Assembly: GCA_028688995.1 (NCBI GenBank)
Contig: JAQTXB010000004.1
Coordinates: 35,636-99,635, forward strand
Length of the DNA: 64,000 bases
Reading direction: 5' to 3'
Origin: Aliarcobacter sp.
GTDB lineage: Bacteria; Campylobacterota; Campylobacteria; Campylobacterales; Arcobacteraceae
Below are positions 1-64,000 of the stretch, piece by piece; positions within the stretch are counted from its first letter, which is position 1; every line of letters starts with the position of its first letter. The notes beneath the pieces were generated by a model. The model searched no databases. It saw nothing but the letters and a program-made list of their open reading frames with translations, and was not told where the DNA came from. Made by a program: the position numbers and the translations under genes.

Positions 1-2
1 TA

Positions 3-809
3 ATTGTAAGAAGTCAAAATATTTTGGGAAATGAAGATGAAGAAATAGCTTCAATATTTAAAAAAGAATTTTCTCAAAAAGTTGATATTGAGTTTGATAC
101 AAGTGTAAAAGATGTAGAGTATAAAAATGAACAGTTTTATATGGTTTTAGAAAATCAAGATGATAAAAAAATAGAACATCAAAGTGAAGCTTTACTTTAT
201 GCAATTGGTAGAGAATCAAACACAGATAGTTTAAATCTTGAAAATACTTCAATTCAAATCAATGAAAGAGGTTATATAAAAAGAGATGAGTTTTTTGAAA
301 CCACTGCAAAAGGTGTTTATGTGGTTGGTGATGCAGCTGGAGTTTATATGCTTCAACATGCAGCTGCTTATGAGGTAAATCATTTAGGAAAAATTTTATT
401 AGAAGATTGCAAGATACCTTTAAAATTTAAGTATATGCCCCACGGAGTTTTTACAGAACCAGAAATTGCAAGTGTGGGAATTACTGAACAAGAAGCTAAA
501 AAACAAAATATAGAGTGTGTAATAACAACTACAACTTGGCTAGCAAGTGCAAAAGCCATGTCTACAAGACTGAAATATCCAGTTACAAAATTTATAGTTA
601 ATCCAAAAAATTATGAAATTTTAGGTTGCCATATGATTGGTCCTGAAAGTTCAACAATGATACATCAAGTATTAGCAGTGATGCATATAAACAATGATAT
701 AAGACATTTAAAAGAGATGTTATATATTCATCCAGCAATGAGTGAAGCAATACTTCCAGCAGCAGTAGAGAGTGTAAAAGAGATTGAAAAATATGAATCA
801 AAAAAATAA
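3..809 (+). CDS. Pyridine nucleotide-disulfide oxidoreductase (dihydrolipoamide dehydrogenase/mycothione reductase-like), 5'-truncated by the window edge
   Basis: Frame is open from position 3; second FAD motif TTAKGVYVVGDAAG, VFTEPEIASVG and the C-terminal HPxxSE motif (YIHPAMSE). Confidence 0.85.
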   Translation: MVRSQNILGNEDEEIASIFKKEFSQKVDIEFDTSVKDVEYKNEQFYMVLENQDDKKIEHQSEALLYAIGRESNTDSLNLENTSIQINERGYIKRDEFFETTAKGVYVVGDAAGVYMLQHAAAYEVNHLGKILLEDCKIPLKFKYMPHGVFTEPEIASVGITEQEAKKQNIECVITTTTWLASAKAMSTRLKYPVTKFIVNPKNYEILGCHMIGPESSTMIHQVLAVMHINNDIRHLKEMLYIHPAMSEAILPAAVESVKEIEKYESKK

Positions 810-864
810 TGCTAAAAAATAGAATATTAATAATAAATAAAATTCATAATCAATTAACAATAAA

Positions 865-878
865 TGTATTATCATTAA
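865..878. promoter_or_regulatory. Weak copy of the TGAAT-N4-ATTCA palindrome upstream of tetR (possible autoregulatory site)
   Basis: TGTATTATCATTAA, 11/14 match to TGAATAATCATTCA, 12 bp before the SD. Confidence 0.3.
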
Positions 879-901
879 GAAATATTTTTTAAGGATAAAA
901 C

Positions 902-1495
902 ATTTCTACTACTAAAGAAAATAAAAAAAATAACATCATTCAAAATGCTTTAAAACTTTTTTCACAAAAAGGTTTTTATAACACTACAATCCCAGATATT
1001 GCAAAAGCCATGAGCATGAGTGTTGGAAATATGTATAACTATTTCTCTTCAAAAGAAGAACTTGCAAAATTTGCTATAAAATACTCTACAAATATAATAG
1101 CTGATGAGTTAAGAGAAATAAATAATATGGATCTAACATCAAAAGAAAAAATATATCTATTTGTACGAAAATATTTAGAAAATGTTCAAAAATCACCTGA
1201 AGTGATTGAGTATTTTTTAAGGGTTTATTTATCAAATAGAGAAGTATTCAAACAAGGTTGTGAAGGCTTTTTATGTGTTGGAGAGTTTGTTACTGAAGTT
1301 ATGATTTTACTTGATGATGGTGCTAGTAAAAAAGAGTTTAGAGAACAAGAATTTTTTCCTGCTTTTGGGATGATAATGGGATGTTTAGGTGGTTTTGCAT
1401 TTTTAAGCGGAGAGAGTGTTTTAGATAAAGAGTTGCTCTCTTATTCAGATGCAGTTGCAGAAAATATATATCGTGCTTTGAAGTATGATAACTAA
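902..1495 (+). CDS. TetR/AcrR family transcriptional regulator, probable ATT start (ORF track starts at 1010, inside the HTH)
   Basis: In-frame KKNNIIQNALKLFSQKGFYNTTIPDIAKAMSMSVGNMYNYFSSKEEL is a complete TetR HTH; SD AAGGA at 891-895; in-frame TAA at 896-898; no ATG/GTG/TTG between 902 and 1010. Confidence 0.9.
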   Translation: MSTTKENKKNNIIQNALKLFSQKGFYNTTIPDIAKAMSMSVGNMYNYFSSKEELAKFAIKYSTNIIADELREINNMDLTSKEKIYLFVRKYLENVQKSPEVIEYFLRVYLSNREVFKQGCEGFLCVGEFVTEVMILLDDGASKKEFREQEFFPAFGMIMGCLGGFAFLSGESVLDKELLSYSDAVAENIYRALKYDN

Positions 1496-2378
1496 AAAAA
1501 AACCAACTGTTGTATGGTTCCAAGCAATCACTTGTAATGGAAATACCCATTCACTATTAAGTGCTAACTCAAATAGATTTGAACTTTTTTTAAATAGTTT
1601 TGATTTTATATATCATCCAAGTTTGACTATTGATAAATCACTTGAAGATATACTAAATCAGAAAGAAAAAATAGACTTTTTATTAATTGAGGGTTCTATC
1701 TCTTCTAATAAAGATATATTCACAATTTGTGAAGATTCAACTTTTAATCACTTAAATCAATTAGCATCAAACGCAAATTATATTATTGCTATTGGTTCTT
1801 GTGCTTCTTATGGTGGAATTCATGCTAAATTTACTCAAAATAGTGATATAAGTGGCATAAATGATGCTATAAATGAAGAAATTCTTAAAAATCTAAAACA
1901 TCAAATCATAAATCTTACTGGTTGTCCAGTTCATCCTGAATGGATTTTACAAACTTTATTTACTCTAAAAACTTATGGACAAATAGCTTTAGATGAAATA
2001 GGGCGACCAAAGGAACTTTATAGCACTTTAGCCCATCATGGATGTACAAGAAATGAGTATTTTGAGTGGAAAGTTGAGGGTGATTTTGGACAAAAAGAGG
2101 GATGTCTTTTTTATGACCAAGGGTGTCGTGGTCCTATGACCCATAGCTCTTGCAATAAAATCTTATGGAATGATATTAGTTCAAAAACAAGAGTGGGAAT
2201 GCCTTGTGTTGGATGTACAGAAGTTGATTTCCCACGAAATGATATGTTAGAAACTAAAAAAAACATAGGAATTCCTTTTGAAGTTCCTTTAGGAATTTCA
2301 AAAAGAGCATATTTAAGTATAAGTGGAGTTGCAAAAACTTTTAAAATAGATAGACTTCATAAAAAATTAATGGAATAA
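1485..2378 (+). CDS. Cytoplasmic [NiFe]-hydrogenase small subunit, group 2d-like (no Tat signal)
   Basis: WFQAITCNGN, AIGSCASYGG, GCPVHP, HGCTRNEYF, GCLFYDQGCRGP, CVGC Fe-S motifs; no RRxFxK; no membrane anchor. Confidence 0.88.
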   Translation: MITKKKPTVVWFQAITCNGNTHSLLSANSNRFELFLNSFDFIYHPSLTIDKSLEDILNQKEKIDFLLIEGSISSNKDIFTICEDSTFNHLNQLASNANYIIAIGSCASYGGIHAKFTQNSDISGINDAINEEILKNLKHQIINLTGCPVHPEWILQTLFTLKTYGQIALDEIGRPKELYSTLAHHGCTRNEYFEWKVEGDFGQKEGCLFYDQGCRGPMTHSSCNKILWNDISSKTRVGMPCVGCTEVDFPRNDMLETKKNIGIPFEVPLGISKRAYLSISGVAKTFKIDRLHKKLME

Positions 2379-2380
2379 AA

Positions 2381-3736
2381 GTGAAAACAATAGACTTAGT
2401 GGAAAGAATTGAAGGTGAAGCAAAACTTCATTGTACTTGGGAAAATGAAAAAGTAAAAGATGCTAGAATTGATTTTTTAAATTTTAGAGGTTTTGAGTAC
2501 ATTTTAGAAGGAAAATCGCCTTTGGATGCTTTAGTTTATACTCCAAGAATTTGTGGAATTTGTGGACAAGCTCACTTAAAAGCTTGTGTTGAAGCTTTGG
2601 AAAATATTTATGAAAATATAAACGAAAAACTACAAATTACACAAAAAGCAAAACTTTTAAGGGAAATTGGTTTAAACATCGAGATAATTGATTCCCATAT
2701 AAAATGGTTTTATATGTTTATTTTACCTGATATTATAAAACTAAACTCTAATGATTTGGGAATTTATACTCCATTAAAAGGCACACGATGGATGGAAGCT
2801 CAAAAAAGTGCTAGTGAAACCATAAAAGCTCTAGCAGTGATTGGTGGACAATGGCCACACACTTCATATATGATTCCAGGTGGAGTTATGAGTGATCCTA
2901 CAAAACTTGACTTAATTATGATGCAAAACTATCTTCAAACTGCAATTAGTTTTTTTGAAAATTCAATAAGTGGAGTTTCTTTAGAGAATTATCTAGCTTT
3001 TGATAGTGTTGATAATTTGGAAAATTTAAATGGTGATTTGAGATATTTTAAAGATTTATCTTTTAAATATTCTTTAGAAAAGTATGGAAAATCTTATGAT
3101 AGATTTATAACGTTAGCAGAATCAACTCTATTTAAAAGTGGAAAAATAAAACAAAGATTGGTTCATAAATTGGATTTTTCAAAAATAGTTGAAGATAATA
3201 GTTCTACTTTTTCTATAAATAAAGAAGAGAATAATACAAAAAAACATACTTGGTCAAAATCTGTATCTTATGATGAACATTTTTTTGAAACTGGACCACT
3301 TGCAAGGGCGATTATTTCAAATAGAAAATTCATCAAAGATATTCATAAATCTTTTGAAGATTCATCATTTACTAGAATTCTCTCAAGAATTGATGAAATG
3401 GCACATCTACTTTTCGAAACTAATAATTTGATTTCTCAAATTGATATTTTAGAACTTTCATATATCAAACCAAAAATTTCTTTAAAAGATATAGTTGATG
3501 CAAAGGGTATGTCAGTTGTTGAAGCTTGTCGAGGTTCTTTATTACATAATATTACTATTGAAAAAGGTTTAATAAAATCTTATGATGTGATAACTCCAAC
3601 AGTTTGGAACTTAGGCCCACAAAATAAAACTCAAAAAGGAATAGCTCAAAAGGCAATTATTGGCTCACCAAATATTGAAATTGCTAAAATTGTTTTAAGA
3701 AGTTTTGATGTTTGTTCTGTTTGTACAACTCATTAA
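2381..3736 (+). CDS. Cytoplasmic [NiFe]-hydrogenase large subunit, group 2d-like, no C-terminal extension
   Basis: RIEGE, L1 PRICGICG, EACRGSLLH, L2 RSFDVCSVCTTH ending directly at the stop; GTG start. Confidence 0.9.
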   Translation: MKTIDLVERIEGEAKLHCTWENEKVKDARIDFLNFRGFEYILEGKSPLDALVYTPRICGICGQAHLKACVEALENIYENINEKLQITQKAKLLREIGLNIEIIDSHIKWFYMFILPDIIKLNSNDLGIYTPLKGTRWMEAQKSASETIKALAVIGGQWPHTSYMIPGGVMSDPTKLDLIMMQNYLQTAISFFENSISGVSLENYLAFDSVDNLENLNGDLRYFKDLSFKYSLEKYGKSYDRFITLAESTLFKSGKIKQRLVHKLDFSKIVEDNSSTFSINKEENNTKKHTWSKSVSYDEHFFETGPLARAIISNRKFIKDIHKSFEDSSFTRILSRIDEMAHLLFETNNLISQIDILELSYIKPKISLKDIVDAKGMSVVEACRGSLLHNITIEKGLIKSYDVITPTVWNLGPQNKTQKGIAQKAIIGSPNIEIAKIVLRSFDVCSVCTTH

Positions 3737-3750
3737 TGAATAATCATTCA
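3737..3750. promoter_or_regulatory. Palindromic operator candidate in the hydA upstream region
   Basis: (A)TGAATAATCATTCA(T); weaker copies at 3937-3950 and 3959-3972. Confidence 0.55.
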
Positions 3751-3802
3751 TAAAAAAGTGTATATAAGTAACAAGTTTAAAAAAATATTAGATTAATATC
3801 TT

Positions 3803-3829
3803 CTTAGGTAATTTTAGAACAAAAATTAT
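3803..3829 (+). promoter_or_regulatory. Asymmetric 27-bp box upstream of hydA, followed by a -10 (TAAAAT 3840-3845)
   Basis: CTTAGGTAATTTTAGAACAAAAATTAT is 26/27 identical to the reverse complement of 39687-39713. Confidence 0.65.
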
Positions 3830-3991
3830 TTAACCACCATAAAATCATTGAATAAAATCTTTTTTATAAAAATATGAGCATAAATGCTATCTTAAAGCTA
3901 TTTTAGGGCATTTTAAATTAAGTGAATAATAAGTTTTGAATTGTTATTTTACAATAAGTAAATGAACATTCATTTTTAAGGAGTAAGAGGT

Positions 3992-5227
3992 ATGATTGAT
4001 TCGCAAGATATGGTAAAAAAAGTTTTTACCCAAAAATCAGGGAAAGTGGAAACAAATAAGGGTGAAGAGTATTATAACTCATTATTTGAAAAAGTAAAAG
4101 ACCGTTTATCAATGTTAAAAGCGCAACCAGCACTTAAAGATATTGATATGATGGATGTAATAGAGAGTGAAGGTGTAAATAGAAGAGATTTCTTAAAGTG
4201 GGTTAGTGCTACAACTGCTACACTTATGTTACCTCCTATGTTTGCTCCATTAGTTGCTGAAGCTACTGAACTTATGAATAGAGTTCCAGTTATTTGGATT
4301 GAATTACAAGATTGTGCTGGAAATTCTGAAGCACTTTTAAGAAGTTCAGCTCCAACAGTTGACGACTTATTATTTGATGTTTTAAGTTTAGAGTACCATG
4401 AAACTTTACAAGCTTGTGCTGGACATGATGCTGATAAACAATTAGAAGAAGCAGTTGAGCATTTTAAAGGTAAATATTTACTTTTTGTTGAAGGTGCAAT
4501 TCCAATGGCTATGAATGGCCAATATGGAACAATTGGTGCTATGGGTGAAACATTCCATGATCATCTTGTAAGAATGGCAAAAGATTCAGCTGCTGTTGTA
4601 GCTGTTGGAACTTGTGCTACATTTGGTGGGATTCCAGCTGCTGCTCCAAATCCAACTGGTGCTGTTGGAGTTATGGATATAGTAAAAGGTAAACCAATTA
4701 TCAATATTCCAGCATGTCCTGCAAATCCTGCAAATATGGTTGGAGTTGTTTTACATTATGTTTTAACTGGTCAAATTCCAGAACTTGATTCACTTTTAAG
4801 ACCAAAATTTGCATTTGGTTATAGAATCCATGATAATTGTGAGAGAAGAGCTCACTTTGATGCTGGTGAATTCGTAGAAGAGTGGGGAGATGAAGGGGCT
4901 AAAAACAACTTCTGTTTATATAAAGTTGGTTGTAAAGGTCCAATGACATTTAATAACTGCTCAATTATTAGATATAACGAAGGTACTAACTGGCCAATTG
5001 GTGTAGGACGAGGATGTATTGGATGTTCTGAGCCACAATTCTGGGATAAATATGCTTATGAAAGACCAATGGCAGATGCAAAAATCAAAGCACCAACTGG
5101 TGGAGTTGAAAAAACTGTAGATGAGTTTGGTTTAGGATTATTAACAGCGACAGCTATTGGTATAGGAGTTCATGCAGTGGCATCAGCAGTTGCAGGAAAA
5201 AAATCAAATGAAGGGGAAGATAAATAA
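3992..5227 (+). CDS. hydA: Membrane-bound H2-uptake [NiFe]-hydrogenase small subunit (group 1b-like), Tat-exported, C-terminal anchor
   Basis: NRRDFLKW Tat motif at residues 63-70; ELQDCAGNSE; CPANP; CERRAHF; CLYKVGCKGP; GCIGC; C-terminal TM helix. Confidence 0.95.
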   Translation: MIDSQDMVKKVFTQKSGKVETNKGEEYYNSLFEKVKDRLSMLKAQPALKDIDMMDVIESEGVNRRDFLKWVSATTATLMLPPMFAPLVAEATELMNRVPVIWIELQDCAGNSEALLRSSAPTVDDLLFDVLSLEYHETLQACAGHDADKQLEEAVEHFKGKYLLFVEGAIPMAMNGQYGTIGAMGETFHDHLVRMAKDSAAVVAVGTCATFGGIPAAAPNPTGAVGVMDIVKGKPIINIPACPANPANMVGVVLHYVLTGQIPELDSLLRPKFAFGYRIHDNCERRAHFDAGEFVEEWGDEGAKNNFCLYKVGCKGPMTFNNCSIIRYNEGTNWPIGVGRGCIGCSEPQFWDKYAYERPMADAKIKAPTGGVEKTVDEFGLGLLTATAIGIGVHAVASAVAGKKSNEGEDK

Positions 5228-6969
5228 TGGCAAATAAACACTTAGTAATTGATCCAATTACAAGAATTGAAGGACATCTTAGAATTGAAGCAATTATAGA
5301 TGAAAACAATACTGTAGTAGATGCTTATTCTTCATCAACAATGTTTAGAGGGATTGAAGAGATTTTAAAAGGAAGAGACCCAAGAGATTGTGGTCTATTA
5401 GCAATGAGAATTTGTGGAGTTTGTACAGGAACTCACTATCAAAGAAGTATTGAAGCAGTTGAACATGCGTTTAAAATTACTATTCCTAAAAATGCAAGAT
5501 TAGTAAGAAACCTTATTCAAGGTGCTTTATATGTACATGACCATATTGTTCATTTCTATCATTTACATGCACTTGACTGGGTTGATATTACAGAAGCTTT
5601 AAAAGCTGATCCAAAAGCAACAGTTGCAGAAGCTCAAAAATGGGCAGCAGTTTCAGGTCACAGACCATGGAATGCAACAGAAGATGTTTATGCACAAGTT
5701 CAAGAAAGAGTAACAAGATATGTAAAACAAGGAAGACTTGGAATCTTTGGAAACGCATATTGGGGAAGTAAAGGATTTAAACTAACTCCTGAGCAAAACT
5801 TAATTGGACTTTCTCACTATTTAGATGCTTTAGAATTACAAAGAGATTTAGCAAAAATGATGGCTATTTTTGGTGGAAAAAATCCACATCCACAATCATT
5901 TGTTGTAGGTGGAGTAACTTGTGTTCAAGATATTAAAAATCCTGCAAGAATTGCTGAATTTAAGCAAATTCTAAAAAGAGGTCAAAAATTCACTAAAGAA
6001 GCATATTTACCAGATGTTTATATGGCTGGAACAATGTATGCTGGTGAAGCATTAGAAGGAATTGGTGGTGGTTTAGGAAACTATATGTGTTATGGAGACT
6101 TTAGACTTGATGATACACCATTCTATGAAGCAGCAAAATTATTCCCATCAGGAATTGTAAAAAACAAAGATTTATCAAAAGTATTTGATATTGACCAAAC
6201 AAAAATTACAGAAGATGTTACTCATGCTTGGTATGAAGGTAATACAAATTTACATCCATTTGAAGGTGTTACTAAACCTGCATATACTGGTTTTGGTAAA
6301 AAAGAAGACAATATTGCTTATCTTGATACAACTAAAAAATATTCTTGGATTAAATCTCCATTATATGATGACGAAAGAATGGAAGTTGGACCACTAGCTA
6401 GAATGATAGTAGGTGTTGCACGTGGTGATGAGAGAATTTCTAAATATGTAACAACATTCTTAAAAAACGGAAACTTACCAACAGCTGTATTATTTTCAAC
6501 AGTTGGTAGAACTGCAGCTCGTGCAATTGAAACAGAACTTATGGTTGATGTTATGATGGAATGGGTTGATGAATTAGCTTCAAATGTAGCCCATGGAGAT
6601 TTATCAACATGGACTGAATTTAATTTTGAGAATGTTTCAAAAGAGGCTCAAGGTTATGGAATGGCTGAAGCTCCAAGAGGTGGTTTAGGACATTGGATTA
6701 AAATCAAAGATGGAAAAGTAATAAATTATCAAGCGGTAGTTCCATCAACTTGGAATGCAGCTCCAAGAGATTATAAAGGAAGAATGGGTGCTTATGAATC
6801 AGCATTAATTGGTACAAAAGTAGCAAATGTGGATCAACCACTTGAGATTTTAAGAACAATCCATAGTTTTGACCCTTGTATTGCTTGTGCTGTACATATT
6901 GTTGACACAAAAGGTAAAGAATTAGGTGTTTATAAAGTAGATCCAATTGGAGGAACAAGCCGTGCCTAA
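5227..6969 (+). CDS. hydB: [NiFe]-hydrogenase large subunit
   Basis: DPITRIEGH, L1 RICGVC, L2 DPCIACAVH followed by a cleavable C-terminal extension. Confidence 0.97.
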   Translation: MANKHLVIDPITRIEGHLRIEAIIDENNTVVDAYSSSTMFRGIEEILKGRDPRDCGLLAMRICGVCTGTHYQRSIEAVEHAFKITIPKNARLVRNLIQGALYVHDHIVHFYHLHALDWVDITEALKADPKATVAEAQKWAAVSGHRPWNATEDVYAQVQERVTRYVKQGRLGIFGNAYWGSKGFKLTPEQNLIGLSHYLDALELQRDLAKMMAIFGGKNPHPQSFVVGGVTCVQDIKNPARIAEFKQILKRGQKFTKEAYLPDVYMAGTMYAGEALEGIGGGLGNYMCYGDFRLDDTPFYEAAKLFPSGIVKNKDLSKVFDIDQTKITEDVTHAWYEGNTNLHPFEGVTKPAYTGFGKKEDNIAYLDTTKKYSWIKSPLYDDERMEVGPLARMIVGVARGDERISKYVTTFLKNGNLPTAVLFSTVGRTAARAIETELMVDVMMEWVDELASNVAHGDLSTWTEFNFENVSKEAQGYGMAEAPRGGLGHWIKIKDGKVINYQAVVPSTWNAAPRDYKGRMGAYESALIGTKVANVDQPLEILRTIHSFDPCIACAVHIVDTKGKELGVYKVDPIGGTSRA

Positions 6970-7666
6970 CATTAAAGAGGTTAAAAGAATGACAGGAACT
7001 ATGCGAATCATACATTGGGCTAATGCTATATGTATGGTAGTTGCTGTTATAACCGGTTTATATATAGGTCACCCTTATTACCAATCATTTATTGCTGATC
7101 CTGCTGTGGATAAGTATGTAATGGCATGGAATAGATGGGGGCATTTTATAGTTGCAATTATCTTTGATGTAACTGCTGTAATAATTGGTTATTTATATTT
7201 CTTTTCAAGATTTGAAAAACCATATAAAAAACTAATACCAACTATAAAAAATATAGTTGAATTTTGTGAAGTATTCTTAAATCTAATTACTTTTAATAGA
7301 AGAAAGAAATTTGATTCATCACATAGTGATAGTTATAATATTGTATTTTTCACAATATTCCATCTATTATTAATATTTATGTTATTTACTGGACTTCAAC
7401 TTTATGTTCATGGTTTAGCATCAGGTGAGAGTTCTATTGGATCTTGGTGGCCTTGGATGCTTCACTTTACAACTGATTGGACTTTAAATGTATTTGGTGG
7501 AAATATGGGTGTTAGAATTGCTCATCATACATCAATGTATTTAATTCTAGTTTGGGTAATGTGTCATATTTATTATCAAATCTGGAGAACAATCTTCTGG
7601 AAAGAGGGTGACATTGCTATTGTCATTGGCGGAAGTAAGTTTGTAAGAGAAGAAGAAAAAAAATAG
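6947..7666 (+). CDS. hydC: Hydrogenase cytochrome b subunit
   Basis: RIIHWANA, RWGHF, RIAHH His ligands in TM helices; follows hydB. Confidence 0.93.
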   Translation: MEEQAVPNIKEVKRMTGTMRIIHWANAICMVVAVITGLYIGHPYYQSFIADPAVDKYVMAWNRWGHFIVAIIFDVTAVIIGYLYFFSRFEKPYKKLIPTIKNIVEFCEVFLNLITFNRRKKFDSSHSDSYNIVFFTIFHLLLIFMLFTGLQLYVHGLASGESSIGSWWPWMLHFTTDWTLNVFGGNMGVRIAHHTSMYLILVWVMCHIYYQIWRTIFWKEGDIAIVIGGSKFVREEEKK

Positions 7667-7673
7667 AGAAAAC

Positions 7674-7693
7674 AAGGGGCGAAAGCCCCTTTT
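7674..7693 (+). terminator. Intrinsic terminator between hydC and hydD
   Basis: AAGGGGC-GAAA-GCCCCTT followed by a short T run. Confidence 0.7.
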
Positions 7694-7711
7694 CATTTAA
7701 AGGTGTAATTT

Positions 7712-8305
7712 ATGAAAAAAAGAAATATTGTAATTGGTGTTGGAAATATGCTTTTTAAAGATGAAGGTATTGGTATTTACGCTTCTGAGTATATTAGTCA
7801 AAATTACGAGTTCGATGATAAAGATTTAGAGATAATTGATGGTGGGACATTAGGGTTTAAACTAATGGCATATTTTCAAGAGTATGACAATGTTATTATT
7901 TTAGATACTGTGTCTATTGAAGATGAGATAGGAGGAATTTATAGACTTCCATCTGATGTACTTTTAGGATTAGGAAACTACAGAAAAACAGCCCATGAGG
8001 TTGAAATTGTAGAGATGTTAGAAATAGTTTCTGTTTTAGATTCTCATGCAAATGTAACAATAATAGGGATAATTCCAAAAGATATTGAAAGTGTTCAAAT
8101 AGGGCTTACAAATGAGATGGAAGATAAATTTGAAGAGTTTATTTTAAATGGTATAAAAGAGATAGAAAGTCTTGGAATTAAAGCTACAAAAGTAAATGAT
8201 ATAAAAATTAGTGATGTAGTAAAAAGCATGATAGGAAGTTATAATGGTGAACATTTAACAAGAATCCCAAATGAAGAAGATTTTACCCATGCAATTAATT
8301 TATAA
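7712..8305 (+). CDS. hydD: Hydrogenase maturation endopeptidase
   Basis: IGVGNMLFKDEGIG, IIDGGTLG, KTAHEV motifs of the HyaD/HybD family. Confidence 0.95.
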   Translation: MKKRNIVIGVGNMLFKDEGIGIYASEYISQNYEFDDKDLEIIDGGTLGFKLMAYFQEYDNVIILDTVSIEDEIGGIYRLPSDVLLGLGNYRKTAHEVEIVEMLEIVSVLDSHANVTIIGIIPKDIESVQIGLTNEMEDKFEEFILNGIKEIESLGIKATKVNDIKISDVVKSMIGSYNGEHLTRIPNEEDFTHAINL

Positions 8306-9821
8306 AATAGAATTTAACACTACAAATCTATATTTTAAACACATTATTGAAAGTTTAATAACAGAGGCTAAAATAAAAGCCACTTGCAAACAATATAATG
8401 GTTTTATACTAATTATTGTAGATGCTCTTGCTCAAGAGATAGAAGATTTTTTTGCTTTGTTAGAAAGAAAATTACCACTTAGTATTTTTATAGGTAAATC
8501 TTACGTTGTAGAAACTTATGATGAAACTTTAAAAGAAGTAGAAGATTTTGATATAAAACAGAATTTAACAATTCTTACAAATGATGTAATAAAGAATATA
8601 ATAGAAGAGAATCATATAGATTTTTTAAATGATATTGTAAAAATTACAAAAGGTGGAGTTTCAAGATTTGAAACACAAAATGGTTTAAAAGACTATTTTT
8701 TACCAAATAAAAATATTAGAGAAGATTTTGAGAATAAAGGTTTTGAGGTAAAACTATTAATTACTGATATTACAAAAGTAGAAGAAACTTTTGATATAAA
8801 TATGAAAGATTATCAACTACTTTGCTCAATTGAGAGACCTTTAGTAAAATTAAAATTTAAAATATTAAAAAATGCAAATAAAGAGTATTCATCTACAAAT
8901 TTTATTTATGCAAAAATTCCTGATGATAAACAAGTGGTTTTATTTGCAAAAGCTTTAAAAGATAATGGAATAAATCAAGTTTTATATGTTAATGATGAAG
9001 TTTATCAAGATGGATTAAAAATTACATATTTTAAAGAACAAAATCTAATTATTCATGGAGATAAAGGTTTATTTCCAAAATATGATTTTGTAGCAAACAA
9101 AAAATACAACTCTTCAAAAGATTATTTTGATGATAATGGTGGAGTTTTTAAAGCAGTTTTAGCTCAAAATGCAAAAAGATTAGTTACATCAATTGGAGTT
9201 TACTTTTCTCAAAATTCTCACAAAAGTTCAATTGCAGTGAATATCCCAACAAAGGGAATAAAAGATATTATCTCTATTCCAAATATTCACAATAGTATAA
9301 AAAATTGCTTTGAAGAGATTGCAGATATTGATGAACATTGTGCAAGATTAATTGCAAATTATTCTAAAAAATTTCCAACTGTATTAGAAGGTGATGTTCC
9401 ACAAGATACAAATGGTTTTGAGTCAATCATAAATATGTGTGCAAAAGTTTTAGGGGTAAATAGTTCAAAAGAGTTTGAAGATTTAGCTTTAAATGCAAAT
9501 TTAACAAGTGGTATTCAAATTGATATGAAACTTGTAAGTTTAGATGGAGTAAACTATTTGGACTATAGAAGAACGGTTCAATCAATAATGGCATATAAAA
9601 TGGCAGATGTTGATAATATAACTTTGATTTACTCTTTTTATGAAAGTTTGAGTGAATTTATTTGTAACTATGTAAATGAAATAGCAAATGATACAAAAAC
9701 AAATGATATTGTTTTATGTGGAAATATGTTTGCAAATTCAATTTTATTATCTAAAACAAATAAAACGCTTAGTAAAACTTATAATATCATTCTACCTAGA
9801 GAGTATCCTTTAGATTATTAA
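8271..9821 (+). CDS. hydE: HydE-type hydrogenase accessory protein (start may be 8289)
   Basis: Position after hydD as in Campylobacterota hyd operons; C-terminus IVLCGNMFANSILL resembles HypF IVLGGGVFQNRTLL. Confidence 0.75.
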   Translation: MKKILPMQLIYKIEFNTTNLYFKHIIESLITEAKIKATCKQYNGFILIIVDALAQEIEDFFALLERKLPLSIFIGKSYVVETYDETLKEVEDFDIKQNLTILTNDVIKNIIEENHIDFLNDIVKITKGGVSRFETQNGLKDYFLPNKNIREDFENKGFEVKLLITDITKVEETFDINMKDYQLLCSIERPLVKLKFKILKNANKEYSSTNFIYAKIPDDKQVVLFAKALKDNGINQVLYVNDEVYQDGLKITYFKEQNLIIHGDKGLFPKYDFVANKKYNSSKDYFDDNGGVFKAVLAQNAKRLVTSIGVYFSQNSHKSSIAVNIPTKGIKDIISIPNIHNSIKNCFEEIADIDEHCARLIANYSKKFPTVLEGDVPQDTNGFESIINMCAKVLGVNSSKEFEDLALNANLTSGIQIDMKLVSLDGVNYLDYRRTVQSIMAYKMADVDNITLIYSFYESLSEFICNYVNEIANDTKTNDIVLCGNMFANSILLSKTNKTLSKTYNIILPREYPLDY

Positions 9822-9846
9822 GAAATTCTAATTTTAGAATTTCTTA
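9819..9846. terminator. AT-rich inverted repeat after hydE (terminator or operator)
   Basis: TAAGAAATTCTAA-TT-TTAGAATTTCTTA. Confidence 0.4.
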
Positions 9847-9934
9847 ACTTTATGGATAATTTTTATCTTCTAATATTATTTTTTTAGTTTTGTTGTTGTA
9901 GTATTTAGAATAAAATTCAACTAAAGGAATTGTT

Positions 9935-10816
9935 ATGGATACAATTTTTGATAAACAAAATTTGAAAAAAGCATTAATACAACAACAAAATGAAATTAAT
10001 GATCACACTATTTATAAAATTTTAGCATCATATCAAAGTGATGAAAATAATAAAAAGATATTTGAAAAAATCTCAAAAGAGGAAAAATTCCATTATGATT
10101 TTTGGGTAAAAATCACAAAACAAGAGATAAAAGCACAAAGGTTTGTGGTTTTGTGGTTTGTATTTTTAGTGAAAGTTTTTGGAACTTCTTTTGCTTTAAA
10201 ATCTTTGGAAAAAAGAGAAGCAGGCTCTGAGGAGTTTTATAAAGAACTATTTGAAATATATCCAGAAGCTCAAAGAATTTATAAACAAGAAACCGAACAT
10301 GAGTTTGAACTCATAGAAATGTTAAATGATAAAAAGCTTTTATATGCAGGTGCAATTGTACTTGGAATGAATGATGCTTTAGTAGAGTTAACAGGAACTT
10401 TAAGTGGTATTGCTTTAGCTTTTGATAAAAGTTTAGTTGTTGGATTAACAGGTCTTATTATGGGAATAGCAGCTTCATTATCAATGGCTGGTTCTGCGTA
10501 TTTTGAAGCTAAAGAAAATCCTAGTGAAGATATAAAACCTCTTACATATTCTCTTTATACAGGAGTTTCTTATATTTTAACAACTGCACTTTTAGTAGGT
10601 CCTTTTTTTATCTTTGAAACAATGGCATATTCATTAATTATGATGTTTATTTGTGCCTTTATAGCCATTCTTTCATACAACTTTTATATAAGTGTAGCAA
10701 AAGATTTAAACTTTACAACAAGGGTTATTCAAATGTCAGCAATTACTTTTGGTGTGGCTCTAATTTCATTTGGAATAGGTTATGTTGTAAAGTTTTATTT
10801 TGGGATTGAGATATAA
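9935..10816 (+). CDS. VIT1/CCC1 family transporter with N-terminal ferritin/rubrerythrin-like domain
   Basis: EKFHY and ETEHEF ExxH motifs; AIVLGMNDALVE, GLIMGIAASLSMAGSAY VIT1 motifs; several TM helices. Confidence 0.85.
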   Translation: MDTIFDKQNLKKALIQQQNEINDHTIYKILASYQSDENNKKIFEKISKEEKFHYDFWVKITKQEIKAQRFVVLWFVFLVKVFGTSFALKSLEKREAGSEEFYKELFEIYPEAQRIYKQETEHEFELIEMLNDKKLLYAGAIVLGMNDALVELTGTLSGIALAFDKSLVVGLTGLIMGIAASLSMAGSAYFEAKENPSEDIKPLTYSLYTGVSYILTTALLVGPFFIFETMAYSLIMMFICAFIAILSYNFYISVAKDLNFTTRVIQMSAITFGVALISFGIGYVVKFYFGIEI

Positions 10817-10883
10817 ATATCTTTACTAAAGGAATAATCTTTTATAATCCAAAGCAAATATATTTATTATTCTGGAAGTTTTT

Positions 10884-13127
10884 ATGAAATCATTTTTTAT
10901 TCAAGTAAAAGGCGTTGTTCAAGGTGTTGGATTTCGTCCTTTTATTTATAATCTAGCTTTAAAATATAACATAAATGGTTGGGTTAACAATGATGATAAA
11001 GGGGTGAATATTTTAATTTATTCATCTTTAAAAAACTGCCAAAATTTTTTAGAAGAACTTCAAGAAAATCCTCCAAAACTATCTTCAATAACTGACATAA
11101 AAATAGAAGAAATAATTTCTAAAGAAGAGTATAAAACCTTTGAAATAAAGCAGAGTCAAACTTCAAATAATAAATCTACAATTATCTCACCAGATGTGGG
11201 AATTTGTGATGATTGCATCAAAGATATTAATGATATGTCTAACTTTAGATACAATTATAGTTTAACAAATTGTACAAATTGTGGTCCACGGTATTCAATA
11301 ATAAAAACTGTTCCTTATGATAGAGTAAATACTTCAATGGCATCTTTTGAATTGTGTGAAGATTGTAAAAATGAGTATGAAAATCCAACAAATAGAAGAT
11401 ACCATGCACAACCAGTTGCATGCGAAAAATGTGGTCCAAATGTAACTTTGTATAACAAAAATGATGAGATTTTATCAGTAGGTATAAAAGCCATAGAAGA
11501 AGTAGCAGAATTGATTAATGAAGGTAGTATTGTAGCTATTAAAGGAATAGGTGGTTTTCATCTTATTTGCGATGCTAAAAATAGTAAAACCATAGAAGAG
11601 CTTAGAATTAAAAAGAATCGATTAAATAAGCCTTTTGCAGTTATGTTTAAAGATATAAAGGATATTAAAAATTATACAAACTTAACATTAAAAGAAGAAG
11701 AAATTTTAACTTCAAGAAATAAGCCTATTGTTCTTGTAAAAAAAAGAGAAGATTTTAAATTATCACAACTAATAGCACCAGATATTAATCATCTTGGATG
11801 CTTTATAGCTTATACACCTTTACATTACTTGCTTTTTAGATATTTGAATAATCCAATAGTTGCAACAAGTGCAAATCTAAAGGGTGAGCCAATTATTATC
11901 TCTAAGGATGAAATTCTTGGAAAACTATCAAATATAGTTGAGTTTGTTTTAGATTATAATAGAGATATTTTAAATGCAAGTGATGATTCAGTTATACAGA
12001 TTGTTAAAAATGATATTACAAAGATTAGAAATGCAAGAGGTTATGCCCCAACGGCTTTAAATTATGAAAATAAAAGTAATAAAAAGATACTTTCCCTTGG
12101 AGCTAATCAAAAATCTACTATTACTATTTATTTTGAAAATAATTTAATTTTATCTCCATATATATCAGAGTTAAACTCTTTAAAATCAATGGAATATTTT
12201 GAGAGAACTATAAATAGTTTTAAGAGATTTTATGACTTTGAACCTGATGTTATAGTTTGTGATAAACATCCAAATTATGAATCGACAAAATTTGCTTTAA
12301 AACTAAAAGAGATAAATCCAAATATAGAGTTAATTCAAATGCAACACCATTATGCTCATATTTTATCAGTGATGGCTGAGTATAAGTTAGACAAAGAGGT
12401 ATTAGCTTTTATTTTTGATGGAACTGGATATGGTGATGATGGAAATATTTGGGGTGGAGAGGTTTTTATAGCTTCAAAAAAAGAGTACAAAAGGGTTAAT
12501 CATTTTAAATATTTTAGACTTTTAGGTGGCGAAAAAGCAGTTCTTGAGCCCAAAAGAGTAGCTTTGAGTCTACTATTTGATACTTTCTCCCTTGATGAGA
12601 TTTTAACTCTTGAAATACCATGTGTAAAAGCTTTTAAAGAGAGTGAAATAAAAATGCTTCATACAATGTGGCAAAAAGGTTTAAATTCACCATTTACAAG
12701 CTCTGTAGGGCGTTTATTTGATGCTCTTGCATCATTTGCTGATATTTTGCATATTCAAAGCTATGAGGGCGAAACAGGCTTAAAAATAGAGCAAAACTAT
12801 GACAAAATTATCACTCAAAGTTACTCTTATGAAATAATCGAAAATCAAATTGATATATCACCTATGATAAAAGAGATAGTTTTAGAAAAAGATAAAAAAC
12901 AAATTTGCTCAAAATTTATAAATACTTTAGTTCAAATTATTTTAGATATTTCAAATATTCATAAAGATTTGCCAATAGTTTTAGGTGGTGGAGTTTTTCA
13001 AAATAGAACACTTCTTGAAATTTTAATTGACAAATTTCAAGAGCAGGGTAGGGAATTTTACTTTAATAAAACTATTCCATTAAATGATGGTGGAATAAGT
13101 GTAGGGCAAATTTATCACCAAATCTAA
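10884..13127 (+). CDS. hypF: Carbamoyltransferase HypF
   Basis: GVVQGVGFRPF acylphosphatase domain; CTNCGPRYS and CEKCGP Zn fingers; DKHPNY, QHHYAH, DGTGYGDDG, LNDGGISVGQ. Confidence 0.97.
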   Translation: MKSFFIQVKGVVQGVGFRPFIYNLALKYNINGWVNNDDKGVNILIYSSLKNCQNFLEELQENPPKLSSITDIKIEEIISKEEYKTFEIKQSQTSNNKSTIISPDVGICDDCIKDINDMSNFRYNYSLTNCTNCGPRYSIIKTVPYDRVNTSMASFELCEDCKNEYENPTNRRYHAQPVACEKCGPNVTLYNKNDEILSVGIKAIEEVAELINEGSIVAIKGIGGFHLICDAKNSKTIEELRIKKNRLNKPFAVMFKDIKDIKNYTNLTLKEEEILTSRNKPIVLVKKREDFKLSQLIAPDINHLGCFIAYTPLHYLLFRYLNNPIVATSANLKGEPIIISKDEILGKLSNIVEFVLDYNRDILNASDDSVIQIVKNDITKIRNARGYAPTALNYENKSNKKILSLGANQKSTITIYFENNLILSPYISELNSLKSMEYFERTINSFKRFYDFEPDVIVCDKHPNYESTKFALKLKEINPNIELIQMQHHYAHILSVMAEYKLDKEVLAFIFDGTGYGDDGNIWGGEVFIASKKEYKRVNHFKYFRLLGGEKAVLEPKRVALSLLFDTFSLDEILTLEIPCVKAFKESEIKMLHTMWQKGLNSPFTSSVGRLFDALASFADILHIQSYEGETGLKIEQNYDKIITQSYSYEIIENQIDISPMIKEIVLEKDKKQICSKFINTLVQIILDISNIHKDLPIVLGGGVFQNRTLLEILIDKFQEQGREFYFNKTIPLNDGGISVGQIYHQI

Positions 13128-13445
13128 AATTTCCAATAAATCATAATTAAACAGAGTTTTTCTTAATTATATATCTTATACAAAATATATCTAATAATAG
13201 TATATAAATATTATTCAAAATGTTATAAAAATATTAATGTAAGCCTTAAGCATTGCATCTTTTAGAAAAAATAATTTTTTAAAAAAATACAATTAAAATA
13301 TAGCAATATAAAAGTTTAAAATAATCAACTATAATTATACAATATCATAAATATATAATTATATTAAATATTATACAAATAAATTTAGAATTATTCATAT
13401 GAATATTAATATGTTAAAATTCAAATAAAAAATTAGGAATAATTT

Positions 13446-13862
13446 ATGATAAAAACAACCGCACTAATATCAGATGATAATGGATATAAAAAATATAATC
13501 TTTTTGAAATAGCAGAAAATCTTGAATCTATAATTGCAGATGATTATTTAACTTACTCTTCAAAAGATTTCAAAAAAGCTGCCTATTGTGAACTAATGTA
13601 CAAGAAAAATTTTTATGATAAATATGATGAAATAACTTACAAAGAAGTATATGATAGATATATCAATAATGAAAAATTTAAAGAGAAAGCAAAATTTATT
13701 TATAGTGTAATCGATTATGATAAGTATGTAAAATTTGTTGAACTTAATGAGATAATAGAAAATCCAAATGAATTAACTATCTCTTATAGTGTGGTTGATA
13801 GTGATGGTGTAAAAGTTGAGATTTATAATATTGGAATTACTGAGATTGCATTTGTATTTTAG
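13446..13862 (+). CDS. Hypothetical protein (138 aa)
   Basis: SD AGGA upstream; terminator downstream; no motif recognised. Confidence 0.7.
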   Translation: MIKTTALISDDNGYKKYNLFEIAENLESIIADDYLTYSSKDFKKAAYCELMYKKNFYDKYDEITYKEVYDRYINNEKFKEKAKFIYSVIDYDKYVKFVELNEIIENPNELTISYSVVDSDGVKVEIYNIGITEIAFVF

Positions 13863-13869
13863 AAAATAA

Positions 13870-13897
13870 AAAAGGAGATTTTTAAAAATCTCCTTTT
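13870..13897. terminator. Bidirectional terminator between convergent genes
   Basis: Perfect palindrome AAAAGGAGATTTTT-AAAAATCTCCTTTT. Confidence 0.75.
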
Positions 13898-13928
13898 AAA
13901 AGTTTTAACAAAAAAGAGTGAAAATATT

Positions 13929-14387
13929 TTATTTTTCTTCTTTTTCCTCTTTCTCATCACCTTCTTCTTTTCCAAAAGTTTTTTCTAAACCAGTAATTAA
14001 TTCTTGAGTTTGCTCTTGTGTTAACCTAGCTTCTGGATGAGTTGGTAAATAGAACCATAGTGGCATATCTCCACCTTTTAACTCTTTAGCTGCTTCGTCA
14101 CCTTTATTTTTTTTCTGTGCTCCCCATGCTGAAACATTGAAATGTTCTCTACCTTCTTCAACATCATTTGCAACAAGCCATGAAACTGGAGCAATTTTAC
14201 TATACCAAGGGTAAGTTGTTTGATTTGAATGGCAATTTGCACAGGCATTGTTAAAAAGTTCTTTTGTTCGTGGTGAATCCCAAGTTGGTTCACTGATAAT
14301 TGGTGGGTTTGTATATGTTTTTCCATAAGGAATAAACTGTATTGCAACAGCAACAACTACAGCACCAATAACTACTTTTCCTATCAT
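13929..14387 (-). CDS. Exported monohaem c-type haem-binding domain protein
   Basis: N-terminal hydrophobic signal/anchor; CANCH; [12 protein letters not shown] and EGREHFN motifs; distal MP. Confidence 0.85.
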
Positions 14388-14430
14388 TGTTAACTCCTAA
14401 AATTTTATAGTGTGAATTATATATGAAATA

Positions 14431-14449
14431 TGTCAAGTGAGTATTGACA
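14431..14449. promoter_or_regulatory. Inverted repeat in the divergent haem-protein/FdhF-like intergenic region
   Basis: TGTCAA-N7-TTGACA. Confidence 0.35.
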
Positions 14450-14543
14450 ATTTCTATATCTTTAAGTTAATTTTTTCTTTTGATTTTACATAAAGCTAAT
14501 TTTGCTAAAATCTTATAATTAAATATAACAGTGGAGATTAATT

Positions 14544-16625
14544 ATGCATGGTTCTGATATAAATTCTGTTTGTACTTATTGTGGTACAGGATGTGATATT
14601 ACTGCGCAAGTTGAAGATAATAAAATAGTAAAGATTTACGCTCAAAATGATGGATATGTATCTCAGGGTAAACTTTGTATTAAAGGTGCACAAGGATTTG
14701 ATTTTGTTGCATCAGAGCAAAGAATTAGAAATGCAAGGGTAAAAAAAGCTTTTATTGAAAAAAATATAGATGAATTACCAAGAGAGTTAAAAGCTAGGGT
14801 AAAAACATTAAAATCATTTGATGATAACTATTATGAAGCTCCTTATGAATTTACAACTTCATTAGCTGCTTGGAAACTAATGGACATAAAAGAAAAATAT
14901 GGAAGACATGCTTTTTGTGGAATGGGAGGAGCTAGAACTTCATGTGAAAGTGCTTATGTTTTTCAAAAATTTGTAAGAGATGCTATGAATTCTCCCCATG
15001 TTGATAACTGTGCAAGGGTTTGTCATTCATCATCACTAAAAGGTATGAGAACAACAATTGGTGAGGGAGCTGCAACTAATCCTTTTGATGATATTTATCA
15101 AACTGAAAATATCATAGTAATGGGTTCAAATACAACTGAAGCTCATCCAATCGTTGCAAATAGGATTATCAAAGCGGTTAGGGACAAAACTGCAACTTTA
15201 TCAGTTCTTGATGTAAGACAAACACAACTTGCAAAATTTGGTGAACAGTTAGTAATTCCATATGAAGCAAATCTTTTAGTTTTAAATATGATGGCTTATG
15301 TAATTTTAAAAGAAGAACTTTATAACACAGAATTTATAGAAGCAAGATGTACAGGTTTTGAAGAGTTTAAAGAATCAATTTTAAATGACCCTTATGCAAA
15401 TCCTGAATTTATGCAAAATGTAAAAGGTTATGAGTATCTAACTGAACAAATTCCAACAGTTGCAAGACTTTATGCCACAAAAAAATCTATGTTTTTTTGG
15501 GGACTTGGAATCACAGAACATCTTGATGGAAGTTACGCTGTTATGGCAATTACACATCTTGCAATGTTAACAGGAAATATTGGAAAAACAGGATGTGGAC
15601 TTATGCCACTTCGAGGTCAAAATAATGTTCAAGGAGCTTGTGATACAGGATGTTTACCATATTATGGACCTGATTATTCTGTTCCTGAAGAGATTGGTTT
15701 AATGACTCCTCAATTAATTGATGAGATGATTGCAGGACGTGTAAAAGCTATGTATGTAATGGGTGAAGATATTGCTCATATTCATCCAAATCAAAATAAA
15801 GTTCATAAAGGTTTAGCAAATTTAGAATTAATCATTTCAAATGAGTTATTTATGAATGAGATTACTAAAATGGCAGATATTATCTTTGGTGTAAAATCAG
15901 CTTATGAAAAAACTGGAGTTTATGTAAATGCTATGAGAAGATTACATCTTTCTCAACCTTTAGTTGATATAGATTTACCAGATGATTGGGAAGTATTAAG
16001 AGATATTGAAAATAAAATCAATGGTGAATTTGAATTCAAAGATAGTGAAGATGTTTGGAATGAAGCAAAAGAGGCTGTTGGTTCAAGATTCTCAGGAGCA
16101 ACATATCACAAACTTTCAAAAAATAGAAATAGAGGAATGCTTTGGCCAATTAAAAAAGAGGATACTCCTATTTTACACGTTGAAGATTTTAGAACGCAAG
16201 ATGGAAAAGGAACTTTCGCTTATCATCAATATCAATTAAGAGAGCAAGTAAAAAAATTAGTAAATAATGAAGAGTTTGCTTCAAATGAGTTCTATTTAAC
16301 AACAGGAAGAACTATTGTTCAGTATAACAATGCAGCTCAAACGAAAATTAGTGATGCTTTAAATTCAAGATATGATAAAGATGTAGTTTTAGCTTCTATT
16401 GAAGATAAAGATAGAATTGGCTCTGACCATATTATTATGAGAACTCAATATGGAGAAACAGCAGTTTTACCAGTGAAGTTTGTAAAAACAATAAAACAAG
16501 GAACTCTATTTACAACATTCCATCATGCAACATCAAAAATTAACTATATCTTTGGTGATGAAGCAGATGAATTAATCATGACAGCGAAATTTAAATCAAT
16601 TAGAGTAGAGATAGAATCAGTTTAA
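14544..16625 (+). CDS. Cytoplasmic FdhF-like molybdopterin oxidoreductase (Cys at the active site, no Tat signal)
   Basis: CTYCGTGC...LC [4Fe-4S] motif; VDNCARVCH; GSNTTEAHP; LRGQNNVQG; LTTGR. Confidence 0.88.
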   Translation: MHGSDINSVCTYCGTGCDITAQVEDNKIVKIYAQNDGYVSQGKLCIKGAQGFDFVASEQRIRNARVKKAFIEKNIDELPRELKARVKTLKSFDDNYYEAPYEFTTSLAAWKLMDIKEKYGRHAFCGMGGARTSCESAYVFQKFVRDAMNSPHVDNCARVCHSSSLKGMRTTIGEGAATNPFDDIYQTENIIVMGSNTTEAHPIVANRIIKAVRDKTATLSVLDVRQTQLAKFGEQLVIPYEANLLVLNMMAYVILKEELYNTEFIEARCTGFEEFKESILNDPYANPEFMQNVKGYEYLTEQIPTVARLYATKKSMFFWGLGITEHLDGSYAVMAITHLAMLTGNIGKTGCGLMPLRGQNNVQGACDTGCLPYYGPDYSVPEEIGLMTPQLIDEMIAGRVKAMYVMGEDIAHIHPNQNKVHKGLANLELIISNELFMNEITKMADIIFGVKSAYEKTGVYVNAMRRLHLSQPLVDIDLPDDWEVLRDIENKINGEFEFKDSEDVWNEAKEAVGSRFSGATYHKLSKNRNRGMLWPIKKEDTPILHVEDFRTQDGKGTFAYHQYQLREQVKKLVNNEEFASNEFYLTTGRTIVQYNNAAQTKISDALNSRYDKDVVLASIEDKDRIGSDHIIMRTQYGETAVLPVKFVKTIKQGTLFTTFHHATSKINYIFGDEADELIMTAKFKSIRVEIESV

Positions 16626-16691
16626 AACTGTATAAAAAAAATCTATGAAATTAAAAAATAAATAGTTATAATTATTAAAAAAAGGATAAAA

Positions 16692-17045
16692 ATGAATAAA
16701 TATTGTAATAACTCAGATGTTTATGAATCAAACTGTATTCCAAAAACTGTAAATGCATCAATTGCTGTTTTAACACCAAAAGAAGATAAAGATTTTATTG
16801 TTAGAAAAGTGACTCTAGCAATTGATGGTTCTATGCCAAATCACATAAATGAAATTCAACATCAACAATATGTTTTAAAAGGTGAGGCAAAAGTAATAGT
16901 GGGAGATGAAGAGTATCATGCTAAAGTTGGAGATTTTATCTATATTCCAGCTGGTGTTGCTCACAAATATGATGCATGTTATGGTAGTGAGTATGAGTTT
17001 TTATGTATGATAACTACACAAGAAGACAAAATTACTATGTTATAA
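16692..17045 (+). CDS. Cupin domain protein
   Basis: MPNHINEIQHQQYVLKG and GDFIYIPAGVAH cupin motifs; SD AAGGA. Confidence 0.85.
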   Translation: MNKYCNNSDVYESNCIPKTVNASIAVLTPKEDKDFIVRKVTLAIDGSMPNHINEIQHQQYVLKGEAKVIVGDEEYHAKVGDFIYIPAGVAHKYDACYGSEYEFLCMITTQEDKITML

Positions 17046-17047
17046 AA

Positions 17048-17077
17048 AAAACCTTGAGAATAAACTCTCAAGGTTTT
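17048..17077. terminator. Bidirectional terminator
   Basis: AAAACCTTGAGA-ATAAAC-TCTCAAGGTTTT between convergent genes. Confidence 0.75.
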
Positions 17078-17498
17078 AAATAAATTCATTTACTAAATTT
17101 GATAATCTTAATGGATCTAAAGCTCCACTTACTCTTTTTACTTCAACACCATTTTTATAAACAATCAAAGTTGGAATCGACATAATGTGATATTTACTAC
17201 CTAAAGTTTGTTCAAGCTCTGTGTCAACTTTTGCAAAAACTGCTTTTAGTGGATATTTTTTTGCACTTTCATTAAATATTGGTGCAAACATTTTACAAGG
17301 TCCACACCAAGGTGCCCAAAAATCTACAATCACAGGAATCTCACTGTTTACAATAATTTCATCAAAGTTTGCACTTGTTAGATTTATAGGTTTGTTATCT
17401 AAAAGTGACTCTTTACATTTTCCACAATTTGCTTTTAAATAAGAATCTTTTTTAGGTACATTGTTTATACTCAAACAACTAGGACAAATTACTCTCAT
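17076..17498 (-). CDS. trxC: Thioredoxin 2 with N-terminal Zn finger
   Basis: CPSC...CGKC Zn finger plus DFWAPWCGPC. Confidence 0.93.
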   Translation of the reverse strand: MRVICPSCLSINNVPKKDSYLKANCGKCKESLLDNKPINLTSANFDEIIVNSEIPVIVDFWAPWCGPCKMFAPIFNESAKKYPLKAVFAKVDTELEQTLGSKYHIMSIPTLIVYKNGVEVKRVSGALDPLRLSNLVNEFI

Positions 17499-17540
17499 AT
17501 AATCACCTCTTTAAATTTTATTTTATTATATCATTCTATT

Positions 17541-17936
17541 TTATAGATTACAAAGTGCTGTAAGATATGCTTGTTCTTGATATTTATTTAATTCTTTTGG
17601 AAATTGAATTTGATTTTTCTTTTCAAAGCTACTAACAGTTTGAGTTGATATTAATTCAACCAAGCAAAGTGGATTTAGTTGGATTAAGCCTTCCATTTTG
17701 AAAGTAACTGCACCACCTGAAAAGTTGCCTTTTTTTGCTCGTTTTTTTATGAAGATTTTTTCAATCTCATTTTTTTGTAAGAAGTCTAAAAACTCATTAC
17801 AAAATTTTCTAATATCTTCTTGTTTTTCATCATCTTCAAGTATTATTTTTTTGATTTTAGTATCTATATATTCATTGTTTTTTAATACAACTAAAAGAGC
17901 ATTATTAGCTTTTAATTCAATTCCACAAATATTCAT
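17541..17936 (-). CDS. DUF3010 family protein (start at MNICG)
   Basis: ICGIELKANNA; GNFSGGAVTFKMEGLIQL; SD AAGGA before ATG 17936. Confidence 0.75.
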   Translation of the reverse strand: MNICGIELKANNALLVVLKNNEYIDTKIKKIILEDDEKQEDIRKFCNEFLDFLQKNEIEKIFIKKRAKKGNFSGGAVTFKMEGLIQLNPLCLVELISTQTVSSFEKKNQIQFPKELNKYQEQAYLTALCNL

Positions 17937-18029
17937 TTTATTCCTTGATTTTTTAATCTTTTTAAATATAAATGAATTATAGTGGACTATTTTATTTTGA
18001 ATTAATTTTATTGCAAATTGCAATAAAAA

Positions 18030-18287
18030 TTAAAACTCTTCCCCATCTTCATCATCTGTATCACAACAGTAAATACATTTTTCATCAAAAAATGAGTATT
18101 CATCATAACAATAAAATTTGTGGCAACTTTCACATTTAAAGCAGTCATGTTCTTTTGATAATATTTGCTCTAATTTTTCTTCACTAATTTTATGAGTTTT
18201 TGCATACTCTTCAAAAAGAGCTATTACATGTTCATTTTCGTCGTTTTTTAACTCTTTTGCTAAATCTTCTAAATTATCAATATCCAT
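18030..18287 (-). CDS. Small acidic Cys-rich hypothetical protein
   Basis: SD AAGGA; C-terminal CFKCESC...C...CIYCC. Confidence 0.65.
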   Translation of the reverse strand: MDIDNLEDLAKELKNDENEHVIALFEEYAKTHKISEEKLEQILSKEHDCFKCESCHKFYCYDEYSFFDEKCIYCCDTDDEDGEEF

Positions 18288-18299
18288 ATTTTTATCCTT

Positions 18300-18500
18300 T
18301 TATATATTTGAATTTTTTACTATTTTTTCTCTCATTTTTGAAATATCAATAACTAATCTCTCTTTTACTTCAGGTGAAAATGGATTTTCTTTGAAAACTT
18401 GAATTAAAACTTTTTCAAATTCTACTTCACTTAGTTCTTTTGTCTCTTCAATAAGTTTTAGAAATAATAGTCTTATTTTTTCGTATTGGTTCTCTTGCAT
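18300..18500 (-). CDS. Small hypothetical protein
   Basis: 66-aa ORF in a co-oriented run; AAGG SD-like sequence upstream. Confidence 0.55.
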   Translation of the reverse strand: MQENQYEKIRLLFLKLIEETKELSEVEFEKVLIQVFKENPFSPEVKERLVIDISKMREKIVKNSNI

Positions 18501-18648
18501 AAATTAAGCCTTTGGTAAAAATGAGTGCGTATTATGTCTAAAAATATTATAGAGAAAAATAAAAAAGCCTAGATTTTAAGCAAAAACAAGGATAAAAGCA
18601 CTCTTATGTTATAATCGCGATTAATTAAACACACAAGGCTTTGCAATA

Positions 18649-20109
18649 ATGAATAACCACGAGATCAAAACTCAAAAATTTATAATTAAGTATTTCACTG
18701 AAATAATGATAAAAGGCTCAACAGCAAAAAGACAGATGATTTCTCAAGTGTATAATAACTTAGTAAATCTTTTATCAAAAATTTCAAGTGATATAACTAT
18801 AAAAAAGTTTTTTGATAAGATAGAAGTAGTATGTCCAGTTGAAGTAGTAGATGTTGTAAGAATGAAACTTCTTGATACACCAGGAATCCAACAAATATTA
18901 GAAGCTATGCAATTTGATAATATGAATACTTTAGATGACATCAAAGTAAAAGTAAATGAAATGATGGCACATGAAATACAAGGTAAATCTTTTGTAGTTA
19001 GATGTAAAAGAACAGGAACTCAAGAGTTTAAATCTACACAAGTTGAACAAACTGTTGGTGGATATATGTTAGCAATGAATGACACAAAAGGTGTAGATTT
19101 AAAAAATGCAGAAGTTACAATAAATATTGAACTTGTATTTGCTCAATTAAATATCATTACTTACAAACACATGGGAATGGGTGGATTTCCAATAGGAAGT
19201 CAAGGAAGTATCTTATCACTTATGTCAGGTGGATTTGACTCAACTGTAGCTTCATATTTAACTATGAAAAGGGGAATTAAAACTCATTTTATTTTCTTTA
19301 ATCTTGGTGGAATTGCACATGAAATTGGTGTAAAACAAGTAGCTTATTACTTATGGAATAAATTTGGATCTTCTCATAGAGTTCAGTTTATTTCTGTTCC
19401 TTTTGATGATGTTGTAACTGAAATATTCAAAAGTGTGAGTGAACCATATATGGGAGTTATGTTAAAAAGACTTATGTTAATAGCTTCTGAAAAAATAGCT
19501 GATACTATGAAAATTGATGCGCTTGTTACAGGAGAAAGTGTTGCACAAGTTTCAAGTCAAACTTTAAGAAACTTAGCTTTAATTGACCAAGCTACAAATA
19601 AACTTGTATTAAGACCACTTGCAATGATGAGTAAACCTGATATTATCGAAATTGCAAATAATATTGGAACAAGTAGATTTGCAGAATCAATGCCTGAGTA
19701 TTGTGGAGTTATTTCAAAAAATCCAGTAACTCATGGAAATTATGACAGAATTGCTAGTGAAGCTAGAAGATTTGATTATACGGTTTTAGATGAAGCTGTA
19801 AGAACATCTGTTTTTGTAAATGTAGATGAAATTGCTCAAGATGTTAGTGAAATTGGACAAATGGAAGTTGTAAGTGATTTAAGTAGTGGAGAATACACAG
19901 TTATTGATATTAGACAAAGTGCTGATTGTATTGAAACTTCAGTTGAAACACTAAAAATTCCATTTTATAAATTAAAAAGTGAATTTAAAAAACTTCCTCA
20001 AGATAAACAATATTTATTCTATTGTGATAAAGGAATTTTAAGTCAGCTTCATGCACAGTTTTTAAGAGATGCGGAAAACTATACAAATATAAAAGTTTAT
20101 AGACCATAA
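18649..20109 (+). CDS. thiI: tRNA 4-thiouridine sulfurtransferase ThiI with C-terminal rhodanese domain
   Basis: THUMP domain; PP-loop SGGFDS; TGESVAQVSSQT; PEYCG; rhodanese FYCDKG. Confidence 0.95.
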   Translation: MNNHEIKTQKFIIKYFTEIMIKGSTAKRQMISQVYNNLVNLLSKISSDITIKKFFDKIEVVCPVEVVDVVRMKLLDTPGIQQILEAMQFDNMNTLDDIKVKVNEMMAHEIQGKSFVVRCKRTGTQEFKSTQVEQTVGGYMLAMNDTKGVDLKNAEVTINIELVFAQLNIITYKHMGMGGFPIGSQGSILSLMSGGFDSTVASYLTMKRGIKTHFIFFNLGGIAHEIGVKQVAYYLWNKFGSSHRVQFISVPFDDVVTEIFKSVSEPYMGVMLKRLMLIASEKIADTMKIDALVTGESVAQVSSQTLRNLALIDQATNKLVLRPLAMMSKPDIIEIANNIGTSRFAESMPEYCGVISKNPVTHGNYDRIASEARRFDYTVLDEAVRTSVFVNVDEIAQDVSEIGQMEVVSDLSSGEYTVIDIRQSADCIETSVETLKIPFYKLKSEFKKLPQDKQYLFYCDKGILSQLHAQFLRDAENYTNIKVYRP

Positions 20110-20195
20110 TTAGATTTTAAATCAATAATGATAATAACTATTAATTTGTATTAAAGTTTAAAATACTTATAATGCTTCTTTTAAAAAGGAGCATT

Positions 20196-20609
20196 ATGAA
20201 TCAGACAATAAAACTTATTAGATTATCATTAGGAATTATTTTTCTATGGTATGGAATGTTAAAATTCTTTCCAACATTAAGTCCAGCAGAAGAGTTGGCA
20301 ACTAGAACTATTGATATTATGTTTTTTGGTTTAATAAATCCACTTTTATCAATAAAACTTTTAGCTATTTTAGAAGTTAGTATAGGAATTGGATTCCTTT
20401 TTGGTTTTTATACAAGAATTGTTACAATAGTATTTATTGGACATATGATTTGTACTTTTGCACCACTATTTTTATTACCTGAGTTATCATTTACTCATGC
20501 TCCTTTTGCTTTTACTCTTGTGGGACAATATATAGTTAAAAATATTGTTTTTATATTAGCTGGAATATTGATTTATCAAAATGAAATAGTCGCTAAAATC
20601 ACAAAATAA
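20196..20609 (+). CDS. DoxX-like membrane protein
   Basis: LIRLSLGIIFLWYGMLKFF; GQYIVKN; SD AAGGAG before ATG 20196. Confidence 0.8.
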   Translation: MNQTIKLIRLSLGIIFLWYGMLKFFPTLSPAEELATRTIDIMFFGLINPLLSIKLLAILEVSIGIGFLFGFYTRIVTIVFIGHMICTFAPLFLLPELSFTHAPFAFTLVGQYIVKNIVFILAGILIYQNEIVAKITK

Positions 20610-20755
20610 AAGAGATTTAATTCCTGATTTCTTATATAATTGGGAATTAATTTTATTTATAGCTAATATACTTCTATAAAACTCCTATAATTAAGTTATT
20701 TTAATCTTCAAATTATATAATTAGAACCAAAATATAACTGGAATTAAGGAAGCAG

Positions 20756-21148
20756 ATGAAAAAAATTCTTTTTGCAATATTTACTTCACTTTGTCTTATT
20801 TCGACTTTTGCATATGCAAATCCACAAATAGATAATGCCTATCAAAATAAACAGAGTAATGTTCAAGTTCAAGGTTCGGGAAAAGTCCTAAAAGTTTTAA
20901 GTGATGACAATAATGGAAGTCGTCATCAAAGATTTATTTTGAAATTACCTTCAAATTTAACAGTGTTAGTTGCTCATAATATTGATTTATCAAATAAGAT
21001 AAAAGATTTAAAAGCTGGTGACAATGTGGAATTTTATGGTGAGTATGAATGGAACAATAAAGGTGGAGTTCTTCATTGGACACATAAAGATCCAAGAGGA
21101 AAACATAAAGATGGTTGGTTAAAACATAACGGGATAGTTTATAAATAA
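20756..21148 (+). CDS. DUF3465 family exported protein
   Basis: Signal peptide; GSRHQRFIL, VAHNIDL, GEYEWN, GGVLHWTH. Confidence 0.8.
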   Translation: MKKILFAIFTSLCLISTFAYANPQIDNAYQNKQSNVQVQGSGKVLKVLSDDNNGSRHQRFILKLPSNLTVLVAHNIDLSNKIKDLKAGDNVEFYGEYEWNNKGGVLHWTHKDPRGKHKDGWLKHNGIVYK

Positions 21149-21170
21149 CATTAGTAGGGGAAGGAAGGAT

Positions 21171-23027
21171 ATGAAAAAAATTGTTGGGTTAATTGCTGTA
21201 TTTTTAGTAGTTATTGTGGCTGTTATACTTTTTTGGTTTCAAAGTAAAATAAATGAGGAAATTTCAAATAAAATTGCTGAGTTAAATAATAATGGGTTTA
21301 TTGTTAAACATGAACAATCAACAAATTATATGAAAACTACAGGAAAAGGTGATATTGAAGTAATTGATACTGATAAAGTAGCTTCATATATTTTTGCTAA
21401 TATAAAAAATGAAGAAGTAAAAAAAGCTTTTGAAACTCAATACAATACCTTAGATTCAAATGAAAAAGGGATGTTTTTTGAAGGAATAAAATTTGATTAT
21501 GATTTTATTTTAGAAAATTTCAATGGAAAAGTTAATTCAAATATATATCTAACACAATTATCTAAAAAAACAATGTATGATTTATCTTTAGATGTGGATA
21601 ATGCAGCAAGTAAATGGCTTTTAGATTTCTTAAAAGATAGAAAATTACAAGTAAGTATTAATGAGAAAAAAGAGTATAAGATTGCTGATATTGACACAGT
21701 TATTCCAAATGAATTTTTCATGACTATTAGAGGTATAACTGGAAATGCAAATAATTTAGCTATCTCAACTTTTAAACTATCAGATGCAGATGTTTCTAAA
21801 AAAGGATTTTTGTTACTTGATAATTTAAATGTAGATTATGAAATTAATACAAATAAAGAGAGCTCAAAAACAATAATTAAAGGTATTGAATTTCAAAATG
21901 ATCAAACAACTTTTAATATAAGAAATCTAATGATTAATTCAAATTATGAAGAAGTTATGGGAAATATTAATACTCAAAGTGAGTTTAGTTTTGATGAGGT
22001 TTTATCAAAAACAGCTGGTGTTGAGACATTAAACTTAAAGAATTCATATTTAAAAGTAAATTTAAATAATTTCCCAATCAAAAAACTTGATGAAATTACT
22101 CAAAACTTAACAGACCAAAACTATGAAGAGTATTTTAAATCTTTTGCTCAAAGTGGAATAACTCTACAATCAACTGGTAGTGCTTCAAATTATACAATTG
22201 GAAGTCAAAAGATTTTTGAAACTTTAAAATTTGATTTAGCACTTGCTTTAAATAAAAATGTTTCAGTAGACAACATGAAAAAAGTAAATGATGTTTTAGA
22301 GAGTGAAAAATTAACAATTGACTTAGATAAACAAACAGCTGAGAATGTAAAAAATATGTTAAATCTTCAACAAAATTTAGATATTAATTTTATCGATTTA
22401 AGTGATAATCTAAAAAGATTTGAAACAGTTCTTAAAAATGATGGTTTATACATAAATGACAAAAAAGTATTAGATGAAAGTCAACTTCTGTTTCCAAATG
22501 AAGAGCAATTAAATGAGCAAGTAATTGAAGATAACACTCCAATTCAAAAAGTTGAGCAAAAAAATCTAAAATACACTTACAAAATGATAGATGAAAATCT
22601 TTTAAGACTTGATATTAAGTATAAAAGTAATTTAAATGTTGTTACAAGTGGTGGAATTTCTGTATCTTTTCCTCAATTAGCAGATAAAACAAGAATTATT
22701 AAAAATTCATCAAATAGTTTTAAAGAGATTAACTTATATGATGCCGGAACAGAAATTTGGAATGGTGGTTCTCAACAAAATATTGCTTCAACATATCTAT
22801 TAGTTGAGGGTTGGGATGATAATTGGGATAATTCAGTTGAAAAAGATATGAGTTTAGTAATTGATACTAATGGTTTACAAACACTTGAAGTATATATTAG
22901 AGCTGGTGCTTTAAATGAAAAAGATGCAAATCAAGAAGCATCAGAAATTGTTCCACAAGCAGGTGAGTTAGACCAACAAAGTTATCCTGTTGAGTTTTTA
23001 GAAATTCCATTATCAAGAGTGAGATAA
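21171..23027 (+). CDS. YdgA/DUF945-like membrane-anchored protein with extra C-terminal domain
   Basis: Single N-terminal TM anchor followed by a long beta-rich region; family call tentative. Confidence 0.55.
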   Translation: MKKIVGLIAVFLVVIVAVILFWFQSKINEEISNKIAELNNNGFIVKHEQSTNYMKTTGKGDIEVIDTDKVASYIFANIKNEEVKKAFETQYNTLDSNEKGMFFEGIKFDYDFILENFNGKVNSNIYLTQLSKKTMYDLSLDVDNAASKWLLDFLKDRKLQVSINEKKEYKIADIDTVIPNEFFMTIRGITGNANNLAISTFKLSDADVSKKGFLLLDNLNVDYEINTNKESSKTIIKGIEFQNDQTTFNIRNLMINSNYEEVMGNINTQSEFSFDEVLSKTAGVETLNLKNSYLKVNLNNFPIKKLDEITQNLTDQNYEEYFKSFAQSGITLQSTGSASNYTIGSQKIFETLKFDLALALNKNVSVDNMKKVNDVLESEKLTIDLDKQTAENVKNMLNLQQNLDINFIDLSDNLKRFETVLKNDGLYINDKKVLDESQLLFPNEEQLNEQVIEDNTPIQKVEQKNLKYTYKMIDENLLRLDIKYKSNLNVVTSGGISVSFPQLADKTRIIKNSSNSFKEINLYDAGTEIWNGGSQQNIASTYLLVEGWDDNWDNSVEKDMSLVIDTNGLQTLEVYIRAGALNEKDANQEASEIVPQAGELDQQSYPVEFLEIPLSRVR

Positions 23028-23725
23028 TGAAAGAAAAAATTTATCTAATTCCAGGTCTTATGACAGATGAAAGACTTTGGAGTAGATTGATTCCTTTTTT
23101 AGAAAATGATTATGAACTTATAAATGTTCCTATTCCCCATAGTGAAGATTTTGATGAGATAATTGATATTTTATTTAACTCTTTTGAAGAGGAAAAAATA
23201 AACCTTCTAGGATTTTCCCTAGGAGGTTATATAGCTTCATATTTTGCAATAACTTATTCAAATAGAGTTAATAGACTTTTTACAGTTGCAGCAACTCCTG
23301 GAAATACAACAGAAGCAGAAATACAAAGAAGAAAACAAAAGTTTGTAACTATTGAAAAAGAGGGTTTTGTTGGATTAACTTATGAAAAAGCAAAATCACT
23401 ACTAGAAGAAAAAAATCAAAATGATGTTGAGTTAATCGAATTAATTCAAAACATGTTTTTAGATTTAGGAAAAGAGAGTTTTATTTCCCAACTTACTAGC
23501 ACTTTTTATAGAAAAGATTTATTTGAAGATTTAACTAATCTAGATATTCCAATTTGGTTTTTTTATAGTAAGAATGACAGACTTTTAAACAAAGAAGCAA
23601 TCAAAAATTTGCTTTTAGATACTCATAATATGAATGTAATTTCAAGGGAAGGAACAAGTCATAATATTCCCCTAGAAGAACCTGAACTTTTAAGTATAAA
23701 TATTAGAGCTTGGATGAAAGCTTAA
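23027..23725 (+). CDS. Alpha/beta hydrolase
   Basis: IPGLMTD oxyanion segment; GFSLGG nucleophile elbow; SHNIPLEEP. Confidence 0.88.
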   Translation: MKEKIYLIPGLMTDERLWSRLIPFLENDYELINVPIPHSEDFDEIIDILFNSFEEEKINLLGFSLGGYIASYFAITYSNRVNRLFTVAATPGNTTEAEIQRRKQKFVTIEKEGFVGLTYEKAKSLLEEKNQNDVELIELIQNMFLDLGKESFISQLTSTFYRKDLFEDLTNLDIPIWFFYSKNDRLLNKEAIKNLLLDTHNMNVISREGTSHNIPLEEPELLSINIRAWMKA

Positions 23726-23739
23726 AACAAAGAGTTAAA

Positions 23740-24333
23740 ATGCAAACAAAAGAAGATATAGAAATACAAAACAGTTTAGGAAAAGCGGGACATGGTTTAC
23801 CAAAAATTGATGCAATATTTTTAAAACATATTGGATTTCCTATTTTAAAGACTTTTATTTCATGGGATAATGCTATGAAGTTTTTTGAATACGAAGGTAA
23901 AGAGGTTTTAAATTTAGTAAAAGATTTACCAAAAGATAAATTGTTTAAAAAAGTGTTAATTCCTAAAATATTTGGTATTGAGGATAATTCAAGATATTAC
24001 TCACCTGCAATGGTTCTTTGGCATTTACTTTATGTGGGAGTTACTTTGCAAGAGGGAATTGTAAGTTTAAGTAAAAATGAGAAAATAGACTTTACAGTAA
24101 AAATAGAAAACTTTAAACCATTTGTACAAATTGATGAAGACATTGTAGAAAAATATGAGAATTTTTTAAATAATTATAGAAAATTTATAGAAACAAATAT
24201 AGAGAATAAATATATAAATAATTGCCTTTCTCATCCTTGGTTTGGTTGTTTAAATCCACATCAATGGTTAGTTATGTCAGCAATTCATCAAATGGTTCAT
24301 AAAAGACAAATAAAAAAGATTTTAGAAGAGTAA
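23740..24333 (+). CDS. DinB-like/hypothetical protein (alternative start 23710)
   Basis: YSPAMVLWHL, HPWFG and HQMVHKRQI resemble DinB-superfamily His motifs. Confidence 0.55.
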   Translation: MQTKEDIEIQNSLGKAGHGLPKIDAIFLKHIGFPILKTFISWDNAMKFFEYEGKEVLNLVKDLPKDKLFKKVLIPKIFGIEDNSRYYSPAMVLWHLLYVGVTLQEGIVSLSKNEKIDFTVKIENFKPFVQIDEDIVEKYENFLNNYRKFIETNIENKYINNCLSHPWFGCLNPHQWLVMSAIHQMVHKRQIKKILEE

Positions 24334-25125
24334 ATGAAATTAAAAATATATCAAATAGATGCTTTTACAAATAGTGTATTTAAAGGAAATTATGCAGCTG
24401 TTATAATTCTTGAAGAGTGGTTATCAACAGAGTTAATGCAACAAATAGCAACAGAAAATAATCTATCCGAAACAGCTTTTGCTTTTAAAAATGCCCAAAA
24501 TATTTATGAAATAAGATGGTTTTCTCCAATAACCGAAATAGACTTTTGTGGACATGCAACACTAGCTGCTGCTTTTGTAATATTTAAAGAAAATGCCTCT
24601 TTAGAAAAAGTAACTTTTACAGCAAAAGCTGTTGGGAATTTGGATATTGAGAGATTAGATTCTGGTTTTATTCAAATGAGTTTTCCAAATAGAAAACCAA
24701 AAGTTGTAGATTCTATTCCAAAAGAGTTATTATCTGGTTTATCGATAATTCCACAAGAAGTTTTACTTAATCAACAAGCATATTTCGCTATTTTTTCTAA
24801 AGAAGAAGATGTTTATTCTGTAAAAACAAATTTAGATGAGTTGAAAAAACTAGCACCCTATGATGTTGTTGTTACTTCAAAATCAAAAGAGTATGATTTT
24901 ATTTCACGATATTTTTGGCCAGCAAATGGAGGAGATGAAGATCCAGTAACTGGTTCTATTCATGCGGGACTTGCACCATATTGGGCAGATAAATCAAATA
25001 AAAATGAATTAATTGCTTACCAAGCCTCAAAAAGAGGTGGTTTGTTGAAATGTAAAGTTTTAGAGGATAAAGTAATTATTTCAGGTCAAGCAGTTTTATA
25101 TCTAGAAGGTTATATCACTATTTAA
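24334..25125 (+). CDS. PhzF family isomerase
   Basis: IDAFT, GNYAAV, NLSETAF, FCGHATLA, EDPVTGS. Confidence 0.92.
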   Translation: MKLKIYQIDAFTNSVFKGNYAAVIILEEWLSTELMQQIATENNLSETAFAFKNAQNIYEIRWFSPITEIDFCGHATLAAAFVIFKENASLEKVTFTAKAVGNLDIERLDSGFIQMSFPNRKPKVVDSIPKELLSGLSIIPQEVLLNQQAYFAIFSKEEDVYSVKTNLDELKKLAPYDVVVTSKSKEYDFISRYFWPANGGDEDPVTGSIHAGLAPYWADKSNKNELIAYQASKRGGLLKCKVLEDKVIISGQAVLYLEGYITI

Positions 25126-25586
25126 AAAACAAACAAAAATAAGTAGATAAAAACTCCCATAATAGAGCTAATAGTTAAAGCTAGAAATATTGCTTTTCCT
25201 ATTTTTTTATGTTTTTTCCCATCAAATGAGTTGTTTTTATAATCTTTATAAGATGAGATAAATAAAAACAACCAACCTCCAACTGCTGCAATTGCTATTA
25301 AAATATGAATAGTTAAAAATACAAGCATAAAATCAAAAGAGATATTGCTATATTTTGAATACTCCAAGAAACCACCTGAAACTCTAATACATATTTCAAA
25401 AATCACTACTATAATAAGTGTTATTCCTAAAATAATAGCTTGAGAAAAGAAGTGTTTTTCAAACTCTTTTTTAATGGCAAAGTAGATACTAAAAGCTAAT
25501 AAAAAAGGTAGAAGTGCAAAATAAACAGTTGTAATATCCAAATATAAAGGTGCAGTTGTTCCTAAAAAACCTTTCTCAAAAACCAT
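25122..25586 (-). CDS. DUF420 family membrane protein
   Basis: Four TM helices; IHILIA and HKKIGK. Confidence 0.75.
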   Translation of the reverse strand: MVFEKGFLGTTAPLYLDITTVYFALLPFLLAFSIYFAIKKEFEKHFFSQAIILGITLIIVVIFEICIRVSGGFLEYSKYSNISFDFMLVFLTIHILIAIAAVGGWLFLFISSYKDYKNNSFDGKKHKKIGKAIFLALTISSIMGVFIYLFLFVF

Positions 25587-25889
25587 TTAATCTAACTTCT
25601 TTGGTGGAGCTTTCATAATTGCTTTTTCGATTAAAATAAAACCAAAAGGAATTAATGAGTAAACAAAAAGCTGAAAAGTCAGAACTTTCCATTTATATCT
25701 TTTTGCTGCCATAAACAAAGCTATAATAAAAAGTATAAATAAAATCCCATGAGCCATTCCTACTATTTTAACAGCAAGTGGAATTCCAGCCATATATTTA
25801 AGAGGCATTGCAATAAATATCAAAATTAAAAAAGATATACCTTCAATAAATGAGATAAGTCTAAATCTTGAAAAAGTGTCTTTTAACAT
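25587..25889 (-). CDS. DUF3817 family membrane protein
   Basis: FRLISFIEGISFLIL...MPLKY...GMAHG...IPFG. Confidence 0.85.
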   Translation of the reverse strand: MLKDTFSRFRLISFIEGISFLILIFIAMPLKYMAGIPLAVKIVGMAHGILFILFIIALFMAAKRYKWKVLTFQLFVYSLIPFGFILIEKAIMKAPPKKLD

Positions 25890-25976
25890 AAATCTTCCTT
25901 GGTAAATAAAGGTTCTAGTATATAAAAGATTGGTTTATGAAAAGTTAATATCAATATTTTTGTGTTACAATCCGCA

Positions 25977-27485
25977 ATGAAAAACATTATACTTACTACA
26001 CTAAACGCTAGATATTCTCATACTTCATTAGGTTTGAGATATTTAATAGCAAATTTAAAAGAACTAAAAGAAGAAGCTTCTATTTTAGAGTTTGTAATAA
26101 ACTCTTCAATTCAAACAATAGCAGAACAGATACTTGAACATAAACCAAAAATTATAGGAATCGCTACGTATATTTGGAATGCTTTTGATGTTGGGGAGCT
26201 TGTAAAAACAATAAAAAAAGTATCACCTGAAACTATCGTAGTTTTAGGAGGACCAGAGGTTAGTTATACTCCACTTAGAGTAAATTTTGATATGGCTGAT
26301 TATATAATCACAGGTGAGGGTGAAGTTAGTTTTTACAATCTTTGTAGAGAACTTCTTGATGGAACTTGTAATCAACCAAGAACAATATATTCAGAAAAAG
26401 TTGATTTAGAATCAATTGTTTTACCTTACGATGATTATTCTGATTTTGATATAAAAAACAGACATATTTATGTGGAAAATGCACGTGGTTGTCCCTTTGA
26501 GTGTGAGTTTTGTCTCTCTTCAATAGAGACAAAAATGAGATATTTAGATATTAATATTTTTTTAGATGAAATAGAAAAACTGTGGATTCGAGGTGCTAGA
26601 AATTTCAAATTTATAGATAGAACTTTTAATATTAAAATCTCTTATGCAAAAGCAATTTTAAACTATTTTCTAGCAAAAGAAGAGGACTACTTCTTACACT
26701 TTGAGGTAATTCCTGATAATTTCCCAGAAGAGTTAAGGGATTTAATAAAACAGTTTAAAAAAGGGTGTTTACAACTAGAAGTTGGTATTCAAACTCTAAA
26801 TCTTGATGTTGCAAAAGAGATTCATAGAAATCTAAAAATAGATAAAATCAAAGATAATCTAAAATTCTTATCACAAGAGACACATGCTCACATGCATATA
26901 GATTTAATTATTGGACTACCAAGTGAAACAATAGAGAGTTTTGGAAAAAATCTAAACCAACTTTATACCCTTTCAACTGGTGAAATTCAAGTTGGAATTT
27001 TGAAAAAACTCTCAGGAACAACCCTTTCTAGACATGACAAAGTTTATGGAATGGTTTACAACGATTCACCTCCTTATGATATTTTGAAAAATGATTTAAT
27101 TGATTTTTCTTTGATGCAAGAGATGAAAAGGTTTGCTAGATTTTGGGATATTGTTTACAATAGTGGGAATTTCCAAAAAACTACAGCTCTACTTTTTGAA
27201 GATGGAAAAGTATTTGAAAACTTCTTTGATTTAAGTAAATGGTTATACAAAAGAAGTGAATCGACTTATAAGATTTCACTTGATAGAATGGCGGAATTTT
27301 TGTTTGAATATATGAGCGCAAAACATGATAAAGAGTTAATTGCAAATACGATTTTACAAGATGTAATGGGGGTTGGAGGAAGAAAAATTCCACCATTTTT
27401 GAAAAAAATTATTCCTTTAAACTATGATTTTGCTCAAAAAGATGTATCAAAAGCAAATAAAAGACAACAATTAAGGAATGAATAG
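25977..27485 (+). CDS. B12-binding radical SAM protein (DUF4080-like C-terminus)
   Basis: GGPEVSY, GEGE B12 domain; RGCPFECEFC; extended -10 TGTTACAAT 5 nt before ATG. Confidence 0.88.
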   Translation: MKNIILTTLNARYSHTSLGLRYLIANLKELKEEASILEFVINSSIQTIAEQILEHKPKIIGIATYIWNAFDVGELVKTIKKVSPETIVVLGGPEVSYTPLRVNFDMADYIITGEGEVSFYNLCRELLDGTCNQPRTIYSEKVDLESIVLPYDDYSDFDIKNRHIYVENARGCPFECEFCLSSIETKMRYLDINIFLDEIEKLWIRGARNFKFIDRTFNIKISYAKAILNYFLAKEEDYFLHFEVIPDNFPEELRDLIKQFKKGCLQLEVGIQTLNLDVAKEIHRNLKIDKIKDNLKFLSQETHAHMHIDLIIGLPSETIESFGKNLNQLYTLSTGEIQVGILKKLSGTTLSRHDKVYGMVYNDSPPYDILKNDLIDFSLMQEMKRFARFWDIVYNSGNFQKTTALLFEDGKVFENFFDLSKWLYKRSESTYKISLDRMAEFLFEYMSAKHDKELIANTILQDVMGVGGRKIPPFLKKIIPLNYDFAQKDVSKANKRQQLRNE

Positions 27486-28187
27486 GTGAATTTTTTTAAT
27501 AAATTTTCTATTATAGTTTTATTATCTACATCAGGTTATTCAATAGATGTGGATAAGCATTTAGAGTTATCATATGTGCAAACAAGTGGAAATACAAACA
27601 CAACTACCTTTTCTTCAAAACTTCAAGGCACAGCAGCTCTTAGTGATACTGAAAGCATAAAAGCAAAGGGAAGTATGTTATATAGTGAAAATGATGATAA
27701 GACATCAGCTAATAAATATAATATTGAATTAGATTATAATCACATGATAAATGAAAAGCTATACTCTTATATGGGAATTAGTTATATAAAAGATGAATCT
27801 TCTGATTATGATTATAGGTTAAATATTGGACCAGGACTAGGGATTAAACTACTTGAAGATGATATTCAAACAATTGATATTCAAGGTGGTTTAGATTATG
27901 CAAATGATAAATATAAAAATGGTTCAAAAGATAACTATTTAGCTGGAAAAACTGAGTTAAATTATAAATATAGCTTTTCAGAAAACTTACAATTCAAACA
28001 GATGATTAGTTATTTAGGTTCTTTTGAAGATAATGAGAAATACTTTATAGTAAGTGATTCAGCTTTAGAAGTTAATATGACAAAAAATCTATCTTTGGGA
28101 GTTAGTTACGGTCTTGATTATACAAACAAAACCGAAAAAGAGAGTCTTGATAAAAAGTTTTTAACTTCTTTGATTGTTGATTTTTAG
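27486..28187 (+). CDS. DUF481/YdiY-like outer-membrane beta-barrel
   Basis: Signal peptide; TSGNTNT; GPGLG; C-terminal Phe. Confidence 0.8.
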   Translation: MNFFNKFSIIVLLSTSGYSIDVDKHLELSYVQTSGNTNTTTFSSKLQGTAALSDTESIKAKGSMLYSENDDKTSANKYNIELDYNHMINEKLYSYMGISYIKDESSDYDYRLNIGPGLGIKLLEDDIQTIDIQGGLDYANDKYKNGSKDNYLAGKTELNYKYSFSENLQFKQMISYLGSFEDNEKYFIVSDSALEVNMTKNLSLGVSYGLDYTNKTEKESLDKKFLTSLIVDF

Positions 28188-28267
28188 GAAAGTTAGTAAA
28201 GATAATCCCATGAATTACAACAAAATTATCTTTACTTTACTAATGCTTTATATCTTAGCAGATATTA

Positions 28268-29383
28268 TTAAGAGTTACTTTTTTTAAATAATTTTGAGAA
28301 AATTGGCTCTATTATTGGCACAATTTTTACAGTTATAAATCCCACAATTCCCCCAAGTATTATCTCGCTTAAAAATCCTCCAAGAGGAATAGATTTTATA
28401 GTTTCATCAAAGGCGTGAAATAGATGAGTTTCATGTACAATAATTCCACCACCAACTGCTAACATTGCAACGGTTCCTAATATTCCAATAGATTTTATTA
28501 TATGAGGCATTGCATTTACAAATCCAGTTCCAATTGTTTTTAAAATAGCACTATTTTTTTCTTGTAAATAAAAACCAATATCATCAAGTTTTATTATAAA
28601 AGCAACTATTCCATATACAAAAACTGTAGTTAAAATTCCTACAATTGAAAGAACAGATAATTTTGCTAAAAAGTTTGTATTTTCAACCAAACTAAGCGTA
28701 ATTACGATAATTTCAAATGATAAAATAAAATCTGTTTTAATGGCACCTTTTACTTTTTCATCTTCAAGTTTTTCAGTTGACAACTCTTTTATTGTTTCTA
28801 TTTCATCACTTATTTCATGGTGAGTTCCAAGTTTTTCTAAAACACTTTCAACTCCTTCATAAACTAAATAAATTCCCCCTAAAATTAAAATAGGAGAGAT
28901 TAGCCAAGGAGCAATTGAACTCATAAGTAAAACAATAGGAATGATAATAAATTTATTTTTTAAACTTCCCTTTGCAATTTTATAAACAATTGGAAGTTCC
29001 CTTGCTGCTGCTTTTCTTTTTGCTTCAAGGATGGCTTGTTCTCTAATTCCCTCAAGTTCTTCTAAAATCTTTTTTTGAGATTGTTCATCTAATTTTTCAA
29101 TATTATGTTTAAATTCATCTACTGTTTTTGCTTTATTTAATTCATTCTTTAAAATATCAGAAGTTGTATCATTTGTAAAATTTGCAATTGCTGCTAAATC
29201 ATCAACAACTAAACCACTTGATTTTATACTTGCAAGTTTTGTATAAGTTGCAATATCATCAAAAAGTAATCCCACATCATCAAGGGAAGTAGCCATTGTT
29301 TTTGTTGCAGTTGCTACAGTTTTTCCAGCAAGTGAACTTATATCATCTGTTAATAAAGATAAATATCCTAAAAATCCTGCCAT
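28268..29383 (-). CDS. DUF808 (YedI-like) membrane protein with N-terminal extension and insertion
   Basis: RELPIVYKIAKGSLKNK; GAIKTDFILSFEII; GTVAMLAVGGGI. Confidence 0.85.
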   Translation of the reverse strand: MAGFLGYLSLLTDDISSLAGKTVATATKTMATSLDDVGLLFDDIATYTKLASIKSSGLVVDDLAAIANFTNDTTSDILKNELNKAKTVDEFKHNIEKLDEQSQKKILEELEGIREQAILEAKRKAAARELPIVYKIAKGSLKNKFIIIPIVLLMSSIAPWLISPILILGGIYLVYEGVESVLEKLGTHHEISDEIETIKELSTEKLEDEKVKGAIKTDFILSFEIIVITLSLVENTNFLAKLSVLSIVGILTTVFVYGIVAFIIKLDDIGFYLQEKNSAILKTIGTGFVNAMPHIIKSIGILGTVAMLAVGGGIIVHETHLFHAFDETIKSIPLGGFLSEIILGGIVGFITVKIVPIIEPIFSKLFKKSNS

Positions 29384-29443
29384 TTATATATTCCTCAATA
29401 AATTTTTTTTGTTATTTTATCATAAATAAAAATTGTAAAATTT

Positions 29444-30268
29444 TTACTTTAGTTTATAATCTGATAATTTCACAAATTTAAACCCTTTTTGTTTTAGTTT
29501 TGTAATGGCATTCATTGTACCTTGAGCAGTATCTGATGTTGGATGATTCATATGAATAATTACTATTTCGCCTTTTTTTGCTTTTAAGAATGCTTCTTCA
29601 ACTTTTTTAGTTGAGAAAGTAGCACCTGCGTCTCCTAAAATAGAAAATCCAACAACTTGATGATTTAGTTTATTTGCTACGCTAACTGCAACTTCATCAT
29701 AATAAGCAGTTCCAGAACGGAAATATTTTGGTCTTTTGTGGGTGATTGATTCTATTTTTCTTGCGTTTAACTCTATTTCATCAACTAATTCTTCAACATT
29801 TTTTGTTCCACTTAATCCATAAATTGATTTTCCATTTACAGATGCTGGTTTATGTTCTAGCCCATGATTTGCTATTTCAAAAAGAGGATTTGAAGCTAAC
29901 TCTTTAAATGTTGAAAGATTTTTGTTTATCCATCGTGCATTTATAAACATAGTTGCTGGGATTTTCTCTTTTTTCAAAAAATTAACTAATTTTTCATCAT
30001 AAGCCATTCCAAGAGGACTTCCACAAGCATCCATTGTTAAAGCAATTACTTTTTCTTTTGTATCTAGGTTGGTTTTTACACCTGTAACATTTTCACCCCA
30101 TTGTCTTGGAGTTTGATTTTCAAAAGCTTTTGCAATATTTTTTCTAAATGATTCATACTCTTTTTTAGAATTTATTGGTTGCTCACTAAAATAGCTATCA
30201 CTTGCGCTGTTTGCGCAAGCTGTAAAACCAAGAGTTAAAAGTAAAGAAAAGATAATTGATTGTTTCAT
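29444..30268 (-). CDS. Polysaccharide deacetylase family lipoprotein
   Basis: Lipobox FTAC; ALTMDAC; IANHGLEH; IIHMNHP. Confidence 0.88.
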   Translation of the reverse strand: MKQSIIFSLLLTLGFTACANSASDSYFSEQPINSKKEYESFRKNIAKAFENQTPRQWGENVTGVKTNLDTKEKVIALTMDACGSPLGMAYDEKLVNFLKKEKIPATMFINARWINKNLSTFKELASNPLFEIANHGLEHKPASVNGKSIYGLSGTKNVEELVDEIELNARKIESITHKRPKYFRSGTAYYDEVAVSVANKLNHQVVGFSILGDAGATFSTKKVEEAFLKAKKGEIVIIHMNHPTSDTAQGTMNAITKLKQKGFKFVKLSDYKLK

Positions 30269-30337
30269 AGATTTTCCTTATCACAAAATAGATATAATAA
30301 ATAATACTATATGAAAATTTAATAAAGAAGTTGATTA

Positions 30338-31585
30338 ATGGAAGAAAAAGATAGAGTTTTTGATGTAATTGTAATTGGCGGTGGACCTGCTGGAATAATG
30401 GCTAGTATTAGTGCTGCAAAGGAGAATAAAAGCGTTTTATTACTAGAAAAACTCTCAAAAATTGCAGCAAAACTAAAAGCCACTGGTGGTGGAAAATGCA
30501 ATCTTACAAATACTTTATCAACCGAAGAATTTATGGGAAAATTTGGTAAAAATGGCCGATTTATGAGTCATGCACTTGAAGCTTTTAATGCAAATGATTT
30601 AAGAGATTTTTTTGCAAGCATTGGAGTTGAAACAATTGCCCGAGATGGATTTAGAGTATTTCCACTAGATCACAGCTCTTCTATTATTTTAAAAGCTTTA
30701 GATGATGAACTTGAAAGATTAAAAGTAAAAGTTGATTGTTCTGTTGAAATTCAAACTATTCAAAAAATAGATGATATTTTTATCATAAATAGCCAATCAA
30801 ATATCTACAAAACAAAAAATATTATCTTAGCAACGGGAGGTTTAGGTTATCCAACTCTTGGGGCAACTGGTGATGGATATATTTATGCCAAAAATTTTGG
30901 ACATGAGGTTACTTCTTTGCATCCAGCAATGATGCCATTATTTACAAAAGAGAAAAACTTCGCAGCTTGTAAAGCAGATACTATTGCCAAAGCTATTTTA
31001 AAAGTTGATTTACCAAAATACAAAAAACTAAAACTAACTGGAGATTTAATTTTCACAAACAATGGAATAAGAGGGCCAGTTGTTTTAGATTTTGCCCGAG
31101 AATTAACTCCAATCTTAGCAAAACACAATGAAGTACCTTTATTGATTAGTTTTCTAAAAGGTATGAATGAAGAGCAAATTTATACACATATTAAAAAAGA
31201 GATTGAAAAAAATCCAACAGCCACAGTTTTGGAAAATCTTACTACTCTTTTGGCTTTAAGTGTGGCAAATGAAATATGTAATATTTGCCAAATAAATAGT
31301 TCTGAAAAGTTTAAAAACATAGATGGAATAAAAAGAGAAAAACTAATAAAAACCCTAGCATGGACACCTTTAACTGTAACTGGACATGAGGGATTTAAAA
31401 ATGCCATGATTACAAGAGGTGGAGTTGAGCTCAAAGAAATTGACTCAAAAACTATGCAAAGTAAAATAGTGGAGGGCTTGTTTTTTTGTGGCGAAGTTGT
31501 AAATATTGATGGACCATGCGGTGGATATAATCTTCAATGGTCTTTTTCAAGTGGATTTTTGGCGGGGAAAACAAAAAGTTTATGA
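30338..31585 (+). CDS. HI0933/BaiN family flavoprotein
   Basis: GGGPAG; TGGGKCNLTN; TGGLGYPTLGATGDG; GGYNLQW. Confidence 0.92.
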   Translation: MEEKDRVFDVIVIGGGPAGIMASISAAKENKSVLLLEKLSKIAAKLKATGGGKCNLTNTLSTEEFMGKFGKNGRFMSHALEAFNANDLRDFFASIGVETIARDGFRVFPLDHSSSIILKALDDELERLKVKVDCSVEIQTIQKIDDIFIINSQSNIYKTKNIILATGGLGYPTLGATGDGYIYAKNFGHEVTSLHPAMMPLFTKEKNFAACKADTIAKAILKVDLPKYKKLKLTGDLIFTNNGIRGPVVLDFARELTPILAKHNEVPLLISFLKGMNEEQIYTHIKKEIEKNPTATVLENLTTLLALSVANEICNICQINSSEKFKNIDGIKREKLIKTLAWTPLTVTGHEGFKNAMITRGGVELKEIDSKTMQSKIVEGLFFCGEVVNIDGPCGGYNLQWSFSSGFLAGKTKSL

Positions 31586-31592
31586 ATAAAAA

Positions 31593-31606
31593 TGAATTGT
31601 TATTCA
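31593..31606. promoter_or_regulatory. TGAAT-N4-ATTCA palindrome upstream of the diguanylate cyclase
   Basis: TGAATTGTTATTCA, 46 bp before the TTG start. Confidence 0.4.
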
Positions 31607-31652
31607 TAAAGTTGATATAATTAAAAAAAGCTACAATAAAAGAGGTTTTATT

Positions 31653-33518
31653 TTGAATAATATTAAAATTAAAAATTATCAAATCTTTTTGTTTTCTTTC
31701 TTATTTAGTGTAAATATTTTTGCTTTAGATAAGTTAGATTCTACTCCTTTTGTTTTAACTCAAAATGAGAAAAATTGGATAGAAACACATCCTATAATAA
31801 AAGTAGGTGTTGATAAAGATTATGCTCCTTATGAGTGGCTTGAAAATGAAGAGTATAAAGGTCTTGCTGTTGATTATATGAAACGAATTGAAAAAATTGT
31901 AGGAATAGAGTTTCAAATAGTTAAAAATAAATCTTGGAATGAAATCATAAATATGGCCAAAAATGGTGAAATTGATATGATTACAAGTATTGTGCAAACT
32001 CCTGAAAGATCAAAATATCTTAATTTTACAGAATTTTATAGAAAGTGTCCCGTAATTATTATTGACAGAGGGAATAATGGTTTTATTGGAGGATTAAAAT
32101 ATCTTAATAATAAAAAAGTTTCTATTGAAAAAGATTATTTTATGGAAGAGATTTTAAGAACTAATTATCCAAATATAAAATTACAAGTTGTTGATAGCAC
32201 AAAAAAAGCTTTAGAATTGGCAAATTCAGGGGAAGTTGATGCTTATGTTGGAGATTTAGGACTTGCAGATTATTTAATTAAAAAAAATAATTTATCAAAT
32301 TTACGTTTTTCAGGTCAAACTGAATATTTTAGTGACCAAGGTTTTGCTGTTACAAAAAATAATTCTGAACTTTTGAGTATTTTAAATAAAGCTGTAAAAT
32401 CTTTACCTGAAGATGAAACAGAAAATATGTTTAATTATTGGTTGAGTGTAGAGCGTGGGATAGATGTAAAAACTATAGTTTTTTACATTATAGGTATAAC
32501 ATTTATTTTACTAAGTATAATTTATTGGGTTTATAGATTAAGAAGTGAAATAAATCAACGTAAAATTATAGAAGATAAATTAAAACAGAGTGAATCCCTT
32601 TATCGACAATTAACAGAAGATGTAAATGATGTTATTTGGAAAGTAAATACAAATTTTATAGTTACTTATATTAGTCCTGCAGATGAACGATTTAGAGGAT
32701 TTAATGCAAGTGAAGTAATAGGAAAAAGTATTTTTGAATTGTTTACAGATGAAAGTATTATTCTTCTTAATGAAAAATTAAAAGAGAGATTTGAATTATT
32801 GCAAAAAGGTAATAAATTACCTCCTTTGAAAATAGAACTTCAACATAAATGTAAAGATGGAACAATAATTTGGGGTGAAATTTTATCAAAACAAGAGTTT
32901 GATGAAAATGGAAATATTATTGGTTATCATGGAATAACAAGGGAAATTACTGAACGTAAAAAACTACAAGAAAAAATAGAACAATTAGCTTATTGTGATA
33001 CCCTTACAAAACTGCCAAATCGTCGTTCTTTAGAAGATAAAATAAATTTTATAATGTCAAAAAGTGAGAGAAGTCAAAAGTATTGTGCTTTGGTTTTTAT
33101 TGATTTAGATAATTTTAAACCACTAAATGATACTTATGGACATAATGTTGGGGATATATTATTGATTGAAGTTGCAAATAGGTTAAAAAGCAGTATTAGA
33201 AAACTTGATGCGGTTGCTAGAATTGGTGGCGATGAGTTTGTAATTGTACTTGATGAATTTGATGAGGATATAAAAACATCAAAAGAAAATATTTTTAAAG
33301 TAGTTGAAAAAATAAGAATTTATATAGCCCAACCATATAAATTTAGTATAATAAATGAAGATAAAGAAAATATAGATATTGAGCATCATTGTACAGCTAG
33401 TATTGGAATTTGTATGTTCAAAGGAGAACAAGAGAGTTCTATAAATATCTTCAAATGTGCAGATTCAGCAATGTATGAATCAAAAGAATCAGGACGAAAT
33501 ACTATTAAGTTTTTCTAG
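31653..33518 (+). CDS. Diguanylate cyclase: periplasmic binding-protein sensor, TM, PAS, GGDEF
   Basis: VGVDKDYAPY PBP domain; TM; PAS/PAC (GYHGITREIT); DTLTKLPNRR, DLDNFKPLNDTYGHNVGD, ARIGGDEF. Confidence 0.93.
   Translation: MNNIKIKNYQIFLFSFLFSVNIFALDKLDSTPFVLTQNEKNWIETHPIIKVGVDKDYAPYEWLENEEYKGLAVDYMKRIEKIVGIEFQIVKNKSWNEIINMAKNGEIDMITSIVQTPERSKYLNFTEFYRKCPVIIIDRGNNGFIGGLKYLNNKKVSIEKDYFMEEILRTNYPNIKLQVVDSTKKALELANSGEVDAYVGDLGLADYLIKKNNLSNLRFSGQTEYFSDQGFAVTKNNSELLSILNKAVKSLPEDETENMFNYWLSVERGIDVKTIVFYIIGITFILLSIIYWVYRLRSEINQRKIIEDKLKQSESLYRQLTEDVNDVIWKVNTNFIVTYISPADERFRGFNASEVIGKSIFELFTDESIILLNEKLKERFELLQKGNKLPPLKIELQHKCKDGTIIWGEILSKQEFDENGNIIGYHGITREITERKKLQEKIEQLAYCDTLTKLPNRRSLEDKINFIMSKSERSQKYCALVFIDLDNFKPLNDTYGHNVGDILLIEVANRLKSSIRKLDAVARIGGDEFVIVLDEFDEDIKTSKENIFKVVEKIRIYIAQPYKFSIINEDKENIDIEHHCTASIGICMFKGEQESSINIFKCADSAMYESKESGRNTIKFF
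33291..33514 (+). repeat. 224-bp direct repeat, copy 1 (3' end of the diguanylate cyclase gene)
   Basis: Matches 35358-35581 with 5 substitutions. Confidence 0.95.
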
Positions 33519-33526
33519 GATGGGAT

Positions 33527-33640
33527 TTAGTTTCGTTCCCAAGCTCTAGCTTGGGAATGCATACTTTTAGCAAAACAATATTTTGATTTATCTCACTTTT
33601 TTTATCTGCATTCCCAACGAAGACGTTGGGAACGAAGAAA
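33527..33640. repeat. REP doublet (REPIN-like) copy 1
   Basis: TTCGTTCCCAAGCTCTAGCTTGGGAATGCA ... TGCATTCCCAACGAAGACGTTGGGAACGAA: two 9-bp hairpins in inverted orientation. Confidence 0.9.
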
Positions 33641-33685
33641 AGTTATCGTTATCCCCTGTGACGCTAATGTTTAATGTTGTATTAT

Positions 33686-33946
33686 TCATCTTAACAATAA
33701 ATAAATTATACCTACAATTGTTAATATTATTAAAAAAAATATTGTTCCAACTTTATTTCCTATAATATCTATACGATTTAAATACAAATTCTTTTTACTG
33801 ATTTCTTTTTGACTAAAATTTTTATCTTTATTTATTTCTTTAGAATTATATTTCTCATATAAAATAAAAAATATAATAGAAACTATTATCACTGACAAAA
33901 TTATTTCAAAATTATTTATTAATATTGTTAAACCATTTACTTGCAT
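33686..33946 (-). CDS. Small two-TM membrane protein (86 aa)
   Basis: SD AAGGA; two hydrophobic segments around a Lys-rich loop. Confidence 0.7.
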   Translation of the reverse strand: MQVNGLTILINNFEIILSVIIVSIIFFILYEKYNSKEINKDKNFSQKEISKKNLYLNRIDIIGNKVGTIFFLIILTIVGIIYLLLR

Positions 33947-34005
33947 TTTTATTCCTTATCTTTTTTTGTAGTATTTTCATATAAATCTATAACACCATTT
34001 ATTGT

Positions 34006-34118
34006 TTAGTTTCGTTCCCAAGCTCTAGCTTGGGAATGCATACTTTTAGCAAAATACTATTTCAATTTGTCTTACTTTTTTATCTGCATTCCCAACGAAG
34101 ACGTTGGGAACGAAGAAA
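34006..34118. repeat. REP doublet copy 2
   Basis: Both REP hairpins identical to copy 1; internal spacer diverged from copy 1. Confidence 0.9.
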
Positions 34119-34268
34119 TGAGCTATTTTTTATAATTTTCATTTTGGAATAATATGCATTTTAATAAACTCTTGAACTCTTACATCATTATTATCTAATT
34201 GTATTTCTTTTAGAAGGTAACTTTTAAAACAATTAAACTGCCTATTTTTTCACTTCGTTTAACATTTA

Positions 34269-34565
34269 TTACTTCCCTTCAATTTTATTGTTTTGGAAGA
34301 CTTCTTTTTCTTTGTCTGTTAATGGAATAAAAAGTTTCTGATCAAATTCCTGTTTAGGCATATTTTTTAGATTTGTTGCTTCTTCATATTTATCTACTAT
34401 CCAATAAAGTGTAAAAACAACAATAAATCCAAATAATAAATTCTTTATATCTTTTTTTATTATAGAGAATACATATGATTTACTTTTTGTTTTATTATAT
34501 GATTGTATCCAAGTGTATAAATAAAAACCAATAATTAAAGACCATATAATAATTAATTTAATCAT
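34269..34565 (-). CDS. Small two-TM membrane protein (98 aa; start MIKLII)
   Basis: ATG 1 nt after the upstream stop; two hydrophobic segments. Confidence 0.65.
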   Translation of the reverse strand: MIKLIIIWSLIIGFYLYTWIQSYNKTKSKSYVFSIIKKDIKNLLFGFIVVFTLYWIVDKYEEATNLKNMPKQEFDQKLFIPLTDKEKEVFQNNKIEGK

Positions 34566-34566
34566 T

Positions 34567-34920
34567 TTATTTTTCTTCTTCGATGAAAATAAAGTTTGCA
34601 TCTTCTGTTATACCATATGTTGCACCTTGAAATTTTATATGATTCCATTGATTTTGGATATGTGCATCAATTCTAGGTTGAAGTTTATCTATTTTTGATT
34701 GTGACTTTGCATCATACGCTTCTTTTTGTAACTTCTTCCACGCTTCATTTGAATATCTAAAAGAACCCTTTGTTTTATCTAAAGCTGTGTCAAGCATTGA
34801 AGGAGCTAACACGAATCCTGTAATTCCTGACATTATTACCTCTTTTTCATTTATATTAATATCATTCCAATTTATATTATTCATATAAAAAGTTTTTTGA
34901 TTCCACATTTGTTCTGCAAC
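34567..34920 (-). CDS. Small soluble ORF: either an 88-aa protein from ATG 34833 or the 3' part of a gene truncated at REP doublet 3
   Basis: Frame stays open back to the repeat edge; SD GAGGT before MSGITG. Confidence 0.55.
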   Translation of the reverse strand, partial: VAEQMWNQKTFYMNNINWNDININEKEVIMSGITGFVLAPSMLDTALDKTKGSFRYSNEAWKKLQKEAYDAKSQSKIDKLQPRIDAHIQNQWNHIKFQGATYGITEDANFIFIEEEK

Positions 34921-35033
34921 TTAGTTTCGTTCCCAAGCTCTAGCTTGGGAATGCATACTTTTAGCAAAATACTATTTCAATTTGTCTTACTTTTTTATCT
35001 GCATTCCCAATGAGGACGATGTGAACGAAGAAA
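34921..35033. repeat. REP doublet copy 3 (right-hand REP decayed)
   Basis: Identical to copy 2 except 4 substitutions in the right hairpin. Confidence 0.9.
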
Positions 35034-35057
35034 AGTTACCTATCCTCTTTAGATAAA

Positions 35058-35094
35058 ATTATATTAAAACTGTGTCACATACGGTGTCACAGTT
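35058..35094 (-). promoter_or_regulatory. Candidate promoter pointing into the repeat array, with a tandem GTGACAC box
   Basis: Minus strand AACTGTGACACCGTATGTGACACAGTTTTAA-TATAAT then AAAGAGGA. Confidence 0.4.
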
Positions 35095-35131
35095 CTTTAC
35101 TTTTCAGAATTTCATTTGATTATTGGGGTTA

Positions 35132-35170
35132 TTATCTGGATTCCCAACAAGGACGTTGGGAACGAGGAAA
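35132..35170. repeat. Solitary REP (right half of a decayed fourth doublet)
   Basis: TTATCTGGATTCCCAACAAGGACGTTGGGAACGAGGAAA, 8-bp stem intact. Confidence 0.8.
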
Positions 35171-35357
35171 TAATTAAATTTGATTTTTAAATCATTAGTT
35201 TATTTTAGAAGTATCTTAATTTTATTTGTTACCTATTGTAAACAACGAGAGCTCAAATAGAAAATATATAAATTTACTAAATTGAGACATTTCATAAGAT
35301 ATGAATTAAAAAAATATAGTATATAAAGTTATATTATCAATTTATTTTGAATCTTAC

Positions 35358-35588
35358 ATTTTTAAAGTAGTTGAAAAAATAAGAATTTATATAGCTCAAC
35401 CATATAAATTTAGCATAATAAATGAAGATAAAGAAAATATAGATATTGAGCATCATTGTACAGCAAGTATTGGAATTTGTATGTTCAAAGGAGAAGAAGA
35501 GAGTTCTATAAATATCTTCAAATGTGCAGATTCAGCAATGTATGAATCAAAAGAATCAGGAAGAAATACTATTAAGTTTTTTGAATAA
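35358..35588 (+). pseudogene. Start-less duplicate of the diguanylate cyclase 3' end (direct repeat copy 2)
   Basis: Reads IFKVVEK...GRNTIKFFE* versus ...KFF* in the intact gene. Confidence 0.9.
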
Positions 35589-35630
35589 GTAGAAAATAAT
35601 TTTGAAATATAAAATTAAATAGAAGTTATA

Positions 35631-35659
35631 AATGGGCAAGTTTTAAAAACTTGCCCATT
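35631..35659. terminator. Inverted repeat overlapping the MCP stop codon
   Basis: AATGGGCAAGTTTT-A-AAAACTTGCCCATT. Confidence 0.7.
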
Positions 35660-37616
35660 CATCGTCATCTTTATCATTTGATGAAACTACTTTTGTTTCA
35701 CTTTTTGTATTTGTAATTGGCTTTTTAGTTTGAGTTGGAGTTTTACTTATAGTTTTTGCTGGTGCTGATTTATTCTCTAAAACTTTTGCTGTAACTTCAT
35801 CTTTTCCTATAAACTCTTTTGCATTAGCATTTGAAACAACTAATCTTGCAATTGTATCTGTTTGAACAGCTACTTCATAAGTTTGTGAAGCTATTATTGC
35901 ATTTTGTTGAGTTTGTTGATCTAGTGCGCTAATAGCATCATTTATTTGCTCAATTCCTGCTAATTGTTCTTTACTTGAACCTTCTATACTTTTTATAAGG
36001 TCAATTGTTTGTGAGATATTTTCATTTAGCATTTTGTAACCACTAATCATATCTTCTGATATTCTTTTTCCTTGGTCAGCTTTTCTTGTAGCAGTTTCAA
36101 CTAAAACTTTAATCTCTTTTGCAGCTTCTGCTGAACGAGATGCAAGATTTCTTACTTCTGCTGCAACTACTGCAAATCCTTTTCCAGCTTCTCCAGCAGT
36201 TGCAGCTTCAACAGCTGCATTTAGTGAAAGAATATTTGTTTGGAAGGCAATTTGGTCAATTACGCTAATTGCTTCATTAATTGCGTTTACTTCTCTATCA
36301 ATTTCATTCATAGCATCAGTTGTTTGATTTGCTAAATTTTCACCTTTTGAAGCTGAATCAGTTACGCTAGAAGCCAATTGAGACATTTTAACAATGTTAT
36401 TTGTGTTATTTGAAATATTGCTTGAGATTTCTTCAACAGCAGCAGCTGTTTCTTCTAAAGCAGCAGCAGCTTCATTCGAATTTCTATTTAATGTATCAAC
36501 ATTTTTTAGAAGTATATGACTACTTTCACCTAATGTTAATCCATTTGATTTATTTTCTACTAGCATATCATTTATTATATCTGCAAGATTATTTAATCCC
36601 ACAGTTACACCACTATTACACCCTTTGATTCTATGTGTAAAATCAAGACTTGCATATCTTTCAAGGGCAAAACTAATGTCATTGATATTTGTACAAACTC
36701 TTAATTGAAGACTTAATAACATATCATTAATATGATGTCTTAAACTCTCTAAACTTTGAGATTCTGTTTTATTATCAAGTCTTTTACTTAAGAATCCTTC
36801 TTTAATTGTTAAAACAATTTGATTTATCTCTTCTAGGAATTTGTTATCTGAATCAATTGCACTTTTTGATTTAGAGATATTTTGATTTACAACATGAGCC
36901 ATAGTTCCAAATTCATCATGGTTCTTATCATCTAACATTTCAACTGTTGTAGATTCTTTGTTTATATATCCAAAGAAACTTAATAAGCCATTTTGGAAGT
37001 TATTAATTGATGTTATTAATTGTGATGATAAAGCAAGTGAGAAAGCAACAAAAAATAGTATTGCAATAATTGCTAGTGTGATTAAAACAACATTCATTGT
37101 ACTAATTGCATCATCTTTCATCTTAATAGCATTACCATTTATTTGATTTAATAGTTTTTCTAACTCTAATCCAATATCAGCCATCTCTTTAATAGTAGCT
37201 AATATTTCAGGAGACTCTTTATCTATTGCATTTTTATAATCTGTTATTCTTTTTTGTGAGAATTTATCAAAACTTTGTATGTAATTCTTTGAATTTTCTA
37301 CAATTTTATTAGATAAATCAATATTTTCTTGTGCGGTTAATTTATTTTTAAAGTTTAAAACTAGATTATCTAAAGTAGAAAAATCATCTCTAACTTTTTG
37401 AGCTTTTGCTTCATCAGGAGTTCGTAAGAATTGATAAACAGAAATTCGCCCTTTTAATACCTGTTGAATAAATATATCAGTTTGGTTAGCTGCATTGGTT
37501 AAACGTTTTGTAACACCATCATAATAACTAAATATTGAAGCTGATATTATTACAATTAAAATAAAAGCCAAAGGTAAAAGCATAAGCTTTATTCGTGTAG
37601 AGACGTTTTTTAACAA
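35643..37616 (-). CDS. Methyl-accepting chemotaxis protein with C-terminal EWASF pentapeptide
   Basis: Two TM helices, periplasmic sensor, [34 protein letters not shown]; TTG start with SD AAGGA. Confidence 0.95.
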
Positions 37617-37812
37617 ATTTAATCCTTTTTTAAGAAATGATACTGAATAGTACTAATAGTAAACAAAACTTTACCTTAAATAAAAATAACTTTATATTTT
37701 AAAGAACATAACTATTTATTAGTATTTTATATATTTATATTATAAGAAATAATTAAAATAAAATTTAATAAGTTATTACAAAAGTTTGTTTTTTAGGTAC
37801 TTTAGAAAAAGA

Positions 37813-38979
37813 TTAAGAATTAATATTATTTGATTTAATAAATATTTTTGACATAATAAAAATAAGTATAACTATAAATAAAAAAACACCGATTAAAGAA
37901 AAGAAATTCTGAATATCACTCATTTCATTAATAATTGGATGAAATACTACAGGTGATAAGAATTGTCCTAGAAATATGGCAGAGGTAAAATATCCTGAGC
38001 TTTTTACTCTTTTTTCATGATTTGTTTTGCTTAACATCCAAGCTGTAACATTTGTCATCATAATTCCACCTGCAAATCCCAAAATTGGACTTGTAATGAA
38101 AAAATAGTGAACATTACTTACCAATCCAATCAAAGAAAACCCAATAGCCATTAAAAATAAACCAATTAGATATATGGTTGGAAAATTGAATTTTGTTTTT
38201 AATTTTGAAAAAGTAATTGCTCCTAAGGCATTGCAAAAAAATGCAGTTGCGATTATAGTTCCTGTTAATGAACCACTTGCTTTAAATTTTTCTATTATTA
38301 AAAAAGGAATTTGTGTTGGTAAAATAAAGAATATCAACATAAACAAAAAAGCAAGAAAATAGACAAATAAAATATTTGAACTAATATGTCCAAGTGTTTC
38401 TTGTGGATTATTTTCTATTTTTACTTCTTTAAGATTAAAAAATACCATTGGAAGTAAAATTAAACCTATTAAATAAATAGCAAAAGGAAATCTCCAACTA
38501 ATATCAGATAATAATCCTCCACCCATGACAAAAAATATACCACCAACTCCCATAAAAGCACTTTGATAACCCATAAATTTATGTCTATCTTCTTCTTTGA
38601 AATAATCTCCAACAAGTGAAGTAGAAACAATCATAAGTGTTGCAACACAAATACCAAAAAACGCTCTAGAGATTAATAAACTATCTATACTATCAAGATA
38701 TAAACCTGAACTTCCAAAAAATGAGAAGAAAAATAGTGCAATAACCGCTGATTTTTTCTTTCCAAATCTAAAAATAAAATGCCCCAAAATTGGTGCAAGA
38801 AATGCAATAACCAAAGATGGAAGTGTTAACATCAATCTTGAGTAAAATTCAATATTATTTACATCTTTAAAATAATCTTTTAAATGAGGCAACATTGTAA
38901 CAATAGCTACATTTGACATACTTGTTGTCATTGAAAGTAAAAGTAGAGTAAAAATTGTAAGTTTTGATATATTATTCAT
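37813..38979 (-). CDS. MFS transporter
   Basis: About 12 hydrophobic segments; FRFGKKK motif-A-like loop; SWRFPF. Confidence 0.88.
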   Translation of the reverse strand: MNNISKLTIFTLLLLSMTTSMSNVAIVTMLPHLKDYFKDVNNIEFYSRLMLTLPSLVIAFLAPILGHFIFRFGKKKSAVIALFFFSFFGSSGLYLDSIDSLLISRAFFGICVATLMIVSTSLVGDYFKEEDRHKFMGYQSAFMGVGGIFFVMGGGLLSDISWRFPFAIYLIGLILLPMVFFNLKEVKIENNPQETLGHISSNILFVYFLAFLFMLIFFILPTQIPFLIIEKFKASGSLTGTIIATAFFCNALGAITFSKLKTKFNFPTIYLIGLFLMAIGFSLIGLVSNVHYFFITSPILGFAGGIMMTNVTAWMLSKTNHEKRVKSSGYFTSAIFLGQFLSPVVFHPIINEMSDIQNFFSLIGVFLFIVILIFIMSKIFIKSNNINS

Positions 38980-39030
38980 TTGTGTATTGTAGTTAAGCTT
39001 ATTTAAAATAAATTAAAGTAGAAGTTTAAT

Positions 39031-39663
39031 TCAAAGATTTCTTAAAATCTCTATTTGTTCATTTTGTGAGTAATTAAATCTAAACTCTGATTCTTTTAAA
39101 TAGTAAAAAAAGTTATCTTCTTCTACACCTTTGTATTTTTTGAGATTGTTTTCTAAAAAAATCCAAAACTCATTTAACTTTGTTTTGTGAGAATTTAAAG
39201 AGTGAATTTTATTCCAGTTTAAATATTGAATAAAACCATCTTCAATATCAAAAGCTCGTTTTCCAATTTTTGGCATCAGCAAGGTATATACTTTTTCATT
39301 TGAATAAAAGCCCATAATATTTATAGCTTCACTTAGAGATTTTTTCTTTTTCTTTTTTTCTCGCTCTTTTATATAATAAAACTCTTCATATTCATTGTAA
39401 TCTTTGATTGAGCTGTTGTATTCATTTTCCAAATATAGAGCAATTTTTTTTCTAAATAAATCAAATTTCTCTTTTACCGTTTTGTAGTTTAGTTCTAATT
39501 CCTTTGAAACTTCAAGGGCATTTTTATTTTCACAAAATTTAATGATGATTAAATCATCTTTTTGAAGTTTTTTTAAAGAGTACTTTTTTGCACAAGTTTT
39601 ACATTTGATGTAATCATTTGCTAAAGTATAAAAAGTAGTGTTATTACAGTTTTGACAAATCAT
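39031..39663 (-). CDS. IS1595-family transposase-derived protein (Zn ribbon + HTH, catalytic motifs degenerate)
   Basis: CQNC...CKTC; HTH-like ALEVSKELELNYKTV; C-terminal FWIFL...YKGV...FYYYLKESEFRFN; no terminal inverted repeats seen. Confidence 0.7.
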   Translation of the reverse strand: MICQNCNNTTFYTLANDYIKCKTCAKKYSLKKLQKDDLIIIKFCENKNALEVSKELELNYKTVKEKFDLFRKKIALYLENEYNSSIKDYNEYEEFYYIKEREKKKKKKSLSEAINIMGFYSNEKVYTLLMPKIGKRAFDIEDGFIQYLNWNKIHSLNSHKTKLNEFWIFLENNLKKYKGVEEDNFFYYLKESEFRFNYSQNEQIEILRNL

Positions 39664-39686
39664 GAGCTTATTCTAACATTATTTGT

Positions 39687-39713
39687 ATAATTTTTGTTCT
39701 AAAAATACCTAAG
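39687..39713 (-). promoter_or_regulatory. Asymmetric box shared with the hydA and hypB upstream regions
   Basis: 26/27 identity to 3803-3829; the 19-bp core is identical to 40925-40943. Confidence 0.65.
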
Positions 39714-39765
39714 AGATTTGAAAAATTATGATAAGTTTATAAATTACAAAATATACTACAGCAAT

Positions 39766-39779
39766 TGAACAACTATTCA
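39766..39779. promoter_or_regulatory. Palindromic operator candidate just before the Ni-transporter SD
   Basis: TGAACAACTATTCA, followed by T and SD AAGGA. Confidence 0.5.
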
Positions 39780-39790
39780 TAAGGAATAAT

Positions 39791-40432
39791 ATGGAAAACA
39801 TAGGTTTATTACTAATCTTTTGGTATGGAATTTTACATGCTTTTGGAGCTGACCATTTAACAGCGATTGCAGATTTTTCAATAGGAAAAAACAAAAAGAA
39901 AACATTACTAATAACTGCAATGTTTGCAATAGGTCATGGTATTTCACTTTTTATATTTGCAAAGTTATTAGAAACTTATCATATTTCAGATGAGATATTG
40001 GGTTATGGTGATGTTATTTCAGCTTCTGTTATTTTAGGTATGGGAATATATTTACTTTTTTTAGTTTTTACAAATAGAATAAATTTAACAAAACATATTC
40101 ACCATGGAGAGGAACATATTCATATTTACTTTGGGAAAGAGCATTCACACTCTACAAAAGATATAAGTTCAGCTTTTACAATTGGAGCACTTATGGGAAT
40201 AGGTGGAGTTAGAGGAATGTTAGTTACTTTAGGACTTGTTGAAAGTTCAAGTGTTGATTTTACTATGGTTTTAGCTTTTACTGTTGGAGTTATGATTGTT
40301 TTTATGGCATTTGGTTCATTTATTTTATATATTAATAAAAACTTATTAACATCAAAACAAAATATTAGAAGAGTATTTACAGTTGCAGGTCTGATTTCAG
40401 TTGCTGTTGGAACTAACTTTTTACTTGCATAA
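39791..40432 (+). CDS. Nickel/cobalt transporter (HoxN/NixA/NicO-like)
   Basis: GILHAFGADHL, FAIGHG, His-rich loop KHIHHGEEHIH...EHSH; multiple TM helices. Confidence 0.85.
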   Translation: MENIGLLLIFWYGILHAFGADHLTAIADFSIGKNKKKTLLITAMFAIGHGISLFIFAKLLETYHISDEILGYGDVISASVILGMGIYLLFLVFTNRINLTKHIHHGEEHIHIYFGKEHSHSTKDISSAFTIGALMGIGGVRGMLVTLGLVESSSVDFTMVLAFTVGVMIVFMAFGSFILYINKNLLTSKQNIRRVFTVAGLISVAVGTNFLLA

Positions 40433-40520
40433 ATATTTTATTAGAAAGTTGCGGAGTAATAATTGCATATAAAGGCAGTTAAGAGAGTATACTCTACAAT
40501 AAACTAATAAAAGGCATATA

Positions 40521-40913
40521 ATGAAAATAGCAATTCCAGTAAAAGATGAGAATTTAACATTCTTTAGTAATGCAGGACATACTCCAAATTTTGCAATCTA
40601 TGATTTAACAGGTTCAGGAATGTTTAGATCATTTAAATTAGACTCAGTAATTAGAAATCCAAGAACAGATATAGACCATGACCATGCTGAGGAAGACCAT
40701 GCTTGTGACCACGGACATGATGATGAAGAACATATTGCAGAACATAATAAAATGGGTGTGGCTTTAAGTGAATGTAGTTACATTGTAGTTAAAAAAGCTT
40801 GTAAAAACACAGCAAACTCATTTACTTCACAAGGTATAAAACTTGTAAAATATAATGGTGAAGCATTAGATGTAAATGCAATATTAAAAGAGACATCAGC
40901 TTCGTTTAAATAA
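40521..40913 (+). CDS. NifB/NifX-fold protein with a His/Asp-rich insertion
   Basis: MKIAIPV...NAGHTPNFAIYD N-terminus; DIDHDHAEEDHACDHGHDDEEHIAEH. Confidence 0.75.
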   Translation: MKIAIPVKDENLTFFSNAGHTPNFAIYDLTGSGMFRSFKLDSVIRNPRTDIDHDHAEEDHACDHGHDDEEHIAEHNKMGVALSECSYIVVKKACKNTANSFTSQGIKLVKYNGEALDVNAILKETSASFK

Positions 40914-40924
40914 ACAAATAAATC

Positions 40925-40943
40925 TTGTTCTAAAAATACCTAA
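40925..40943 (+). promoter_or_regulatory. 19-bp box upstream of hypB
   Basis: TTGTTCTAAAAATACCTAA, identical to 39694-39712. Confidence 0.65.
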
Positions 40944-40996
40944 CTGCAAATTAATATTATAGGACATTTAGACTTTTTGAGTTAAACTATTTAAAA

Positions 40997-41010
40997 TGAA
41001 TAATTATTCA
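40997..41010. promoter_or_regulatory. Perfect palindromic operator candidate upstream of hypB
   Basis: TGAATAATTATTCA, flanked by an outer AAACTATTT/AAATAGTTT inverted repeat. Confidence 0.6.
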
Positions 41011-41042
41011 CAAAAATAGTTTAAAACAAAAAGGAAAAAAAT

Positions 41043-41867
41043 ATGTGTAAAGATTGCGGTTGTACAATAGCAGGACAAGAACACCATCACCATCATCATC
41101 ACGATGACCATGAACATGGAATTGTTCATGACCATGACCATCCACATGACCATACAACTTGGAGCTCATCTCACCAAGCAGCTCATGAAACTTTAAATCA
41201 TAATCCCCAATTAAACGATGCAAAAACAATCTCTGTAATCAAAAAAATTCTTGATAAAAATGACCATGAAGCTTCACACAATAGAGCTCATTTTGATTCA
41301 CACAAAGTTTTAGGAATAAATCTAATGTCAAGCCCTGGAAGTGGAAAAACTACACTTTTAGAAAATATCGCTGATATGGTAAATTTCAAATTCGCAGTTG
41401 TTGAAGGTGACTTAGAAACTTCAAGGGATGCTGATAGATTAAAAGCAAAGGGAATTGAAGCTGTTCAAATCCAAACAGGAAGTGCATGTCACTTGGATGC
41501 GTTTATGGTTCATAAAGGTTTACATGATATTAACCTTGACAATATTGATGTTTGTTTTGTGGAAAATGTTGGAAATCTTGTATGTCCTGCTTCTTATGAT
41601 GTTGGAACTCACTTAAATATTGTTTTAGTTTCTGTTCCTGAAGGAGAAGATAAGATTGCTAAATATCCAGTAATGTTTAGATGTGCTGATTTAATTCTTA
41701 TTACTAAAACAGATTTACTTCCATATTTTGAATATGATATTGAAAAAGAGAAGATGGAAGCTAGAAAACTAAAACCAAATGTTGATATTTTAGAAGTAAA
41801 TGTAAAAGATAAACAATCACTTCAAAATGTAGTTGATTGGATTAATTTCAAAAGAAAGATGAGATGA
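41043..41867 (+). CDS. hypB: Hydrogenase nickel-insertion GTPase HypB with His-rich N-terminus
   Basis: MCKDCGC; poly-His; SSPGSGKTT; GSACH; ENVGNLVCP; TKTD. Confidence 0.96.
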   Translation: MCKDCGCTIAGQEHHHHHHHDDHEHGIVHDHDHPHDHTTWSSSHQAAHETLNHNPQLNDAKTISVIKKILDKNDHEASHNRAHFDSHKVLGINLMSSPGSGKTTLLENIADMVNFKFAVVEGDLETSRDADRLKAKGIEAVQIQTGSACHLDAFMVHKGLHDINLDNIDVCFVENVGNLVCPASYDVGTHLNIVLVSVPEGEDKIAKYPVMFRCADLILITKTDLLPYFEYDIEKEKMEARKLKPNVDILEVNVKDKQSLQNVVDWINFKRKMR

Positions 41868-41974
41868 TATTTGTAAAATCAATTTCATTCATTTAGGCTT
41901 CATGGTGGGTACTCAAAAATCAAAGATTTTTACCCTTCCGTTGCAGAATCATTCATAAAATTGTTTTACAAATA
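41868..41974. other. Long imperfect intergenic stem-loop between hypB and hypC
   Basis: TATTTGTAAAA(T)CAATTT pairs with AAATTGTTTTACAAATA; inner GGGTA/TACCC and AAAATC-AAA-GATTTT. Confidence 0.5.
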
Positions 41975-41997
41975 ATAGATTAAAAAGGAAAAATTGT

Positions 41998-42279
41998 ATG
42001 TGCTTATCAATACCATCAAAAATAAAAAGTATAGACCCTGAAATGAACACTTGTGTAGTTGACACAATGGGAGTTGAAAGAAGTGCTAGTTTAGATTTAA
42101 TAGACCAAGATGTAGTAGTTGGAGATTATGTTTTAATTCATATTGGATTTGCTATGAATAAGATTGATGAAGAGGATGCTTTAGAATCACTCAAAGTCTA
42201 TGCTGAAATTATAGAAAAGATGGAAGAAAATGACCGTTTAACAGCTATTGAAGAAGCTGAAAATTGTCCAAATAGATAA
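41998..42279 (+). CDS. hypC: Hydrogenase maturation chaperone HypC
   Basis: MCLSIPSK; GDYVLIHIGFA. Confidence 0.96.
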   Translation: MCLSIPSKIKSIDPEMNTCVVDTMGVERSASLDLIDQDVVVGDYVLIHIGFAMNKIDEEDALESLKVYAEIIEKMEENDRLTAIEEAENCPNR

Positions 42280-42283
42280 TATC

Positions 42284-43408
42284 ATGGAAAAAGAATTACA
42301 ACTAAAAGATTTATATGATGGTTTTAGAGATGCTAAAACTATAAAGGCGTATAAACAACTAATTGATGAAGACCTAAAAGATTATGATGGAATTATAAAT
42401 ATCATGGAAGTGTGTGGCGGACACACTCACACTATTATGAAGTATGGAATCCCACAATTAATAAATAAAAAAATAAACTTCATACATGGACCTGGTTGTC
42501 CTGTTTGTGTAATGCCAAAAGAGAGAATCGATAGTGCTTATGAGTTAAGTTTACAAGAAGATGTAATACTTGTAACTTTAGGGGATATGATAAAAGTTCC
42601 AGGAAGCAAGGGAAGTTTACAAAATGCAAGAAGCCAAGGTGCAGATGTACGATTTGTCTATTCTCCAATGGAGTGTATAAAAATAGCGAATGAAAATCCA
42701 AATAAAACAGTAGTGTATTTTGCAATAGGATTTGAAACTACAACTCCAATGACTTGTGCATTACTTGAACAAGTAATAAAACACAATATTACAAATATAC
42801 TTTTTCATATAAATCATATTACAGTTCCAGAAGTTATGCAAGTATTAGTTCAAGACGAAAACTGCAAAATCGATGCTTTTTTAGGTCCATCACATGTGAG
42901 TGTTATTAGTGGAAGTAAAATTTATGAAGAGTTTCCAAGAGATTACAATAAACCAGTTGTTGTAAGTGGATTTGAACCAGTTGATGTGATGCAATCAATC
43001 TCTATGATAGTAAAACAGTTCAAAGAAAAAAGAGCTGATTTAGAAGTAGAGTACAAACGACTTGTTTCATACGAGGGAAATCTAAAAGCCCAAGATTTAA
43101 TAAATAAATACTTCAAAAAAGTTCCTTTTAAATTTAGAGGAATAGGAACAGTTGAAAATAGTGGATATGAACTTAAAGATGAATTTGATAAATACAATGC
43201 AAAAATAGTATATAAAGAGATACTGCCTACAAAAGAGGTAAAAGACAACAAAGCCTGTAGATGTCCAGATATTTTAAAAGGAGTAGCTAAACCCCATGAC
43301 TGCAAAATCTTTGGAACACTATGTACTCCAACAAACCCCATTGGTGCTTGTATGGTAAGTAGCGAGGGTGCATGTAGTGCTTATTATAAATATGGGAATT
43401 TGTTATAA
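42284..43408 (+). CDS. hypD: Hydrogenase maturation protein HypD
   Basis: MEVCGGHTH; GPGCPVC; GFETT; CMVSSEGAC. Confidence 0.97.
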   Translation: MEKELQLKDLYDGFRDAKTIKAYKQLIDEDLKDYDGIINIMEVCGGHTHTIMKYGIPQLINKKINFIHGPGCPVCVMPKERIDSAYELSLQEDVILVTLGDMIKVPGSKGSLQNARSQGADVRFVYSPMECIKIANENPNKTVVYFAIGFETTTPMTCALLEQVIKHNITNILFHINHITVPEVMQVLVQDENCKIDAFLGPSHVSVISGSKIYEEFPRDYNKPVVVSGFEPVDVMQSISMIVKQFKEKRADLEVEYKRLVSYEGNLKAQDLINKYFKKVPFKFRGIGTVENSGYELKDEFDKYNAKIVYKEILPTKEVKDNKACRCPDILKGVAKPHDCKIFGTLCTPTNPIGACMVSSEGACSAYYKYGNLL

Positions 43409-43417
43409 AGAGATAAC

Positions 43418-43774
43418 ATGGATATAGAACAAATAAAACAACGAATCCAAAAATTCTCAGATGATAGAAATTGGGAAAGTTTTCACAATCCTAAAAATCT
43501 AGTTATGGCATTAACAGGTGAAGTAGGAGAACTAAATGAAATATTTCAATGGCTAAATTTTGAAGAGTCTTTAAATCTACCTGATGATGTATTAGAGCAT
43601 ACAAAAGAAGAAGTTGCAGATGTGGCTATTTATCTTCTTAGACTTTGTATGAAGCTAGATATAAACCTTGAAGATGCCATTATGAATAAAATGACAAAAA
43701 ATGAAAAAAAATATCCAGTTGAAACATCTCAAGGTGGAAGTAAAAAATATTCTAAGAGTAGGGAAGATAAATAA
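43418..43774 (+). CDS. MazG-like nucleotide pyrophosphohydrolase
   Basis: HNPKNLVMALTGEVGELNEIFQW; EEVADVAIYLLRL. Confidence 0.9.
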   Translation: MDIEQIKQRIQKFSDDRNWESFHNPKNLVMALTGEVGELNEIFQWLNFEESLNLPDDVLEHTKEEVADVAIYLLRLCMKLDINLEDAIMNKMTKNEKKYPVETSQGGSKKYSKSREDK

Positions 43775-44773
43775 ATGACAAAAACAATAACACTAGCCCA
43801 TGGAAATGGTGGAGCTGAAAACAATGAGCTTATAAACAAAGTATTTTATAATGCTTTTAAAAATGAGATTTTAGAAAAAAGTGAAGATGCAGCAGTTATT
43901 CAAAATGGGGAATTAGCTTTTAGTACAGATTCATTTACCGTTAGTCCTTTGTTTTTTAGTGGAGCAGATATTGGAAAATTAGCCATTTGTGGAACTTGTA
44001 ATGACTTAGCCATGATGGGAGCGAAACCTAAGTATCTTACTTGCTCAGTTATCATTGAAGAGGGTTTTGAAGTAGAACAACTTGAAAGAATTGTAGCTTC
44101 TATGAAAAAAGAGCTTGAAGTAAATGAAGCTATTGTTGTAAGTGGAGATACAAAGGTAGTTCCCAAAGGTGCAGTTGATAAAATCTTCATAAATACTACT
44201 GGAATTGGCGAGATTTTATACAAAGGCATTAGCTCAAACAATATAACTACAGAAGATGTAATTCTAGTAAATAGAGACATTGGAGCTCATGGTGCTACTA
44301 TTTTTGCTGCACGTGAGGGAATGGATATGAATTCAGAGCTTAAAAGCGATTGTAACTCTTTATATCCACAAGTAAAAGCGTTAATTGATGCAGGTATTAA
44401 AATAACAGCTTTAAGAGATGCTACAAGAGGTGGAGTGAGTGCTGTTTTAAACGAATGGGCAAAACAATCAAATATTTGTATAGAAGTAGAAGAAGAAAAA
44501 ATTCCAGTATGTGATGAGGTAAAAGGAATTTGTGAGATGTTAGGTTTTGAAGCAACAAATCTTGCAAATGAGGGAACTTTTGTTCTTGCAATTCCTAAAG
44601 AGGATGCTTTAAAAGCTATTGAAGTTTTACAAACATTTCCAGAAGCTTCAAAGGCTTGTATTATTGCAAAGGTTACTCAACAATATTCTCAAAAAGTGAT
44701 ACTAAATAGTTCATGGGGAACAAAAAGATTTTTAGATACACCAACTGGTGAACTTCTTCCAAGGATTTGTTAA
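43775..44773 (+). CDS. hypE: Hydrogenase maturation protein HypE
   Basis: LAHGNGG; TDSF; NDLAMMGA; RDATRGG; C-terminal LPRIC. Confidence 0.97.
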   Translation: MTKTITLAHGNGGAENNELINKVFYNAFKNEILEKSEDAAVIQNGELAFSTDSFTVSPLFFSGADIGKLAICGTCNDLAMMGAKPKYLTCSVIIEEGFEVEQLERIVASMKKELEVNEAIVVSGDTKVVPKGAVDKIFINTTGIGEILYKGISSNNITTEDVILVNRDIGAHGATIFAAREGMDMNSELKSDCNSLYPQVKALIDAGIKITALRDATRGGVSAVLNEWAKQSNICIEVEEEKIPVCDEVKGICEMLGFEATNLANEGTFVLAIPKEDALKAIEVLQTFPEASKACIIAKVTQQYSQKVILNSSWGTKRFLDTPTGELLPRIC

Positions 44774-45114
44774 TGCACGAATATTCAATAGTTCAATCTT
44801 TATTAGAAAGTTGTGAAGAACACGCTCGAACAAATGATGCAAAAAAAGTTACAAAAGTAGTAGTAAAAATTGGAGTTTTAAGTGGAGTAGAACCCGATTT
44901 ACTTCAAACTGCTTTTGATACTTTTAAAGAACAAACAGTCTGCCATGATGCAGTTTTCTTGATAAATCATCAAAAAGTGGTCATTGAATGTTTTGATTGT
45001 AACACTATTTCAACATTAGAAAAAAATGAATTTTGCTGTCCAAAATGTCAAAGTGTAAATATAAAAGTAACAGATGGTGAAGATATGTATTTAATGAGTT
45101 TAGAGTTGGAATAA
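44773..45114 (+). CDS. hypA: Hydrogenase nickel chaperone HypA
   Basis: MHEYSI; CFDC and CPKC Zn site. Confidence 0.96.
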   Translation: MHEYSIVQSLLESCEEHARTNDAKKVTKVVVKIGVLSGVEPDLLQTAFDTFKEQTVCHDAVFLINHQKVVIECFDCNTISTLEKNEFCCPKCQSVNIKVTDGEDMYLMSLELE

Positions 45115-45209
45115 AAGTTATTTATTAAAAAATAGACATAGAAGTATTCATTTTCACACAAAGTTATGATATTATATTTCCGTTAAGAGCTATATTTAAA
45201 GGCTTTAAA

Positions 45210-46529
45210 ATGAAAAAAATAACTTTAGAAAGAGTACTTTATAAAAATTATTTAAGAACATCTCTAATTTCAATATTTTTAATAGAGTTGTTTTTGGTAT
45301 TTTTTTATTTTATAATAAATAAAAACATGATTGATAAAAGTGCAAACTTTTTATTAAATGATGTAGAAAAATCAATCTCTTTAATTGTAGAGAATCAAAC
45401 ACGAACAATAACTGAAGATTCTTTAGATTTTTCAATTAATCATTTTTCCCAAATGAAACTTCCCTATGATGGTAAAATTCTTATAATAGATAATTCTGGA
45501 AAAATATTGTTTGTAGATGAACAAATTCAAAATATATTAAATTTACAAGAAAATAAAATAAATATTTTTAGTCATCAAGATTTAAAAATTGTTAATTACT
45601 TCAAAGAAATTTTAAAAGAGAGAAATCTAAATAAAATAGTAATAAATAAAAAGAATTATCTTCTATTTTCAATAAAAGTTCCCAAAAATTCAACTTACGT
45701 TGTTGCTTTTATATCTGAAGATAAGATTTTAGATGGGATTCAAAATTTAGGAAAATATTTTGAAAAATTAGCATATATTTTGGCTTTTTCTGTATTGATT
45801 TTTTTTATATTATTCTTTTTTTATGTATCTTATAAAGCAAAAGAGTTTACGGATAGAATTAATCAACCTTTATTAAAAATAATTGATTTTACAAAAAATT
45901 TAGGAATGAAAAAAGATATAAAAAGCCTAGAACCTTGTGGTGTTTTTGAAATTGATAGATTAAGTTGTAATTTTAATAATATGATTGTGGAATTAGATAG
46001 AAGAACAAATAAGCTGATTTTAGAAGAGACAAAAAGAATATATCAAGAAAGATTAGCAAATACTGATCCACTAACAGGTGCATACAATAGAAGATATTTA
46101 AATGAGTTTTCATTTGAGTATTTAAAAATTGTAAAAAGAGAGAATAAAGAATTATCCTTATTATTACTTGATTTAGATGATTTTAAAATCATAAATGACA
46201 ATTATGGGCATGAAATTGGTGATATTGTTATAAAAGAGTTAGTAAAAATATCAAAACAAAGTATACGAGAGAGTGATTTAGTTGTTAGATTTGGTGGGGA
46301 TGAGTTTATCATTTTATTACCAAATACAAATATTTTAAGTGCAAGATTGGTTGCAAATAAAATAATAAACAAAGTAAATGAATATAATAAAGATAAAGAG
46401 TATAATTTCTCTATTAGTATAGGAACTTCATTTTATCAAGCAGGAGATAATAGTATTGATGATTTAATAGCAAGGGCTGATGATTCTTTGTATGAAGCAA
46501 AAAGAGTGGGAAAAAATCGTGTTGTATGA
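45210..46529 (+). CDS. Membrane diguanylate cyclase (sensor domain, HAMP-like, GGDEF)
   Basis: Two TM helices; DPLTGAYNRR; DLDDFKIINDNYGHEIGD; RFGGDEF. Confidence 0.92.
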   Translation: MKKITLERVLYKNYLRTSLISIFLIELFLVFFYFIINKNMIDKSANFLLNDVEKSISLIVENQTRTITEDSLDFSINHFSQMKLPYDGKILIIDNSGKILFVDEQIQNILNLQENKINIFSHQDLKIVNYFKEILKERNLNKIVINKKNYLLFSIKVPKNSTYVVAFISEDKILDGIQNLGKYFEKLAYILAFSVLIFFILFFFYVSYKAKEFTDRINQPLLKIIDFTKNLGMKKDIKSLEPCGVFEIDRLSCNFNNMIVELDRRTNKLILEETKRIYQERLANTDPLTGAYNRRYLNEFSFEYLKIVKRENKELSLLLLDLDDFKIINDNYGHEIGDIVIKELVKISKQSIRESDLVVRFGGDEFIILLPNTNILSARLVANKIINKVNEYNKDKEYNFSISIGTSFYQAGDNSIDDLIARADDSLYEAKRVGKNRVV

Positions 46530-46608
46530 GGAAAGCAGTAAATATTCATTTATTGATTGTTAACCAAATTTTATTAGAATAATAATATATACAAATAGGA
46601 AATATAAG

Positions 46609-47019
46609 ATGTTATTAATGAAACTAGAGTCAAAAGAGAAATTCTCTTTTTTACAATTGGCTCACTACCTTGCACGAATAGACAATAAATATGGGAAACA
46701 AGAAGAAGAGATAATTTTAGAATATTGTACAGAAATGGGAATAGAAAATTTAGATTCTTTTGATTTTGATAATTTTAGTTTAGATAAAATATTAAAAGAT
46801 TTTAAATCAGAATCAAGTAAACGAATAGTAATTTTAGAGTTAATGATTTTAATTCATATTGACCACACTTTTAATTTAAATGAAAAAAAATTAATACAAA
46901 AAATATCAGAGAGTTTTGGAATAGATATAAGTGATGTAAATGATTACTCTCAATGGGGAAAATCTGTTGCAATGTTGTATGAAGTTGCTAAAATATTTAT
47001 AAATGAGAAAAAAATATAA
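46609..47019 (+). CDS. TerB-like domain protein
   Basis: LARID...EEEII...EM; IHIDHTFNLNEKKLI duplicated helical pattern. Confidence 0.6.
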   Translation: MLLMKLESKEKFSFLQLAHYLARIDNKYGKQEEEIILEYCTEMGIENLDSFDFDNFSLDKILKDFKSESSKRIVILELMILIHIDHTFNLNEKKLIQKISESFGIDISDVNDYSQWGKSVAMLYEVAKIFINEKKI

Positions 47020-47072
47020 CAATTAGGATAATTTCAATTCTAATAGTAGGAATTTTTAGATAAAATGTATCC

Positions 47073-47273
47073 ATGGAAATAATAGAAACACTAAATACTA
47101 AAATTGATAAATTAATTCACGATTACGATAAATTAAGATTAGAGAATCAAGCATTACAACAAGAATTAGATTCTATGAAAAATGAAAATGATGAACTAAT
47201 AAGAAATAATCAAGATATGTTTCTAAGAATAGATAGTACATTAACGTTAATAAAGGCACGAAATAGTGAATAA
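47073..47273 (+). CDS. Small coiled-coil protein, ZapB-like
   Basis: Continuous heptad pattern over 66 aa; precedes a ZapA-like ORF. Confidence 0.6.
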   Translation: MEIIETLNTKIDKLIHDYDKLRLENQALQQELDSMKNENDELIRNNQDMFLRIDSTLTLIKARNSE

Positions 47274-47475
47274 AGAAGTAACATTTCATATAAATAATAT
47301 GGCATATACTGTAACTATTGATGAAAATATATTTTTAGAGCTTTCAAAATATTTGGATTTAGAAAAGAATAATGATACTAAAGATTTATTGATAGCATAT
47401 TTACGATTATCACAAGAGTACCATGTCTTTAAAAAAGATGTTGAAGAAATTACAAATAAACTTTCAAGGTTTTGA
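47266..47475 (+). CDS. Small protein, ZapA-like
   Basis: VTFHINNMAYTV beta start followed by a C-terminal coiled coil. Confidence 0.5.
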   Translation: MNKEVTFHINNMAYTVTIDENIFLELSKYLDLEKNNDTKDLLIAYLRLSQEYHVFKKDVEEITNKLSRF

Positions 47476-47909
47476 AAATAAAAGGTTTTTCATTATTAGA
47501 AATGATAATTGCTATAGTTTTAATAGCTATTATTACCTCTTTTGCTATTCTTAAATTTACAAATCTAAATTATAATAAAAACATAACTACTTTAAAATCA
47601 CAAATTGCATTAATTCAAAATGCAATAACAAATCAAAAAAGTAAAAATATTTTACTTTCAAATAATCAAGAAATAAGCTCTTTGGATGATGTAACCCAAA
47701 ATAGTAGTGGAGAGAAACTTTTTACAAATGTAATAGATTTTCTAATTATTTCAACAAATACAACTAAAAAAGAGTCTGGAATGTGGGCAAAAATATCAAA
47801 TAATTCTTATACTTTTTATCTTTCAAGTGATAAAAATATTTTATTCTCTTTTGAAGATGAAAAGATTATATGTAAAAGTTCAGTTGAACTATGTAGTGAG
47901 ATTGAATAA
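47472..47909 (+). CDS. Prepilin-type/pseudopilin protein
   Basis: GFSLLEMIIAIVLIAII class III signal. Confidence 0.85.
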   Translation: MKIKGFSLLEMIIAIVLIAIITSFAILKFTNLNYNKNITTLKSQIALIQNAITNQKSKNILLSNNQEISSLDDVTQNSSGEKLFTNVIDFLIISTNTTKKESGMWAKISNNSYTFYLSSDKNILFSFEDEKIICKSSVELCSEIE

Positions 47910-49756
47910 TGTATTATTATGAACTTGCCCTTTTAAAATCACCATTAAATAACTTAACTTTTCAAAGTGAAGAAAAATTAGATATTGGTGCAAAAGTTTT
48001 AATAAAACTAAAACAGAGAAAAAATTTAGATGAAGCAGTTGTAATAAAAGAAGTAGAAAAACCAACTTTTAAATGTACAAATATTTCTGAAGTTACAAAT
48101 GAGTATTTTGATGAAAAAATGCTTTTAATTGCCAATTTTGTATCTCAATATTATGTGTGTTCTTTGGGTGAAGCTTTGAGTGTTTATAACTGTTTTGATA
48201 AAAATATTACAAAAATTTCTGATGAAATAAAATTTGATAGTAAAATAGTTTTATCTTTTGAGCAAGAAAAAGCAAAAAGATTTTTAGATGAAAAAAAACA
48301 AGCTTTACTTTTTGCAAATACAGGTGCTGGAAAAACAGAAGTTTATATAAAAATTATAGAAGAACATTTAAACCAAAACAAACAAGCAATTTTATTAATG
48401 CCTGAAATTTCCCTAACTCCTCAAATGGAAAAAAGACTTGAAAAGGTTTTTGGAAAAAGTGTAGCTATTTGGCACTCAAAAATCACGAAAAAGAAAAAAG
48501 AAGAGATTTTACAAGGCTTACAAGAGGGAAGTATAAAATTAATTGCAGGTGCAAGATCAGCTCTATTTTTACCATTTAGCAATTTGGGTGTAATTGTAGT
48601 TGATGAAGAGCATGATGAATCATATAAAAGTGATTCAAAACCTAGATTTCATACAAAAGATTTAGCTATTTATATGGCAAAAAAATTTGATATTCAACTT
48701 GTTTTAGGAAGTGCAACAGTTTCAGCTGGTTCTTTTCATAAAATTCCATTTTTTAGACTAGAATCAACATATCATGATACAAATAAACTTTATAGTTTTG
48801 ATGAAAGTGAAGCAAATTTATCAACTAAGATTATAGATAAAATAGCAAAAACTATAGCTGGTGGAAATCAGGTAATTGTATTTTTACCTACACGTGCAAA
48901 TTTTAAATATCAAATTTGCACAACTTGTGGAAAATCTGTTGAATGCCCTTATTGTTCAGTTTCTATGAGTTTACATAAAAATGATTTAGCACTAAAATGC
49001 CACTATTGTGGATATGCCCAACAAATTCCTGAAACTTGCCCCTCATGTCATAGTGGAATTATTCATAACTTAAGAGTTGGAACTGCACAAATTGAAGAGG
49101 AATTAAAAGAGTTATTTCCTCAAAAAGTGATAAAAAGATTTGACAGAGACCAAATAAAAACAAATACACAATTAAAAACTATATTAAATGAGTTTAACAA
49201 AGGTGAAATTGATATTTTAGTTGGAACTCAAATGCTTTCAAAAGGCCATGATTACCACAATGTAAAACTTGCTGTTGTTCTTGGAATTGATTCAGTTTTA
49301 AATATGAATTCTTATAAAGCAAGGGAAAAAGCTTTGTCTCTACTTATTCAAATATCGGGACGAAGTGGCCGAAAAGGTGAGGGTGAAGTAATAATTCAAA
49401 CAAAAAACGAAGAGTTTTTTAATCACTATTTAAATGAATCAAATTATAAAGAGTTTTTAGAGAGTGAATTAGAGTTTAGAAAAGAGCTTTATCCACCATT
49501 TTTAAAGATGGCAAAAATCACTTTTTCCCATGCGAATGGACTTAAAATAAAAGATGAAATGGACTCTTATGTTCATGTTTTAAAAGCAAATAAAGATATT
49601 GAAGTTGTAGGTTTTGGTCAAAGTCCTATTTTTAAAATGGCAAATAAATATCGATATGAAATTCTTGTTCGTTCAAGTAATATAAAAGCACTTTTAAATG
49701 CACTTCATAGTATCCAAACTCCAAATGCTTCAATAGATATGGATACAATTTACTAA
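47909..49756 (+). CDS. priA: Primosomal protein N'
   Basis: TGAGKTEVY; DEEH; CxxC Zn motifs; GTQMLSKG; QISGRSGR. Confidence 0.96.
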   Translation: MYYYELALLKSPLNNLTFQSEEKLDIGAKVLIKLKQRKNLDEAVVIKEVEKPTFKCTNISEVTNEYFDEKMLLIANFVSQYYVCSLGEALSVYNCFDKNITKISDEIKFDSKIVLSFEQEKAKRFLDEKKQALLFANTGAGKTEVYIKIIEEHLNQNKQAILLMPEISLTPQMEKRLEKVFGKSVAIWHSKITKKKKEEILQGLQEGSIKLIAGARSALFLPFSNLGVIVVDEEHDESYKSDSKPRFHTKDLAIYMAKKFDIQLVLGSATVSAGSFHKIPFFRLESTYHDTNKLYSFDESEANLSTKIIDKIAKTIAGGNQVIVFLPTRANFKYQICTTCGKSVECPYCSVSMSLHKNDLALKCHYCGYAQQIPETCPSCHSGIIHNLRVGTAQIEEELKELFPQKVIKRFDRDQIKTNTQLKTILNEFNKGEIDILVGTQMLSKGHDYHNVKLAVVLGIDSVLNMNSYKAREKALSLLIQISGRSGRKGEGEVIIQTKNEEFFNHYLNESNYKEFLESELEFRKELYPPFLKMAKITFSHANGLKIKDEMDSYVHVLKANKDIEVVGFGQSPIFKMANKYRYEILVRSSNIKALLNALHSIQTPNASIDMDTIY

Positions 49757-49815
49757 ATTAACCTAAAATTAGTCTTCTTTGTTGTAAAATAAGCCAAAAA
49801 TTAATAGGAGAACTA

Positions 49816-51003
49816 ATGGCTTATACAAAAGAAGAATTCAAACAATTAGTAGATGATATACAATCACAATCATGGTACAAAAATCCAATCGGATTTGGTA
49901 TTGCAAAAGTAGATAGAGGACAAATCAATAAAGATAAAATACTTCAAGCAACTTTTCCTGTAATAAATTGGAATGAAAATTTTGGAAGTGCAGCAGTATT
50001 ATTAAATGCTTTAAAAGTAGCAGGAGTGAATGTTGATACTTCAAAATCTGAATTAGTATGCAAAATTTCTGATGAGTTTTTAACTTCTTGTATTGAAGCT
50101 TTTAGACCATTTATTCCAGAAGCAAAAGGTGATGCACATAAAAATGTTCAAGTTATTTCAACACTTGCTTCACTTCCAATTGATTCTGGATTAACAGGTG
50201 ATGATTATAGAGTTGTATTTCTTTTTGAAGACGTTGCACCTGAAAGTACAGAAGCTGTATATTTAAAATTATATGCACTTTCAACTGGAAAAGCAGCACT
50301 TAGAAGTTTAAACTTAACAGGTGCATTTGGTAAATTACACAACTGCGCTTGGGTTGGAAATCAACCAATTGAACTTGACTGGTTAAGAGCAAATGAAATC
50401 GTATTAAAACTTTCTGGAAAATACCCAACTATTGATATGGTTGATAAATTCCCAAGATTTTTACAACACATTATTCCTGCTGATAACACAAGAATTTTAG
50501 AAACTTCAAAAGTTAGAATGGGAGCACAATTAGCAGCTGGAACAACTGTAATGCCTGGAGCTGCTTATGTTAACTTTAATGCAGGAACTTTAGGTTCAGT
50601 AATGGTTGAAGGAAGAATTTCATCTTCAGCAGTTGTTGGAGCTGGATCTGACGTTGGCGGTGGAGCTTCAATTCTTGGAGTTTTATCTGGTACTGATGGA
50701 GTTCCAGTTAGTATTGGAGAAAACACACTTTTAGGTGCAAACTCTTGTACTGGAACTGCAATTGGTGATGGTTGTATTTTAGATGCTGGTGTTACAATTC
50801 TTCCTGGAACTAAAATCGCATTATCAGAAAAAGCAGTAGCTGCACTTAAAGAGATTAATCCAACTAAAGAGATTACAACAGTTATGAAAGGAAGTGATTT
50901 CCAAGGAGTAAATGGTGTTCACTTTAGAGTTAACTCTTCAAATGGTCAAACAATCGCTATGAGAAGTACAAGAGAAGTTAAATTAAACGCTGATTTACAC
51001 TAA
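49816..51003 (+). CDS. dapD: Tetrahydrodipicolinate N-succinyltransferase
   Basis: VDKFPRFL; RMGAQLAAGTTVMPG; VNFNAGT; EGRISS; LNADLH. Confidence 0.93.
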   Translation: MAYTKEEFKQLVDDIQSQSWYKNPIGFGIAKVDRGQINKDKILQATFPVINWNENFGSAAVLLNALKVAGVNVDTSKSELVCKISDEFLTSCIEAFRPFIPEAKGDAHKNVQVISTLASLPIDSGLTGDDYRVVFLFEDVAPESTEAVYLKLYALSTGKAALRSLNLTGAFGKLHNCAWVGNQPIELDWLRANEIVLKLSGKYPTIDMVDKFPRFLQHIIPADNTRILETSKVRMGAQLAAGTTVMPGAAYVNFNAGTLGSVMVEGRISSSAVVGAGSDVGGGASILGVLSGTDGVPVSIGENTLLGANSCTGTAIGDGCILDAGVTILPGTKIALSEKAVAALKEINPTKEITTVMKGSDFQGVNGVHFRVNSSNGQTIAMRSTREVKLNADLH

Positions 51004-51027
51004 TTTTAGTTTTAAATTGTTTTTATT

Positions 51028-51058
51028 AGGGCAAGAAGTTTTCTTCTTGCCCTTTTTT
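51028..51058 (+). terminator. Intrinsic terminator after dapD
   Basis: AGGGCAAGAAG-TTTT-CTTCTTGCCCT followed by T5. Confidence 0.85.
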
Positions 51059-51138
51059 ATTTATCTAATCAACATATAACCACATATATCGTATAATCTC
51101 ACCCTTAAAAAACAGAATAATATAACAAAAGAAGAATC

Positions 51139-52926
51139 ATGATAGAACTTGTAAATATATCAAAAAGTTACCCAACGAATGAGCTTTATAGTGAGCTTAA
51201 TTTAAGGCTAAATGCTGGAAACAAAATTGGATTAGTAGGAAGAAATGGAAGTGGAAAATCAACACTATTTAAGTTGATTTTAGGAGAAGAACAACCAGAT
51301 AGTGGTGAAATTGCAATTCCTAAAAATTATAAAATTGGTGCTTTAAAGCAATATTTTGATTTTACTGAAAAAACATTAATTGATGAAACTGCACTTGCCT
51401 TAGGTGAAGATGATAAATATAACATCTATAAAGCTGAAAAGATTCTATTTGGTCTTGGATTTTCTCAAGAAGATTTAGAAAAAGCTCCAAAAGAGTTTTC
51501 AGGTGGTTATCAAATTAGAATTAACTTAGCAAAACTACTTTTAACAGAACCAAATATGTTATTACTAGATGAGCCAACAAACTACTTGGATATTTTATCT
51601 ATTAGATGGTTAAAAGCTTTTTTAAAATCTTTTGAGGGAGAAGTAATTCTAATCACTCACGATAGAGATTTTATGGATAGTGTTTGTACTCATACTATGG
51701 GAATTATTAGAAAAAGTGCATTTATGATTCAAGGTAGCACTCATAAATTTTATGAATTATTAGCAAACAACGAAGAACACTATGAAAAACAAAAAATAGC
51801 TCAAGAGAAAAAAATAAAAGAACTTGAAGAGTTTATTGCAAAAAATAAAGCAAGGGCAGCAACTGCAAATTTAGCTCAATCTAAAGTTAAAATTTTAGAA
51901 AAAATGGAAGTTATGGATGACTTACAATATGATTCAAATTTAGATTTTGATTTTAATTTTAAAGAAACAGCAGCTAAATTTTTACTTGAGGTAAAAGATG
52001 TAAGCTTTGGATATACACCTGAAAATATTTTATTTAAAAATATCAGTTTTGCATTAAGTAAAGGTGAAACTTTAGGAATTATTGGAAAAAATGGTAAGGG
52101 AAAATCTACATTACTTAATGTAATTGCTGGAGAATTAAAACAACTAACTGGTACAGTTGATTATCATACAAGTACAGTTTTTGGTCACTTTGGGCAAACA
52201 AATATCTCACATTTAAATAAAAATAATACAATTATGGATGAGATTCATTCAACTAATGTAAAACTTCCAGAATCAACTATTAGAGGAATCGCTGGATTAA
52301 TGATGTTTAGTGGTGATAATGCTAAAAAGAAAATCTCACTTCTATCTGGAGGAGAAAAAAGTAGGGTAATGCTTGGAAAAATCATAGCAAAAGATGTAAA
52401 CTTACTTTTCCTAGATGAGCCTACAAATCACCTTGATATGGATTCTATTGATGCACTTACAAATGCAATTAAAGCATTTGAAGGTTCTTGTATTATTGTA
52501 ACGCATAGTGAAGATTTATTAAGAGCTACTTGTGATAGATTAATTGTATTTACAAATGATGGAGCTGATTATTTTAATGGAACTTATGATGAGTTTTTAG
52601 AAAAAATTGGTTGGGAAGAAGATGAAACAGTTGAAAAGAAAAAAGTAGAAAAACCAAAAGTAAATAAAAAAGAGAGCAAAAAATTAAGAGCAGCGATTGT
52701 TGCAGAAAAATCAAAAGCTACAACTCCAATTAAAAAGCAAATGCAAGAGATTGAAGAACAAATAGAAAAATTAGAAGATGCTCTTGAAGATGCAAGGGTT
52801 AAACTTTCAAGAGATATTCCAAAAATCGAAAAAGAGATAGAAGAAAAGTTCTCTTTATTAGAGGCTTTACAAATTAAACTTGATGTTATGAATAAAGAGT
52901 TTGAAATAAGAATGAGTGAGGTTTAA
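51139..52926 (+). CDS. ABC-F family ATP-binding protein
   Basis: Two ABC domains (GRNGSGKS, FSGG, LLDEPTN; GKNGKGKS, LSGGE, DEPTN); no TM segments. Confidence 0.93.
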   Translation: MIELVNISKSYPTNELYSELNLRLNAGNKIGLVGRNGSGKSTLFKLILGEEQPDSGEIAIPKNYKIGALKQYFDFTEKTLIDETALALGEDDKYNIYKAEKILFGLGFSQEDLEKAPKEFSGGYQIRINLAKLLLTEPNMLLLDEPTNYLDILSIRWLKAFLKSFEGEVILITHDRDFMDSVCTHTMGIIRKSAFMIQGSTHKFYELLANNEEHYEKQKIAQEKKIKELEEFIAKNKARAATANLAQSKVKILEKMEVMDDLQYDSNLDFDFNFKETAAKFLLEVKDVSFGYTPENILFKNISFALSKGETLGIIGKNGKGKSTLLNVIAGELKQLTGTVDYHTSTVFGHFGQTNISHLNKNNTIMDEIHSTNVKLPESTIRGIAGLMMFSGDNAKKKISLLSGGEKSRVMLGKIIAKDVNLLFLDEPTNHLDMDSIDALTNAIKAFEGSCIIVTHSEDLLRATCDRLIVFTNDGADYFNGTYDEFLEKIGWEEDETVEKKKVEKPKVNKKESKKLRAAIVAEKSKATTPIKKQMQEIEEQIEKLEDALEDARVKLSRDIPKIEKEIEEKFSLLEALQIKLDVMNKEFEIRMSEV

Positions 52927-53801
52927 GCTAATAATAGCTTAAAGCTCTTAGGCGTAAATAGTCTAAGAGTCTCACTTTTTTGTGATTTTAACTCATTTGA
53001 AAAACCATTTTTACTAAATATTACAAAAATATCCACATTTAAATCTGCTGTTTTACAATCTTCTTTTAGTTTATTTAACTCATTTTTCTTTAGTTTAGAA
53101 TTTATATATTTACAATTTCCAGCAATAATTTTCCCAGAAGTTGTTTTAGCAACTAAATCAATTTCAACTTTTTCATCCCAATATTTCCCAAATTGTTTTA
53201 CTGGATCTTCTTCAAAAGAGTCTCTTAGACACTCCATTGCTAACTCTTCAAAAATAAAGTTCCCAAATTCTGCTTGTTTATTTTCATAAAGTTCATAAAA
53301 CTCTTTGTAGTTTTTTTCTTTGATTCCTTTATAAATTGGAGAAACAAAAGCAAACCAAAATCTTAAAAATGGAGTTGTAAAAAGAAGTTTTTTAGAAACT
53401 TTATCATCACCTCTTTTTTTTGCTAAGTGATGTTGAGAAGATTCAATTTCAATTATTCCTCTATCAATAAGTTTTTCAACACATTTCATTCCCTCTTCAA
53501 AGCTTACAAAGGCTCTTTTAAATGATGAATTAGTTCTTCTATCACCTTGTGCAATACCTGTTAAAATAGCATGGTCAACTTTATAACCACCACTTATTGT
53601 ATTGATTTCATATCGAAGATTAGTATATTCATTTAGAATATGTTTTTCAATTAGTTCAAGTAGAGGTTTTGTTGTATCTATTTTTATATTTAGTCCACCA
53701 AATACTATAAAATATTGAACAGCTATTTCCATATCTGTAATTTTATTTTCATTACAGAAAATTCTGAATTGGTTTTTTGTTGATTGATCTATTAAAATAA
53801 T
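52923..53801 (-). CDS. DUF234/DUF4143-type protein, probable ATT start at 53801 (first ATG 53732)
   Basis: YFIVFGG; FLRFWFAFV; GKYWDEKVEIDLV; GNCKY; 23 open in-frame codons upstream of the ATG after SD AAGGA. Confidence 0.75.
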   Translation of the reverse strand: MILIDQSTKNQFRIFCNENKITDMEIAVQYFIVFGGLNIKIDTTKPLLELIEKHILNEYTNLRYEINTISGGYKVDHAILTGIAQGDRRTNSSFKRAFVSFEEGMKCVEKLIDRGIIEIESSQHHLAKKRGDDKVSKKLLFTTPFLRFWFAFVSPIYKGIKEKNYKEFYELYENKQAEFGNFIFEELAMECLRDSFEEDPVKQFGKYWDEKVEIDLVAKTTSGKIIAGNCKYINSKLKKNELNKLKEDCKTADLNVDIFVIFSKNGFSNELKSQKSETLRLFTPKSFKLLLA

Positions 53802-53810
53802 GGTAAATCC

Positions 53811-54263
53811 TTAATTTTTATTATATTTTTGCAAAAAATTATTAAAAGAGTTTGCAAATTGTTGAGCATCTTTTTGAGAAAAAGGAGCAGGACCCTTTGT
53901 AATTTCTCCACTATCTCGTATCTCTTGCATTAGATTTCTTATAGCTAGATACTGTTTTATATTATCTTTTGTATACATAGAACCCCTATGATCAATGGCG
54001 TGAGCATCTTTATCTATTGTTCTATCTGCAAGTGGAATATCTGCTGTAATTACTAAATCATTTGAGTTTAACATCTCAACAATTTTATTATCAGCTTCAT
54101 CTGCACCAAGATCTACAATTATATATTTTATATAATTAGAATGACCTATATTTATTTTTTTATTCGCTATTACAATTGTATCCAACTTTTGTTTTTCAAT
54201 AGCTCTTAACACTATAGGTTTTAATAGATTAGGAAAAGCATCACCATCTATAAAAAGTCTCAT
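53811..54263 (-). CDS. YaiI/YqxD (UPF0178) family protein
   Basis: FIDGDAFP; DEADNKIVE; VITADIPLA. Confidence 0.92.
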   Translation of the reverse strand: MRLFIDGDAFPNLLKPIVLRAIEKQKLDTIVIANKKINIGHSNYIKYIIVDLGADEADNKIVEMLNSNDLVITADIPLADRTIDKDAHAIDHRGSMYTKDNIKQYLAIRNLMQEIRDSGEITKGPAPFSQKDAQQFANSFNNFLQKYNKN

Positions 54264-55609
54264 ATTTTAAATAAATCTTTTGGGTCAATATGTGAAGAGT
54301 CTTTTGTTGCTTGAAACATTAAAGTATCATTAACACGACCTACAACATAACCTTGTTTTATCCATTTTCCAACAACTAAAGTTGGAGAAATTTCATCTAA
54401 GTGAGAATAAATTGTATGTAAACCATTTTCATGTTGAATAATCACAACATTATCAAGCATTCCAGCATTTTTTTTCGCATAAACAACTTTCCCATTTAAA
54501 ACAGAAACCACTTTAGATTGAGCTTCATCACTTTTTAAAACGATAGATTCATTAAATAGTTTTATTTTATAAACAGGGTCATAATATGTTCCAAAATTCT
54601 TAACTACTTTAAATGATTTTAAAGGAGCAATAGTTTTTTCACCTTTATATTTTATTATGGTAACTCCATCAGTTGAAGAACCAATTTTTTTTACATCAAG
54701 ATTTAGATTTTTTGCATATCTTTGATTCCTATTATCAGATGTTTGTACTTCATCTTGAGAATCATCCACAACGTCTTCTCTTACTGCATCACTATTATTT
54801 GCTGAAGCTTTTTTTTGTGATAGAAGAGCTTGTAGTTTTTTTCTTTTTTCATCTTCAGCAGCTGCAGCTGCTTCTTCAGCTTTTTTTGTCTCTTCTTGTT
54901 TTAGAATATTTAACTCAGAAAGAAGATTTTTTAGTGATTCTTGTTCTTTCGCAACTTTATTTAACTCTTCTTGATACGCTTTATGTTGTTGTTCTAAGCT
55001 AGAAAGAGAACTTGCATGTTTCTCTTTTAAAAGAGTTAATTTATCTTTTGTTTTTTGTCTATCATCGATGTATGAAGATATTTTTTCTATATCTTTTTGA
55101 TTATTTTTTGTATTAGCAGATAAGGTACTATAACTTGTATTTAATTTTAAAACTTTATCTTTTGAATGTTGTGATAATAAAGTATAAATTTCACTATCAA
55201 TTAACTCTTGTAAACTATCTTCTGATACTAATTTTACTGCAATTGAAACAGAAAACTCTTCAATAATTGTATCAACAATTTGCTCTTCACTGCTTGTTTT
55301 TTCTCTTATTAATTCAGTCGATTTAGATTTAAGTTCATCTAGTTTACCTTTTGCATCTTCTAAAAGTTTTTGATGTTCATCAATATCTGAATTTATCTGT
55401 TTTATATCTTTTTCTATATTTGTGATATTTGAGTTTTGACTTTCAATTTGTTCAGCTAACTCTTTTATCTTTAATGAAGTAGTCTCTTTTTTATCATCAC
55501 TAGAGTTAAGTTTTTCTGTATTTGTTTGTATCTTTTTGTCAATATTAGAAGAAGCAGCAAAAACTGTACCTAGAAGTAATAGAAATAAAAAAACAATTTT
55601 TTTAGTCAT
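54260..55609 (-). CDS. envC: Murein hydrolase activator EnvC-like (coiled coil + M23)
   Basis: Signal peptide, long coiled coil, IIQHENGLHTIYSHL; downstream of ftsEX. Confidence 0.85.
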   Translation of the reverse strand: MTKKIVFLFLLLLGTVFAASSNIDKKIQTNTEKLNSSDDKKETTSLKIKELAEQIESQNSNITNIEKDIKQINSDIDEHQKLLEDAKGKLDELKSKSTELIREKTSSEEQIVDTIIEEFSVSIAVKLVSEDSLQELIDSEIYTLLSQHSKDKVLKLNTSYSTLSANTKNNQKDIEKISSYIDDRQKTKDKLTLLKEKHASSLSSLEQQHKAYQEELNKVAKEQESLKNLLSELNILKQEETKKAEEAAAAAEDEKRKKLQALLSQKKASANNSDAVREDVVDDSQDEVQTSDNRNQRYAKNLNLDVKKIGSSTDGVTIIKYKGEKTIAPLKSFKVVKNFGTYYDPVYKIKLFNESIVLKSDEAQSKVVSVLNGKVVYAKKNAGMLDNVVIIQHENGLHTIYSHLDEISPTLVVGKWIKQGYVVGRVNDTLMFQATKDSSHIDPKDLFKI

Positions 55610-56420
55610 TAGTTATCTTATATTTTAGTAATACACCAAATATTGTAAATGTTGAGATACCAAACGATAATAAAAATATTTTTACTAATTCAGTAAATAT
55701 ATTTATATTAATATCTACTATTTCGTGTAGTTCTAGTGGAAATAATACAGTCATATTATTTGAAACATAATATAAAAATCCGGCTGAAATTAAAAAAGCC
55801 AATAATGAACTTAATAGGGCATAATTTAATATTGATGAAGCACTATATAAAATTGAAGCTCCATGTAGTCTTAAAATCGATATTTTGACACTTTGTTCAT
55901 GAAACCATAGTTTTATCTGTTTTGCAATAATGATTATTGCAAAAATAGTAATAATAAAAAATAGTATGAAAGATACACTATTTAATAAAAGTAAAAGTAA
56001 ATATATTTGGTTATGATTTTTATAAAAAACTTCAACTTTTTTTACATTTTTATTTTGTAATAAAGTTTGTTTAATATCATCTAATTCACTTGTTGTTGGA
56101 AAAATTTCTAAATAAATTTGATAAAAATTTGGAAGTTTTTGCTTTAATAATTCTACAGAAGTCTCTGATAAATTAGATTGAATACTTGAAATAATTTTAT
56201 CATTTGGTAAATTCTGTATTTTTTCTACTTTTATACCAGCTAACTCTTTTATAGAATCTTTTTCTAAAGGAGTAATAGTAACAATAATTATAGAATAATC
56301 CCTTGAGATTTTAGATTTATAATTATCAACTACATTATCTATTAATAAAAATATAGAAAAAGTAATTAACATTGAAAGTAAAGGAATTAAAAAAGCAAAT
56401 AAATTCTTAAGAAACTTCAT
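55602..56420 (-). CDS. ftsX: Cell division permease FtsX
   Basis: TM-periplasmic-3TM layout; ILRLHGAS; follows ftsE. Confidence 0.85.
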   Translation of the reverse strand: MKFLKNLFAFLIPLLSMLITFSIFLLIDNVVDNYKSKISRDYSIIIVTITPLEKDSIKELAGIKVEKIQNLPNDKIISSIQSNLSETSVELLKQKLPNFYQIYLEIFPTTSELDDIKQTLLQNKNVKKVEVFYKNHNQIYLLLLLLNSVSFILFFIITIFAIIIIAKQIKLWFHEQSVKISILRLHGASILYSASSILNYALLSSLLAFLISAGFLYYVSNNMTVLFPLELHEIVDININIFTELVKIFLLSFGISTFTIFGVLLKYKITND

Positions 56421-57069
56421 AAATAATTCCATCCTCAATAGATAATTGTCTAAACTTAATTCCTAGATTTTTAGGAACTCTATGTGTTACAACCACAATT
56501 GTAATTCCTAATTGTTCATTTGCACCTTTTAATAAATTCCATACCACTTCTGCTGAAAAATCATCAAGATTTCCTGTTGGTTCATCTGCTATTATTATTT
56601 TTGGATTATGTGCAAGTGCACGTGCAACTGCTACCCTTTGTTGTTCTCCACCACTTAATTCATTTGGATAGTAACCAGCTCTGTGAGAAAGTCTTACATG
56701 TGCTAATAGTTTGTTAGCTTGGTCTTTTGATATTTCATCCGAATAACCATTGATTTTAAGTGGAATCATGATATTTTCTTCAATAGTATATTCATTTATT
56801 AGTTTATAGTCTTGAAAAATAATACCAATATCTTTTCTTAAAACCCTTAATTTTTTACCTCTTATCCCAAAAACTTCTTGATTTTCTATTTTCAAACTAC
56901 CATGTTTTAAAGGAATATCTCCATAAAATGATTTTAGAAGTGTTGACTTTCCACTTCCAGAATTTCCACCAATGAAAATAAACTCCTTAGGTTTAATAGA
57001 AAAGTTTCCTTTTTTAATAACATATTTATTGTCATCATATGAAAGATAAATATTTTTTGCTTCTATCAT
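56407..57069 (-). CDS. ftsE: Cell division ATP-binding protein FtsE
   Basis: GNSGSGKST; IFQDYKL; LSGGEQQRVAVARAL; ADEPTGNLD. Confidence 0.92.
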   Translation of the reverse strand: MIEAKNIYLSYDDNKYVIKKGNFSIKPKEFIFIGGNSGSGKSTLLKSFYGDIPLKHGSLKIENQEVFGIRGKKLRVLRKDIGIIFQDYKLINEYTIEENIMIPLKINGYSDEISKDQANKLLAHVRLSHRAGYYPNELSGGEQQRVAVARALAHNPKIIIADEPTGNLDDFSAEVVWNLLKGANEQLGITIVVVTHRVPKNLGIKFRQLSIEDGIIYEVS

Positions 57070-58259
57070 TTACTTAAAATCTCTTTTAATTTTTCATGGG
57101 CATTTATATTTGAACTTGTTGGAAGTGGATTCCCCTGATAATAAGAAATACTTCCTTCTTTAACATAAAGATATTTTGTTACAGGTCTATCAAAATTTCC
57201 CATTGTTATTTTAATTAATCCAGAGTTTTCACTATTTTCAATAGTATAAAGCTCTTCCACATGGATAAAATAGTTTTTTTCTATTATTGATTTTGTTGGA
57301 ATTGTTTTTAATGTTTTAAGAAAATCTATTTTAAAATCAAAAGAGAAATCAAAATTAAGATTTATATTTTCATCTTCATTTTGTGCTTCTAAAACTACAT
57401 CATAGATATTTTTCCCTTGTTTTTTCCATCTATCTTCATATTTACTTGATACTGCTAAATCTTTGTTTATATCAATTGTAATTCTTCCTTTTGGAAGATT
57501 TGTTAAAACTTCTGTACAAAAATCAAAATATTTTCTACTATCAGTTCTAAGTTCTAAAGTTCCACCAACTTTTAAAACCCTTAATGCTTCGTTTACAAAC
57601 TCATTAGAGTATATTCTTCTATGTGGTTTTTTATCCCAAGGAACAGGAAAATGTACAAATATTTTTCCAACTTTATTTGATTCTATAAATTCCATAAAAA
57701 GTCTTGCATCGTAATTTACAACTAAAACATTTGTGATATTTTGAATTTCTAGTTGTTTTAATAACTGTTCAATTGATGGATAGTGGATTTCAAGTCCAAT
57801 AAATTGAATATTTGGATTTTCTTTTGCTTGGTGTAAAAGATGTCTTCCACTTCCAAAACCAATTTCTATTTGAATCTCTTTATCTGTATTAAATTCATCA
57901 ACAAAATAGTTAATATCTTTTAAATATTGGTGTTTTGGTTCATTTTTAAATTTTAAATTATTTGTATTTGAAAATAAAATATTTGAATTATTTAGATTAA
58001 CATAGGCATTTAAAGCATTTTTTACTAAAGTAACAGGTGAAATTCTTGTTACTTTATCTGCTTTAATCATAAAATTATCATCTTTTGGTTTTAGTGATAA
58101 TAAAAACTCTTTACCTTCATTTTTTAATGCAATTTTGTACTCAATTCTTCTTACTTTTTCAGTAAAATTATAAGACTTTGCAATAAATTCAAAATCTATC
58201 CCATCTTTTTGTGAGGGAATATTAATTAACTCTTTTTTTTCAAATACTATATGTGGCAT
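57066..58259 (-). CDS. trmB: tRNA (guanine-N7)-methyltransferase, long form
   Basis: IEIGFGSG; HFPVPWDKKPHRR; LRTD; SKYE. Confidence 0.93.
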   Translation of the reverse strand: MPHIVFEKKELINIPSQKDGIDFEFIAKSYNFTEKVRRIEYKIALKNEGKEFLLSLKPKDDNFMIKADKVTRISPVTLVKNALNAYVNLNNSNILFSNTNNLKFKNEPKHQYLKDINYFVDEFNTDKEIQIEIGFGSGRHLLHQAKENPNIQFIGLEIHYPSIEQLLKQLEIQNITNVLVVNYDARLFMEFIESNKVGKIFVHFPVPWDKKPHRRIYSNEFVNEALRVLKVGGTLELRTDSRKYFDFCTEVLTNLPKGRITIDINKDLAVSSKYEDRWKKQGKNIYDVVLEAQNEDENINLNFDFSFDFKIDFLKTLKTIPTKSIIEKNYFIHVEELYTIENSENSGLIKITMGNFDRPVTKYLYVKEGSISYYQGNPLPTSSNINAHEKLKEILSK

Positions 58260-58270
58260 TTATCTTCTTA

Positions 58271-59329
58271 TTATAATTTTATTTTTTCTGATATTGAATC
58301 AATTTTATTTTCTTCAAGTTTTGCTAAATTTGAACTTGTACTAGAAAGATTATTAAAACTCATTCCTTGAACTGAATCACTATTACTTTCTAAACCATCT
58401 TTATCTACAGCAATAACTTTGTAATAGTAAGTTTTCCCACTATTTTCTGTTGTATCAATGAATTCTAAAGTATTAGCATTAACTTCTTTTATTTTTGAAT
58501 ATCCAAAAGCACTAAATGTACTTCTGTGTATTTCATATTTTACAACATCTGCAGTTGGAGAAGCGTTCCAAGAAACTATGATTTTTTTAGGTTCACTATT
58601 TGATGCTCTAACATTTGTTGGACTTGCAGGAAGAGCTTTTGTTTTTCCAATAACTACTTTTGTAGGAGCTGCTTCTACATCATCAAAGCTAAAGGCTTTA
58701 ATTCTATATTTGTAACTTGTATTGTTATCTAAACCTGTATCAACATATTCAGCTTGAAGTCTTTCATTTATAGTTTTTAATAAAATCCATTCGTTAATTA
58801 ATGTATTATATTTTTCAATTCTATAATATCCTACTCTTTTATCTGGATGCGGTCTCCATAACAATTTTACACTGTGTGGTAAATTAGAAATTGCTTGCAT
58901 AAAATCAACAGGTACAATTCTTGGAAGAGTCTCAACTATATAAGCATCAGTAGTTTTTGATTCATATCCACCTTCAATTCTTGAAGAGATTTGATAAGCA
59001 TATTTTGTTTTTGGCTCTAGACCTGTGTCTACATAGTGAGTTGCATATTTACTATCAAGTACTTTTACAAGTTTTAATTCAGTTGATTCTTTATTTAGTT
59101 CTGTTCTATAAAAGTTATAACCGATTACTCTTGGGTCATTTACTTTTTCCCATTCAAAACCTATATTTGCCATATCAGGAATAGATTTTATTGAACTATA
59201 GTTTACTATTTCAACAGAGTTGTCTAATTTTGGTTTTGATGCAGGATTTAAAGTATCCATTACATCTGCACAACCACTAAATAAAAGTATTAAAGTAGCT
59301 AATGATGTTGTTTTCATTAAGTTTATCAT
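58271..59329 (-). CDS. Fibronectin type III domain lipoprotein (FlpA-like)
   Basis: Lipobox FSGC; three FN3-like repeats (W...Y...D.GL...Y.Y). Confidence 0.85.
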   Translation of the reverse strand: MINLMKTTSLATLILLFSGCADVMDTLNPASKPKLDNSVEIVNYSSIKSIPDMANIGFEWEKVNDPRVIGYNFYRTELNKESTELKLVKVLDSKYATHYVDTGLEPKTKYAYQISSRIEGGYESKTTDAYIVETLPRIVPVDFMQAISNLPHSVKLLWRPHPDKRVGYYRIEKYNTLINEWILLKTINERLQAEYVDTGLDNNTSYKYRIKAFSFDDVEAAPTKVVIGKTKALPASPTNVRASNSEPKKIIVSWNASPTADVVKYEIHRSTFSAFGYSKIKEVNANTLEFIDTTENSGKTYYYKVIAVDKDGLESNSDSVQGMSFNNLSSTSSNLAKLEENKIDSISEKIKL

Positions 59330-60263
59330 TTATATTCTCCTCTTGAAAATTAGTATTTAAAAATTCATCCATATCTTTTGGTAAATTTGCTTTGAATCTC
59401 ATTTGCTTATTTGTAATAGGATGAGTTAAATAAAGATAATAAGCATGTAAATAAAATCTGTTTATTTTATTTAATTCGCCCTTAAAACCATATAAATTAT
59501 CTCCCAATATATGCCTATTTATCGAACTTAAGTGAACTCTAATCTGATGAGTTCTTCCTGTGAATAATTTGGCAACAATTAATTCAAAATTTTCTTTATT
59601 GCTCAATGAAAGTTTATGAAATGCAGATTTTGCATTTCTTCCATTTTCATCAATTGCCATTTTAAGTCTATTATTTTGACTTCTAGCTATTGATTTATCG
59701 ATTATTATATTATCTTTTAGAGGCATATCTACAATTGCAAGATAATATCTTCCCATAGATTTGTCTTCTAGTTGTTTAGATAGTCCTAAATGTGCTTGAT
59801 TTGTTTTTGCAACAACCATAACACCGCTTGTTCCTTTATCTAATCTATGAACTATTCCATGTCTTTCTTCACCACTTATTGTTGATAATGAGATGTTATT
59901 TAGTTTTAGCCAATCAACTAAAGTTGCATCTTTTACGCTTGGAGCATCATGCACTGTTAGGTTGTAAGGTTTATTTATGACTAAAATATCATTATCTTCA
60001 TAAATGATTTCAACATTTTTATCTTTTAAAGATTCTTTGACAAAAATTTCATCTTTTACTGGATTTAATTCAGCCTCAGGAAAGTGAACATCAACACTTT
60101 GATTTTCTTTTAACTTAAGTCCTGTTTTACTTACAATTTTGCCATCTACTCTTACGTACTCTTTTTTAATTAATTGTTCAATTTGATTTCTTGAAGCATC
60201 AATATTTGATGCTAGAAATTTATCTAGTCTATTTGTTTCAGAAACAATAAAATTTTTATCCAT
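59277..60263 (-). CDS. rluD: RluD-like 23S rRNA pseudouridine synthase
   Basis: S4 domain RLDKFL; HRLDKGTSG; TGRTHQIRVH; LHA. Confidence 0.88.
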   Translation of the reverse strand: MDKNFIVSETNRLDKFLASNIDASRNQIEQLIKKEYVRVDGKIVSKTGLKLKENQSVDVHFPEAELNPVKDEIFVKESLKDKNVEIIYEDNDILVINKPYNLTVHDAPSVKDATLVDWLKLNNISLSTISGEERHGIVHRLDKGTSGVMVVAKTNQAHLGLSKQLEDKSMGRYYLAIVDMPLKDNIIIDKSIARSQNNRLKMAIDENGRNAKSAFHKLSLSNKENFELIVAKLFTGRTHQIRVHLSSINRHILGDNLYGFKGELNKINRFYLHAYYLYLTHPITNKQMRFKANLPKDMDEFLNTNFQEENINDKLNENNIISYFNTFI

Positions 60264-60282
60264 ATTTAGATACTCTTTCACT

Positions 60283-61389
60283 ATGCGATTATTTGATAAA
60301 AGAATTATTTCCCATTTTGATTATTTGTTAATAATATATGTTTTACCTTTGATATTTATATCATACCATTTAATTGGTGAAACTAACGAAAGGTTAGCTA
60401 ATAAACAGTTAGTTTATTATGCTATTTCTATTTTTGTATTTATGTTGGTTTTTATTTTACCAATTAGAAAAAAGATTAGAATAATACCTAGTTTATATTG
60501 GTTAGGAATTATATTATTAGTTGCTGTTGAGTTTGTTGGTATTACAAAATTAGGTGCAGCTAGATGGCTTCCAGTTCCAATTTTAGGTACTACAATACAA
60601 CCATCAGAGTTAATTAAACCTGTATTTATTTTGATGCTTGGCTTTTTAATACAACATAAACCACCACCAAAAAATGGTTATAATTTTTTAGATTTTTGTT
60701 ATTTTTCTTTTTATATTTTATTGCCATTTATATTAATTGCAAAAGAGCCAGATTTAGGAACAGCGCTTGTTTTACTTTTAGTAGGTTATGGAATCTTATT
60801 TGTTGTTGGTGTAAATTGGAAAATATGGGCAACCATAATTATTGTAATTGGTATTTCATCACCATTTATTTATACTTATTTAATAAAAGATTATCAGAAA
60901 AAAAGAATAACAGATTTTGTTTCAGAAGAGCCAAGTTATCATGTTCAACAATCAATTATTGCAATTGGTTCAGGTGGACTCACTGGAAAACAAAGTGAAG
61001 ATGCAACCCAAACACAACTTAAATTCTTACCAATCGCAACAAGTGATTTTATTTTTGCATATTTTGTAGAAAGATATGGATTTATAGGTGCTATTGGATT
61101 GATATTTTTATATGCCATTATAGTTATACATTTACTTAGTATGAACTATTATTTTAAAGATGATTATATAATAAGAGTATTTGCCTCCGGTTTAGGACTT
61201 CTAATTTTCTTTAATATGAGTGTTAATATTTTGATGGTAATTGGTTTTGCACCTGTTGTAGGAATTCCTTTACCATTGTTTTCTTATGGTGGAAGTTCTT
61301 TTATTAATTTTATAGTTACCTTTGCCATTTTAGAAAATTTACTGGCATTTAGATATATGAATTTATATAATTATGAAAGAAAATTATAA
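60283..61389 (+). CDS. rodA: SEDS protein RodA
   Basis: GAARW; QPSEL; EPDLG; TDFIF-like SDFIF; PLFSYGGSS. Confidence 0.88.
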   Translation: MRLFDKRIISHFDYLLIIYVLPLIFISYHLIGETNERLANKQLVYYAISIFVFMLVFILPIRKKIRIIPSLYWLGIILLVAVEFVGITKLGAARWLPVPILGTTIQPSELIKPVFILMLGFLIQHKPPPKNGYNFLDFCYFSFYILLPFILIAKEPDLGTALVLLLVGYGILFVVGVNWKIWATIIIVIGISSPFIYTYLIKDYQKKRITDFVSEEPSYHVQQSIIAIGSGGLTGKQSEDATQTQLKFLPIATSDFIFAYFVERYGFIGAIGLIFLYAIIVIHLLSMNYYFKDDYIIRVFASGLGLLIFFNMSVNILMVIGFAPVVGIPLPLFSYGGSSFINFIVTFAILENLLAFRYMNLYNYERKL

Positions 61390-61414
61390 AAGGGAAAAGT
61401 TTAAATTTTCCCTT
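61390..61414. terminator. Bidirectional terminator
   Basis: AAGGGAAAA-GTTTAAA-TTTTCCCTT between convergent genes. Confidence 0.65.
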
Positions 61415-62120
61415 GTTTTTCTAAAACTTGATTTAAAATTTCCAAGTCATAAATTGAATCACCACATGCTTTTTTATCAGTTATTATATTTATAATTTCT
61501 TCTTCTTTTTCATCTACATAGTTATTATTTAAAATATAATCTCGTTTCAATAAATCTAAGTTATTAGGATCTGCACACAAAGAATCCTGAATTTGTTTTT
61601 TAAACTTATTTTTTAAGTTTTCATCTTCTAAATGAACTTCACTAAGTTGGTATTGATAATAAATAGTATGTTTTTCTTTGTAAATATCAATTAAAGTTGC
61701 ATTCATATCAACTTGAATTGGTAGCTGTTCTTTATAACTTTCTATCTCTTTTTCTAAATCATAATCATCATAAAAATAAAATTTATTAACTTCTATAAAA
61801 AAATTCATTGAAAAGAATAGATTTATAGTTACAATTACTTTTGATAAAAATGACCATAATTTAAAACCTTGATATTTATTTGCAGTTCTAAAAATAGTTA
61901 AAAATATAGTAATTGCATAAATAGTGATTATTATATAGATAATTAATTCAACATAACTATCTCTATTTTGTGCATAAACACTATCCATAAATATTGTTTC
62001 AAAAAATACTTCAATTAAAAATGTTATAAATATGAACCAAAACCAAAATACAACCCAAAGGGAAGTTTCACCATTTACTAATCTATTGAAATAGCTTTTA
62101 TTTTCATTTATTGTCATCAT
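61401..62120 (-). CDS. Membrane protein, hypothetical
   Basis: LWVVFW N-terminal three-TM segment plus a soluble domain with two Cys. Confidence 0.65.
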   Translation of the reverse strand: MMTINENKSYFNRLVNGETSLWVVFWFWFIFITFLIEVFFETIFMDSVYAQNRDSYVELIIYIIITIYAITIFLTIFRTANKYQGFKLWSFLSKVIVTINLFFSMNFFIEVNKFYFYDDYDLEKEIESYKEQLPIQVDMNATLIDIYKEKHTIYYQYQLSEVHLEDENLKNKFKKQIQDSLCADPNNLDLLKRDYILNNNYVDEKEEEIINIITDKKACGDSIYDLEILNQVLEKQGKI

Positions 62121-62125
62121 TTTCC

Positions 62126-62914
62126 TTAGTATAATCTATATTGTACATTAAATCTTAGCTTCGTTGATGTTTGAGGTTTAGGATAATCTTTATATGCAAT
62201 CTCTATTAATTCAAGGGAATAATCATCCAAAACTGCATATCCAGATGAGCTAATAACTCTTAAATTTGTAATACTTCCATCAGGATGAAACATAAATTCA
62301 ATAACATTTACTCCACCAATTTTTAGTTTTGCTGCAAGTGGTGGATAACCTAATCTATTTAAAACCCTTTGAGTGATAGTTTGAAAGTTGTTTAGATTTT
62401 TTTCTAAATAAGCTTTTTGAACATTAGTGAATTTATCATATTCTTCACCATATAATTTTTGAAGTTCATTTAGAATTTCTTTACTTACAGGTTCTTTTTG
62501 GGCTAAAAAATTTTCTAAAGTTTTATCTTGAAGAGATTCTTTTTCATTTACAATTTGTTCATTTAATACTTTTTTTTGTAAATCTTTTGATTTCTCAATA
62601 TCAACTTTTTTAACATAATCAACTTTTTTCTGAATCTCTTTAGGTATTATTTCTTTTTTTGTAACTTCTTTATTTACTTTAGGAGATTCCACTTTTTTTT
62701 CAATCTTAGGTTCAACTTTAGGTTCAATTTTTTCTTCAACAGTTTTATTTATTACAGGTTCTTCTTTTTTGATTTTTACAAATTTTACATCAGATTTTTT
62801 AATTGTTTTCTCTTCTGTATCATTATTTTTTAGAAATTCATCATTCTTATAGATCTTAAATAGAAAGAAATGTAAAGATATTGAAATAATAAAGGCAAGT
62901 ATAATAATTCTCAT
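62126..62914 (-). CDS. TonB family energy transducer
   Basis: N-terminal anchor with ISLH; EPK/Lys-rich linker; YPPLA...G.NVIEF...G C-terminal domain. Confidence 0.85.
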   Translation of the reverse strand: MRIIILAFIISISLHFFLFKIYKNDEFLKNNDTEEKTIKKSDVKFVKIKKEEPVINKTVEEKIEPKVEPKIEKKVESPKVNKEVTKKEIIPKEIQKKVDYVKKVDIEKSKDLQKKVLNEQIVNEKESLQDKTLENFLAQKEPVSKEILNELQKLYGEEYDKFTNVQKAYLEKNLNNFQTITQRVLNRLGYPPLAAKLKIGGVNVIEFMFHPDGSITNLRVISSSGYAVLDDYSLELIEIAYKDYPKPQTSTKLRFNVQYRLY

Positions 62915-62963
62915 AGCGCGATTATAATACAATTACGCTAATAAATGATTAATAGGAATATAA

Positions 62964-64000
62964 ATGTTTAATAAATCAATTAAAGCTTATGAAGAAGCTT
63001 GTGAAGTAATTCCCGGAGGAGTTGATTCACCAGTTAGAGCTTTTAAAAGTGTTGGAGGAACACCACCTTTTATTGAAAAAGGGGAGGGTGCTTATCTATT
63101 TGATATAGATGGAAATAAGTATTTGGATTTTGTGCAAAGTTGGGGACCACTTATTTTTGGTCATTGTGATAAAGATATTGAAGATGCTGTTATTGAAACT
63201 GCAAAAAAAGGTCTTTCTTTTGGTGCACCTACACTTCTTGAAACACAATTAGCAAATGAAATTGTTGAAATGTTTGACAATATTGATAAAGTAAGATTTG
63301 TAAGTTCTGGAACTGAAGCTGTAATGAGTGCAATTAGATTAGCACGAGGAGTTACTGGAAAAAATGATATTGTAAAATTTGAGGGTTGTTATCATGGACA
63401 CTCTGATTCGCTTTTAGTACAAGCAGGGTCAGGAATGGCTACATTTGGTAGTCCAAGTAGTCCAGGGGTTCCAGCAGATTTAACAAAACATACACTTTTA
63501 TGTGAATACAATAATATTGAAAATTTAAAAAAATGTTTTGCAGATAGTAGTGATATTGCTTGTATTATAATTGAGCCAATTGCTGGAAATATGGGATTAG
63601 TTCCAGCAAGTGATGAATTCTTAAAAGCTTGTAGAGAATTATGTGATGCAAATGGTGCCTTACTTATATTTGATGAAGTAATGACAGGATTTAGAGCTTC
63701 ACTTAAAGGTGCAAGTGGAATTTTAAAAGTTCAAGGTGATATTATTACGTTTGGGAAAGTAATCGGCGCTGGAATGCCAGTTGGTGCTTTTGCTGCTAAT
63801 AAAAAAATTATGGGACATTTAAGTCCAGATGGAGCTGTTTATCAAGCTGGTACTTTAAGTGGAAATCCTGTAGCTATGGCTGCTGGATTAGTAAGTCTTA
63901 GAAAATTAAAAGCAAATCCTTCTGTATATACTGAATTGAGTGAAAAAGCTTTAAGATTAGTGAATGGTTTAAAAGACGTAGCTAATAAAAATGGTATCTC
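62964..64000 (+). CDS. hemL: Glutamate-1-semialdehyde 2,1-aminomutase, 3'-truncated by the window edge
   Basis: [12 protein letters not shown]; SGTEA; YHGH; FDEVMTGFR; TFGKVIG; QAGTLSGNP. Confidence 0.97.

Follow-up and report, generated by a model that had tools for sequence, protein, structure and literature searches.

A duplicated gene tail around a REPIN-containing islet in Aliarcobacter: a likely case of insertion with long target duplication

Why does the 3′ end of a diguanylate cyclase gene occur twice, 2,067 bp apart, in the genome of an Aliarcobacter sp.? The locus lies in a 64,000-nt stretch of DNA that was analysed as a whole (the window; positions are counted from its first letter). 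The intact cyclase gene (31653..33518, + strand; ORF calling and Pfam) encodes 621 aa ending KFF* and comprises a periplasmic solute-binding domain (SBP_bac_3, 3e-27), a PAS domain (PAS_9, 2e-11) and a GGDEF domain (1e-42, profile positions 1-160 of 161). A repeat search returned a single direct pair of 224 nt with 98% identity and a spacing of 2067: copy 1 (33291-33514, + strand), which makes up the final 75 codons of the working gene, and copy 2 (35358-35581). In pairwise alignment, the shared sequence begins with ATTTTT and stops at AAGTTTTT, and the flanks are unrelated. Copy 1 ends AAG TTT TTC TAG (KFF*) and copy 2 ends AAG TTT TTT GAA TAA (KFFE*); with its final T GAA TAA, copy 2 spans 35358..35588 (+ strand) and lacks a start codon. 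The 224-bp duplication, its five differences (four synonymous, one Q/E) and both endings are exactly as a sequence-only reading of this DNA had described them. Searching the 2.95-Mb assembly with the repeat recovered these two copies only (E 8e-114 and 7e-107), and the next-best matches, other GGDEF genes included, reached at most 49 nt at 78-84% identity.

We compared orthologous loci from eight other Aliarcobacter species genomes and five metagenome contigs. All loci examined have the single copy for which the sequence-only reading had proposed to look, a tail ending KF(Y/N)E* followed by a methyl-accepting chemotaxis protein (MCP) gene or an unrelated insert. This tail is colinear with both copies, and the relatives’ cyclase gene adjoins the MCP gene, the native downstream neighbour (here 35643..37616, − strand; Pfam MCPsignal, 5e-38). 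Copy 2 retains the native ...E* end and native downstream DNA, and copy 1 diverges from the relatives precisely at AAGTTTTT. At the left junction (33515..33526, + strand; sequence and alignment), an island-derived C-TAG completes the codon TTC and gives the stop, followed by eight further unique bases and then the first REPIN; relatives read TAT/AAT GAA TAA/TGA at this position. The insert is 1,843 bp long, and the cyclase stop has moved to the island-supplied TAG. Because the site is empty in every orthologous locus examined, the 224-nt repeat marks a genuine insertion. Copy 2 is the displaced native tail of the cyclase gene, now a dead, non-coding relic. To this extent, the earlier suggestion of an element that supplies a replacement 3′ end stands: there is an insertion, copy 2 is native and the gene is closed by island-joined sequence.

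The two copies differ at GCC/GCT, AGT/AGC, GCT/GCA, CAA/GAA (Q/E) and CGA/AGA. Random substitutions in the 224-nt sequence are expected to be synonymous in 18-24% of cases, and the probability of at least four synonymous changes in five is 0.005-0.013; the synonymous bias between the copies therefore exceeds chance. All five differing sites fall among the 93 of 224 columns that vary in orthologues, and the Q/E site is itself polymorphic there. These differences look like those between two functional alleles, in agreement with the earlier proposal that both copies evolved as coding sequence. Since the copies share 98% identity with each other and at most about 92% with any other species over 224 bp, they are within-species alleles; the last 615 bp of the cyclase gene likewise show at most 90% identity to other species. 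Copy 1 is probably the donor allele.

The insert contains three 113-nt REPINs, each a pair of inverted REP hairpins with a short spacer, and a REP singlet. The REPINs fold well above background as DNA, with z-scores of -4.9 and -5.3 (family value about -5). REPIN A (33527..33641, + strand; repeat search and family comparison) has hairpins H1 (33532-33561) and H2 (33607-33636), and its + strand H1 resembles a terminator for the cyclase gene. REPIN B (34006..34118) and REPIN C (34921..35033) follow, also on the + strand. REP singlet T (35129..35171, + strand) consists of hairpin H2 only, and its nearest relative is the terminal singlet of a second island in this genome. Beyond it, a 186-bp AT-rich spacer (35172..35357) reaches the right junction; its first 57 bp share 93% identity with DNA in another Aliarcobacter genome (G008) that lies beside a box resembling leader X (below).

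REPINs have been described as inherited vertically and as forming high-copy populations, and REPIN-RAYT systems were reportedly described by Bertels and Rainey in 2011. Our elements resemble them in the 113-nt doublet of inverted REP hairpins and in that the same hairpins flank RAYT, the REPIN transposase, in relatives. In contrast, this genome has only six full REPINs, all within two acquired islets, and a few singlets besides; it thus lacks the combination of a large REPIN population and a cognate RAYT. Neither tblastn nor a family search identified RAYT here, although the assembly is 96% complete and this absence is not absolute. RAYT was found in six other genomes of the genus. In one (G016, locus L053), hairpin H1, a 177-aa ORF (NF047646, 1.7e-30; PF01797, 5e-6) and hairpin H2 follow one another, and the same REP hairpins and RAYT occur in G008, G053 and G058. 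The REPINs of the insert appear to be horizontally arrived passengers. Separately, the genes enclosed by REP hairpins at one orthologous locus differ between two species.

The small ORFs of the insert are co-oriented, and all cassette ORFs lie on the − strand downstream of leader X (35034..35128, − strand) at the head of the array; leader X shares 83% identity with the second island. Its features include a tandem GTGACAC box as well as a -10-like hexamer (TATAAT/TAATAT), and a promoter-like match on the − strand (35090-35061) suggests, by sequence match, a promoter-like leader. It also stands at the head of related arrays, and X-like stretches occur in G016, G053, G058 and G008. Cassette 1 (33686..33946, − strand) is a hydrophobic 86-aa ORF with no family match and no homologue in the genus search. 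Cassette 2a (34567..34908) encodes 113 aa and cassette 2b (34269..34601) a membrane protein of 110 aa, both on the − strand. Directly 3′ of the latter lies a 57-nt conserved stretch (34208..34264), which is present in at least six other genomes of the genus and for which a fold test found no stable structure. Family searches of the insert ORFs identified no recombinase, transposase or integrase, as the earlier claim of an integrase-free island held.

Homologues in G008 indicate what this cargo may be. G008 encodes a protein 100% identical to that of cassette 2b, within an orphan-module array downstream of a CdiA-like gene; cassette 2b is immunity-like by position. Cassette 2a is probably the cut end of a toxin-region gene, given a BLASTP match (34% identity, E 6e-9) between it and the C-terminal 100 aa of a 369-aa ORF from the G008 array. 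The second island has an 84-aa ORF that shares 98% DNA identity with a G008 sequence overlapping the end of a 636-aa orphan ORF, and ORFs neighbouring the G008 array homologues contain Fil_haemagg_2 repeats. The homology to G008 starts exactly at the REPIN end for one cassette; the other boundary is offset by 34 nt from the REPIN. Because the same ORFs recur beside CdiA-like toxin tips in another Aliarcobacter, the small ORFs of the insert look like orphan immunity genes or gene fragments, with an immunity function that we infer. A tblastn search of this genome with five G008 toxin-region ORFs gave no match.

The same scar occurs in three further places. The second REPIN array of this genome (contig C16) duplicates a 27/28-nt tail of a Crp/FNR-like gene; the site is empty in the three closest relatives, and the relic retains its native stop together with the native DNA beyond it. 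Both full REPIN clusters of this genome thus bear the scar. In G053, a genome of another species, an array lies at an aldo/keto-reductase gene; the two copies there show 100% identity over 85 bp, and both are of recipient type. Past these 85 bp, the intact gene continues with a 42-bp tail and 55 bp, which share 95-96% identity with another lineage. The native tail persists in the relic, and the site is empty in G000. The last 42 bp of the intact G053 gene, judged by these identities, are clearly foreign and are a literal replacement 3′ end, which bears out that element of the earlier suggestion in a parallel island. Finally, the tail of a GalE-like gene, duplicated over 86 bp, brackets a REP-free MNT/HEPN-like toxin-antitoxin pair in this genome, which leaves a special role of the GGDEF gene as target unsupported.

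Duplication length varies among the four scars (28, 86, 127 (85 + 42) and 224 bp), and the three arrays have break points at different internal positions, both orientations and no common junction motif. The relic is fused straight to a REPIN end in G053 and lies 17 nt from a REP singlet in the second island. No deletion occurs among the four scars, all of them duplications, and two joints fall at a REP hairpin or no more than 17 nt away; these features could hint at a mechanism of greater specificity.

We consider it somewhat better than an even bet that the repeat was left behind by a horizontal “insertion with long target duplication”, a term reportedly due to Nobusato et al. in 2000. A non-autonomous 1.84-kb islet, made up of a leader, three REPIN-separated cassettes (orphan CDI-immunity-like genes or fragments) and a REP singlet, would have joined the PBP-PAS-GGDEF gene two codons ahead of its stop. 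The working gene runs through copy 1 to the island-supplied TAG, with the recipient’s own last 224 bp (copy 2) shifted 2,067 bp downstream. Integration probably followed DNA uptake and relied on host recombination in place of an integrase: host machinery would act with no site-specific recombinase, the gene itself would be the homologous anchor on one side and the far end of the incoming DNA would be joined illegitimately within the recipient’s copy of the same gene tail. Alternatively to the illegitimate joint, a circularised fragment could enter by a single crossover. Copy 1 would then be the donor (conspecific) allele and copy 2 the recipient allele. Searches found neither a donor with a clean cyclase-KFF*-REPIN junction nor a conspecific genome, and the donor and recipient roles are therefore assigned from the five sites only. 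Sliding-window identity to relatives revealed no clear import tract ending at the island, and the illegitimate joints inspected have no evident microhomology.

This class of scar is already known from Helicobacter and relatives; what is new is the kind of cargo. Recombinase-free inserts with target duplications of 46-423 bp, some overlapping gene 3′ ends, have been described mostly in naturally competent bacteria, Helicobacter and Campylobacter included, and carry restriction-modification genes, with a mechanism that the authors tied to DNA breakage by those enzymes (PMC2853133). Our cases share the empty site, the overlap with a gene 3′ end and long duplications of variable length (28-224 bp), the 224 bp at the cyclase locus exceeding the 30 bp required for the class and no transposase or integrase lying in or beside the insert there, and Helicobacter and Campylobacter belong to the same phylum as Aliarcobacter. 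They differ in having no restriction-modification gene, with REPINs and immunity-like ORFs or a toxin-antitoxin pair in its place, and G053 adds a clearly foreign replacement tail. In E. coli, single-crossover duplications of 109-950 bp were the commonest product of one-sided homology (PMC3240628), and duplications are also made by transformation (PMC3784515). For orphan arrays of immunity genes at cdiA, rhs and T6SS effector-immunity loci, the HFIR displacement model (PMC5361080) likewise has an upstream-gene anchor, an old 3′ end pushed downstream as an orphan, and arrays of immunity genes and cut toxin ends with no integrase. Here, however, an unrelated gene, of housekeeping or signalling type, takes the place of the toxin gene as anchor; the tail that was displaced is nearly identical to its counterpart, where the model would have a different toxin tip; and the genome has no toxin gene of the G008-type family.

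Another source of such scars would be the REP hairpins themselves. In an ancestor or donor, a REP-associated tyrosine (HUH) transposase working in trans would cut a REP hairpin and join the array to a single-stranded target in a one-ended, IS91-like transfer, and resolution of the other end by homology would yield the duplication. The scars on both full REPIN clusters of this genome, the relic joints at or near REP sequence in G053 and the second island, the cassette whose G008 homology begins exactly at a REPIN end, the different genes between REP hairpins at one orthologous locus and the same hairpins flanking RAYT in G016, G008 and G053 are all consistent with this scheme. We still regard it as rather unlikely, since this genome has no detected RAYT, the relic at the cyclase locus abuts the 186-bp spacer and not a REP, the other cassette boundary is 34 nt off and the REP-free toxin-antitoxin pair has the same scar. 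Also counting against it, IS200/IS605-type Y1 enzymes are not known to duplicate their targets.

An event in situ, such as entry of the insert at a staggered break, whose fill-in gives a long target-site duplication, or an unequal sister exchange, would produce copies identical at birth, with the five differences arising later by mutation or allelic conversion of one copy. The 85/85 identity in G053 fits such an origin, and for restriction-modification cargo a route linked to double-strand breaks is preferred by Furuta et al. (PMC2853133). A relic decaying at random, however, should accumulate about 80% non-synonymous changes, whereas one of the five changes is non-synonymous, all five lie at naturally polymorphic sites, and fill-in cannot generate the foreign 42-bp tail of G053. 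We judge this origin unlikely.

Element-encoded 3′ ends have precedents. At icd (e14 and phage 21) and at tRNA or tmRNA genes, the element gives a working 3′ end with mostly silent differences and leaves the native tail as a relic; these elements have their own integrase and one fixed core site. By analogy with e14 at icd and genomic islands at tRNA genes, the attP of a trans-mobilised element could include the gene tail, and integration would fall to a tyrosine or serine recombinase whose gene lies elsewhere. The direct repeats at the 3′ end of the gene, the working replacement tail and the allelic differences fit this, and this genome does have classical integrase islands, such as a 5.6-kb island flanked by a 37-bp duplication of the rpsU (S21) tail and holding an ORF named integrase-like from its sequence. 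Yet no recombinase lies in or beside any of the three arrays, and independent insertions share neither a core nor attP arms. The targets are unrelated (GGDEF, Crp/FNR and aldo/keto reductase), and break points and orientation relative to the array differ. A foreign attP would also not leave the 85 bp of G053 recipient type in both copies. Such an element is quite unlikely, and the self-integrating part of the earlier suggestion, with its dedicated att site, is not supported, given differing break points, no common motif and duplications of 28, 127 and 224 bp.

A tandem paralog that lost its 5′ part, the alternative offered by the sequence-only reading, or an assembly artefact is highly improbable and has in its favour the repeat’s mere presence: all relatives have one gene at the locus, other GGDEF genes match poorly (above), copy 2 is colinear with native downstream DNA, and the two copies differ at five sites within one 235-kb contig. 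We reject the paralog remnant. An artefact is unlikely because a near-finished genome of another species, assembled in two contigs, has the same architecture.

Beyond the insertion with long target duplication that we favour, the leader-plus-REPIN arrays invite comparison with gene-capture systems. Like rAID-1 (bioRxiv 10.1101/471110) and integron/CALIN arrays, they combine co-oriented orphan immunity-like genes, repetitive intergenic sequences and a leader. They differ in that an XerD-like or IntI recombinase is absent, several of the cassettes amount to fragments of genes and cassette borders match repeats only sometimes. Inspection shows the repeats to be two perfect REP palindromes with a link to RAYT, not attC sites with RYYYAAC ... 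GTTRRRY cores. It is doubtful that the arrays are a working, integron-like platform, in which REP hairpins would act as single-strand recombination sites for RAYT supplied in trans, promoterless orphan immunity cassettes would be stacked behind leader X and the entire array would move among Aliarcobacter genomes, docking at gene tails. If they were, REPINs would be more than selfish or structural repeats, serving as cassette borders, and RAYTs would take part in gene capture.

We identified one 224-nt direct repeat within the window (copy 1, 33291-33514; copy 2, 35358-35581; 98% identity, spacing 2,067 nt). Copy 1 forms the 3' end of a cyclase gene (621 aa) with solute-binding, PAS and GGDEF domains, and the GGDEF match of this gene is complete (profile positions 1-160 of 161). 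Identity between the copies starts abruptly at ATTTTT and ends at AAGTTTTT; the last residues before the stop codon are KFF in copy 1 and KFFE in copy 2. Only these two copies are present in the whole assembly (2.95 Mb, 27% G+C). The next best matches cover 49 nt at 78-84% identity; the sequence-only reading had advised such a search, for a full-length paralog matching copy 2.

The repeat marks an insertion in which copy 2 represents the cyclase gene's native tail. Orthologous cyclase loci, with proteins 84-89% identical, were examined on 5 metagenome contigs and in 8 genomes of other Aliarcobacter species, MAGs among them. Each of these loci has only one tail, to which both copies align. This tail leads directly to the gene for a chemoreceptor (MCP), apart from two loci where an unrelated insert intervenes and one short locus that stops before the MCP gene. 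The cyclase genes of relatives end in KF(Y/N)E and a stop codon and continue with the same sequence that lies 3' of copy 2. Copy 1 departs from the relatives directly after AAGTTTTT, with C-TAG and then a repeat element, and copy 2 has no start codon and no ORF. The working gene thus takes its stop from the island, and copy 2 is a displaced relic. The empty site anticipated by the sequence-only reading, a single copy next to the MCP gene, is therefore found in relatives, mostly without an intervening insert, and the alternative offered with it, the remnant of a tandem paralog, is rejected on the same grounds. In annotation, the 224-bp relic should not be named a GGDEF paralog or a pseudogene family member.

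Scans of genomes and metagenome contigs with the cyclase protein found no conspecific genome or donor, only the loci at 84-89%, all empty sites. A DNA search across the genus, with the whole insert as query, gave no further copy at the cyclase locus. The cyclase-MCP spacer is variable elsewhere: it holds a 207-aa LysE-like membrane gene in the relative G016 (L050 8870-9516) and a 3.7-kb insert in one metagenome contig (L142 6372-10104).

The insert, or islet (33515-35357), contains three 113-nt units (33527-33641, 34006-34118 and 34921-35033) and a half unit, or REP singlet (35129-35171); the stretches between units hold ORFs on the minus strand (86, 110 and 113 aa). At the head of these ORFs stands segment X (95 nt, 35034-35128), which combines a GTGACAC box in tandem with a -10-like hexamer, features of a putative promoter for them. 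The ORF listing and Pfam/NCBIfam searches revealed no recombinase in 33515-35357, in agreement with the absence of an integrase noted earlier. An Rfam search of 33000-36000 returned nothing at E<=1.

The 113-nt unit consists of two mutually inverted palindromes, TTCCCAAGC-TCTA-GCTTGGGAA and TTCCCAACG-AAGA-CGTTGGGAA, and has a single-strand fold z-score of about -5. The same two hairpins bracket a 177-aa ORF in four relatives (G016, OY781945.1; G008; G053; G058), and the G016 ORF is a REP-associated tyrosine transposase (RAYT; NF047646 1.7e-30, PF01797). The units are thus REPINs, or paired REP hairpins, and since these hairpins are those of a RAYT, an integron/attC reading is rejected. Their structure and RAYT association are those of a REPIN-RAYT system, but a resident RAYT and a large population are missing. 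Of 44 genus genomes, 6 have a RAYT that scores over the family cut-off; tblastn and a family search found none in the genome studied, an absence that is not absolute in an assembly 96% complete. Besides a few singlets, the genome studied contains only six full REPINs, confined to two clusters.

REPINs as constant cassette borders were also considered and rejected: one border is exact and another is 34 nt off. The 110-aa ORF and its G016 homologue have only an internal 196 bp in common. At least six other Aliarcobacter genomes, some with two copies, contain a stretch 84-89% identical to the 57 nt that lie 3' of this ORF (34208-34264); it lacks a stable fold, and Rfam gave no match for it. At one orthologous locus (L056 6500-7950 in G021:C3; L057 5960-7500 in G005:C10), two species have REP hairpins in common but not the gene enclosed by them, which is an ORF of 332 aa in one species and of 372 aa in the other; a 397-aa porin-like gene lies on one side and a conserved pair of 153-aa and 382-aa genes on the other. 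REP-bounded variable slots thus exist outside arrays.

The genome studied contains a second array (G000:C16:346797-348670; L019 6797-8670) between a Crp/FNR-like gene and comEA. It has X and REPINs in common with the window's islet, and its small ORFs differ. The order is Crp/FNR-like gene, 36 bp, X, three REPIN-separated cassettes (ORFs of 70, 68/115 and 84 aa), REP singlet, relic and comEA. A 27/28-nt duplication of the Crp/FNR-like gene tail brackets the array, and the relic retains the native stop and native downstream DNA. The three closest relatives (Crp 96-99% identical) have an empty site here.

Pfam/NCBIfam searches with the six cassette ORFs of both islets yielded no meaningful match. 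The 110-aa ORF encodes a protein 100% identical to that of a G008 gene (DNA 96% over 555 bp), and the 113-aa ORF matches the last 100 residues of a 369-aa ORF from that part of G008. One second-array cassette is 98% identical to a G008 gene in the immunity position, with homology beginning exactly at the REPIN end. In this G008 region, ORFs with filamentous-haemagglutinin repeats form an array, and small ORFs follow each of them, the organization known from CdiA-type toxin genes that have orphan toxin-tip and immunity modules. Judged by position, the cassettes would be orphan immunity genes and cut toxin-gene ends. The large G008 ORFs have no homologue in the genome studied.

The corresponding G008 locus (L071, G008:C2:74000-93900) includes CdiA-like ORFs with haemagglutinin repeats and at least three orphan toxin-tip/small-ORF modules. 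Three separate segments of it also occur in the window's islet and one in the second, and it has an X-like GTCAC box with no REP singlet beside it. In a REP-free region of another relative (G047:C1:1451219-1457258), each of the three cassettes of the second islet has a DNA match of 69-79%; this region may be another toxin-immunity array and a source of the cassettes.

A third X-headed array, with a REPIN at its end, lies at an aldo/keto-reductase gene in a different species (G053, L072 830-2634). Here 85 bp of the gene tail are duplicated at 100% identity, and a further 42 bp have diverged. After the 85 bp, the intact gene continues with 42 bp (LTNDEINSILNLLN and a stop codon) and 55 bp that are 95-96% identical to another lineage (G050/G012), and this foreign stretch matches the end of the G050/G012 gene and the cut start of the next gene. 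The relic keeps a native-type end (LLEEEINKIYNLLV and a stop codon), and the genome studied has an empty reductase site with a native-type end. The G053 product thus begins as recipient sequence, switches at a crossover to donor tail and island, and then re-enters recipient sequence 85 bp upstream. G053 also has a RAYT with flanking REP hairpins 4 kb beyond the array, and a 152-aa cassette that by eye looks like a truncated HlyD-like gene. Among 16 further REP-cluster loci of relatives checked for flanking duplications, only G053 was positive.

A genome-wide scan of the genome studied for close direct repeats identified a REP-free case (G000:C16:122935-123841), in which 86 bp of a GalE-like gene tail are duplicated at 92% identity. 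The insert is a 735-bp ORF pair (94 and 149 aa) without REP hairpins, which by sequence alone looks like an MNT-type nucleotidyltransferase and a HEPN-type partner. The intact GalE-like gene ends in EWENK and a stop codon, overlapping the start of the first ORF; the relic ends in EWESKTIRKINK and a stop codon. By contrast, the arrangement at G000:C21:12492-18145 is a classical one, in which 37 bp of the rpsU (S21) tail are duplicated on either side of an island of 5.6 kb with an integrase-like ORF. Another insert (G000:C2:50790-55174) is flanked by a 733-bp duplication (95%) of the 3' part of an integrase-like gene and contains a HipB/HipA-like pair; the names at both loci come from sequence.

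Several observations bear on the origin of the two cyclase tails. First, their five differences, four synonymous and one Q/E, are exactly those listed by the sequence-only reading, and this synonymous share has P 0.005-0.013 given 18-24% synonymous among random substitutions. Second, all five sites, at which copy 2 has T, C, A, G and A, are among the 93 of 224 columns that vary in orthologues, and the Q/E site is polymorphic among them. Finally, the copies are 98% alike, versus at most about 92% to any other species over 224 bp; the last 615 bp of the cyclase gene reach at most 90%. These differences fit two alleles that each evolved within a working gene, and the earlier claim that both copies evolved as coding sequence gains moderate support from the five sites. 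Sliding-window identity to relatives gave no clear-cut import tract.

The structure corresponds to a known class, 'insertion with long target duplication', whose described examples are restriction-modification genes of Helicobacter, Campylobacter, Haemophilus and Neisseria, for the most part naturally competent bacteria. Repeats in this class measure 46-423 bp, some of them overlap gene 3' ends, and the mechanism is unproven (PMC2853133). In E. coli, one-sided homology yields predominantly single-crossover duplications of 109-950 bp (PMC3240628), and transformation can produce duplications via interchromatid integration (PMC3784515). Because the structure fits this known class and these experimental precedents, we favour, with moderate confidence, an insertion by host recombination. 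Host recombination would have inserted incoming DNA with the cyclase gene as anchor, copy 1 coming from the donor allele and copy 2 from the recipient allele.

REPs or a RAYT may have assisted the joint, as a REP coincides with or lies close to two of the three array joints; however, the REP-free case carries the same scar, and a 186-bp spacer lies at the window's joint. An integrase acting in trans is less likely. The break point falls between the first REPIN and the 186-bp spacer in the window and between the tail REP and X in the other two arrays. The three arrays occur in either orientation relative to the target, with duplications of 28-224 bp; they share no junction motif, and no att core or microhomology common to the four scars was found by eye. 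These features argue against one fixed attachment site. The idea of a replacement 3' end like that of e14/icd holds as a description, but membership among integrase elements fails, as the islet has no recombinase. In-situ duplication is also less likely, as the differences do not fit subsequent relic decay.

The window's array is similar to rAID-1 and integron-like immunity arrays (bioRxiv 10.1101/471110), but it lacks a recombinase, and gene fragments make up several of its 'cassettes'. The scar class was known already, with restriction-modification genes as the described cargo and the scar attributed to their DNA-breaking activity (PMC2853133). New here are the cargo, the evidence for cargo independence of the scar and the chimeric G053 product, whose order is a concrete structural clue to an experimentally unproven mechanism. 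The scar around a REPIN/immunity-like array and a toxin-antitoxin pair points to a cargo-independent host-recombination route; it is not bound to restriction-modification cargo and forms without a nuclease of that type. REPINs are able to move horizontally, entering a RAYT-less genome as passengers of small islets. The resemblance of the cargo to orphan immunity against contact-dependent toxins of other Aliarcobacter suggests that small defence islets occur in the genus.

Follow-up and report, generated by a model that had tools for sequence, protein, structure and literature searches.

Organization of the repeat islet

Downstream of an intact GGDEF gene, the 64-kb window (the whole stretch of Aliarcobacter sp. 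DNA that was analyzed, 64,000 nucleotides) carries a 1.8 kb islet that is missing from close relatives. Three complete repeat doublets and a 5′-truncated fourth are interspersed in this islet and provide seven REP hairpins, all located within 33527-35171 (Table 1). The islet is bracketed by two 224-nt direct repeats that are 98% identical with five differences, and copy 2 has the expected native end of the GGDEF protein. Related strains lack one 224-nt copy together with the islet, 2067 nt in all, and in X11 copy 2 is decaying by a 90-nt deletion. Assignment of donor and recipient from the SNPs of the 224-nt copies against the empty-site alleles was tried and gave an uninformative mosaic. Unit 1 starts 9 nt behind the GGDEF stop codon, and the junction between both is matched by the X4 contig over 33485-33554 with 0 differences.

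Table 1. Coordinates of repeats and small ORFs in the islet region (window positions; REPIN designations are probable assignments).
Feature	Position	Strand	Remarks
Direct repeat copy 1 (224 nt)	33291..33514	+	3′ end of intact GGDEF gene 31653-33518, ending ...KFF*
Probable REPIN unit 1	33527..33641	+	113-115 nt, right end about 33639-33641; left flank TTAGTTTCG, hairpin A1 33536-33557, 45-nt spacer, hairpin B1 33611-33632, right flank CGAAGAAAA
ORF, 86 aa	33686..33946	-	hydrophobic; between units 1 and 2
Probable REPIN unit 2	34006..34118	+	hairpin A2 34015-34036, hairpin B2 34089-34110
ORF, 110 aa	34269..34601	-	small hydrophobic protein
ORF, 113 aa	34567..34908	-	C-terminal part of longer metagenome proteins (146-187 aa)
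Probable REPIN unit 3	34921..35034	+	right end about 35033-35034; hairpin A3 34930-34951, degenerate B3 35004-35025 (24.8 bits)
Unit 4, A arm truncated	35089..35171	+	spacer-like remnant (about 35089-35140), hairpin B4 35141-35162
Direct repeat copy 2 (224 nt)	35358..35581	+	orphan GGDEF 3′ fragment, ends ...KFFE*

Each complete unit contains, as the original prediction had described, hairpin A (TTCCCAAGC-TCTA-GCTTGGGAA, three exact copies) and hairpin B (TTCCCAACG-AAGA-CGTTGGGAA, two exact copies and the degenerate B3); B4 is solo. The hairpins have an 11-bp stem and a 4-nt loop. In the three doublets the hairpins are 53-54 nt apart, which leaves a spacer of 44-45 nt between the 30-nt arms. 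The predicted larger inverted repeat was also found, as the arms are 83% complementary; the GC/CG swap between A and B leaves the local hairpins intact and lowers the complementarity of the long A-to-B palindrome to this value. Folding of a unit as single-stranded DNA gave two local hairpins (z = -4.85), whereas folding as RNA gave one long hairpin (z = -6.95). Three doublets and a solo half had been proposed. The doublets stand, and the solo repeat (35129-35171, 95 nt behind unit 3) turned out to be a fourth unit that lost its A arm and kept a spacer-like stretch; its hairpin B4 has a single stem mismatch and scores 47.2 bits. The array is not a tandem one: within the strain-variable islet, gaps of 366, 802 and about 55 nt (the third up to truncated unit 4, ~35089) lie between the units, and the DNA in these gaps is partly coding.

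Units 2 and 3 are 96% identical and share the A arm and the spacer without a difference, as had been noted. Units 1 and 2 show only 73% ungapped identity because of a 1-nt indel. The duplication order deduced earlier from the common spacer did not hold: B3 differs at four clustered positions and has the AGGA loop of B4, and therefore no simple order can be read from the copies. At 0 mismatches, the motif was found at this locus only within the window. A covariance model search without filters, one of the checks that had been proposed, detected exactly the seven sites at 25-51 bits and no other site above 10 bits in the 64 kb. The same model orients the six intact hairpins, with 47-51 bits in forward against 11-23 bits in reverse direction. 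No match was obtained in an Rfam scan of the whole window at gathering thresholds.

The small ORFs between the units are all encoded on the minus strand. Unit 3 truncates the 113-aa ORF on the 5′ side, and at the left edge of this unit (34922/34923) the homology to versions of the neighboring gene without REPs ends. A clean empty site was found for none of the single units. Because the flanks do not rejoin there, unit 3 marks a breakpoint and is not a simple insertion. The 110-aa ORF probably comprises 98 aa in reality, starting from the second ATG at 34565, 1 nt past the stop of the upstream ORF. In L122, its homolog likewise follows the homolog of the 113-aa ORF, and L122-L124 contain the homologous gene pair without any such REP site. 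Searches of Pfam and NCBIfam assigned no family to the three islet ORFs or to the neighbors of their homologs; consequently, a toxin/immunity function stays a guess. Neither the GGDEF protein nor the 113-aa ORF had a record in exact-protein look-ups, and the islet DNA matched nothing in plasmid and phage collections.

RAYT genes and related hairpins in other genomes

As the original prediction had stated, the window lacks a RAYT gene; a phmmer search of the 64 kb gave no match. The proposed search for a RAYT flanked by these REPs was successful in relatives. Such genes were identified in the Aliarcobacter MAG L066, the Arcobacter cloacae isolate L120 and the metagenome contigs L121, L125 and L126, and a cognate RAYT with flanking REPs of the same family is also present in L103, L086 and L047. 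In L066 the REPs have the same polarity as in the window, with the TGCA side inward and the CGAA side outward, and the asymmetry of the window units is found there as well (A downstream and B upstream of RAYT). The Aliarcobacter MAG L033 displays the same layout around a decayed RAYT copy, whose HUH region is deleted, while L120, L121, L125 and L126 are arranged as REP(+)-RAYT-REP(-). In the related genomes L066, L033, L120 and L125 the RAYT occupies a conserved place on the chromosome, next to an EAL gene.

The Aliarcobacter/Arcobacter RAYT is 177 aa long and passes the NCBIfam model NF047646 "REP-associated tyrosine transposase" with 105 and 96 bits (cutoff 80). The L066 protein contains the motifs ENHLHMI (HUH) and NYIHQNP (Y-x3-NP), and the alignment to its sole PDB relative, TnpA-REP 4ER8, spans both. 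The spacer of the window units aligns to the inner flanks of the REP-RAYT-REP unit; unit 2 matches the leader of the Arcobacter cloacae RAYT at 12/12 positions (ATTTGTCTTACT). Moreover, L126 harbors an intermediate at 1950-2116, in which a few RAYT codons are left from the start of the gene and a dozen or so from its end. Exact 30-nt copies of hairpin A were present on two contigs only in the metagenome scan, and both are RAYT loci.

Units confined to this locus, with no RAYT in the genome or in close relatives, would have spoken against the original prediction. Instead, further copies with other flanks were detected both within the same metagenomes and in isolate X2, a cultured relative without a RAYT whose gene-less doublets lie on at least four contigs. 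In X7, the likely source metagenome, unique DNA of the strain has a depth of about 700, and REP bins reach 2,600-8,300 at ≥95% identity and 12,000-39,000 at 80-85% identity with many different flanks. According to these values, each genome equivalent would hold ~4-12 nearly identical copies, and related ones may number up to tens, with various flanks. The copy number is modest, tens at most, and the copies in the window are all clustered. The RAYT interior was covered at a depth of only 14-38 in X7, a comparison made on assembled contigs of a mixed community that registers only RAYT DNA at least 80% identical to L066. The source strain therefore probably has no close RAYT. As it appears to have lost the cognate gene, the window copies are most likely orphans, and without a RAYT in the window and probably without one of the close type in the strain, current mobility here is unsupported.

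At the level of the hairpin family, at least 139 matches were obtained in at least 119 genome stretches of many phyla, against an estimated 17 or so expected by chance. The family occurs in at least ten phyla, including Campylobacterota, Methylococcales/Beggiatoales, Verrucomicrobiota, Planctomycetota, Cloacimonadota, Ignavibacteria and Chloroflexota among others, beside RAYT genes whose identity goes down to 43-49%. Relative to the Aliarcobacter protein, RAYTs beside the same REP are 69% identical in Sulfuricurvum, 49% in Methylobacter and 43% in Cloacimonadales. Doublets exist in other phyla, too. The REP type ...CCCACGC...GCGTGGG..., to which the original prediction had likened the units, proved to be a variant of the same hairpin family.

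The compensatory stem changes that had been deduced from A and B are real at the family level. Among 143 distinct sequences, 99% of the stem cells pair, 74 cells are compensated and five of the eleven stem pairs show both-sided change; none of 500 shuffles reached the observed value. Both inner pairs are kept in 125 of 137 N8 centers. Of 137 family members, 123 have nCT as the 5′ flank; the window hairpins have TT there, and the canonical 5′ GT[AG]G tetranucleotide is absent from the foot of the window REPs.

Origin of the units and alternative explanations

The REPIN architecture of a RAYT system, which had been predicted for the locus, fits both the doublets in the window and the RAYT genes between the same REPs in close relatives. 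Very probably, the locus consists of four REPINs, three complete and one truncated, which are non-autonomous doublets of a RAYT (TnpA-REP, HUH/Y1 class 2) system. Each unit would go back to a REP-RAYT-REP unit that lost its transposase gene through an internal deletion. The remainder would be the downstream REP as type A (stem top AAGC/GCTT) and the upstream REP as type B (AACG/CGTT), and the 45-nt spacer would combine about 15-20 nt of the RAYT 3′ end with about 30 nt of the 5′ leader. E. coli TnpA-REP and IS200/IS605 serve as the analogy for the expected mechanism: the RAYT would recognize and cut a single-stranded DNA hairpin with a conserved 5′ YT dinucleotide and a TCY loop, and would copy the doublets in trans. 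In this genome the REPINs may act at most as passive hairpins, possibly as terminator or mRNA-end structures, and as recombination substrates. In the islet the units are mixed with remnants of a small gene pair, and at least one unit lies at a rearrangement breakpoint.

All seven hairpins of the 64 kb lie at one locus, unit 1 comes immediately after the GGDEF stop codon and hairpin A was rated terminator-like three times against 0.5 expected. These observations would agree with purely local repeats that arose by segmental duplication of the islet and were kept as terminators or mRNA stabilizers unrelated to transposition. Such an origin is very unlikely, however, given identical hairpins at other loci of the same community and in other genomes and a spacer that carries RAYT gene remnants. 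Since the flanks of the three units are unlike each other as far as the TTAG edge, no duplication of a larger segment took place. A terminator role may be a secondary use of the hairpins. The doublets might also be regarded primarily as recombination joints, which shuffle or truncate small, possibly toxin/immunity-like modules and so built the islet as a mosaic. In favor of this are the end of homology of the 113-aa gene exactly at the unit 3 edge with the upstream coding part missing, a REPIN in X25 that is 46 nt closer to the 86-aa ORF, and local duplications at the REPtron in L125. Yet only one breakpoint is resolved, the module is found elsewhere without REPs, the toxin/immunity idea has no family support, and deletions beside any hairpin-forming repeat would look alike. 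We consider this reading very unlikely.

Ordinary MITEs, mobilized by the DDE transposase of an IS, would share the 30-nt inverted termini and the 113-nt size. Here the termini are themselves self-complementary hairpins, none of the three units has target-site duplications and the full-length relative codes for an HUH/Y1 enzyme instead of a DDE transposase, which makes MITEs extremely unlikely. An integron-type cassette array without integrase (CALIN) is barely conceivable. In such an array the units would be attC-like sites and each cassette a minus-strand ORF with its downstream unit. The unit size and the imperfect inverted-repeat build are within the attC range, small ORFs of one strand lie between the units, GTTGGGA resembles the core GTTRRRY, and the host phyla of the hairpin family overlap phyla known to carry integrons. 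Nevertheless, each arm forms a perfect local hairpin unlike attC arms, and TCCCAAG/GTTGGGA do not fit the cores RYYYAAC/GTTRRRY. No tyrosine recombinase is encoded near the units, the homologous gene pair of L122-L124 has no such site, and at least seven loci have the same hairpins around a Y1 transposase gene, never around IntI. CRISPR was ruled out by the inverted, irregularly spaced and locally palindromic repeats.

Under the REPIN/RAYT assignment, the element is of a known kind and new for the Arcobacteraceae. Literature searches for RAYT or REPIN together with Arcobacter or Campylobacterota found no relevant paper, and those for the hairpin sequence gave unrelated primer matches only. The locus is a well-resolved example beyond the Pseudomonas and Enterobacteria models, in which intermediates directly show how REPINs are born from a transposase unit and RAYT loss with surviving orphan REPINs is visible between close strains. 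It also explains a confusing intergenic region and the adjoining truncated gene for annotation.

A single REP-RAYT lineage with the non-GTAG hairpin CT-CGTTCCCAAGC-TCCA-GCTTGGGAATG-C, whose recognition hairpin was essentially kept across at least ten phyla, is a tentative proposal that we hold somewhat short of probable. If true, it would contradict the notion of REPINs as species-specific, vertically inherited populations. As part of this proposal, the Arcobacteraceae would display the whole life cycle of intact REPtron, proto-REPIN, REPIN and orphan, with REPINs at the breakpoints of a variable gene islet as well. Conservation of the REP across phyla bears on how often REP-RAYT systems move horizontally, and one non-GTAG REP beside RAYTs less than 50% identical provides a natural test set for hairpin reading by Y1 enzymes.

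Comparison with known REP and Y1 systems

IS200/IS605 elements and their gene-less PATEs have in common with the present system an HUH/Y1 enzyme, subterminal DNA hairpins and the lack of target duplication, and IS200/IS605 likewise has non-autonomous derivatives formed by internal deletion. In contrast to their equally oriented hairpins and Y-x3-Q enzyme, the hairpins here are inverted and the enzyme has Y-x3-NP. Assignment of the RAYT to the IS200 family was rejected because of these inverted hairpins and a score of 17.8 bits with NCBIfam NF033573 (cutoff 55).

TIRYT/TIRtron systems and non-canonical REPs (Di Nocera 2013, PMC3733652; Quentin 2018, subclasses 2.1/2.3/2.6, PMC6006769) resemble it in RAYT-like genes between repeats without GTAG and in heterodimers whose partners differ in the stem. 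The flanks here are clear 11-bp hairpins, whereas the TIRtron has long TIRs with GGGGWSAS, and the 177-aa protein is short and lacks the HTH extension.

With the REPIN/RAYT systems of Pseudomonas and Enterobacteria (Bertels & Rainey 2011, PMC3116915; Nunvar 2010, PMC2817692; E. coli TnpA-REP, PDB 4ER8, PMC3479197) the locus shares short palindromic REPs that form inverted doublets around a spacer. The REPtron of these systems has its counterpart in the relatives, where one small HUH/Y1 gene lies between the same REPs; a further parallel is that the chromosomal site of this gene is conserved among related genomes, and the Y-x3-NP signature is that of class 2 TnpA-Y1 (PMC6006769). Instead of the 5′ GTAG/GTGG tag, a conserved 5′ flank CT (TT in Aliarcobacter) and a TCY loop are present. 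The positions E100/H101 and R104, which contact GTAG in E. coli (named in PMC6006769), are apparently not conserved in the 4ER8 alignment. Furthermore, the copy number is low here and the cognate RAYT is seemingly missing in this strain. While described REPs are species- or genus-specific, the REP core found here is common to many phyla despite RAYT divergence to 43-49%.

The hairpin units and their family

The three A/B hairpin units of the original prediction were confirmed in register (see table). Each consists of hairpin A on the left, TTCCCAAGC-TCTA-GCTTGGGAA, and hairpin B on the right, TTCCCAACG-AAGA-CGTTGGGAA; the arms of 30 nt are 83% complementary and carry the flanks TTCG.../...TGCA and TGCA.../...CGAA. 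The predicted solo half proved to be a real B-type hairpin. Alignments revealed that it retains a spacer-like stretch, which makes it a fourth unit with a truncated A arm. One of the checks proposed with the prediction, a covariance model (here based on 120 family members), was used to scan the 64 kb with filters off. It recognized exactly seven sites (24.8–51.2 bits), and nothing outside them scored above 10 bits. The six intact hairpins reached 47–51 bits in forward versus 11–23 bits in reverse orientation. No further exact hairpin motif was present in the window outside the 33527–35171 locus, and an Rfam scan of the window gave no match.

Hairpin units and flanking direct repeats in the window
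Feature	Position	Remarks	Evidence
REPIN unit 1	33527-33639	in register with units 2 and 3	sequence reading and repeat finder
REPIN unit 2	34006-34118	in register with units 1 and 3	sequence reading and repeat finder
REPIN unit 3	34921-35033	in register with units 1 and 2; hairpin B degenerate	sequence reading and repeat finder
Additional B-type hairpin (unit 4)	35141-35162		sequence reading (33200-35500 read)
224-nt direct repeat, copy 1	33291-33514	3′ end of GGDEF gene, ends KFF*	
224-nt direct repeat, copy 2	35358-35581	3′ end of GGDEF gene, ends KFFE*	

A pattern scan with CGTTCCCAA-N8-TTGGGAATG against one genome per species yielded at least 139 matches in at least 119 stretches, with about 17 expected by chance (our estimate for 596 Gb, two strands and 18 fixed bases). 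Among the matches listed, hosts belong to Verrucomicrobiota, Planctomycetota, Methylococcales, relatives of Thiomargarita/Beggiatoa, Cloacimonadota, Brocadiaceae, Ignavibacteria, Chloroflexota, Zixibacteria and Campylobacterota, the latter including Sulfurovum, Sulfurimonas, Sulfuricurvum and Aliarcobacter. The unconstrained N8 centre was non-random: both inner pairs were kept in 125 of 137 sites, as GC, AT, TA or CG, the loop read TCCA, TCCT, TCCC or TCTA, and the 5′ flank was CT in 123 sites. Model matches free of the search pattern added more stems with compensatory changes, among them CGCTCCC...GGGAGTG and CCCACGC...GCGTGGG; the latter is the REP type from other phyla named in the original prediction. 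Across 143 distinct sequences, 99.0% of the stem cells were paired, and changes on both sides occurred at five of the 11 stem pairs (74 cells). None of 500 shuffles and no slid register came near the observed pairing statistic. As 18 positions were fixed by the pattern itself, the two inner pairs and the pattern-free partners carry the most weight as evidence. At the sequence level, the family comparison demonstrates selection for pairing, as had been proposed from the window's units.

Four-hairpin units were found at many loci in other phyla (Methylococcaceae stretches L020, L043, L051, L101 and L110, and others). They consist of an outer pair TTCCCAAGC...GCTTGGGAA and an inner, shorter pair GGAAGCTCCAGCTTCC / GAAGCTGGAGCTTC with the AAGC-TCCA-GCTT core in common; this nested palindrome was not seen in the window. 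The REP is also repeated on a few viral-classed IMG/VR contigs of about 40% GC (L127–L136, e.g. IMGVR_UViG_3300028193_000001), and no RAYT was present in the stretches examined. Such contigs might either act as a vector of spread or represent host sequence wrongly classed as viral. Three pattern matches with a 54-nt period in Paenibacillus xanthanilyticus (L055, 3967–4112) scored low in both orientations (31.6 and 24.8 bits) and are probably an unrelated tandem repeat.

RAYT genes and the origin of the doublets

In several loci the hairpin adjoins an ORF beginning MGRSRYK. Searches with this ORF using phmmer detected relatives beside REPs in Sulfuricurvum (L103), Aliarcobacter MAGs (L066 and L033), Methylobacter (L086 and L098), Cloacimonadales (L047) and Ignavibacteria (L107), and none in the window, as originally stated. 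The NCBIfam model NF047646 'REP-associated tyrosine transposase' scored 105 bits for L066 and 96 bits for L103 (cutoff 80), and the IS200 model only 17.8 bits against a cutoff of 55. Pfam Y1_Tnp (cutoff 23) was barely exceeded by L066 (24.1 bits) and slightly missed by L103 (22.1 bits). The L066 protein contains the motifs ENHLHMI (HUH) and NYIHQNP (Y-x3-NP), the latter pattern being a signature of class 2 TnpA-Y1 (PMC6006769), and its sole relative of solved structure is E. coli TnpA-REP (4ER8). The family comprises 4,555 members at E ≤ 1e-10, some of which are already annotated as RAYT in databases (Arcobacter cloacae, A. arenosus, Sulfurimonas).

The L066 gene has TTCGTTCCCAAGCTCCAGCTTGGGAATGCATAC on its downstream and ATGCATTCCCAACGTGGACGTTGGGAACGAGGAAA on its upstream side. 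Both the A/B pair and its TGCA-inward polarity match those of the window's units, which bears out the predicted RAYT-type REPIN architecture. The order REP(+)-RAYT-REP(-) recurs in an A. cloacae isolate (L120) and in contigs L121, L125 and L126. These arrangements show that the hairpin flanks a class 2 HUH/Y1 gene. In L066, L033, L120 and L125 the RAYT occupies a common site adjoining an EAL gene. The L033 copy at this site (2821–3213) has lost its HUH region by internal deletion and encodes 131 instead of 177 aa, a RAYT caught in the course of decay. Salinivibrio kushneri carries a further RAYT, with 59% identity to that of Aliarcobacter, on a large plasmid-listed replicon (NZ_CP114587.1, 562 kb, 1112–1633).

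Alignment of the window's units with REPtrons, RAYT genes flanked by REPs, assigned the left 50 nt to the downstream REP and the gene's last codons. The right ~55 nt correspond to the gene's leader and the upstream REP; within this part, a stretch of 12 nt (ATTTGTCTTACT) matches A. cloacae 12/12. L126 harbors an intact REPtron and, 1.2 kb away, a ~165-nt intermediate or 'proto-REPIN' (1950–2116), in which a few codons from the start and about a dozen from the end of the RAYT gene are kept between the two REPs. In L125, one REP carries just the gene's 3′ remnant. These alignments and remnants provide direct sequence evidence that doublets arise through internal deletion and identify them as deletion derivatives of a REP-RAYT-REP unit. 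Moreover, in L125 (1040–1194) the upstream REP and RAYT 5′ region are tandemly duplicated beside an intact REPtron.

The variable islet and dispersal of the repeats

The units do not form the tandem array originally described but lie within a strain-variable islet of 1.8 kb downstream of a GGDEF gene, bracketed by the 224-nt repeats (98% identical, 5 differences). Contigs from three data sets (X1, X2 and X3) represent the empty site: they lack exactly 2067 nt, one repeat copy plus the islet, and join the GGDEF end straight to the convergent chemoreceptor gene. Each junction has independent backing, the left one from an X4 contig (33485–33554, 0 differences), the right one from contigs of X7 (34981–35387) and X25 (34991–35666). 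A 90-nt deletion within repeat copy 2 in X11 fits a dead fragment. We know of no duplication of this type produced by RAYT-type (Y1) transposition, and think homology-anchored illegitimate recombination or Campbell-type integration of foreign DNA more likely. Between the GGDEF remnant and the chemoreceptor gene, a strong terminator-like hairpin with a 16-bp stem (35628–35662, minus strand) probably represents the empty site's native bidirectional terminator.

An 86-aa hydrophobic ORF without family match in Pfam or NCBIfam lies between units 1 and 2, and in X25 its distance to the neighbouring REPIN is 46 nt shorter than in the window. Two overlapping minus-strand ORFs lie between units 2 and 3; this gene pair (34269–34908) encodes a 113-aa soluble and a ~98–110-aa hydrophobic protein. 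The 113-aa ORF matches just six metagenomic proteins, three of which extend further N-terminally (146–187 aa), and corresponds to the C-terminal part of longer proteins. DNA and protein homology to REP-less versions stops at 34920–34922, the left edge of unit 3. At that point, X11 and X8 contigs carry no REPIN and read on into the N-terminal coding part that the window lacks (...VNVLDQTATQVAEQ-MWNQ). As the gene is not resumed past unit 3, the REPIN marks a breakpoint and not a clean insertion. In the homologous stretch L122 (567–1296), the 113-aa homologue is followed by one of the 110-aa hydrophobic ORF. More small modules come after this pair, including a second fragment with the same SQSKIDKL...FQG motif; L122–L124 are all free of REPs. 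The layout resembles orphan toxin/immunity pairs or arrays, and Pfam/NCBIfam searches gave no support for such families among the islet modules.

A landfill metagenome (X7), the most likely origin of the window, contains 95% of the islet's words, and contigs with 0 differences span the islet at a depth of ~690–740. REP bins reached 2,600–8,300 at ≥95% identity and 12,000–39,000 at 80–85%, with many different flanking sequences. Depth and flanks indicate that this mixed Arcobacter population contains other copies, in the range of a few to tens for each genome equivalent. Inside the L066-type RAYT, depth was only 14–38, which argues for a dominant strain that lacks any RAYT with a DNA identity of ≥80%. 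Islet and RAYT depths were alike in other samples (X4: ~17 vs 18.7; X25: ~45–49 vs 60–75). In a cultured relative, X2 (90–95% identical), doublets without the gene lie on at least 4 contigs, and no RAYT interior was found; we infer that RAYT presence differs between close strains. Judged against RAYTs ≥80% identical in DNA, the window's copies are probably orphans, and the source strain may carry a more divergent RAYT. Contig comparison demonstrates copies at several loci, differing between strains. A purely local duplication, considered originally for units confined to this site and relatives free of RAYT, conflicts with the other X7 copies, the X2 doublets and the RAYTs of relatives.

Proposed mobilization and comparison with known systems

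By analogy with E. coli TnpA-REP (PMC3479197, PMC8266576) and IS200/IS605, the RAYT would bind the folded single strand and cut near the hairpin foot, and doublets would be copied in trans. Recognition might here depend on the 5′ YT and the TCY loop in place of GTAG. A unit is predicted to fold into two local hairpins as ssDNA and into one long hairpin as RNA. The swap of GC and CG that distinguishes A from B preserves each hairpin and weakens the long palindrome, in agreement with the preference for 'heterodimers' that Di Nocera et al. discuss (PMC3733652). Both A. cloacae REPs are of the AAGC type, and the swap is therefore lineage-specific. Hairpin A followed by CATACTTTTA scored as terminator-like and may have a secondary role at the 3′ end of the GGDEF gene.

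REPs have already been reported in Epsilonproteobacteria, e.g. Sulfurovum (PMC3733652), and the RAYT proteins themselves are already named in database annotation. In our literature search, no paper was found to deal with REPINs or RAYTs of Arcobacteraceae, nor did any contain this hairpin sequence. By most defining features, the window's elements are a REPIN/RAYT system. In contrast to canonical systems, they lack the GTAG tag and their copy number is low. Furthermore, they depart from them in a REP core common to several phyla, beside RAYTs whose identity to the Aliarcobacter protein has fallen to 69% (Sulfuricurvum), 49% (Methylobacter) and 43% (Cloacimonadales); this cross-phylum conservation could be the one aspect of wider interest.

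What the first reader, a model, noticed from the sequence alone, without database searches (positions are those of the whole stretch)
33588..34920. DNA between the REP doublets looks like captured cassettes: cut gene end, whole membrane gene, cut gene start
Both inter-repeat segments (365 bp and 802 bp) read on the minus strand with the same layout. Each opens with a frame running from the TAA at the repeat edge (TINGVIDLYENTTKKDKE*; VAEQMWNQ...IEEEK*, 117 codons). Next, 1-2 nt later, comes an intact two-TM gene (86 aa; 98 aa). Each closes with an ATGA-coupled gene start that runs into the next repeat (MNNTTLNISVTGDND; MKIIKNSS). Segment 2 also holds a start-less 36-codon frame (34139-34249). 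Soluble C-terminal fragment plus small membrane protein recalls orphan toxin-CT/immunity pairs of polymorphic toxin systems. Inference: a REP-bounded cassette array that collects immunity-like genes, an integron analogue using HUH chemistry. Alternative: erosion of a larger island by recombination between repeats. Caveat: removing doublet 2 joins MKIIKNSS in frame to TINGV..., giving a 26-aa ORF, so simple insertion is not excluded.
Basis: partly seen in the sequence, partly recalled or inferred. Interest (0 to 1): 0.75.

Follow-up and report, generated by a model that had tools for sequence, protein, structure and literature searches.

The report
REPIN-punctuated orphan toxin-immunity islet
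A strain-variable 2-kb insert after a signalling gene holds two leftover immunity genes of bacterial contact-dependent toxin systems, each with a stub of the gene that once preceded it, and small mobile hairpin repeats (REPINs) sit at every junction; the layout fits wear and reshuffling at these repeats better than an organised gene-capture system.

Summary
Three 113-nt doublets are REPINs. Their two hairpin types flank a REP-associated tyrosine transposase (RAYT) gene in a related Aliarcobacter genome.

- **Segment 2.** It holds the 3' part of a CdiA/filamentous-haemagglutinin-type toxin C-terminal domain and an intact 98-aa two-TM partner. The identical 98-aa protein sits in REP-free CDI-type orphan arrays.
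- **Segment 1.** It holds the last 18 codons of a 294-aa secreted-protein gene and an intact 86-aa two-TM partner. Relatives of this pair lie in CdiI_N/Imm70 immunity arrays.
- **Breaks.** Both upstream genes break exactly at a REPIN edge, while REP-free relatives run on.
- **The "cut gene starts".** These frames (8 and 15 codons before the repeat) have no homologues and are not beyond chance.
- **The whole array.** It is a 2,067-nt indel bracketed by a 224-nt duplication of the GGDEF gene's 3' end. One metagenome strain has the empty site, and other strains carry the segments with different neighbours and different truncation points.

Best reading (0.58): REPINs invaded an orphan toxin/immunity islet, and deletions or rearrangements at REPINs trimmed the upstream genes while the immunity genes survived. 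An integron-like, REPIN-bounded capture system is not excluded (about 0.2), but nothing shows a segment moving as a unit.

The parts
31653..33518 (+). Periplasmic-binding/PAS/GGDEF diguanylate cyclase gene. The islet begins 4 nt before its stop codon.
   Evidence: Pfam GGDEF 9.9e-43, SBP_bac_3, PAS
33291..33514 (.). Copy 1 of the 224-nt direct repeat (the 3' end of the GGDEF gene).
   Evidence: D1 family, 98% identity, spacing 2067; 5 mismatches
33527..33639 (.). REPIN 1: A-type REP 33532-33561 (+) and B-type REP 33607-33636 (-). The A hairpin is terminator-like and lies 13 nt after the GGDEF stop.
33640..34005 (-). Segment 1. Its core, 33640-33962, is 100% identical in strains X4, X5 and X8 but has other neighbours there.
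33686..33946 (-). ORF-C: an intact 86-aa protein with two hydrophobic stretches, immunity-type. About 60% identical homologues lie in arrays with CdiI_N and Imm70 genes.
33948..34004 (-). Last 18 codons plus stop of a 294-aa signal-peptide protein gene, cut at the REPIN 2 edge.
   Evidence: blastn homology to L127/L133/L134 spans window 34007..33681; C-termini compared
34006..34118 (.). REPIN 2: A REP 34011-34040 (+) and B REP 34085-34114 (-).
   Evidence: two-hairpin ssDNA fold, z -4.85
34119..34920 (-). Segment 2. Positions 34156-34701 are 96-97% identical to REP-free CDI-type orphan arrays (L124-L126). Positions 34288-34922 are 89% identical to L001.
34269..34565 (-). ORF-B: an intact 98-aa immunity-type protein with two hydrophobic stretches. 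The identical protein occurs in Aliarcobacter orphan arrays downstream of Fil_haemagg_2 genes.
34567..34920 (-). ORF-A: the 3' fragment (117 codons) of a CdiA/FHA-type toxin C-terminal domain, cut at VAEQ by REPIN 3.
   Evidence: REP-free continuation in X6 and X10
34921..35033 (.). REPIN 3: A REP 34926-34955 (+) and a degenerate B REP 35000-35029 (-, 2 mismatches).
35034..35357 (.). Right part of the islet: AT-rich, no convincing ORF. It holds a solo B-like REP at 35137-35166 (-) and a 76-nt stretch (35049-35124) that recurs beside REPs elsewhere.
35358..35581 (.). Copy 2 of the 224-nt repeat: an orphaned native 3' end of the GGDEF gene (ends KFFE*), contiguous with the MCP gene region.
   Evidence: the X3 empty-site contig runs from the GGDEF gene straight into 35563-36141
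35643..37616 (-). Methyl-accepting chemotaxis protein gene: the right-hand housekeeping flank.
   Evidence: Pfam MCPsignal 5e-38

Best explanation
The locus is a strain-variable 2,067-nt islet inserted at the 3' end of a GGDEF gene in an Aliarcobacter-like genome. It is made of leftovers of polymorphic-toxin immunity arrays. Segment 2 is an orphan CDI-type pair: the stub of a CdiA/FHA-type toxin C-terminal domain followed by an intact small two-TM immunity-type gene. Segment 1 is the stub of a signal-peptide protein gene of unknown function followed by an intact small two-TM gene whose relatives lie in CdiI_N/Imm70 arrays.

Shown:
- The 113-nt doublets are REPINs, non-autonomous partners of a RAYT (HUH/Y1) transposase.
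- A REPIN sits at every junction between unrelated sequence blocks.

Inferred mechanism:
- REPINs inserted into the islet.
- Recombination between REPIN copies, or deletions next to them, then removed the upstream gene bodies and joined blocks that were not originally adjacent.
- The immunity-type genes stayed intact because they still protect against neighbours' toxins.
- The regular pattern "cut end / whole small gene" therefore comes from two things: the native [toxin-CT][immunity] periodicity of orphan arrays, and trimming at REPINs. It does not come from directed capture.
- The 224-nt duplication shows that the whole unit entered, or can leave, by recombination at the gene's 3' end.
For: REPIN identity:
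- The REP is a 9-bp stem with a tetraloop. The A and B types differ by a compensatory GC-to-CG swap.
- 119 of 137 genome hits keep both variable stem pairs Watson-Crick, with at least 7 pair types.
- The ssDNA fold has z -4.85.
- In Aliarcobacter locus L071, an A REP and a B REP in inverted orientation flank a 177-aa gene. That gene scores 105 bits on NCBIfam REP_Tyr_transpos (cut-off 80) and passes Pfam Y1_Tnp.
- REP bins are about 10 times deeper than unique bins, and REPs have many different flanks in metagenomes.

Toxin/immunity identity:
- The ORF-A profile hits the C-termini of longer proteins, including a 702-aa Fil_haemagg_2 protein and a DUF637 protein.
- The exact ORF-B protein lies in orphan arrays behind Fil_haemagg_2 genes.
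- The ORF-A/ORF-B pairing recurs in L001-L004.
- ORF-C homologues sit in arrays with CdiI_N and Imm70 genes.

Breakpoints at REPINs:
- Homology to REP-free relatives stops at 34922 and at 34007.
- X6 and X10 contigs read through 34922 into ...VN[IV]LD.T.TQ|VAEQ.

Erosion and variation:
- In X4/X5 the REPIN abuts segment 1 at 33962, not 34005, and the left neighbour of 33640 is unrelated DNA.
- X8 shows a third arrangement.
- L125 keeps only 48 codons of ORF-A with no REP nearby.
- X3 has an empty site, in a 15.6-kb contig.
Against: - No contig shows a larger ancestral array holding both segments in this order. REP-free relatives carry the two pairs in different arrays.
- Segment 1 is 100% identical between the window and X4/X5, while segment 2 differs by about 2.5% (22 of 866) in the same runs. 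This points to recent independent exchange of one block, which a cassette model also predicts.
- All three REPINs are novel joints and none is a simple insertion, which is more than passive invasion predicts.
- Logan contigs are short and come from metagenomes, so linking blocks to one strain rests on similar depth only.
- The immunity function of ORF-B and ORF-C is inferred from position and homology. It has not been tested.
Confidence: 0.58

Rival explanations
1. REPIN-bounded cassette system. Each [REPIN + segment] is a unit that is excised and inserted at other REPINs, building an array that collects immunity genes as an integron analogue. The chemistry would be either RAYT acting on the outer hairpins of two REPINs, or RecA recombination between 113-nt REPIN copies after natural transformation.
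For: - All three REPINs lie at joints between blocks of different origin.
- The two blocks come from different kinds of array.
- The segment 1 core is 100% identical across strains, with different neighbours and three configurations, while neighbouring DNA differs by 2-2.5%.
- Segment 2 keeps both REPIN edges in X4/X5.
- Tandem REPIN-REPIN joints exist in X2, X3, X6 and X10.
- 3.5 REPINs cluster in 1.6 kb, with none in the other 62 kb of the window.
Against: - No segment was seen at a second REPIN site with the same two boundaries.
- The boundary of segment 1 is imprecise (33962 vs 34005). In X4/X5 its other side is not a REPIN.
- In X6 and X10, segment 2 continues into the toxin gene with no REPIN.
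- Six other REPIN doublets from metagenomes are singletons without arrays.
- No RAYT lies in the window.
- REP-free orphan arrays already show the same cut-end-plus-immunity layout.
Confidence: 0.2
2. REPINs are incidental. The islet is the remnant of an integrative element, or a transformed DNA piece joined by homology-facilitated illegitimate recombination, that carried a copy of the GGDEF 3' end. The truncated genes were already truncated in the donor orphan array, and REPINs merely inserted into intergenic gaps later.
For: - A 224-nt direct duplication of the target gene's 3' end brackets the insert, and the native-type end (KFFE*) is displaced to the right.
- An empty site exists.
- The right junction 35357|35358 is shared by X4, X5 and X6.
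- Orphan arrays contain truncated toxin ends without REPs.
Against: - Homology to REP-free relatives ends within 1-2 nt of the REPIN edge at two junctions, and X6/X10 read straight through one of them. The cuts therefore coincide with REPINs rather than pre-dating them.
- No integrase or recombinase gene lies within 8 kb.
- The SNP pattern of the two 224-nt copies against the X3 allele does not fit a single Campbell crossover.
Confidence: 0.15

Closest known systems
REPINs and their RAYT (REP-associated tyrosine transposase). Sources: Bertels, Gallie & Rainey 2017 (PMC5581495); Di Nocera et al. 2013 (PMC3733652); Bertels & Rainey 2011 and Ton-Hoang et al. 2012 from my own knowledge.
   Same: - Short hairpin REPs are paired in inverted orientation as doublets.
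- A Y1/HUH transposase gene is flanked by the same two REPs in a relative.
- The repeats are multi-copy and dispersed.
- The doublets are heterodimers of two stem variants, as PMC3733652 describes for several REP families.
   Different: - There is no GTAG tag. The unpaired 5' side reads TTCGT.
- The REP core is conserved almost letter for letter across many phyla, whereas classical REPs are lineage-specific.
- Here the REPINs are spaced by 366- and 802-nt gene-bearing segments and mark rearrangement joints, rather than sitting alone in intergenic DNA.
Orphan cdiA-CT/cdiI modules of contact-dependent inhibition loci (Poole et al. 2011, PLoS Genet, from my own knowledge).
   Same: - A promoterless 3' fragment of a CdiA/FHA-type toxin is followed at once by an intact small immunity gene.
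- Such pairs are arrayed head to tail and are mosaic between strains.
   Different: - The pairs lie between housekeeping genes, with no cdiB/cdiA-like gene in 64 kb.
- The toxin stubs end at REPINs, not at the usual homology blocks.
- The upstream partner in segment 1 is a signal-peptide protein of unknown function, not a recognisable CdiA-CT.
Integron cassette arrays and CALINs
   Same: An array of small, mostly promoterless genes in one orientation, separated by structured imperfect palindromes of about 110 nt.
   Different: - No integron integrase is nearby.
- The repeat ends lack the RYYYAAC/GTTRRRY core sites.
- Each half of the repeat is itself a hairpin.
- The associated enzyme in relatives is an HUH transposase, not a tyrosine recombinase.
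- The boundaries are imprecise between strains.
REP- or repeat-mediated rearrangement: REP sequences at duplication join-points in Salmonella (Shyamala et al. 1990), and neisserial minimal mobile elements and maf islands flanked by dRS3/Correia repeats. All from my own knowledge.
   Same: Dispersed short repeats serve as portable homology at which blocks are deleted, duplicated or exchanged, in naturally transformable bacteria.
   Different: This has not been shown here experimentally. The repeats belong to a different family, and the cargo is toxin-immunity modules.

Membership tests
REPIN/RAYT system | The REP unit is a short imperfect palindrome that folds as a hairpin. | tested here: met
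   9-bp stem and 4-nt loop; compensatory A/B stem variants; 119 of 137 genome copies keep both variable pairs; DNA fold z -4.85
REPIN/RAYT system | Two REPs in inverted orientation a short distance apart (a doublet). | tested here: met
   Three doublets with 44-45 nt between the units
REPIN/RAYT system | A cognate RAYT gene flanked by the same REPs. | tested here: met
   Met in a related Aliarcobacter genome: L071 5282-5815 is flanked by an A and a B REP, and scores 105 bits on NCBIfam REP_Tyr_transpos. No RAYT lies in this 64-kb window. The rest of this genome was not available.
REPIN/RAYT system | Many dispersed copies in the genome. | tested here: inconclusive
   REP bins are about 10 times deeper than unique bins, and REPs have many different flanks in metagenome runs. 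All 7 units of the window lie in this one locus, and the whole genome was not seen.
REPIN/RAYT system | A conserved GTAG (or CGTC) tag at one end (PMC3733652). | tested here: not met
   The unpaired 5' side reads TTCGT and the 3' side ATGCA. Neither GTAG nor CGTC is present.
Orphan cdiA-CT/cdiI module | The fragment is homologous to the C-terminal domain of FHA/CdiA-type exoproteins. | tested here: met
   The profile hits C-termini of longer proteins; P0013 has Fil_haemagg_2 and P0012 has DUF637. The related CT also ends the 480-aa and 369-aa FHA-linked proteins in L125 and L124.
Orphan cdiA-CT/cdiI module | A small immunity gene lies immediately downstream and is co-inherited with the CT. | tested here: met
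   ORF-B homologues follow ORF-A homologues in L001-L004 and L124-L126. The immunity function itself was not tested.
Orphan cdiA-CT/cdiI module | Located downstream of a cdiBAI locus. | tested here: not met
   tblastn with the FHA proteins of L124/L125 finds nothing in the window. The flanks are housekeeping genes.
Integron / CALIN | attC sites with R''/R' core sites RYYYAAC...GTTRRRY. | tested here: not met
   Direct reading of the doublet ends: AGTTTCGTTCCC...GGGAACGAAGAAA.
Integron / CALIN | An IntI tyrosine recombinase and attI beside the array. This is required for an integron but not for a CALIN. | tested here: not met
   No recombinase among the genes within about 8 kb on either side.
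Integron / CALIN | The same cassette occurs with identical boundaries in different arrays. | tested here: not met
   The boundary of segment 1 differs by 43 nt between strains, and one side is not a repeat in X4/X5. Segment 2 runs on without a repeat in X6/X10.

The most novel reading that the evidence does not exclude
REPINs, with or without their RAYT, act as portable recombination sites that let single toxin-immunity modules be cut out of CDI-type orphan arrays and stacked at other chromosomal REPIN sites. That would be a cassette-collecting system built on HUH/REP elements rather than on an integron integrase.
Probability: 0.15. Interest if true: 0.8.

Novelty: new variant of a known kind. 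Interest (0 to 1): 0.5.

Why it matters
REPINs are usually treated as inert or regulatory intergenic passengers. Here every REPIN of a locus marks a joint between unrelated blocks, and the joints differ between co-occurring strains. If REPINs drive this, they shape the turnover of immunity genes against contact-dependent toxins, and so who can coexist with whom in wastewater and groundwater Aliarcobacter populations.

Separately, the REP core and its RAYT recur almost unchanged across many phyla. That is unusual for REP elements and makes REP-RAYT recognition testable across distant hosts.

Tried and rejected
- **Rfam** (E up to 10) over 33300-35700: only chance-level hits, so no known RNA family.
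- **Literature search for the exact REP sequence:** no paper holds it.
- **Integron attC reading:** rejected, because the ends lack the core sites and no integrase is nearby.
- **Xer/dif-like 11-8-11 site reading:** considered, because the arms are constant and the centre varies. Dropped, because the centre co-varies to keep a hairpin and RAYT genes are flanked by the units.
- **CRISPR-like array:** rejected, because the units alternate in orientation.
- **Exact-protein look-ups:** the MCP and ORF-C proteins are not on record.
- **Metagenome scan for REPIN doublets:** 6 singleton doublets in other organisms, no arrays.
- **Left neighbour of segment 1 in X4/X5:** its 30 nt were not found in the window or in any fetched locus.
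- **The "gene start" MNNTTLNISVTGDND as an FHA-repeat fragment:** no significant match.
- **Promoter scan:** no enrichment, 16 found against 17.6 expected.
- **SNP phasing of the two 224-nt copies against the empty-site allele:** does not fit a single crossover in either direction, and there are too few sites to say more.
Full report
**1. What is in the sequence**

The region lies between a periplasmic-binding/PAS/GGDEF diguanylate cyclase gene (31653-33518, +) and a convergent methyl-accepting chemotaxis gene (35643-37616, -). The repeat finder gives three copies of a 113-nt unit at 33527-33639, 34006-34118 and 34921-35033. Each unit is an inverted pair of 30-nt elements:
- A type: TTCGTTCCCAAGCTCTAGCTTGGGAATGCA.
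- B type: TTCGTTCCCAACGTCTTCGTTGGGAATGCA.

A seventh, solo element lies at 35137-35166. All seven elements of the 64-kb window are in this locus, against 0.01 expected by chance. The stem next to the loop differs between A and B by a compensatory GC-to-CG swap. As single-stranded DNA the doublet folds into two 9-bp hairpins (z -4.85).

The inter-repeat segments measure 366 and 802 nt.

**2. The repeats are REPINs of a RAYT family**

My own estimate of the chance expectation, from collection size, is about 17. The hits come from many phyla: Methylococcales, Thiomargarita/Beggiatoa, Verrucomicrobiota, Planctomycetota, Cloacimonadota, Campylobacterota and others.

In 119 of 137 copies the two free stem positions stay Watson-Crick, with at least seven pair types and a TCCN loop. 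So this is a conserved hairpin, not a chance word.

Clustering all ORFs of these loci gave one family that sits directly beside the motif in six loci. This is a 166-190-aa protein family; one of the six, L038, is a 131-aa copy with an internal deletion. It carries an HUH-type motif (NHLHMI) and a YIHNNPVKRGY motif. It scores 105-107 bits on NCBIfam REP_Tyr_transpos (cut-off 80) and passes Pfam Y1_Tnp.

In an uncultured Aliarcobacter genome (L071) the gene is flanked by an A-type REP on one side and a B-type REP, inverted, on the other. The inner flanks resemble those of the window's doublets. The doublet is therefore the RAYT unit without the gene, that is, a REPIN.

Other points:
- No RAYT lies in the window.
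- In metagenome runs the REP bins are roughly ten times deeper than the unique bins, and REPs have many different flanks. This indicates a dispersed multi-copy family.
- The family lacks the GTAG or CGTC tag used to classify REPs in PMC3733652.
- No Rfam family and no paper matches it.

**3. The segments are leftovers of polymorphic-toxin immunity arrays**

*Segment 2*
- The 117-codon frame (ORF-A) has six close homologues, several of them longer at the N-terminus (...STVNILDQTATK|VAEQMWNQ).
- A profile search of 1.84 billion representatives places the domain at the C-terminus of longer proteins. Of the longer hits scanned against Pfam, one (P0013, 702 aa) has Fil_haemagg_2 repeats and one (P0012, 496 aa) has DUF637.
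- The exact 98-aa ORF-B protein is encoded in a 1.78-Mb Aliarcobacter contig (L124) and in two Logan contigs (L125, L126). In L124 it lies inside a head-to-tail array of Fil_haemagg_2 fragments, C-terminal domains and small membrane proteins; L125 and L126 carry the same kind of array without a Pfam Fil_haemagg_2 hit. This is a CDI-type orphan array, and it is free of REPs around the module.
- Window 34156-34701 is 96-97% identical to these arrays.
- The ORF-A/ORF-B pairing recurs in four further metagenome contigs.

*Segment 1*
- ORF-C has homologues at about 60% identity, one of them annotated from Aliarcobacter butzleri.
- These lie in arrays containing CdiI_N and Imm70 genes.
- In those arrays ORF-C follows a 294-aa signal-peptide protein ending ...TVDNTIELYEDIKKYKE*. 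That matches the window's 18-codon tail TINGVIDLYENTTKKDKE*.

*Other findings*
- Both small proteins show two hydrophobic stretches.
- The two "cut gene starts" have no detectable relatives. In X4/X5 the first one stops after 17 codons. I do not count them as genes.
- No FHA/CdiA-like gene, integrase or recombinase lies in the window near the locus.

**4. REPINs mark the breakpoints, and strains differ**

Homology to REP-free relatives ends within 1-2 nt of a REPIN edge at two junctions: at 34922 for ORF-A and at 34007 for the 294-aa gene tail.

Contigs of runs X6 and X10 are nearly identical to segment 2 (1 mismatch in 183 nt for X6). They run through 34922 into 30 further bases encoding VN[IV]LD[Q/*]T[T/A]TQ, the expected continuation of the toxin frame. 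The DNA to the right of REPIN 3 in the window is unrelated to this, so REPIN 3 is not a simple insertion.

The core of segment 1 (33640-33962) occurs at 100% identity in three configurations:

| Runs | Left of 33640 | Right boundary |
|---|---|---|
| Window, X1 | REPIN | REPIN at 34005 |
| X8 (an RNA-seq metagenome) | REPIN | REPIN at 33962 |
| X4, X5 | unrelated DNA | REPIN at 33962 |

In X4/X5, segment 2 with both REPIN edges is present but differs at 22 of 866 positions. The right part of the islet differs at 13 positions plus indels.

**5. The whole array is an indel**

The 224 nt at 33291-33514 (the GGDEF 3' end) recur at 35358-35581 with five mismatches. A 15.6-kb contig in run X3 joins 32802-33495 directly to 35563-36141. 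This is an empty site lacking exactly 2,067 nt.
- The empty-site allele ends like copy 2 (KFFE*). In the window the gene ends KFF*, followed 13 nt later by REPIN 1. Its A hairpin scores as terminator-like.
- The right junction 35357|35358 is shared by X4, X5 and X6.
- The SNP pattern does not fit a single crossover in either direction, so I leave the mode of entry open. Candidates are Campbell-type integration, homology-facilitated illegitimate recombination, or the remnant of a larger integrative element.

**6. Interpretation**

The layout "cut end, whole small membrane gene" is native to orphan toxin/immunity arrays. L125 keeps only the last 48 codons of ORF-A before ORF-B, with no REP nearby. 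What the REPINs add is that each one sits at a joint between blocks that are not adjacent in any REP-free relative, and that the amount of flanking gene left beside a REPIN varies between strains.

This is what is expected if REPINs inserted into an islet of orphan modules and then served as sites of deletion and rearrangement, while selection kept the immunity genes.

The cassette reading is not excluded. One block is identical across strains whose neighbouring blocks have diverged, all REPINs are novel joints, and REPINs cluster here. But no segment was seen at a second REPIN site with the same boundaries, the boundaries are imprecise, and the other REPIN doublets found are singletons.

I put erosion or rearrangement at REPINs at 0.58, REPIN-bounded cassette mobility at 0.2, and "REPINs incidental" at 0.15.

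**7. Limits**

- The strain comparison rests on short Logan contigs from metagenomes. Linking blocks to one genome is inferred from similar depth.
- The window's full genome, and so its RAYT and its REPIN census, was not available.
- The immunity function is inferred from homology and gene order.

Noticed in passing
window 33291-33514 and 35358-35581: A 224-nt direct repeat (5 mismatches) of the GGDEF gene's 3' end brackets the whole REPIN array. A related strain (run X3, 15.6-kb contig) has the empty site lacking exactly 2,067 nt.
   Followed up: partly
L005-L123 (genome-contig hits); RAYT genes in L038, L053, L071, L090, L103, L108: The REP core TCGTTCCCAA-N8-TTGGGAAT recurs almost unchanged in genomes of many phyla, with compensatory stem changes, and directly flanks RAYT genes in six loci. 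This is a cross-phylum REP/RAYT family without the GTAG or CGTC tag.
   Followed up: partly
window 35049-35124: This 76-nt stretch is itself repeated. Contigs in X1, X3, X6 and X8 join a REP B-end plus GGGAGAA to position 35049 and then diverge after 35124. It contains GTGTCACA...GTGTCACAG.
   Followed up: no
L038 2821-3216 (Aliarcobacter OY781917.1): This RAYT homologue has an internal deletion that removes the HUH motif, yet it is still flanked by the two REPs. It is probably an inactivated copy.
   Followed up: no
L031, L037, L043, L058, L073, L081 (Thiomargarita MAG): REP copies share a conserved upstream flank, ...AACTGATGTTACGCA..., which suggests a longer composite repeat in that genome.
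   Followed up: no
window 35390-35479 (run X6): The X6 strain has a 90-nt deletion inside the orphaned GGDEF 3' fragment (copy 2), consistent with that fragment being non-functional.
   Followed up: no
window 33534-33559, 34013-34038, 34928-34953: On the + strand the A-type REPs score as intrinsic-terminator-like (3 REP sites among 4 found, against 0.4 expected). The first lies 13 nt after the GGDEF stop and may terminate that gene.
   Followed up: no
L071 5100-5220 and L038 near 3265: In both Aliarcobacter genomes the RAYT/REP unit lies just downstream of a gene ending in what I read by eye as an EAL-type C-terminus (GYYFAKP...; not domain-scanned). In the window, REPIN 1 follows a GGDEF gene. 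This may be coincidence.
   Followed up: no
L001 1687-3032: The REP-free relative array also carries a 298-aa Phospholipase-like (PF26363) fragment, a 149-aa lipoprotein pair and a RhuM gene. This shows the diversity of modules in these arrays.
   Followed up: no
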